This document shows positions 1 to 38,119 of a DNA stretch of 38,119 nucleotides, piece after piece. The stretch comes from Atractiella rhizophila. Taxonomy: Eukaryota. The DNA lies in the NCBI GenBank assembly GCA_021432655.1, contig MU271233.1, positions 24,131 to 62,249 on the forward strand, written 5' to 3'. The notes beneath the pieces are model-generated. The model made no database searches and was not told where the DNA came from. It saw only the letters and a program-made list of their open reading frames with translations. The position numbers were made by a program, and so were the translations under genes. Each line of letters begins with the position of its first letter. Within the stretch, counting starts at the first letter, position 1.

Positions 1-1146
1 ACAAGTAAAGCGTGCCATCTTATACCTGCCGTCACGAAGAACAAGTCCAGCGGCCAAAAAATCGGAGTGTACGATTCCACCGGAGTAGCCAGAGGAGCGG
101 AAGGAGAACCGGGAAGAGTTCACAACTCGTTGCTGGTTCAGAGACTTTCATAAAGCGAGAATAGCAGCAAGCGCACACCCTAGAGACGAGTAGAATGACT
201 CTTGTGTTATCCATCCCCGTCCATGCCAGCGTCCATGCCAGGCGCAGGCGCGCCAACTGCTTCAAAGTTTGGACATGAGGATGACTCATCTTAAGGGGGC
301 ATGAACTGTAAAGCAGACAGAGACAGAAACACAGAAGGAAGGAGTGCAGTTTATGGTGCTTAGATAGCAAGGAACGAGAACAGGGATAGCGGATGATAAA
401 AGGCTTGTGAGCTGGAGTGTATACCCAATTGAGCATTGGTTGTAACATGCAAGGGAGGCGTGTTGAACATGCACTGTTAATAGCTCAAAGTGGGCTCTGA
501 GTATCACACCTTGCTCTTTTCCTTCCTTCGAAAAGAATTTATGGTCGCGGAAGACAACTAGAATTACCTCGTACATTATAACCGTCCACTTCCTCGTCCA
601 TATGGCAAGGCAAGAGCTGCATTTTGTACCCACGTTTCTAACCTGAGTTCTGCTCAACGGAACTGGGAACATTCTCCTGGCTCGCCTCATCGCCGGAGGT
701 TACATATTCCCTCCACGCCATTAAAATAGACAAGCTGATATCCGTCAGGGATGCTGTCTCGAAATGATGCAGCAGAACAGACAAGGGGAAAGCAGTTACC
801 AAAGATCCATGCACCGCATTGCAGGTGAAACATTAATGTTCAAGCCCAACATGCAGTACATTATGTGACAATCAGGCCTGTAGGTTGAGAAGATGTACCT
901 ACTGTTGCGGATAAACAGTATTTACTAGTCGAATTCGGCGCGATTTTCTGCGCTGATCACTTTCATGGTGGTCTCCGCCATCACTACTTCGCATACCCGA
1001 TTTCCCCTCCTCCACGATCCAGTCGGCCGAACGGTCCGTCCATCGCTGGATTTGATAAGGGACAGAGGGCATAAAAACATGGCCATCCGTCAAAACTTTG
1101 CTTTGCTTTCAAGCTGCTCTGTATAGTACATCGAGGCTTGGGAAGG

Positions 1147-3050
1147 ATGAGTTCCGAACGATCTGAACCGCGAACCTCTACTTCGAGTTTTGGAAGTTCA
1201 TCCTTTGATGTGAAAAAAGAGGAATTCCAGCCAGACCAATACCGGTATGTTCCTGCCTATCCACATCGTTATCCCGACAACTGAACTTATCGACAGGAAC
1301 GAGGGCGGTGCCAACTTTCAATATGTGGAATATCATTACACCCCGGACACTCCTGAAGAGCGTCGTCTTCGACTCAAGTTGGATCTTCACCTCCTTCCCA
1401 TTCTCTGGATCATGTACGTGATCAACTACCTCGACCGCTCCAATATCGGGAACGCACGAGTCGGAGGGATGGAGGATGCCTTGCACCTGTCATCGAACGA
1501 TTATTCTCTCGCTTTGCTGATTTTCTTTGTCGGGTACTTGCTCATGGGTTTGCCTCCATTATCTTTCTGCGTGACAAAGTCACTGACAATATACGACCGT
1601 GATTGAAAGAGGTTCCTTCAAACATGTTGCTCGCCAAACTTCGACCATCGCTCTTCCTCCCCGGAATCATGTTCGTTTGGGGATGTGTAGTCATTGCTTT
1701 CAAAGGCGTGAACAACTTGGCTGGATTGGTCGCCATCCGCTTTTTCCTCGGCATTGCAGAGTCTGGTACGGCCCCGTCAACCGTATTGGTCTGCGCTGAC
1801 AATTATGCCAGGATTTTTCCCTGGAGTTTGGTTTTTTCTTGGGTCATGGTACAAGCGTGAAGAGCTGTCGAAACGTTTCGCAATCTTTTACTCCGCGAGC
1901 ATCATCAGTGGAGCTTTTGGTGGGCTTCTTGCAGGGGTAATAACGGATTATATGGACGGGGTGCGTTCCTTCTTCCTTGTTTACCCAACCTATTAAGTAG
2001 ACTGTAGGTGTCTGGAGTCCCTGGCTGGAAGTGGCTTTTTGTTTTAGAAGGCTGCGCGACCGTCTTTTTTGCCATATGTGCGACTTTCATACTACCCGAC
2101 TGGCCCGAGACCACACGTTGGCTTAGTGAAGAAGAAAAACTGTTAGCTGTAGAGAGAATGAAGGTGGCGTTCCAGGAAGACGCAGGCACCAAGATGGGAC
2201 ATCGGGAGAGCTTCATGCTCGCTGTTAAGGATTGGAGAACGTGGGCTTTCGTGTCAGTCTCACGCTCCCTTCTGCTCGAGGACGGTTTTTCTTAGATCCG
2301 AGTAGGGTCTGCTATTCGTGCATTTGTGGAGCTGGGCAGATCTCGTATTTTATTCCTACTATCGCTCGGGACCTAGGTTACGAAGGTCGACAGGCGCAAT
2401 TCATGTCTGTAAGTCCACTTTCCACCATCTGCATTGTTCACTTTATTAACTCTCTAATACAGGCTCCTCCATATGCTGTCACTTTTGTCTGCTGTCTCGT
2501 CAACAATTTCTGGGCAGACCGTACAGGCTCCCGCTCCTACCATATCGCGATTCCCCTCACCATCGCTGGAGCTTCCTACATCGTTATGGCCGCCGCCACG
2601 GGTAGTAAGTCCTCCGCTTGAACACCGAGAAATAAGGCTGATATTTGATTAGATACACTTAGATACGTCTTCCTATGCTTTGGAGCAGCAGGGATCTGGT
2701 CCGCTGTTCCCGCTCTGCTGGCATATTCATCGGAATGCATCCCTCGACCAGCAGGGAAAAGAGCTATCAGCGTGGCTCTCATCAATTCTCTGGGTGATTC
2801 TCTAATTTCCTGCGGCTTCAAACTGAAGAAATTTGCTCTGCAGGAAGCTTTGCGAGCGTGTATGGATCGTACCTGTGGCCCAACGAAGACTCGCCCCGTT
2901 TCGTGATGGGCTTTGCAACAACCTGCGCCTTCTGCTTGACTGGCGCTGTGGTGGCGATGTTGATTCGTTACTTTCATGGTAGTATGAGGGTGACTTTCGC
3001 TCCAAGCTCAGATAAGTATGTCTGACTGTAATGTAGAAGGATACCGTTGA
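1147..3050 (+). CDS. MFS transporter, anion:cation symporter (Dal5/Tna1 allantoate/nicotinate permease-like) family, multi-exon
   Basis: Spliced reading MSSERSEP...KLDLHLLP...NYLDRSNIGNA...EVPSNMLL...RFFLGIAESGFFPG...WYKREELSKRFAIFY...GWKWLFVLEG...LPDWPETTRWLSEEEK...YGSYLWPNEDSPRF, all hallmark ACS-family motifs. ATG at 1147. The 3' end is uncertain: TGA 3048-3050 if the last intron ending tgtag at 3036 is spliced, TGA 3023-3025 if not. Confidence 0.92.
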
Positions 3051-3370
3051 AGAAACCCAAAAAGATCTGGCTGTCATTTCCGCATAATAAAAGGGGTACG
3101 ACGCAAAGGTGGAAGCAAATGTCCAAGCACAGCAGCGAATACATGGAAAGAATAGAATAGTTGCCGACATTAAGTGGGGTGACTCATCGTCGCTTCCAGC
3201 ATCCTTCCCAACACAGGTGACCAATCTACTTATCGGGCGGCCAAGTTGGTGAGATTTGTTCAAGTCATTTGTTCCAGTTCAAAACTGGTTCAATCCAGAG
3301 TCACAAATCATCAGCATTTGTTCAGCCATAACCAATTTTCCATTTCAGCTGCATCGATCATATTGCTTGA

Positions 3371-4032
3371 CTAGCCGCCTCCTCCACCACCGCATCCGCC
3401 GCCAAATCCTCCACCTCCAAATCCTCCACCAATTCCGCCTCCAAATCCACTACCAAATCCACCACCACCCAATCCACTACCAAATCCGCCTCCAAATCCG
3501 CCTCCAAATCCACCACCACATCCACTACCACCAAATCCGCCACCAATGCCACTATATCTACCACCACCTCCACGACTCCCACGCCTAGCATCTTCGCCAG
3601 CACCTCCACCACCGTCCAAATAGCCGCCACCACTCCCACCACCTCCACCTCCACCGTCTCCTATTCCTCCAAATGCTCCAGCCCCCCCAATTCTGGTCCC
3701 TCCACCAGTGCCAAAAGCAGACGTCGCACCTACACCTCCACTTGCTCCTCCATCCCACCCTACCGCTGGTTCCAGCTTAGTCTTCGTGTCTCGTTTTGGC
3801 TGATCGTTCTTCGGTTCGGCTGGAGGCACTGATTGAACCGCAGTCGACGTTGAAGTGAGGAGAGAATCGTCTCTATCCTCCTTCTTTGGTCCATCATCCT
3901 TCTCTATCCCGGTGGATCGCACCCCTATAACACGGAATTCAGGCTCGTCCCCTTCGGTTTATGGATACTACACGTACGGGAGGAATTACGACGTTTCTTA
4001 ATCTTCCGTTTGATACCGCATATGAACCCCAT
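3371..4032 (-). CDS. Small glycine-rich protein A (about 202 aa; basic MG- N-terminus, GGGF-repeat tail), copy 1
   Basis: Exon 1 4032-3978 (MGFICGIKRKIKKRRNSS), GT-AG intron 3977-3925, exon 2 3924-3371 in frame with ORF 3371..3922. A TATA-like sequence lies near 4167-4174 on the minus strand. Confidence 0.75.
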
Positions 4033-4499
4033 GATCCACAGTTTAGATTCGTTTCCTTCAAGTTTGAGCAGGTTCGGCTGCTTTGCTCTCTGGAGGGACA
4101 GAGGGCTGTTTGCAATTGAAGTCTGGGAGGAGGTGATGCATGAGGAGACAGAGCCAGCAGTCGGCTCTTATATTAAGGTGGGTCCCTGGGACTTTCAGTG
4201 TCAATGTCTTTCATTGATCATGATATTGATGCTGTAAATTGAAGACTGTGGGCCAATGCTGGAAAACGGCGCAGCTAGTGCTCGTCACCCTCATGATGGG
4301 CGATCCGAAGAGGACATTGTGTTCTCGAGTCTGTGGAGCTGCATGGAGTTCTATAACCCAGGTGTAATCGCTTGCACCCTCAACTTCCGAGTCAAAGTCA
4401 GTACTTCAGTAAGGTCAAAAGTCCATGGTTCTTTGAGATATGAAGATTTCGTACATTTCCTTCAGTCACTGTCAATTGTCCATCTTACTAGTGGCACCT

Positions 4500-5112
4500 T
4501 CAACCACCATTTCCTCCCCCACCACCGCCTCCGCCATTTCCACCTCCATTACCGCCTCCATTACCGCCTCCATTTCCACCACCATTTCCACCACCATTTC
4601 CACCACCATTTCCACCACCATTTCCGCCTCCATGCCCGCCTCCATTTCCTCCCCCACTCCCACCACCACCATGTCCACCACCACCTCCATTACCGCTTCC
4701 ACCACCATCCCCATTACCGCCAATACCAGCTCCTAGACCACCGTCCCCAAAACCTCCAATTGCTCCCGTTGCTGCGATTCCCGCGATTCCGCCTGTCCCA
4801 AAAGCCGACGTTGTGCCTCCACCGGTATCTCCTCCTCCTGATCCAGCTCCTGATGCGACTGGGGAAGCAGGAGTAGGCTTTGTGTCTCCTTTTGGCTGGT
4901 CAGCTTTCGGCTGGGCTGGCTGAACTGCAGTGGATGTGGAGGAGGGGACTGGATCGCCTTCCTTCTTTGACGTATCCTTCTTTGTTCCTTTGGATGATTC
5001 TTCTATGATGCATAGTCAAGCTGGTTAACTTTGGTTGAAAGTAATTCAAAGACATGCCAGAGGGATTACGACGGTTTTTGATCTTCTGTTTGATGTCGCC
5101 TATGAGACCCAT
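4500..5112 (-). CDS. Small glycine-rich protein B (about 185 aa; paralog of A, GGGN-repeat tail), copy 1
   Basis: Exon 1 5112-5058 (MGLIGDIKQKIKNRRNPS), GC-AG intron 5057-5003 at the same position and phase as in paralog A, exon 2 5002-4500 (EESSKGTKKD...STSTAVQPAQPKADQPKGDTK...TSAFGTGG...GGGNGG*). Confidence 0.72.
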
Positions 5113-6033
5113 GTTGAATCTATGGAGTCTCGGTTTCTCTCTTCGAGTTCTGTGTCCAGTTTACTCTGCCTGCTAGAGGCTGTAGCAAACGATTCAAGTT
5201 CCCTGAAACTCGGTTTGGGGGAAGCGGAGTGGGGTAAAAGATGAGAAGGAGCGGACCCTCAACTCTTAGCTAGGTGGGGCTCTGGGGACGACGTGATCAA
5301 TAATCGTTTGTGGTCCCTATCACTGAATTGATAAGAATGGCTTAGCGGCTAGCGGAACTGTCACATTTACGTCGTCCTGCTGCAGAGAATTTTCAATGTT
5401 CTGTCAGTCTGGAGGAAGAGGTGAAGCGAATTGCTTCAAAACTGTCACTCAAGAATTTTCATTCTGCCCTGCCCGATACAGCTTTATGACAGAGATAATA
5501 TGCGAAGGAGGGTTGACTATACCTCGGAAGCTAACTTTCTGAGCTATATGTAAGCGAATGGGCTTGGGTTTTCGTGCAGCTTTCCTGCCTGCTGCCATCG
5601 TCATGAGCTCCACCAGCTGCCACCATGTAATGTGGGACGGATTTCAAGCTCTGATGTTCTCTTGAATGTTCTTATATCATTACATAACATGCTGTACCTG
5701 CTCCCTGTGCCTCGTAACCTCAATGGCGTGAAGGGTTGTAGAGTCAAAGCTGAACCCCGCCAACGACCGTCTTGACCGTTGTCGTTCACTGTACCTATTT
5801 GCGGTTTCAATGGTATGAGGCAGCTTGTAAGCAAGAGTCATGTCGTGGTGTATGTCCACTTGTTCAAGAAAAATATTTGAGGCAGTTCTTGATCAACCGA
5901 GGGCATTCGAAACGGGAGGGCGGGAAATGACTCTTACGGCATCAAGGACTTCTGTGAATGGTATAAATTCGCTGAACAAGTCTCTCTCGCCAAAAGCGAG
6001 AAGAAGTAAAGACACAAGGTTACTTCTATCAGT

Positions 6034-6477
6034 ATGGGCGTTGTTTCGTCAAGTATCGTCTCCATCATTTCTGGCGTCGGAGGTATGTCGTTTCTTTCTT
6101 TCTATGCTCGAGCTTTCCACTAATGCCTTGAGCACAGCCGTCATACGCTCCACCCTTCAACTTGCGTCTGACCTAACAGTCGGCGTTTTCAACATCGCAA
6201 TTGCGTTCCTCGAATTCTCAAAAAAATTGCTTAAGGGGATATTCAACGGGCTGATAGGTGAGTTGCATCCTCCTTCTATCCTATGAGGAACATGACTGAT
6301 CACGTTGGGCCACGACAGTGTTGTTTGGAGTGATGGGCTTTGCAACAACCTGCGCCTTCTGCTTGACTGGCGCTGTGGTGGCGATGTTGATTCGTTACTT
6401 TCATGGTAGTATGAGGGTGACTTTCGCTCCAAGCTCAGATAAGTATGTCTGACTGTAATGTAGAAGGATACCGTTGA
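6034..6477 (+). other. Junction chimera: 5' part of the small MGVVSS protein fused in frame to the last TM helix of the MFS transporter (possibly an assembly artefact)
   Basis: Exon 3 starts at 6319 and reads (V)LFG|VMGFATTCAFCLTGAVVAMLIRYFH across the junction at 6329. Confidence 0.4.
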
Positions 6478-6798
6478 AGAAACCCAAAAAGATCTGGCTG
6501 TCATTTCCGCATAATAAAAGGGGTACGACGCAAAGGTGGAAGCAAATGTCCAAGCACAGCAGCGAATACATGGAAAGAATAGAATAGTTGTCGACATTAA
6601 GTTGGGGTGACTCATCGTCGCTTCCAGCATCCTTCCCAACACAGGTGACCAATCTACTTATCGGGCGGCCAAGTTGGTGAGATTTGTTCAAGTCATTTGT
6701 TCCAGTTCAAAACTGGTTCAATCCAGAGTCACAAATCATCAGCATTTGTTCAGCCATAACCAATTTTCCATTTCAGCTGCATCGATCATATTGCTTGA

Positions 6799-7460
6799 CT
6801 AGCCGCCTCCTCCACCACCGCATCCGCCGCCAAATCCTCCACCTCCAAATCCTCCACCAATTCCGCCTCCAAATCCACTACCAAATCCACCACCACCCAA
6901 TCCACTACCAAATCCGCCTCCAAATCCGCCTCCAAATCCACCACCACATCCACTACCACCAAATCCGCCACCAATGCCACTATATCTACCACCACCTCCA
7001 CGACTCCCACGCCTAGCATCTTCGCCAGCACCTCCACCACCGTCCAAATAGCCGCCACCACTCCCACCACCTCCACCTCCACCGTCTCCTATTCCTCCAA
7101 ATGCTCCAGCCCCCCCAATTCTGGTCCCTCCACCAGTGCCAAAAGCAGACGTCGCACCTACACCTCCACTTGCTCCTCCATCCCACCCTACCGCTGGTTC
7201 CAGCTTAGTCTTCGTGTCTCGTTTTGGCTGATCGTTCTTCGGTTCGGCTGGAGGCACTGATTGAACCGCAGTCGACGTTGAAGTGAGGAGAGAATCGTCT
7301 CTATCCTCCTTCTTTGGTCCATCATCCTTCTCTATCCCGGTGGATCGCACCCCTATAACACGGAATTCAGGCTCGTCCCCTTCGGTTTATGGATACTACA
7401 CGTACGGGAGGAATTACGACGTTTCTTAATCTTCCGTTTGATACCGCATATGAACCCCAT
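6799..7460 (-). CDS. Small glycine-rich protein A, copy 2
   Basis: Same translation as 3371-4032 (offset 3428). Confidence 0.7.
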
Positions 7461-7927
7461 GATCCACAGTTTAGATTCGTTTCCTTCAAGTTTGAGCAGG
7501 TTCGGCTGCTTTGCTCTCTGGAGGGACAGAGGGCTGTTTGCAATTGAAGTCTGGGAGGAGGTGATGCATGAGGAGACAGAGCCAGCAGTCGGCTCTTATA
7601 TTAAGGTGGGTCCCTGGGACTTTCAGTGTCAATGTCTTTCATTGATCATGATATTGATGCTGTAAATTGAAGACTGTGGGCCAATGCTGGAAAACGGCGC
7701 AGCTAGTGCTCGTCACCCTCATGATGGGCGATCCGAAGAGGACATTGTGTTCTCGAGTCTGTGGAGCTGCATGGAGTTCTATAACCCAGGTGTAATCGCT
7801 TGCACCCTCAACTTCCGAGTCAAAGTCAGTACTTCAGTAAGGTCAAAAGTCCATGGTTCTTTGAGATATGAAGATTTCGTACATTTCCTTCAGTCACTGT
7901 CAATTGTCCATCTTACTAGTGGCACCT

Positions 7928-8540
7928 TCAACCACCATTTCCTCCCCCACCACCGCCTCCGCCATTTCCACCTCCATTACCGCCTCCATTACCGCCTCCA
8001 TTTCCACCACCATTTCCACCACCATTTCCACCACCATTTCCACCACCATTTCCGCCTCCATGCCCGCCTCCATTTCCTCCCCCACTCCCACCACCACCAT
8101 GTCCACCACCACCTCCATTACCGCTTCCACCACCATCCCCATTACCGCCAATACCAGCTCCTAGACCACCGTCCCCAAAACCTCCAATTGCTCCCGTTGC
8201 TGCGATTCCCGCGATTCCGCCTGTCCCAAAAGCCGACGTTGTGCCTCCACCGGTATCTCCTCCTCCTGATCCAGCTCCTGATGCGACTGGGGAAGCAGGA
8301 GTAGGCTTTGTGTCTCCTTTTGGCTGGTCAGCTTTCGGCTGGGCTGGCTGAACTGCAGTGGATGTGGAGGAGGGGACTGGATCGCCTTCCTTCTTTGACG
8401 TATCCTTCTTTGTTCCTTTGGATGATTCTTCTATGATGCATAGTCAAGCTGGTTAACTTTGGTTGAAAGTAATTCAAAGACATGCCAGAGGGATTACGAC
8501 GGTTTTTGATCTTCTGTTTGATGTCGCCTATGAGACCCAT
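7928..8540 (-). CDS. Small glycine-rich protein B, copy 2
   Basis: Copy of 4500-5112 (offset 3428), including the GC donor. Confidence 0.68.
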
Positions 8541-9461
8541 GTTGAATCTATGGAGTCTCGGTTTCTCTCTTCGAGTTCTGTGTCCAGTTTACTCTGCCTG
8601 CTAGAGGCTGTAGCAAACGATTCAAGTTCCCTGAAACTCGGTTTGGGGGAAGCGGAGTGGGGTAAAAGATGAGAAGGAGCGGACCCTCAACTCTTAGCTA
8701 GGTGGGGCTCTGGGGACGACGTGATCAATAATCGTTTGTGGTCCCTATCACTGAATTGATAAGAATGGCTTAGCGGCTAGTGGAACTGTCACATTTACGT
8801 CGTCCTGCTGCAGAGAATTTTCAATGTTCTGTCAGTCTGGAGGAAGAGGTGAAGCGAATTGCTTCAAAACTGTCACTCAAGAATTTTCATTCTGCCCTGC
8901 CCGATACAGTTTTATGACAGAGATAATATGCGAAGGAGGGTTGACTATACCTCGGAAGCTAACTTTCTGAGCTATATGTAAGCGAATGGGCTTGGGTTTT
9001 CGTGCAGCTTTCCTGCCTGCTGCCATCGTCATGAGCTCCACCAGCTGCCACCATGTAATGTGGGACGGATTTCAAGCTCTGATGTTCTCTTGAATGTTCT
9101 TATATCATTACATAACATGCTGTACCTGCTCCCTGTGCCTCGTAACCTCAATGGCGTGAAGGGTTGTAGAGTCAAAGCTGAACCCCGCCAACGACCGTCT
9201 TGACCGTTGTCGTTCGCTGTACCTATTTGCGGTTTCAATGGTATGAGGCAGCTTGTAAGCAAGAGTCATGGCGCGGTGTGTGTCCTCTTGTTTAAGAAAA
9301 ATATTGGAGGCAGTTCTTGATCAACCGAGGGCATTCGAAACGGGAGGGCGGGAAATGACTCTTACGGCATCAAGGACTTCTGTAAATGGTATAAATTCGC
9401 TGAACAAGTCTCTCTCGCCAAAAGCGAGAAGAAGTAAAGACACAAGGTTACTTCTATCAGT

Positions 9462-9982
9462 ATGGGCGTTGTTTCGTCAAGTATCGTCTCCATCATTTCT
9501 GGCGTCGGAGGTATGTCGTTTCTTTCTTTCTATGCTCGAGCTTTCCACTAATGCCTTGAGCACAGCCGTCATACGCTCCACCCTTCAACTTGCGTCTGAC
9601 CTAACAGTCGGCGTTTTCAACATTGCAATTGCGTTCCTCGAATTCTCAAAAAAATTGCTTAAGGGGATATTCAACGGGCTGATAGGTGAGTTGCATCCTC
9701 CTTCTATCCTATGAGGAACATAACTAATCACGTTGGGCCACGACAGTGTTGTTTGGCGGGAAGTGGGAGGGGACGAAGAAGACCGATCTGGAGCAAAATA
9801 CACAAGCTCCCTCTCAACCTCAACCTCGACCTCAACCTCAGATCGAGCCACCAGCAACACCAACAGTAGTATCACCAGCAATGTCTTCCCACTCTCCAAC
9901 AGCTCGTCCACTGGCGGTCCCACCTCCTCGCACCTCACAAGAGGCAGCGAAGCCACCACCAGCATATTCTCCTCCTAGGTAG
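9462..9982 (+). CDS. Small hypothetical protein (134 aa): MGxxxS N-terminus, hydrophobic/amphipathic helix, Pro-rich tail ending in PPAY
   Basis: Exons 9462-9510, 9566-9685 and 9747-9982 with canonical gtatgt/gtgagt...cag introns give MGVVSSSIVSIISGVGAVIRSTLQLASDLTVGVFNIAIAFLEFSKKLLKGIFNGLIVLFGGKWEG...KPPPAYSPPR*. TATAAA at about 9390. Confidence 0.75.
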
Positions 9983-10588
9983 TAAGTGGGTGGCGGACGT
10001 TATACATGCATTGGCATGATATCTAGTCACTAGTAGGTCAGGCCGATCATGGAAGTGTTTTGGCTTCATGGCGTGATGAAATGGACAGGACTTATGCGAG
10101 CGTTGTCATTCTTTTCAGTCGGCATTGCCAGTGACAAAAGGACAATTGAAACTTCCTACGGACCTTAAACATTGATTGTGGTTACTTAAACAATATTTCT
10201 GGAATGTACTCTATCAAAAAAAAAAAACAAATATGATGCACTTTGCTCTGCCGTTCAATCACTTCTGCATTGCATCAACACCATTCCACGTTTCGTCTCA
10301 GGTTTCATCTGTTTTGTCTTCGAACGGAACTTCGAACTTAGCGTTCCCTGACGCCCAACTGCCATAGCTCTCTGAAAACCAGAAACCTGGCGGACCGTGC
10401 CTACTGGCCAAGCAGCCACACGTGACCGATCAATTGAAGCCTTCCCTTCATAAAAAAACGACGGCATACCTTTCCTCGATATATATTACCTTCGGGTTGG
10501 AGGGAATCTTTCGAAAATCCAATCACTAGCATCAGGCGGCAGCATTACCAAACATCAACGCAAGCGATCAATCTAAGCGCTACCAAGC

Positions 10589-12094
10589 ATGCCAGGCTTT
10601 AAGTTCACCAACGAAACCGTTGCCGTTGTTGGCTGCCCATTCTCGTTCGTAGTTTCCTTGCTTCTTTCATCAATGGAATTGCTGATCTTGTCTGAAGAGG
10701 GGGACAGGTCCGTTGCAGTTGTCGTTTTATCCTGTCGTGGAGCATGTCTTACTTCGAAATAACAGCCAAAAGGCGGCGTCGATGAGGGTCCTATGCAATT
10801 AGTCTCTTCCGGCCTGTTAGACGACATCAAAGTGTGTTTCATATCCCACCATGCATCGAAGGCCATCGCTAACGACGGCGCTCAGAATTTGGGCTGGACG
10901 GTCTCATTCTCCGGGCACCAATCCTTCCCACATATCCTCCCACAGAACAGGGAGGCTGATCCGCCGATCGGGAAGCTGAAGAATCCAAGGACAGTCAGTA
11001 AAGTGTGCGAGGAAGTGGCTGCTACCGTTGGGGAGCATGCTAAGAAGGGAGAGCTCGTGCTGACTCTTGGTGGAGACCATTCACTGGTTCGTGTGTGCCT
11101 GCTCTGAAAGAGAAGCTGATCCTGATTGGTGGGATGCCGCATGGAAATTGGCGATTGGTGGGACACTTTAGGCTATGGGTACCAATGAAGGCGTGAGATC
11201 GGCACATCCCGATGCCTGCCTGATATGGATAGATGCACATGCTGTTTGTGTCTCGTTTTCAACCACTCTTCCCTTCTAATCATCGCATAGGACATAAACA
11301 CTCCCAACAGCACCGACTCTGGAAATCTGCATGGATGTCCTGTCTCTTTCCTCCTCCGGTTGGAGGGGACTGATATCCCAGAATTCAGCTGGATCACCGG
11401 CGAAGGGAATGAGAAGAAGAGATTGCGTTCGGATAGGATTGCGTACATTGGATTGAGGGATGTGGATGTGGGCGAGAAGAAGATCATCAAGGATTTAGGA
11501 ATAACTGCTTTCTCGTGCGTTCCCTTCTACTTCTCGACACGAATGGCTCAAACGTGGATGAATGCATTGCATTGTAGGATGTACCACGTCGATAAATACG
11601 GCATTGCCCAAGTCCTTGAGCGCGCACTAGACGCAGTTAACCCTGCCCGAGATCGACCTATCCACCTCACCTTCGATGTGGACGCCATGGACCCATCAGT
11701 TGCTCCTGTGCGTCCTTCTCGCTCATTTTCTGTCTGTCCTTCCTAACTTCGGGCAATTGCACGTTAGAGCACGGGCACTCCGGTAAGAGGCGGCTTGAGC
11801 TTCAGGGAGGGACACTATATCTGCGAAGCCCTCGCCGAGACGGGTCTCTTGGTCGCTGTGGATATCATGGTTTGTTGTTTCAAATGCAACGTTTGAAAGA
11901 TGAGCTGATTGCTATGACATGGAATAGGAGGTCAACCCGTCCCTCGAAGATGCGAAAGCTGTCCAGCAGACAGTTAGCGTAGGAAGAAGTTTGGTGAGAT
12001 GTGCTTTGGGTACGTCTCACTTTTATCTTTCCCTTCCTGACAATGTGACGCTGAATTTATTCTTTTACCCTGGTTAGGTGAAACCCTTCTGTAA
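10589..12094 (+). CDS. CAR1: Arginase (Mn2+-dependent ureohydrolase), multi-exon
   Basis: Motifs [86 protein letters not shown] and C-terminal GETLL*. Includes a 10-nt microexon at 10698-10707. Confidence 0.97.
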
Positions 12095-12264
12095 TTTCAG
12101 TGTTCAGTGGAAAAATGAAGGAGAAACGCTATCGTTATTTGCATTCAACTGCATCGTGTAACACAGTTTCTGTTCACCCCAAACTATAATAGTTACAGTA
12201 AATGAAGATGACACTGAGAATGACAAACCTCTGATCCCGACTACTACAAACTCATCCTCCTCTT

Positions 12265-13368
12265 TCAGTCCATCTCTGAGCAGAATGAATTTTTCAACTT
12301 GACTTCCACGCCGTTGTGAACCATCATCCGTAACAAGATCTCCTCATCCTCCTCCCGTGCTCTCCCTTCAAAGTCTACCTCAACCTCTTCCAGCGCTCCC
12401 CTCCCCTTCCTCAACCCTCCCAAAAATCGTCGTTGAATCTTCAAGATCCTCAACTTTGTACAACTCCTGATGATGGGCTCGAGGAAAGTTGATGCCACTC
12501 TCGCGAGCTCCCTCTCACTCAAATAATCATGCACCCTCAGCTGCAGCTCCTCCAAGTGTTCCAGGCCTGCAAGGGCGTCGCAGAGTAAGGAGAAAGAGCA
12601 ATTGTCCTGCGTTTTCAACGTCACGTCTACCTTCTCGAGGGAAGGAGCGGAAGCGATCGCAGATTCGATGCGAAGAGAAGGACTATAAGCAGCCTCGTCG
12701 AGGATGAGTGATTTGAGTGTGGAAGTAAAGAAGAATGAAGGGTATGCTTGACGATATGGAAACACCCGCATGGGGTTATTGATGTTGAGATGATAGAGCC
12801 ATCCCTGTCCTGCCTCTTCCGGGTTCCCCGAATGTGAGGCCGAGAGGTTTAATGGTGTACTACATTGAGTGGTCATGCTCAGCTTTTGAGGGCGACGCAG
12901 GACGACGGCATTCCACAGCGAGGTGTGGCCTATGTGCACCTTGTTGACATCTACCTTTTCCACCCTCTCCGTCAACTCGACAATAGATGCAACCACATTC
13001 AGATAATCCCTCGCGGTTTCCGACCAACTCAAAACCTCGGGAACCGTAATCTTCCTCACTGCATTAGCCAACGATGGGGAGGAGGCGAGTTGGGAGTGAC
13101 ATGATTGGATGTGGGTCTGAGAGATGGGCAAGTCGAGTGAGCGGACGAGAACTGGGAGGCAGATGGAATGGAATTGGCGTGAAACAAAGAGCATGGTGTG
13201 GAGTTCAGGCGAAGAGAGGTAGATGGCTATCAGATGGACTACGTCGAGACAGACTCGTGGTTGCGTGCTCGTCACACAACTACACCTCAGCTGATTAGCA
13301 TGGACCGCTCTTTTGCAGCAAGAAGGAGGTTTGGTACCATTTCGAACCAGGTGTCTTGTATAAACCAT
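12265..13368 (-). CDS. F-box-like / LRR-like hypothetical protein (367-aa single ORF)
   Basis: Long uninterrupted ORF. The N-terminal PRVCLDVVHLIAIYLSSPELHTMLFVSRQFHSICLPVL resembles fungal F-box motifs, followed by LxxLxL-like segments (LKSLIL, LEELQL, LRILKI). Start codon uncertain. Confidence 0.6.
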   Translation of the reverse strand: MVYTRHLVRNGTKPPSCCKRAVHANQLRCSCVTSTQPRVCLDVVHLIAIYLSSPELHTMLFVSRQFHSICLPVLVRSLDLPISQTHIQSCHSQLASSPSLANAVRKITVPEVLSWSETARDYLNVVASIVELTERVEKVDVNKVHIGHTSLWNAVVLRRPQKLSMTTQCSTPLNLSASHSGNPEEAGQGWLYHLNINNPMRVFPYRQAYPSFFFTSTLKSLILDEAAYSPSLRIESAIASAPSLEKVDVTLKTQDNCSFSLLCDALAGLEHLEELQLRVHDYLSERELARVASTFLEPIIRSCTKLRILKIQRRFLGGLRKGRGALEEVEVDFEGRAREEDEEILLRMMVHNGVEVKLKNSFCSEMD

Positions 13369-14220
13369 TCATCTTTCCAGTTCGATGTCACAGCGAATCC
13401 CATCGTCCCATATTACCACCGTTTATATAATAACGTTTCCCCGTCCCGAACTGAAGCTGTCGGCGCTTGTCCGGCGTAACTCCTCGCCTTGCGCAACTTG
13501 GATGGACATAGAAGCGTCTGTACCACATCAGGCCGCGCGGTTTTCGCTTTCGTACTCTCATCTGTACTACAACCAACCTAACCCTGGGCCATGGTGTCAG
13601 CTCGAGTTGAACCTGGATTACCACAAACGGCGAGAAGGAGATATGATATGTTTGCCAGAAGTTCCATGTCAGGAGAAGTCTACAGAAGAACAATTCGAAA
13701 AACGCTGGACTTTTTTGGCAGAGAATGAAGCTCGGGGCTGGTTCACTGGAGATTGGAAAGCAACCTAAGGGCAAGAGAAAATTAAAAAGATAATGGATTG
13801 TGGAGGATTGTGAGTAAGAAAAGGTGCAGACCGGCTTTGTCAAAAGGTTTGAAGTGGATCCAGCCGAGGTTGCACTCTTTCGCACTATCTCAAAGCGATA
13901 TCTTGTGGTCAAAAGACTTCGGCACGGAAAGGAGAGGGCAAAGCTTCAGCCACCACCACCACCCACCGAGCTTCATGACCATGCTCGCCAGAGAGGTAAT
14001 GGCTTTATGCCTGTCAGACAGATATATCGGCAATTATATGATGCACGAAGAGAGAACTGCATGTGGAAAGTCTCCAGCAAAAGCAAAACCCTCCATTTTG
14101 CACTTTGCCTGTGCAGTACTGAAAACTGAATGAATCAAGACTCTGGTATCCAACTTCCAAGTCGCGAGAGTAGACACTCACCCTATCGCCCGCCTCAAAT
14201 GCAGACGCTCACCACCTTCT

Positions 14221-14632
14221 CTATTTCGTCTTCGGCTTCTTCTTTTTAGGAAGACCAGCCATCATCATTCGCTCTTTCTTCTTTAATGTTCCAATGGCCA
14301 CTGTTCCATTCCGGACCGCCTTCCGAAACCTCCTACTTCCACCAATCTTCACCACATCCACATCCTTCTGTTTTCCCCAATCCCTCCATACCACTCCTGC
14401 ATCTCCAGCCTTTTCTGATATCGCCGTGCCATCAACCACGATCTGGTCGATGCGTCTGCGTTTTTCTTTTGCAGATACTTCATGTCGACGTTTTCTAGAC
14501 ACCAAATGAGGATGATATTTAAAGATAAGTGTGGAAAAGAACTTACAGTCGTTTTGATGGTGCGAGAAGTGGAGGAGACGGGGTGCGAAGGGAGACTGTG
14601 CGCGGAGGAAGATGGGAGAAGAGAGGGAACGG
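14221..14632 (-). CDS. Hypothetical basic protein, 3' exons only (5' end unresolved)
   Basis: A canonical gtaagt...tctag intron (about 14546-14495) joins RSLFSHLPPRTVSLRTPSPPLLAPSKRL to KRRHEVSAKEKRRRIDQ...KKKKPKTK*. It may extend upstream toward ORF 14796..15068. Confidence 0.35.
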
Positions 14633-17573
14633 CTTATCCATTATGCCCACTGATAAGCTTTGTAAACTTATCGATTTGACCAAAGGTATTGTCTGCTGTA
14701 AGTTTGCAGGCTTGCGTCCACAAATACTTCAAGCAGAGCACGGCCGAAGATAAAGTTAGGCGCGACATTCCACAAACCTTGGAAGTACGTCTCAATCATT
14801 CGTGCTGAGATCCACAAAGATCCTGACCAAGATCCACCGCTGAAAAGAAGCTGAGATCGTCAGGAAGGAGCTGGTCAGGAGACGCGAACGTGATCCGGTG
14901 AGGACTGGGCAGATGGGGACCGGTTGGAACGTCGAAGTGTGGCAGACGAACGACCAAGTTCTTATTGAAGGGAGGTTGGCCACTGATTTTGGGGGATGAT
15001 AAATATTTTGTGATGAGGAGAAAGGGTTGCATTACATCTGAGAGGGAGAGGATGATAGGGCAGATCATGCTGGGATGATGGAGTTGAAAGGGAACAGATG
15101 TACGCTCGCCCCTCCAGTTGTGTCTTTCATTCTTGCGGGGATCGAACTTTGTCTTTCTGCTTCCTTGTTTTCTTCAGAGTACTCCTCGAGCTACGAAATA
15201 GGCACTTGTACTGTATGACTTTCTTAGCATGGGTTCCTTCCCCTTCGAGAGTCGCTAGATCCGTTTGGCACCAGTAAGGAGATTGGTCGGATTGCAACAG
15301 ATAGCATCAGAACAGAGGAGGTAGGAATAGTCCGCACTCCCTCATCTTAGAATAGACGACTCTCAGGTCGCTAGACTTGATTGAGGATGAGCGAGTCAAA
15401 CCTCCTGTTTTCTCGTATTTGTTTTGATAGTTGCAATATTCAACGTATTGCATTCTTCTCCTCTGTATTGATGATTGAATGCCGGTTAGAATACAGGATG
15501 AAAGGGTAGCCTCAAGGAGAGCTAGCTGACCTTCAGTCCAAACTCATCGCTTATTCTTTGGCAGCCAGACGTCACAGCTTCCACTTTCGCATTTGATGGG
15601 CGAGACAGAGGAGTAACACCCGAGTGATACCTCCTGTGCACATTGTGCGCTCAGTGCAACATTTGCAGACTTTCTTTATCGTGTTTGCTCCAAGTTCATT
15701 CACCCCTCGTTCTTATCTTCGATTCAGCAGTTCACCGTTCCCATATTACAACAAAGGGGAATGGCTCACCTGCTTATGAATTGACTTTCTCTGTCACTGT
15801 CTGGGACACGAACCTATGCTCTCCTGAGTGGGATACAGTACATCAGAGTGAAAGAAAGAGGTGATGGAACAGGTCTGCTCTGATGGGTTTTCTTGGCCGT
15901 ATCGCCTGCTGGCAGATGCTTTTACTGTAGTTTCTTCTTTAGAGGAGGTTGGAAATAAAGACGTCACCCTTTTCTGATACCTCTAACGTATCGAAGCCGG
16001 ACTAGTGCACCTGAGAATTGCAATAAACGTGATTTCCTGCTCCTCCTTGCTTTGCCATAAGCCATGAGGAAGACACATTCCGTCATTGAGCGTTGAAGTC
16101 GAACCGAACCCTTTCCAACTAGTTTACATATCATATTTTACGCGAGGGTTAATAAAACCTGTGCATGTGAATCTCCAGCCCGGAGAGAATTGCAGCTGAA
16201 GAGGTGCTCCGTGAATCCATCTGTTGTCCCTTCTATCTAAAACTCGTCGATGGGCTGATTGCGTTCTTCAACAACACCGCTGTTTGGGATACATCGTGTG
16301 GCGGAAGTTTATGGAATCGGGTTCATGGTGAAGCATACATGTTACTTATAGCTTGAAACGTGCATGAGTGGCGTGAGGATGTTGCATTTGTGTACTTGAA
16401 CATGCCGAGCAACATAAAGTTAGGAATTCATCCCGTCCGACCTGAGCTTATACACGCGAGCTCGCTGAACCCGAGCAATTGTGTTGGGTCGGGACGCTCC
16501 GAAATTGGTTCGGAGGGACGCAAGGAGTGTTGCAGGACGATGTGACTTGAGGAACACCTTAAGTGCTGTGAGAGATGTGTGCGGAAGCTTTCCTCGTTGG
16601 CATATCGGATCGATTGCTTCACATATGAACGTCAAGTTTTATGGCAACGGGCCGGCGAAGATGGAAGGAGGAGCTGCGTGGAGGTCCTTCAGGAGAATGA
16701 CTGAATTGTATTTCTTCACGGTGGTGGAATATCACGAAGGAACAATCTCCACCCAAGTCCCTCGTGCTCTTCTAAGTTCCGACGTTATTGCCGTCGCGAC
16801 CCCTTCATCTGTTCGCGCAATGGTTCAGCCAGGTTTTGTCTTTTCATCACCGAGTTGGTCAGAATGCGTCAGAATGAAGAGGACGATGATTGTGACTTCC
16901 CACGCTCCGACATAGTCCCTGACAGCTTTCATGAAATTCATCAGTGAGGGAGGCAGCGGATACCGACCGTAACTCATCGGTCACTCCGGAAGGGCTATTG
17001 ACCCAGCAGTTTGGGAGCTATCACTGCACTTATCCCAACAAATTTTTGATTCGTAATGCTTACAGAAGCCATAAGCGTCTTCACTTTCCCATCGCTAAGG
17101 CTACTGTTGTAGGGTTGAAAGTCTTTTCAAGCTAAACCAATTGTTCTTTTCAACGAATAGCCCAATTATGTCACAAACACCTCCCCAAATTGTCCCAAAG
17201 AAAGTCGATAAAATATGATGAAGATGTTTGGCACCGAGTAGATGAAGTTTGAATGTGGAAAGCAGAGGAAAGGTTTTGTTTGAATGGAAGTAATGCGAGA
17301 GGATACAGGCTTGTTGGGTCTAAGTCGAAAAATAAGAGGACATACACGCACCACCTCTGAAAGATTGATTGGTAGTAAAACAATGAGAATGAACTGGAGC
17401 AGAGAAGATGAGGTACAGAAGGAGGGACGGATCGTTCTTAGTTTTAGTTCCTTCCCCGTGGGAAGGTTTTGGGAGTTGAAGGTCGTGCGGCCACGGCGTC
17501 TCTGATCCCTTCTTCTTTACCTCGCGCTGCACGCGGGATGAAGGAAGTGGCTCACGGCGCCACAACTTTTGCC

Positions 17574-18088
17574 TTATTTTTGCTTTTCGCGGCTTGGATC
17601 CTGCGAAGAAGGTTAACACCAGAATCGAGATGGTAGAGATTAGCTCACAGCGAAGTCAACGACGAGGGCTCTCCCGTCTGAGTTACTGCTCAGTTTTAAC
17701 TGGTGGCGCAGAAGAGGTACTTACCCTTGCCCTCAAGTCAGTGCTGGAAGAGAGAGAGCATCAGAAAGAGACTCACAATGTGGAAACCATTCAAGGATGT
17801 ACCTGGTAAAAACGAGATGAGTGACATGTTGTGCTGTCGAGAAGTGGCGTACAGGCTTTCATGGCATCTCCCTGGTCCCGAAAGGTGACGAAGCCATAGC
17901 CTCTGCTCTTGTTCGGGGTATCTTTCTCCATCATAATCACGCAATCCTGAATTGCCCCATACTGCACGAAGAGCGTTCGTAGTGTGGTGTGGTCGAGATT
18001 GTAGGGGAGGTTGCCGACATAGAGCTTTTTGTTGGGGCTATCGTCCCAGTCAATCAGGAAACAGATGGTCGAATGGCACCAACTTCAT
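17574..18088 (-). CDS. Small single-RRM RNA-binding protein (90 aa), six coding exons including a predicted 1-nt exon
   Basis: Exons 18088-18084, 18037-17853, 17802-17777, 17725, 17677-17649 and 17600-17574 total 273 nt and encode MNPNKKLYVGNLPYNLDHTTLRTLFVQYGAIQDCVIMMEKDTPNKSRGYGFVTFRDQGDAMKACTSLNGFHIDGRALVVDFADPSREKQK*. RNP2 is LYVGNL and RNP1 is RGYGFVTF. TATA-like tatataat near 18188-18195. Not present in the ORF track. Confidence 0.88.
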
Positions 18089-18802
18089 TTTGGGTTTGGC
18101 GAACAGGAGTCGTGAACAACAGAATATGTAAAGGACGAAGGAGAACAGATGCTCCTTGAAGCCACCACGGAAAGCTGACAAAAAGTGATTATATACGAGG
18201 GAAGGAAGGAGTGTGAAGCTGAGGTGGGAATACCGTGTGGCCACGACCTTTTTCTTTTATACTCTCATCGGAGTAGAAATCTCGATTTTGCACACATATG
18301 GCCTGAACCGTAACTCTAAGCTCCCTGCTTGGACCGGAACCCCCATTTTTCAGTCCATAGCTTGTCCAGCATCTGATTACACGATAACCTTGCTAAGATT
18401 TTAGTAACAGGCAGTTTAACGGTGGCGCTGGACCGACTTCTCAGCCAGCATCGAGGATTCGGGATGCTCGACATTGTCACTCTAACTTTTTGTGGAAGCT
18501 CCCCTCTCCCCTCGCTCGCCGGGTAAAATCTACAGCGGGCTGAGGCTATGGCGAAACGCGTGTTGAATTTCCATTCCGGGCTGACAAAACCTGGTCAGGA
18601 AAAAAAGAGGTGGGCAGGGCAGAGGGAATTTCCGAGTTAAATTGCACACAGAAGGAAGCATGATAATAGTGGCGCTCTGGCAAAGAAGCGGAAGAGTGGA
18701 ATTTCAAAAGTGGTCGGGAGGGGATCCATGAGGACGGGTCAGGAAGCTGCAGGAGATGATTGATTATGATGAAATGGATATGCAAGCGATTTTCAAAACA
18801 GA

Positions 18803-21800
18803 TCAAGCCGCCTTATTCGTCCATGACAAATACGGCTCTTTGTGCCTATCATTCGCGCTGCTGGTTGTTCTCGTGCTCCGACGTGTCTCCTGATGAGGCT
18901 TCAAAAGGTTCGCGAGGTCCTAGAAAGGATGGGTCAGGGACAAATCCAAATAAAAGGGAAGATGGGCATCGGGGAATCGAAGCAGATGCAATTGTAATAT
19001 CCGACTGTCGCAATGTGGACTATTGAATCGCATATTTAGGGAAGTCTTCGCATTAGAGGGACCTTCATGCATGGGGAAAACTTTTATCTGATATGCTTAA
19101 AGAAGCGGAGCTCCAAAAAGATTCAAGCGGAAATGAATGAAGCGATGAAGAATAAAGAGGTGAAAATAAACGAGGGAAATTAAATGAGGGAATAACTCAC
19201 CGCTTGGCGCCTGCTCGCGCTCGCGAGAATACCATTCCGCCACTTCAGCAGCTGAGTTCGGAGGTTGTGCTCGCGGTTGCCCTTATTATTCAACCAAAGA
19301 AACAATTCATCGAACTGAGCCAGGCATGAGTCTCCTTATGGGAACTGAGATAGCACAGGACTCACCTCTTCTTCAGTTTCGAGCCAACCCCATTCGCCAT
19401 TGGACAATATCGCAGCATCGTTACCCGTTTCTTTCCTCAAACGCCCCACTACCTGTTCCTCACCCATTTGCTTCTCACACATCATGAACCAATCCGCTCT
19501 CGTCGGTCCTTGAACCATTAGCCTTCCTGTGGCAGTAGGAACCGTCTTCTCTGTCCCTCCGAGTCCATCGAACCACCAATATGTGTTGTAAAACCTATCT
19601 TGGCCCAAAGGACGCGTTCTCGGGATGTGATAACATCGTCTAAAGTCCCTCTCCCACGCTTCTTCCTTCTTCGAGAGCACCGTCAAGCTCTCTTCTACTT
19701 CAGATGCCTTCTGTTTCGCCTTAATTGCTTCGAGAGTAGCTGATCCGGTCACCGGCGCCGCCTCATCAGAAGAAGAAGCGAGCTCATCAATCTCTTCTTC
19801 CGCTTCTTCTTCGTCGTCCGGTTCGGAGAGTTGGGAGAGTGCGGACGAAGTATTGGAGAGTTGAGAGGTGGATGGAGCGGTCGAGGGGACTTTGGAGGAG
19901 TTGGCAGGCTTCGGTATCTTCGGATGACCGTTGGCTTTCGAAGGTTTGGAATTCGCTGTATTTGCATTAGGATCGACTTTCCCATCGGGTTTATCAACGA
20001 GCCTGCCCAACAATACAGTTACATCAGACGACTTGCCCAAACCCAAAGAAAATATCCATCTAGGCAAACAAATATCCAGCAAAGTAAAACACTCACAGCC
20101 TCTTCCTCTCTCTCCCCCACTCCACCTTCTCCTTCCTCATTTCCGTCAAAGTTCCTTCCGTCTCCTCAATATGGCTTCTAACCATCTTCCCATATCCAAC
20201 CACCAAATCAACTAGGAAAACTAAAACGCTGATTTTCTCCCTTATCCCCATACTAACATATCGATCCCACATGTCGGGCGAATCTTCATCTGACAACTGC
20301 GACAATTGAGATAACACGGTATCAGGAGCAGAAGCTGAAAGTCTAGACTGAGACTGATCGAGGCCCATCTTAATGTCCGCGTCTGACAACGCGAAGTGTC
20401 TCACGATCCGTTCCATCTCTCCTACCTTCTCAAACCCTCCTCTCTGCAACAGACAGCCCAACAGCGCCTTCTCCCAGCCTTCTCTATCCTTATCCGCCTT
20501 GAGCTTCGTGCGATCCCAATTCTTCGTCAGCTCTATAGCCCGCTTGATGTTCCTCTGTATAGGCGTAGGCGTTATATCACCCCCGAGGCGGAGGCGCGCA
20601 CTGTATTGCGACCCTGGAACTCTGAGGGATTCGTTGATGATCTGATTGAGCAGGACGGCGTGTACTTCGGCTACGAGGGGGCAGGAAGTGTAGGAATCGG
20701 TGTGAAGAAGGGAGGATATGAAATCGTCGAGTGTGAATGGAGAAATCTGAAGTGGTCGTCTATCATGCTCGTTAGGAACGCGTTCTCTGCAATAATATGT
20801 TGAACAGAACGACTAACCCGTAAATATTGACGAAATTGTACACCAGCATGAGCGAATCGATCATGTCAGAGGGGACGCCAAGGAAGTTCTTGTGGAGTGA
20901 CGGCTTGGTAGGGAGTGTTGGAAGGTCGGACTGCCTTCGCAACAGTCTACCATCGAAAATAGACATAGGATCGAGGTCCAGGTCCTCAATGGGATACTTC
21001 ACCTTCTTCGGGCTCGCCTTTTCTACGGGAATCTCAACCTCCATAGGCTCCTGCTCTTCCTCCACCTTCTTCCCTTTCCCCCTCCCCTTCCCTTTCCCTC
21101 CCGCCGCAGTCTTCTTCTTCGTCTCGACCGGGATCGCTTCTCCGCTCTCTCCTTTCCTCCTTTTCACATCTTTATTTTCAGCCCACGTCTTCTTCCTCTT
21201 CTCCAACTTTCCCTCCCTCGCCTTCCTCAGCTTATCTTTCAATTCGTCCGTCTCCTCAGTCTTCACTCCATGCTCCCTCGCCAGGTCAGGAGTGACGACC
21301 CACGGGCTTCCCACTGCTGAGTTTCTCGTCAGACACTCCTTGAGAAACCTCTTGATGATTGCCTTTGAAAAAGCTGTTCGATCCCTCGACAGAGAAACGT
21401 TGCCGACCTCAGATTCCATTCCGCTATAACGATCTTTATCCGGATTCTTCTCTGAGGAAAGCACTCGAACGCTGTATGCATAAACAGCAGGATCGTCGAT
21501 CCTCTTTATGGTATTGAGGTCCAAGTCGAGGTCTGTACCGAGGAGGTGAATGATGGAACGATAGTCTGTATTGTCGACGACTTTGCGAGAGGATGTCGAA
21601 GGGGACGAGGTGTTCGGTGGGAGTTGAGGGAGGGAAATGGCTGAGAAATGGGACTTGACGTTCGGAGGTGGGGTGACCTTGACGATTTCGCAGAGATACC
21701 TTTCCTCACCACGTCAGTCGCAATGCAAGGGCGAGACCATGAAGAACACACCTCTCTCCACCCAACTCCACTGCAACGGTTTCCCCTGGCCAATAACGGT

Positions 21801-22260
21801 CCTTGAAACGATCGTACACGCGATCAACGAGCGTGTCTAAACGTCCACAGACCTCTACTCAAATGTGTGAGGACACCTCCACTAAGACATAAGTATGGAA
21901 GGACGTACGCCACTGCACCCTCCTCAATACCGGTCCCTTCAGCTCCTCCACAAACCTGTCATTCACAATCTTGCTCTCCTTCTTCTCGCTCTCCAACGCT
22001 TCGAAATACGAAAAGCCCAGTTTTCCGGAGAAGGAACACTGGAAAATGGGGCGACGGAGGTGTAACATTCGTTTCGCGAATTGCCTAAACCCGTTCAACT
22101 CAACAACTAGAACCCGACGAGTTCAGAGAGGAACGAACTCGTATTGCAGAAATATTTCGCCCGTGGCTTCGATGTACCAGACGGGGTGGTCGGGTGGAAC
22201 GCTGTTCAACGCCGCGGGTGGTGGGATAAGAGCGACCTGTTTCCTCTTGAGCACAGGCAT
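18803..22260 (-). CDS. ITC1: ISWI chromatin-remodelling complex subunit, Itc1/ACF1-like (WAC, DDT, WHIM/WSD)
   Basis: WAC: MPVLKRKQV...VWYIEATGEIFLQYE...RRPIFQCSFSGKLGFSYFEALESE. Also LSRDRTAFSK, KYPIEDLDL, DDT (ISPFTLDDF...EVHAVLL), WSD (RPLGQDRFYNTYWWFDG; WLNNKGNREHNL) and last exon ...YLSWTNKAA*. Confidence 0.92.
18990..19135 (-). ncRNA. Candidate intronic box H/ACA-like snoRNA
   Basis: Lies inside a 281-nt intron (18920-19200). Three stem-loops seen by eye, an ANANNA box (AUAUCA or AGAUAA) after hairpin 1, and ACA+3 nt directly after hairpin 3. Confidence 0.45.
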
Positions 22261-24044
22261 TGGCAACGTTCGTGTTTTGGATAGACAAGTCGTGGCTACG
22301 AGTGAGCTGGGATATGTATTCTCGTCGTTTTCGGGTGTTCGTCTGCGGGAGTTGGCGTTAAGGGGGCAGGAAGTGTTGGAATCGGCGTGAAGAAGGGAGG
22401 ATATGAAATCGTCGAACGTGAATGGAGAAATCTGAAGTGGTCGTCTATCATGCTCGTTAGGAACGCGTCCTCTGCAATAATAAGTTGAACAGAACGACGA
22501 ACCCGTAAATATTGACGAAATTGTACACCAGCATGAGCGAATCGATCATGTCAGAGGGAACGCCGAGGAAATTCTTGTGCAGTGACGGCTTGGTGGGGAG
22601 TGTTGGAAGGTCGGACTGCCTTCGCAAGAGTCTACCATCGAAGATAGACATAGGATCAAGGTCCAGGTCCTCAATGGGATACTTGACCTTCTTCGGGCTC
22701 GCCTTTTCTACGGGAATCTCAACCTCCATAGGCTCCTGCTCTTCCTCCACCTTCTTTCCTTTCCCTTTCCCCTTCCCTTTCCCTCCGGCCGCAGTTTTCT
22801 TTTTCGTCTCGACCGGGATCGCTTCTCCACTCTCTCCTTTCCTCCTCTTCACATCCTTATTTTCAGCCCAGGTCTTCTTCCTCTTCTCCAACTTTCCCTC
22901 CCTCGCCTTCCTCAGCTTATCTTTCAATTCGTCCGTCTCCTCAGTCTTCACTCCATGCTCCCTCGCCAGTTCAGGAGTGACGACCCACGGACTTCCCACT
23001 GCTGAGTTTCTTGTCAGACACTCCTTGAGGAACCTCTTGATGATTGCCTTCGAAAAAGCCGTTCGATCCCTCGACAGAGAAACGTTGCCGACCTCAGATT
23101 CCATCCCGCTATAACGATCTTTATCCGGATTCTTCTCCGATGAAAGTACTCGAACGCTGTATGCATAAACAGCAGGATCGTCGATCCTCTTTATGGTATT
23201 GAGGTCCAAGTCGAGGTCTGTACCGAGGAGGTGAATGATGGAACGATAGTCTGTGTTGTCGACGACTTTGCGGGAGGATGTCGAAGGGGACGAGGTGTTC
23301 GGTGGGAGTTGAGGGAGGGAAATGGCTGAGAAATGGGATTTGACGTTCGGTGGTGGGGTGACCTTGACGATTTCGCAGAGATATCTTTCCTTACCCCGTC
23401 AGTCGCAATGCAAGGGCGAGACCATGAAGAACACACCTCTCTCCACCCAACTCCACTGCAACGGTTTCCCCTGGCCAATAACGGTCTTTGAAACGATCGT
23501 ACACGCGATCAACGAGCGTGTCTAAACGTCCACAGACCTCTACTCAAATGTGTGAGGACACCTCCACTAAGACATAAGTATGGAAGGACGTACGCCACTG
23601 CACCCTCCTCAATACGGGACCCTTCAGCTCCTCCACAAACCTGTCATTCACAATCTTGCTCTCCTTCTTCTCGCTCTCCAACGCTTCGAAATACGACAAG
23701 CCCAGTTTTCCGGAGAAGGAGCACTGGAAAATTGGGCGTCGGAGGTGTAACATTCGTTTCGCGAATTGCCTAAACCCGTTCGACTCAACAACTAGAACCC
23801 GACGAGTTCAGAGAGGAACGAACTCGTATTGCAGAAATATTTCGCCCGTGGCTTCGATGTACCAGACGGGGTGGTCGGGTGGAACGCTGTTCAACGCCGC
23901 GGGTGGTGGGATAAGAGCGACCTGTTTCCTCTTGAGCACAGGCATTGGCAACGTTCGTGTTTTGGATAGACAAGTCGTGGCTACGAGTGAGCTGGGATAT
24001 GTATTCTCGTCGTTTTCGGGTGTTCGTCTGCGGGAGTTGGCGTT
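20676..24044. repeat. Tandem duplication 2: unit 20676-22359, single 'a' at 22360, unit 22361-24044 (1684 bp)
   Basis: ORF pairs offset by 1685 (20772/22457, 21506/23191). Junction reads ggcgtt|a|agggggcagg. Scattered, mostly synonymous SNPs. Confidence 0.97.
22361..23945 (-). CDS. ITC1: Second, 3'-truncated copy (or allele) of the ITC1 5' half, from WAC to the start of DDT
   Basis: ATG at 23945 with intact upstream DNA. The copy breaks at 22361 inside DDT and runs in frame into the 5' leader of copy 1. Confidence 0.7.
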
Positions 24045-24163
24045 CAAATTAGGGCGAGAGACGAAAAAGATTTTTCGGGGGGTTAGAGCAAAAAGGAATC
24101 GAGGAGGAAAGAGAGAAACGCCTCTTTTATGGATTCGCGCTTCTTGCCAGTCCGCCGCGTGCG

Positions 24164-24175
24164 CCCTAACCCTAA
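24164..24175. promoter_or_regulatory. (CCCTAA)2 telobox-like motif upstream of ITC1
   Basis: ccctaaccctaa about 220 nt upstream of the ATG at 23945. Function is inferred only. Confidence 0.3.
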
Positions 24176-25335
24176 GAATCTTCCCTATGTCATTTGCGCA
24201 TCGCATTATTTATTGTTTTGGACCTGCCAGAACAAGGACACCCTTGACCAGGCAGAAGAAGGATGATGGTGATGGTACAGAGTGCTTTCAAACGATGCAG
24301 ATACAATGTGCTTTTTGACCGGGCGGTCGGGCTGATGAGCAGAACACAAGTACGTTCGTCCCTTCATCCAAAGCAAAAGAAGGAAAAACGGAAAGGTGCC
24401 GTCCCCCCGTAACCTTGAAAATGCAACGAGTTTCCTTATGCCTCTTTCCACACTGAGAACGTCAGCGTGTGTTCGTTTCAGCAAAACATGATCTCAGTCG
24501 TTCATTATTGGGCAGATCGAGGGCTTCCGAGCAAATCCAATTGATCTGGCACCTTGATTCAAGGCATTCTAGTTCTAAAAAGTTGTTACATTCAAGTGAG
24601 CAGAGTGAAAAAGGTGTGCCATTATTCTGTGACTTTCTCGAAAGAAGGAACATCTCTCCTCAACCGGTTCACAAGTTAGACTGCTGGGAGTTCAGCGACA
24701 ACTTGAAACGGAGCTGAATTACGCGTCCTAATGTGTTCGATTTCAGAGCTTGGAGTCGAGCCGAATTGGAACGAGACTGGAGAGATATCGATAAGACGTC
24801 GGAACGACATCCTTCCCCTCCTCCAAGTGTGAATATCGCACGCTGAACGATGTTTGTAGCAAGGCGGTCCAATTCCTGATTGGTGGCATCTTGATATCGT
24901 CCATCCAGTCTGGCACATCTTCCGTCGTCACAAACTGAGTCGGATTCGAATATTCGACATTGCCAGAAATAAATATGTAGAATGAAAGCGGCTCTGAGGA
25001 TCTCAAAGCCGGTTGAAATTGTTCAAGCCTCTCGAAAGAGGTTAGGTACGTATCGTAGCACAAAAGTCTATCTACAAGCCGAAGAAGGGACGAAGACCAG
25101 GCTTACGAAGATGCACAACGAAACCATGTAGATGTAGACATTTATGAACAGTCCGTCTGGTCGAATCAAGTATCGAATGCGAAATGAAGGAAGTAAAGAG
25201 TTGAAGGGATAAGTACGAGTACGATAGTTAGATTTGAGACCGAGACAAGAAAGGAGAAACGAATAAATAGTTTTCTAAACCAAGCAACCATCATCTTTGC
25301 TCACTCCTGTCAGTTCATCACAATCACAATCACAA

Positions 25336-27175
25336 TCACAACAGCGTCAAACCAGCCGCGACGACGCCGGCTACTCCAACAAAGCCTCCCATGAAAGCCT
25401 TCACACTCTGAGCTCCAGAGTCACCTCCACTTCCGCTTCCGCTTCCTCCACTCCCATTATTGCTCGCTCCACCCACAGCTCCACCAGTGGCTTGGGCCGG
25501 GATGGAATTTCCGATACCAGGGACGTCTCCCACACCGCTCGCGCCGGCTGCAGAGCCCGTGGGGAAGGTGGAGGAGTTGGTTCCAGTTTCGAGGTAGGCG
25601 TCGCCGGGAGAGTTGCCGAGACAGTTGATGATGGTCTTCAGCTTGAGGTTGCTCAGAGCGAGAGCTTGTGGGAGGACGACGTCGATGGCTAGGTCGACAG
25701 TCTGCTGGTAGAGGTCGTGTTCGAGGACGATGAAGCCGGTATCGATGGTGTTGGCGCCGTTGAGGATGTTGTTGAAGTTGGTCTCTACAGTGGAAAGGTT
25801 GACGACTCCTCCAGGGATTTGCCAGTCTGCCCAGGTTGATAAGTACTTGTAATAGAAAATGGAAGAAGGGAGATAGACCTTGAGTATCGTATGTGACACC
25901 ACCGCTGGTTGTCCAGATAACAGTGATGAGACCCATCTGAAGAGCGATGTTGCGGACCCGATCATCGACGTCACCTGCAGAACAATCATTAGTTCTCCAA
26001 TATGAGATATGAGGGAGCAAACGAACCAAAAGGCGGCCTCCAGTACTTGGGCGTAACACCAGTGATATCTTTGATGACCTTCTTGGTCCAACCGAGCTCA
26101 GCAACGACCTGTTCGTTCGTCAGAGTCGTCATTTCGGGGTGAGCCCAAGTGTGCCTAAAAGGCAACAACACCGGCAAAAAAAATTTTCCGTGGAAAGAAA
26201 TGACCTACACTGCGAGCTGGTGACCTTTAAGGTACTCGTATTGGAGCATACTTGGCCGCGAAATCGCTCTCGAACCGACGATGAAAAAGGTCGTCTTAAT
26301 ATTTTCAGTGTCGAGGTAGTCAAGCAACTTGGGGGTGTAAGGACCAGGTCTAGTCCCGTCCCGCTTAGGGAGTGTCTATCGACTCAGAAAGGAGTGACGA
26401 ACCCGTCATCGTACGACAGACCCCAGTCGTTCTTAGCGGGACAGAACGTCACGTCTGTGTCCCTGGTGCCTGGTTAAGGTGCACATGCAGTCAATATTTT
26501 GCCTTCGAAGGAGCGATAGACGAACAGTGCCCGCAGGTCCACCAACAAGTCCCAGAAGAGGTAGCGTTTCCGGCAGCGGCAGTATTGTTGGCGCAACCGT
26601 TCTGTATTCGGTGCAATCACTAACTTGCGCTAAGAAAAAGTGGGGAGAGGCGCACCTTGTTATTTACAGGAATATTCGGGACTGAGGAAATGAAAAATCA
26701 GTGGAAATTCGGCGATTGACTGGAAGCATAAAAGGCCGCCAATTGGGCACATTGTCCCATCTCGACGCTCTCCATCGCGGCTCCCCAGCACACTTCAAAC
26801 CCAAAAGGAAGAAAACGCACCGATGCTCATATCGATCTGACTCAACCACTCCTGAACCTCAGGAGAATTAGTCGGAGGGGTGATATCGAGCGCCGGATAA
26901 TTGCTAGGACTCAAAGAGAGTCCATTCGCAGGCAGAGCCGGAGCATTCGATATCCCACTTGGAGAAGCGGTAGGAAGAGCGGCGAGGGTCGGTGTAGGCT
27001 CGGTGGACGCATTGGAGACGATGTTGGCCGTTCCCGTCGCTCCTGCTCCTGCAGCAGCGGAGCTCGTGTGGCTGGCGGTGGCACGAGAGGTCGTAGCTTG
27101 ACGAACGACGAGTGCTGGATGTTGGTTGGCAAGGGATAGAAGGGGGAGAGTAAGGAGCGCGAGTTTGGATACCAT
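25336..27175 (-). CDS. Chitin deacetylase (CE4/NodB), signal peptide plus GPI-type C-terminus, copy 1
   Basis: Signal [16 protein letters not shown], Cys-rich CWWTCGHC region, [43 protein letters not shown], Ser/Gly-rich linker and hydrophobic tail [14 protein letters not shown]. This is the architecture of Cryptococcus Cda-type enzymes. Confidence 0.93.
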
Positions 27176-28614
27176 TTTGTGGACTCGTTCGGTGGGATAC
27201 GATACCAAGGTGCAAGTGGCAAGCTGTAAATGCTAAAGGAAGGAATGTCGTGAGCGATGGCTCCTTTTTTAAAGGGAATTAACAAGAATTGAGGTATTGA
27301 GGGGCTGGTTGAGGGGCTCCTTGGTTTTTGAGTTGATGAAATGGGGTGTGGTTATAAGAAGCATAAGCCAGAAATACCCGACTAAAAATGAATGCGAAAC
27401 GATCTCACCTCAAAGTCGCAGTAGTCTCGCAACGTCTGAAACTGTTCTCTTTTTCAACTTCTCCAGGCAATGAGCGTGGTAAGGATTTAAAGGGAATTGT
27501 TTTGGACCTGCTCGAACAAGGACATCATTGACCAGGACAGAAGAAAGACGATGGTGATGGTACAGAGTGCTTTCAAACGATGCAGATACAATGTGCTTTT
27601 TTGACCAAGCGGTCGGGCTGATGAGCAGAACACAAGTACGTTCGTCCCTTCATCCAAAGCAAAAGAAGGAAAAACGGAAAGGTGCCGTCCCCCCGTAACC
27701 TTGAAAATGCAACGAGTTTCCTTATGCCTCTTTCCACACTGAGAACGTCAGCGTGTGTTCGTTTCAGCAAAACATGATCTCAGTCGTTCATTATTGGGCA
27801 GATCGAGGGCTTCCGAGCAAATCCAATTGATCTGGCACCTTGATTCAAGGCATTCTAGTTCTAAAAAGTTGTTACATTCAAGTGAGCAGAGTGAAAAAGG
27901 TGTGCCATTATTCTGTGACTTTCTCGAAAGAAGGAACATCTCTCCTCAACCGGTTCACAAGTTAGACTGCTGGGAGTTCAGCGACAACTTGAAACGGAGC
28001 TGAATTACGCGTCCTAATGTGTTCGATTTCAGAGCTTGGAGTCGAGCCGAATTGGAACGAGACTGGAGAGATATCGATAAGACGTCGGAACGACATCCTT
28101 CCCCTCCTCCAAGTGTGAATATCGCACGCTGAACGATGTTTGTAGCAAGGCGGTCCAATTCCTGATTGGTGGCATCTTGATATCGTCCATCCAGTCTGGC
28201 ACATCTTCCGTCGTCACAAACTGAGTCGGATTCGAATATTCGACATTGCCAGAAATAAATATGTAGAATGAAAGCGGCTCTGAGGATCTCAAAGCCGGTT
28301 GAAATTGTTCACGCCTCTCGAAAGAGGTTAGGTACGCATCGTAGCACAAAAGTCTATCTACAAGCCGAAGAAGGGATGAAGACCAGGCTTACGAAGATGC
28401 ACAACGAAACCGTGTAGATGTAATCATTTATGAACAGTCCGTCTGGTCGAATCAAATATCGAATGCGAAATGAAGGAAGTAAAGAGTTGAAGGGATAAGT
28501 ACGAGTACGATTACGAGTTCGAGACCGAGACAAGAAAGGAGAAACGAATAAATAGTTTTCTAAACCAAGCAACCATCATCTTTGCTCACTCCTGTCAGTT
28601 CTTCACAATCACAA

Positions 28615-30452
28615 TCACAACAGCGTCAAACCAGCCGCGACAACGCCCGCCACTCCAACAAAGCCTCCCATGAAAGCCTTCACACTCTGAGCTCCAGAGT
28701 CGCCTCCACTTCCGCTTCCGCTACCTCCACTCCCATTATTGCTCGCTCCACCCACAGCTCCACCAGTGGCTTGGGCCGGGATGGAATTTCCGATACCAGG
28801 GACGTCTCCCACACCGCTCGCGCCGGCTGCAGAGCCCGTGGGGAAGGTGGAGGAGTTGGTTCCAGTTTCGAGGTAGGCGTCGCCGGGAGAGTTGCCGAGA
28901 CAGTTGATGATGGTCTTCAGCTTGAGGTTGCTCAGAGCGAGAGCTTGAGGGAGGACGACGTCGATGGCTAGGTCGACAGTCTGCTGGTAGAGGTCGTGTT
29001 CTAGGACGATGAAGCCGGTGTCGATGGTGTTGGCGCCGTTGAGGATGTTGTTGAAGTTGGTCTCTACAGTGGAAAGGTTGACGACTCCTCCAGGGATTTG
29101 CCAGTCTGCCCAGGTTGATAAGTATTTGTGATAGAAAATGGAAGAAGGGAGATAGACCTTGAGTATCATATGTGACACCACCGCTGGTTGTCCAGATAAC
29201 AGTGATGAGACCCATCTGAAGAGCGATGTTGCGGACCCGATCATCGACGTCACCTGCAGAACAATCATTAGTTCTCCAATATGAGATATGAGGGAGCAAA
29301 CGAACCAAAAGGCGGCCTCCAGTACTTGGGCGTAACACCAGTGATATCTTTGATGACCTTCTTGGTCCAACCGAGCTCAGCAACGACCTGTTCGTTCGTC
29401 AGAGTCGTCATTTCGGGGTGAGCCCAAGTGTGCCTAAATGGCACCACTGCGGTCAGAAATATTTTTCGTTGGAATGAAGTGACGTACACTGCGAGTTGGT
29501 GACCTTTAAGGTACTCGTATTGGAGCATATTTGGTCGCGAAATCGCTCTCGAACCGACGATGAAAAAGGTCGTCTTGATATTTTCAGTGTCGAGGTAGTC
29601 AAGCAACTTGGGGGTGTAAGGACCAGGTCTAGTCCCGTCGGCTTAGTGAGTGTCTGTGGACTCAGAAAGTGTGACGAACCCGTCATCGTACGACAGACCC
29701 CAGTCGTTCTTAGCGGGACAGAACGTCACGTCTGTGTCCCTGGTGCCTGGTTAAGGTGCACATGCAGTCAATATTTTGCCTTCGAAGGAGCGATAGACGA
29801 ACAGTGCCCGCAGGTCCACCAACAAGTCCCAGAAGAGGTAGCGTTTCCGGCAGCGGCAGTATTGTTGGCGCAACCGTTCTGTATTCGGTGCAATCACTAA
29901 CTTGCGCTAAGAAAAAGTGGGGAGAGGCGCACCTTGTTATTTACAGGAATATTCGGGACTGAGGAAATGAAAAATCAGTGGAAATTCGGCGATTGACTGG
30001 AAGCATAAAAGGCCGCCAATTGGGCACATTGTCCCATCTCGACGCTCTCCATCGCGGCTCCCCAGCACACTTCAAACCCAAAAGGAAGAAAACGCACCGA
30101 TGCTCATATCGATCTGACTCAACCACTCCTGAACCTCAGGAGAATTAGTCGGAGGGGTGATATCGAGCGCCGGATAATTGCTAGGACTCAAAGAGAGTCC
30201 ATTCGCAGGCAGAGCCGGAGCATTCGATATCCCACTTGGAGAAGCGGTAGGAAGAGCGGCGAGGGTCGGTGTAGGCTCGGTGGACGCATTGGAGACGATG
30301 TTGGCCGTTCCCGTCGCTCCTGCTCCTGCAGCAGCGGAGCTCGTGTGGCTGGCGGTGGCACGAGAGGTCGTAGCTTGACGAACGACGAGTGCTGGATGTT
30401 GGTTGGCAAGGGATAGAAGGGGGAGAGTAAGGAGCGCGAGTTTGGATACCAT
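28615..30452 (-). CDS. Chitin deacetylase (CE4/NodB), copy 2
   Basis: Same motifs, near-identical to 25336-27175. Confidence 0.93.
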
Positions 30453-31431
30453 TTTGTGGACTCGTTCGGTGGGATACGATACCAAGGTGCAAGTGGCAAG
30501 CTGTAAATGCTAAAGGAAGGAATGTCGTGAGCGATGGCTCCTTTTTTAAAGGGAATTAACAAGAATTGAGGTATTGAGGGGCTGGTTGAGGGGCTCCTTG
30601 GTTTTTGAGTTGATGAAATGGGGTGTGGTTATAAGAAGCATAAGCCAGAAATACCCGACTAAAAATGAATGCGAAACGATCTCACCTCAAAGTCGCAGTA
30701 GTCTCGCAACGTCTGAAACTGTTCTCTTTTTCAACTTCTCCAGGCAATGAGCGTGGTAAGGATTTAAAGGGTGGTGGTCGTCTGGTCGTCTTGGGATTGG
30801 GAAATTGCGGTGGCCTCAAGTTTGCTTGGATACCTTACGTCAACATCCGCTAAATTGGTCCCGCCTCTTGTGTTTTCTGGGGTGCAGCGGCACAGGCCAG
30901 CACAGGAGAGCAACACTACAGATTAGGACTAGAGAAAGCATAAGATGACATCATCCATACCCTTTTTTAAGCGAGTCGCATGGTCGCACGACCTTGTCGC
31001 CCGACAGCAAGAAGAGTACCACATAGAAATCATATCTGAGCAAACGCAAGGTGAGCCTCTCTGATCATTTCAGTTCACTCCCTCTACGGATAGGGCTAGT
31101 AGAGGGATCCAACCTGAGATGAAGAACAAGTTGTGACGGTTTTATTCATGGGTTGAACTGATACGCACTTACTCAATGGCACATTTACTCATGTCACTAT
31201 AGCTCCTTTCTGCTACATTTAAGGATCAAAATGATGTACAGAAACTATTTCATTCAATCGAGAGTTCTACTTATTATGGCAAACGGTTTCAAGTTGCCTT
31301 TGAAGTCGGGAAGTATAAGAACCCTGCTGCCTTTTGTCTGCAATATTCAGAGCTACTTCTTACTGAGGAAGAGAGGACTGATGAAACATGGAATAGATTT
31401 TTGGCATACCCGGGCCAAGCATCAACACAAT

Positions 31432-32142
31432 ATGAGCACAACTAAACTTCGAGACTTCACCTCATTTATTCTTATGTCCAACTCAATGCGCCTCCTCTTC
31501 ACTTCGACTGCATTTGAAGTCACGATGCCACAACTCGCTACCTCATATGGGGGTAACTGGCAATTCCTGACCGTTCTCGGTTTGACCGCCACCTGGATCG
31601 TTTTCGCACTCTCGCTCATCCCTTCCAAACTGGGTATGGCTTCCTTCCCCTCATTACAAAGAGTAAGTGAGCTCACGTCTTTCTCAGCGGCAAATCTCCG
31701 AGCATCGTTACAAGAAGTCGTGATCCCAGTCGAGCTACTGATCAGCTTCCTGTGGTACAGCCTCACCCTCTTCTTCCCACAACTCATGCTCCCTCCCTCC
31801 CTCCTACAAAACCGCAACACGATCTTCCTCCTCCCGCCCAAATTCGACCTCTCCATCCACTTCCTACCCGCGCTCGTCCTCCTCCTCTCCCCTCCTCCTC
31901 CCTCTGACAGCGCAAGATCAAATCCATGGCTGTCTGCAGCAGCGTTGACGGTCGCGTACACCGCTTGGATGGAGAAGTGTGCAAGTGTCAACGGATGGTT
32001 CCCATACCCGTTCCTTGACTTGATGTCCCTTAGTCAGAGGTGCCTCATGTACGTTGGATGTGCACTGGTGACAGGAGCATTTGGAGAGTTGGCGGCGTGG
32101 GCGAGGGCGAGTGGGAAATGGCGTGTCAAGCAAGTGGAGTGA
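31432..32142 (+). CDS. FAR-17a/AIG1-like multi-pass membrane protein
   Basis: Motifs YGGNWQFLT, DLSIHFLP and GWFPYPFL, with several TM segments. Probable in-frame 54-nt intron at 31634-31687. Start taken at MSTTKLRD (31432), uncertain. Confidence 0.8.
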   Translation: MSTTKLRDFTSFILMSNSMRLLFTSTAFEVTMPQLATSYGGNWQFLTVLGLTATWIVFALSLIPSKLGMASFPSLQRVSELTSFSAANLRASLQEVVIPVELLISFLWYSLTLFFPQLMLPPSLLQNRNTIFLLPPKFDLSIHFLPALVLLLSPPPPSDSARSNPWLSAAALTVAYTAWMEKCASVNGWFPYPFLDLMSLSQRCLMYVGCALVTGAFGELAAWARASGKWRVKQVE

Positions 32143-33171
32143 TGGGACCTTTCTGCCGTACGCCATACTAACAGGTTCCCGTGAAGTTACCCCCATCTAA
32201 CTTTCCGCTCCCAGTTACCTCATCTTACCAATACATTGTTCAACAGTCTAACAAAGTCCATCCTATCTACGCAAATATGACGCGTAGTTAAGAGCTACGG
32301 GTAGTGTCTGTACCTTTGGCAGACTCAAGCAGACCTTCATTGTGATCTTTTCCCTTCTACTTTTCCATTCTAGCTTGTCCACTTCCATTCCAGACTTCGT
32401 CAGACAGCTCCAGACGTTGACAAACCAAACGGACGGAGAATTTAGCCTGATGGGAACAAAAGCAAAGTTTGCGTGGCGGGAAGATTGATCTAGGTTGACG
32501 AGAAAACCTAATCTCGCGTTCCTTTTCTTCGTCTTTGAACTTTTGGTGTCCATCTCGTGGAACTCAGCCTGGAGCTCAGCAAGCTTCGTGAAAGGACTTC
32601 AACAACCACCTGTTCCGCGTTGTTTAATACAGACTAGCTGAGATAAATTCTATTAAACAAAAGAACCTTTTTTCCCTTTGTCCATTCAAAAGAATTATTT
32701 TTCCAATCGGTCAGATTAGGTTTCTCACGCAGCTGGTTGTTACGGCTGCAAGGAGAAAGAGAAAGGCAGAAGACAAAGCCAGGGAAGTGGGCTGATGGGA
32801 CTTGTGGTCGATCCTTTATCCTGTGCTTCTATCGCATAACAAGTCCATGCTGCCAGCCGTCCTGTGGTCGAAGCTATAAGAGGCTGCTTTCTTCACCTCC
32901 CGTTTCCCCAACTCGACACGCTCACAGTTTGATCCAGCTTTGGAGGAGCATCGATCGCAAGGATATCATCTCATTACGATTGGAACCAAACAGATCGACA
33001 GCCCTTGTTTAACAAAACTTCCAACCAAATAACCTAGCCATTATATATCCCCTCCTTGTCTGATAGCAGACATTCCTCGTCTCGCTCCCCTTCGTCGCCT
33101 CCTCCCTTCGTACATCTTCGTATCCACAAGCATATTTATTCCCTCTCATAGGATAGATACCCGTTTCAAGA

Positions 33172-34264
33172 ATGGTGCGCCGTTCTATTTCTCCGACTGT
33201 CTTTCCACATTAGCTGAAGGGACATCTCTAGCATCCCAAATCAGAGAACTCATTTGCCCCCAAGCGTTCCACTGCCAATGGCAAGCAGGGACGTGAAGGT
33301 TTTAAAGTATATGTCGGCAACATCAATTTGAAGACTGCCCAGCCTACATTGAGGCTCTTATTCGAGCGTTTCGGAAGGCAAGCCATTTCCTCACTGTGTT
33401 CAAGATACTGATGGCCATTATTCATTTCATCAGTCTCATGGACCTCTTCGTCATGCCTCCTCACGAAGGTCGCCCAACCGTTTATTCCTTTGTCACCTAC
33501 CGTTTTCACGACGATGCGGCTTCAGCGATTTACAAAATGAATGGCGAATGTATTGACGGAAATGTGCTCAGGGTTGTACGTCTTTCTTCCTTTGTCTCGA
33601 TGAAAGGGATCTCTTCGCACTAACAAAACTATGGAATTCTATCTAGGATTGGGCGAAGCTTACCATTGTCCCTCCTCCTTCTCAGCGAGGCAGCACACCA
33701 GGTTCCCGTTACCCCAAATTTTATCGCTACCGACAAGTCCAACAGATGCTTCCTCCCATCAACAACGCTGCAAATCGTTATGTGTCTAACAGACTCGCGA
33801 TTGCTAAAGAAGAACAAGTTCAACCTGGAGGGAGAAAAAGGTACCCTACCGACCAGGAGCTCGGTTTCAAAAGCTACAGCGCAGCACCCATCCCTGTCCA
33901 CAGTCATTCTTCTGACGTCTCCACCTCCTCTTCCTCTTCCGAGAACGGAGTAGAGAGCGAGACATCTTCCGTGGACTCCAGCGCTCCATCCGTTTTCGCG
34001 ACAGAGTTTGCTACCGCTGCGACATTTTTGAGCGGAATCGACAACATCGATTTCGTTCCCTCTTTCTCCTTGCCCATGCCTGCTTTCGAAGGAATTCCGC
34101 TCTCTGCTCCTCCGGTCACTTTCGGGCCTATCCACGGTTTGCAGCCCTTGAACTCGATCCAGTTCTCGACCCATCACGTTCCTTCCGCGCACGTCTTTGA
34201 ACCTTTTGGCGGCAGGAACAGGGTATCCGAATATGGCGCCATTGGTATGGGGAGGAAGTTTTGA
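33172..34264 (+). CDS. RRM-domain protein with Ser-rich disordered C-terminus
   Basis: Exons 33172-33174 (ATG only), 33232-33377, 33434-33575 and 33647-34264 give FKVYVGNINL...ERFGSLMDLFV...YSFVTYRFHDDAASAIYKMNGECIDGNVLRVDWAK. Intron 2 is GC-AG. TATA-like tatatat at about 33042. Confidence 0.82.
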
Positions 34265-35015
34265 GACTGATCTCCCTTCTTCTGCAAAGACGGAAGTACC
34301 CGTCTATTTCTTTCATTTTATCCTGAGTTTTATTGGGTTTATAGCTGTCGTTCCTTCGCTAAACTTGCATCATGCTTTCGATGTCTAAATCTTGCCTATC
34401 GTTCCTTTCCGGATCTGTCTGGTTCCTTGGAATATTCCAGTGTTCAGTATTGATATCTTGTCATGTTTGATTACTTTATCAGCTTTAGGGCGTTGTTCTG
34501 TCTTCATTCTGTTGGACAATTGCAGCCGCAACTATTTGTTCCTGTCCATATTGATCTCCTTTCCCAGACCTCAGGAGGGTCCAACTTGATGTTCAATTCC
34601 TCGTCCTGCTTCATGTTTGCACCTACGTTCAGCTAAGCTCGTTTCTATTCTTTCTTTGTTTGATTCGTTTCTCCTCGTTCTTTGTTCGAAAGCCATCTGT
34701 GATTCCCACTTTCATGTTCACCCCTCGTTTCACCTAACTCGTGCATTCTCGCTCTCCATTCTACTTACACATCTGCGTGAACTTGTAATAGCTCGTCCGA
34801 CCATTTTGTTGGTGCAATAAATTCTCAATAAAAGTCTCACAGTTCGAAAATCCGAAAATGAGCTAGAACAGACGGTGTTAAGAAAAGCGGATATTTCTGA
34901 CAAGTGTCTACATCAGTCACATTTCATTGGCAGTTATTTCGAGCAAATGTTCAATACAAATTCTTTGTCCTTTCCTCCCTTTAGCTTGAGTCCATGATAA
35001 TTCACCTCCACAGTT

Positions 35016-37156
35016 TTACGAGCCCTTCCGATCTTGGGGAGGTGGTGGTGCATGGGAGGCAGCACCATCTTGATTTGTATTCTCTTCCCACGGTTCATAC
35101 GCCGGAGGAGCATCCTCATCGACTTCGGTACCCATTTCTCCTTCGCTCCTCTCCAATCTCCTCCTATTCGTGGTAGCCATCCGGTTCAGTCTCTCCTGCT
35201 GAGCCTCCATCGCTTTCCTCATGGCCGCGTCGCTTTGCCCAGAACTAGAAGCAGTTTGAGGATCGAGGGTAGCAGAGGCTGAGGTGGAAGGCTGAGAGGT
35301 GGTGGCCATGTTCTTGAGTCGCTCTTCTTGCGCCTCCATCGCCTTCTTCAGCGCCGCCTCGCTCGATGAACCACCAGCACCATGGCTTCCGCTCCCTTCC
35401 CCTTCGACAGAAATGACCGAGTCCCTTATCGTGGCAGTGTCACTTGGGTGTTCTGAGCTCTTCCTCCCTTTCCCTTTATCCTCTCTCTCGCTCTTCAGCT
35501 CCGCCAAGCTGCCCTTCACTGGTCCACCAGTACCTTCCACTGGCTTTCCTGTTTCAGCAACAGTAGGCTGGTTCTGGGTCAAGACATCAACAGGACTGAG
35601 GGGTGTATCTGATGTGGCAGGAGGCGCGACGTCAGAAAGAGAGTGGGCTATGGAAGCACCGGTGATGTTAGTGGGATTGGGCAGATCGCCAGACGCTCGA
35701 GGAGGGAGGGCGGGAGGAGACATGTTGATGTTTGGAGGGAGGGTACCGCCTTCCGGAAGTGATATAGGGGTGCCAGTTGTAGCAGAGGCTGGAGCAGGGA
35801 CTGGTCCAGGATCTGACAACTGTACGCCGTGAGAGGAGGCAACGGAACTAGGACGAGCGGCAGCAGGGAGTGGAGGAGGGAGTTTGTGGTGCGTAGAAGA
35901 GACTGATGGAGAGGGGGACAGGTGGCCTGGGCCTGGCGGAGTTTGTTGGTTTTCTTCAGTGATGTTCTCAAGATCCGACAACTCGTTTTGATGCGTTACA
36001 GCGAAAGACCTTTCCGCTCGTCAGACTCACATTTCCCAAAAGTGAAGGTGGATAAGAGAACGCTTACCGAGTATCGGTTTCCCTCCTTCTCAAACCTTTC
36101 GCACCAAGAGTACGTGGCTGAATCTCACTGTTAGCCGCTGTCCAGCCCTCCAGTTCCTCCTGAACCAAACCCCTTATTAACTTGGTCCTATCCAGCCCAT
36201 CTTCACCGTATGACTTATCTCTTCCTCCTTCCTTCACGTCCATACCTTGAAGCAACAACTTGCCGTACTCTGACATGATGGCAAGTTTCTCACCATACTC
36301 TTTCATGGCTTCGAATTGTTGGAGGAAAGAATCGTGGACCTTTTGTCTCTTGACAGAAGCCATCGAATCTTCGTACGGCGCATCCGCTTCGTTCAGGGCT
36401 TGAAGCTCTCCCCGTAACTGGGCGAGTTGTTGAGCATATCTTTTGGCGGATGATGATCCTGATTCCGGCTTGTAGCCTTCGATCTTTGTAATTTCCTTCT
36501 TCAGAGCCTCTCGCTTGTCACGGCGAGGAATCAAGTTCTCCTCAAAGTTACGAATTTCCTACCCGATTCGAGTCAGACATGTTTGGTACTGTGAACTGAT
36601 GAACGGTGAACCTTGAGGACTGTGCGACTACTTTCAAGCTTCTTCGCATATTCTCCCTCTAACATAGCGCTCTGGAAAACGAAGAAGGATAGACGATCGC
36701 AAATGTCCTTGTAATCTTGAAGATTGTCGTTGGCGAGATTGTCGAGGTTGTTGCTTAGAGCAGGCTGCTGAGAGTATATGAAGAAGGATTTGCTGAACTT
36801 CTTTCCAGCGTCTGAAGTGCTGGTGTGAGAGAGGGAGAGCGAGCGCATCTGAGAAAGGAGAACCGCAAGCTTGAGCGTATCTGTCAGACCATCATGAGTA
36901 ATTAGCAAAGTAATAAGCAGCAAAACTCACATTGTGACTGAGCCGGGTTGTACGCCGCGTAGCTGCAACATGCGTAACAATGTCAACATCAGTGTCTCTG
37001 ACCACTCCAAGATTCCACCTGCACCTCAAGAAAGACTCACCTCTGTCTCAAGCTCTGATGTACCGCTTCTACCCCAGGACCCAGTCCCTGCGTGACCTTG
37101 TCCCGTAGGCCATGCAGCAAGCCACCAAATCTCCCAGACTCTTTATCTTTTGACAT
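35016..37156 (-). CDS. Eisosome Pil1/Lsp1-like BAR-domain protein with long Pro/Ser-rich tail
   Basis: Spliced MSKDKESG...KDICDRLS...SRTVLKEIRNFEENLIPRRDKRE...KRQKVHDSFLQQFEAMKEYGEKLAIMSEYGKLLL matches the Pil1-family pattern. It joins ORF 35016..35981 through intron 36067-36010. Confidence 0.8.
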
Positions 37157-37368
37157 CTCTCCTTATCTAGTGGCTACTTCGATCTTGTTCGTTGGCGATA
37201 TAAACGCGACACGCGGTGATATGTTGGTACTCTTGGAGGTTCTGCAGAGGCCTAAAGCTTTTATAGATGCAGCAGTGGCGATGGACAAGTGAAATCGTCG
37301 TTTTTGCGCTTTACTTTGCTTGCTTTGCCAAGCTGCGGAAGCGTCACAGGCAATTGCCATTCAGCATC

Positions 37369-37382
37369 AAACCCTAACCCTA
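37369..37382. promoter_or_regulatory. AAACCCTAACCCTA telobox-like motif in the divergent Pil1-like/SPT5 promoter
   Basis: Motif about 90 nt upstream of the SPT5 ATG, within a 308-bp divergent intergenic region. Confidence 0.3.
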
Positions 37383-37464
37383 TCACTTTCCTGGAGTCGC
37401 CGTCAAAGCTCAAAAACGACGACCTGGTCAATTCTGTTTCCTGTCCAGTTTCGCTATCTAAGAC

Positions 37465-38119
37465 ATGTCGTCGCCACTGGGGTCAGCTAACGGAGGGGAG
37501 GGGGATTATGATCCATATGCACAGCGTGAAGAAGAGGCGGGGGATGCAGGTGGAAGCGCTTCAAAAGAGAAGGAAGATGACGATGAAGACGAGGCAAGTC
37601 CTTTCTCGTGACTAGAGCAGGAAGTGAGTCCTAAATGTGTGGCTGGTGACACAGGAGGAAGAAGAGGAAGAGGAAGAGGTGTCTGGTCCACGACGGAAGA
37701 AGGTTCGTTTGCCTCTGTGCCACCACTTCGCAACACTTTGACTTATGTATGGAATGGTTGTAATGGATAGAGAAAGACGCGGGCTGGGCTGTCTGCCTTT
37801 TTGGATGTGGAAGCAGAAGTAGATGAAGAGGAAGAGGAAGAGGAAGAGGAGGCGGAGGAAGGGCTAGACAACGATTTCATCGTTCATCGCGAGACTTCAG
37901 TTGGGGTTGCGGACGATAGAAGACACCGAGACTATGATAGGATGCAGCATGATTTACTGGATAAGAGCGCGCAGGAATTGGCAAAGGAGTTCAGGGAAAG
38001 GTATGCGAGGAGACAAGGAGGGGGGTGGGAGAGCATGGGAGACGCTGTGCCGAGGAACGTTCTTATGCCTGGAGTCAACGATCCGAGCATTTTCGGAGTT
38101 CGATGCAAGGTGCGATATA
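37465..38119 (+). CDS. SPT5: Transcription elongation factor Spt5, 5' part (runs off the window)
   Basis: Acidic N-terminus, FLDVEAEVDEEEEEE, DDRRHRDYDR, AKEFRERY, LMPGVNDPSIFGVRCK. Introns 37594-37654 (GC-AG) and 37703-37770. Confidence 0.93.

Follow-up and report, generated by a model that had tools for sequence, protein, structure and literature searches.

A probable one-base exon between two complete short introns in a single-RRM gene of the fungus Atractiella rhizophila

A gene for a small RNA-binding protein of Atractiella rhizophila, a root endophyte in the Pucciniomycotina, very probably contains an exon that is a single nucleotide long. We put the probability at nearly nine in ten that G17725 is a constitutive exon of this 90-aa single-RRM gene, and that it is flanked by two complete spliceosomal introns, here called 3a and 3b (Table 1). 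Positions are those of the window, by which we mean the whole stretch of 38,119 bases that was analysed. The exon had been predicted in a sequence-only reading of the window, and the coordinates given there for the ATT triplet, both introns, G17725 and the following AC are all correct to the base when read on the minus strand.

The coding region was joined by script from the segments 18088-18084, 18037-17853, 17802-17777, 17725, 17677-17649 and 17600-17574, and these six pieces, with lengths of 5, 185, 26, 1, 29 and 27 nt, add up to 273 nt and encode a product of 90 aa. The translation agrees residue for residue with the deposited protein KAH8927193.1 (P0002), 'RNA binding protein [Atractiella rhizophila]', and a protein search with exon 2 as the query also led to this 90-aa entry, at 100% identity. 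Since the spliced product is the deposited protein, the gene is annotated, and the description of it as a hidden gene in the sequence-only reading was mistaken. In the full product, the Pfam family RRM_1 (PF00076) matches residues 7-77 over profile positions 1-69 of 70, with E = 1.2e-19. The score is 70.4 bits, where 20.7 would suffice, and places the protein in the family with the last strand included. The first coding stretch alone matches only positions 1-55 of 70 (E = 5.8e-16), and it is the downstream exons that extend the match to 1-69. The segments KLYVGNL and RGYGFVTF of KAH8927193.1 we take to be the RNP motifs. The density of introns is extreme, with five introns of 46-51 nt within a 273-nt coding sequence, and intron 1 follows only two coding bases after the start codon. 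No ATG precedes the start codon in the leader from about 18228, the presumed start of one of the transcript contigs (X1, below), which was derived from the length of its record. The sequence TATAAAAG is found at 18254-18261 on the minus strand, about 30 nt upstream of that presumed start.

Table 1. Coordinates of the gene, its introns and selected exons in the window, with the contig joints seen in runs X15 and X1.
Feature	Position	Strand	Details
Single-RRM gene, coding region	17574..18088	-	ATG 18088-18086, stop TAA 17576-17574; spliced translation identical to KAH8927193.1
Intron 1	18038..18083	-	46 nt, GTTGGT..TAG; branch-like TTGAC, A 12 nt from end; contig joint 18037/18084, skipping 46 (X15, X1)
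Intron 2	17803..17852	-	50 nt, GTACGC..CAG; branch-like CTCAT at 15 nt; contig joint 17798/17849, cut +4, skipping 50 (X15, X1)
Exon 3	17777..17802	-	26 nt, ends ...TTC CAC ATT (..F H I); ATT = 17779-17777
Intron 3a	17726..17776	-	51 nt, phase 0, GTGAGT...CACTGAC(A17738)...GGCAAG; within the 98-base skip of both contigs
Single-nucleotide exon G (probable)	17725	-	first base of GAC (Asp73); context AG/G/GTAAGT
Intron 3b	17678..17724	-	47 nt, phase 1, GTAAGT...AACTGAG(A17690)...ACTCAG; within the 98-base skip of both contigs
Exon 5	17649..17677	-	29 nt, AC GGG AGA GCC ..., (D)GRALVVDFA; AC = 17677-17676
Intron 4	17601..17648	-	48 nt, GTGAGC..GCAG; branch-like TTAAC, A 12 nt from end; contig joint 17599/17648, cut +1, skipping 48 (X15, X1)

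Transcript evidence was sought over 17450-18150 in four of 24 candidate runs, of which 19 share sequence with the locus and five are raw-read RNA runs chosen by species label. The contigs came from two runs, X15 and X1, among the 19, none of which is recorded as RNA. These 19 runs (X1-X19), which carry nine organism labels and belong to ten studies, share 0.33-0.53 of the sampled words of a 951-base stretch. Run X15 gave one record of 568 nt with a depth of 803.5, showing high expression in this one run, and X1 gave one record of 840 nt with a depth of 9.21. Each record aligns in five pieces with four joints, and the joints are the same in both contigs, which are spliced at every intron position of the gene. 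Precise splicing of this kind, at GT-AG sites, shows that the contigs come from mRNA. SNPs at two positions in the 3'-UTR set the contigs apart and indicate that their sources are different. From X20 and X22, two of the raw-read RNA runs, 0 reads aligned over 17450-18150, a result that carries no weight either way.

Three of the joints correspond to introns 1, 2 and 4. The joint for intron 2 is ambiguous by 4 nt (17799-17852), because GTAC is present both at the donor and just after the acceptor, and GT..AG ends are obtained only with the placement 17852-17803. The remaining joint, 17677/17776, skips 98 bases. It thus removes 98 of the 99 bases of 17678-17776 and leaves exactly one base between the ATT and the AC. 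The predicted junction ATT-G-ACGGG is found in the spliced contigs of both X15 and X1. Two other splice forms had been named in advance as ones that would contradict the prediction, and both are indeed present in the DNA as frame-preserving alternatives: an exon of 7 nt, 17731-17725, and a single intron with a ccaccag acceptor ending at 17700. Neither form is present in the X15 or the X1 contig. Minor isoforms are possible, since contigs drop rare variants.

Which base of the interval is kept? The 99-nt region starts and ends with G, so that cutting out 17776-17679 (GT..CA) or 17775-17678 (TG..AG) in one piece gives the same mRNA as the removal of two introns around an internal G, a possibility that the sequence-only reading had overlooked. 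The mature mRNA cannot distinguish these, and the signals in the sequence must decide. We enumerated exhaustively the one- and two-step excisions across 17678-17776. No single GT-AG or GC-AG excision within 17678-17776 yields the observed mRNA. The only two-step route in which all introns are GT-AG, in either order, leaves G17725. Here AG precedes the base and GT follows it (caAG/G/GTaagt, 17727-17719), and with canonical splice sites the base in the mRNA is contiguous with neither neighboring exon. When the interior of the region was shuffled, a central AG-N-GTRAGT with both halves of at least 40 nt appeared in 3 of 20,000 shuffles, and in only 1 of 20,000 when the branch motif was required as well, so the layout exceeds what chance would give. 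In the 38,119 bases of the window, counting both strands, AG-N-GTRAGT occurs three times, and GTRAGT itself is rare, at 22 occurrences.

A single intron of 98 nt with noncanonical ends, GT..CA (17776-17679) or TG..AG (17775-17678), removed in one reaction and with a merely coincidental internal AG/G/GTAAGT, would reproduce the observed mRNA exactly, and this is also how the aligner reports the joint, with the ends CT..CA on the plus strand and 'both' = 1. However, such an intron would have twice the length of introns 1, 2 and 4 (46-50 nt), and the central AG-N-GTRAGT with its correctly spaced branch motif, found in 1 to 3 of 20,000 shuffles, would be left to chance. Neither GT..CA nor TG..AG is known as a spliceosomal class; the established ones are GT-AG, GC-AG and AT-AC. 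The enumeration, the shuffles and the lengths of the two halves, which match those of the other introns of the gene, lead us to regard the one-base exon as very probable and the single noncanonical intron as improbable.

If GC donors are allowed, the enumeration gives one further, weaker two-step solution, the sole other one of its kind, in which the one-base exon is G17731. It would lie between a 45-nt intron ending at GAG (17776-17732) and a 53-nt GC-AG intron beginning GCAAGG (17730-17678). This placement is extremely improbable, because its GAG acceptor would be only 7 nt past the branch A, and GCAAGG is a weak donor with a perfect GTAAGT 6 nt downstream.

The introns on either side of G17725 look like ordinary introns of this gene. 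At 51 and 47 nt, compared with 46, 50 and 48 nt for the others, each is complete with a donor, a branch motif and an acceptor. The branch-like motifs are CTGAC in 3a and CTGAG in 3b, and their A, A17738 and A17690 respectively, is 12 nt away from the intron's final base. This is the same spacing as in introns 1 and 4, while that in intron 2 is 15 nt. AGs that are too near to the branch A are bypassed, namely the GAG at 7 nt in 3a and, in 3b, two AGs at 1 and 4 nt, and the AG at 12 nt is used. The sequence-only reading had pointed to two other introns in the window that skip a GAG near the branch point. By sequence, 36010-36067 (minus strand) and 9511-9565 (plus strand) do look like GT..AG introns that bypass a GAG just after a CTGAC or CTAAT motif.

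Elsewhere in the window, the only other AGGGTRAGT is at 14176-14184 on the minus strand (cgatAG/G/GTGAGT), where it follows a stop codon that looks to be in frame (aaatag, about 14225). This site has no intron-like upstream half and is probably not an exon. An AG-N-GTRAGT at 31660 on the plus strand was also considered and set aside; it looks like an ordinary donor and is not flanked by two intron-like halves. A regular-expression scan of the window for an intron-length signal gave counts that exceed those of shuffles at no length, and is thus uninformative.

The retained G restores the RRM segment as predicted. With G17725 included, the product reads ...LNGFHIDGRALVV..., identical to the deposited A. 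rhizophila protein, and the LNG/LSG-to-GR spacing of KAH8927193.1 is common to 13 of 14 aligned relatives. When four splice forms were scored against an HMM of those 14 relatives, the form with the 1-nt exon scored 98.7 bits, the form with the 7-nt exon 92.9 bits, the form with the caccag intron 88.5 bits, and the form in which the exon is skipped 83.6 bits. Skipping the base does shift the frame, as had been claimed: the canonical 99-nt GT-AG excision (17776-17678) would lead to a product of 97 aa in which the last RRM strand is missing.

The frameshift had suggested a regulatory switch, in which inclusion of the G or excision of the 99 nt (17776-17678) toggles between the RRM protein and the frameshifted 97-aa product. 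The skipping intron has canonical ends, and the resulting 97-aa frame without the last RRM strand would be open. However, both contigs show the inclusion form only, one of them at a depth of 803, with the proviso that contigs drop rare variants. We find nothing among the observations that speaks for a frameshift-based switch, and we consider it quite improbable. It also seems improbable to us that an obligatorily ordered 51+1+47 splice, competing with the 99-nt excision, tunes the level of the RNA-binding protein, possibly with the protein acting on its own pre-mRNA, in an architecture that recurs in the three paralogues described below.

How might the one-base exon be spliced? Short introns of fungi are recognized across the intron (intron definition). 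Introns 3a and 3b would each be recognized independently in this manner, each with its own GT donor, branch motif and AG. The donor of 3b (AGG/GTAAGT) overlaps the acceptor of 3a, so that two spliceosomes can hardly sit there together, and consecutive removal is likely. From the arrangement of these signals, it is most likely that there are two spliceosomal reactions, in which introns 3a and 3b are removed one after the other, in either order, so that the sequential, recursive-like splicing suggested in the sequence-only reading is a reasonable view. Whichever intron leaves first, the G would become the end base of an exon of normal size, and the second excision would be an ordinary one. The G would then supply the first base of Asp73 (GAC) and keep the frame through the last RRM beta strand.

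The one-base exon described here is a further case of a rare kind that has already been reported. For the single-nucleotide exon A333 of Arabidopsis thaliana APC11, proof came from cDNA sequences after the base had been substituted (Guo & Liu 2015, PMC4674806). As in the A. rhizophila gene, GT-AG introns enclose a constitutive base that is required for the frame, and the authors likewise propose intron definition and consecutive removal (PMC4674806). The APC11 case differs in that it is from a plant, and in that the base is an A located 333 nt into what was formerly annotated as a single intron of 422 nt, compared with introns of 51 and 47 nt here. Furthermore, the APC11 base was proven by substitution, while the assignment of the kept base here rests on the mRNA together with sequence signals.

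A fungal example is found in the CYP621A P450 genes of Fusarium, which have a one-nucleotide exon with SRA reads across the joint (Nelson & Syed 2026, PMC12940212). Its authors present it as the second one-base exon to be described, with no earlier case from a fungal gene (PMC12940212). The CYP621A exon resembles G17725 in its AG/G/GT context and in that the G restores a conserved motif, and at 139 nt its whole interval measures roughly two median introns, a doubling that is also seen here. It differs in belonging to the Ascomycota and to a P450 gene, and in that its G occupies the second position of a Gly codon and is conserved in 20 orthologues. For Coprinopsis cinerea, a long-read annotation includes 1-nt exons in 13 genes, 13 in all, together with 57 two-base and 27 three-base exons (PMC12230235), so that such exons recur in fungi with short introns. 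C. cinerea is a basidiomycete like A. rhizophila, but it belongs to the Agaricomycotina rather than the Pucciniomycotina, and the paper gives a genome-wide count and no analysis of a single locus. A database of plant microexons covers exons of 1-15 nt (PMC12409088). In the literature that we found on nuclear one-base exons, the individual reports are only those on APC11 and CYP621A and the Coprinopsis count. Among the matches listed for literature on the A. rhizophila genome, no title or abstract deals with splicing.

G17725 provides a transcript-supported one-base exon in a fungus of the Pucciniomycotina. The arrangement is compact, 51+1+47 nt, with two near-minimal introns and overlapping splice signals within 99 nt. 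Knowledge of splicing itself is unchanged by this exon. However, its compact layout in a 273-nt coding sequence with five introns makes the gene a convenient natural substrate for work on abutting introns under intron definition and on the order of their removal.

Recursive splicing at ratchet points (AG/GTAAGT, a zero-length exon) occurs in the very long introns of Drosophila and vertebrates, and nothing is retained. A ratchet point is like the present site in that an acceptor lies beside a donor and two successive reactions are needed, the first of which brings the upstream exon up to a 5' splice site that is regenerated or adjacent. It differs in that both introns here are about 50 nt long and one base is retained. 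With that base between AG and GT, and present in the mRNA, G17725 is not a ratchet point. Recursive splicing is also mentioned in the discussion of the APC11 case (PMC4674806). Another related arrangement is the stwintron, a spliceosomal twin intron of the Pezizomycotina that is of the U2 type and is removed in consecutive reactions (PMC12403724, PMC8469720). A stwintron has an outer intron whose donor, branch site or acceptor is split by an inner one, so that a working site is formed only by the first excision, and no base is retained. Here the primary transcript already contains each intron whole. In all 4 of the two-step solutions, the intron ends are contiguous in the primary transcript and no site has to be created by the first excision, so the A. 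rhizophila arrangement is not a stwintron.

The origin of the paired introns was also considered. An alignment of 3a with 3b is no better than alignments of shuffles (z = 0.67, with 147 of 500 shuffles reaching the score). The two introns are therefore not alike, and a recent tandem duplication is not supported. Searches outside Atractiella gave no orthologue in the collections covered. A metagenome scan with KAH8927193.1 yielded 26 loci, all at most 49% identical and intron-free at the site, and no orthologue; these are plant-type or other RRM genes, with one (L025) a chance match in GC-rich DNA. A pattern scan of genome contigs gave 85 pattern matches and no relative, and in a representative protein search, multi-RRM proteins fill the list, with no orthologue among the 150 matches listed.

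Among small proteins from outside Atractiella, those most similar to the product have a single RRM of bacterial type (MKLYVGNLPYN...), with 36-49% identity (P0007-P0065; L027-L106), and come from Acidobacteriota, Planctomycetota, Nitrospirota and others. Since the nearest small proteins are of this type, a bacterial origin of the gene followed by later gain of introns was considered. We rejected this idea as unsupported, because identities of 39-47% are also reached by individual domains within long proteins of eukaryote type, and because a quick tree of 40 rows puts the four Atractiella proteins outside a 24-row group (SH-aLRT 90) that holds all of the bacterial rows. This group also contains some rows labelled as eukaryote.

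Three paralogues of the gene are present in A. rhizophila (P0003, P0004 and P0005), with 82-87% identity, on other contigs of 63189, 6565 and 4694 bases; their loci are BT69DRAFT_1207851, BT69DRAFT_1195163 and BT69DRAFT_1234101. The database has no more than 'partial' models for them, 60-62 aa long, which finish with exon 2 or run into intron 2 (..KACTPLR, ..KACKLL). These partial models fit what would be expected if gene finders fail on exons of 26, 1, 29 and 27 nt, and the paralogues may hide the same chain of micro-exons, judging from the deposited models. The lesson for annotation is that all three paralogue models stop after exon 2, where these four short exons would follow.

A second, unrelated RRM-like coding stretch is present in the window at 33304-33575 on the plus strand. 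A tblastn search with KAH8927193.1 matches it in two pieces, with 34-46% identity. At the site homologous to the one-base exon, this stretch reads ..MNGECIDGNVLRV.. uninterrupted.
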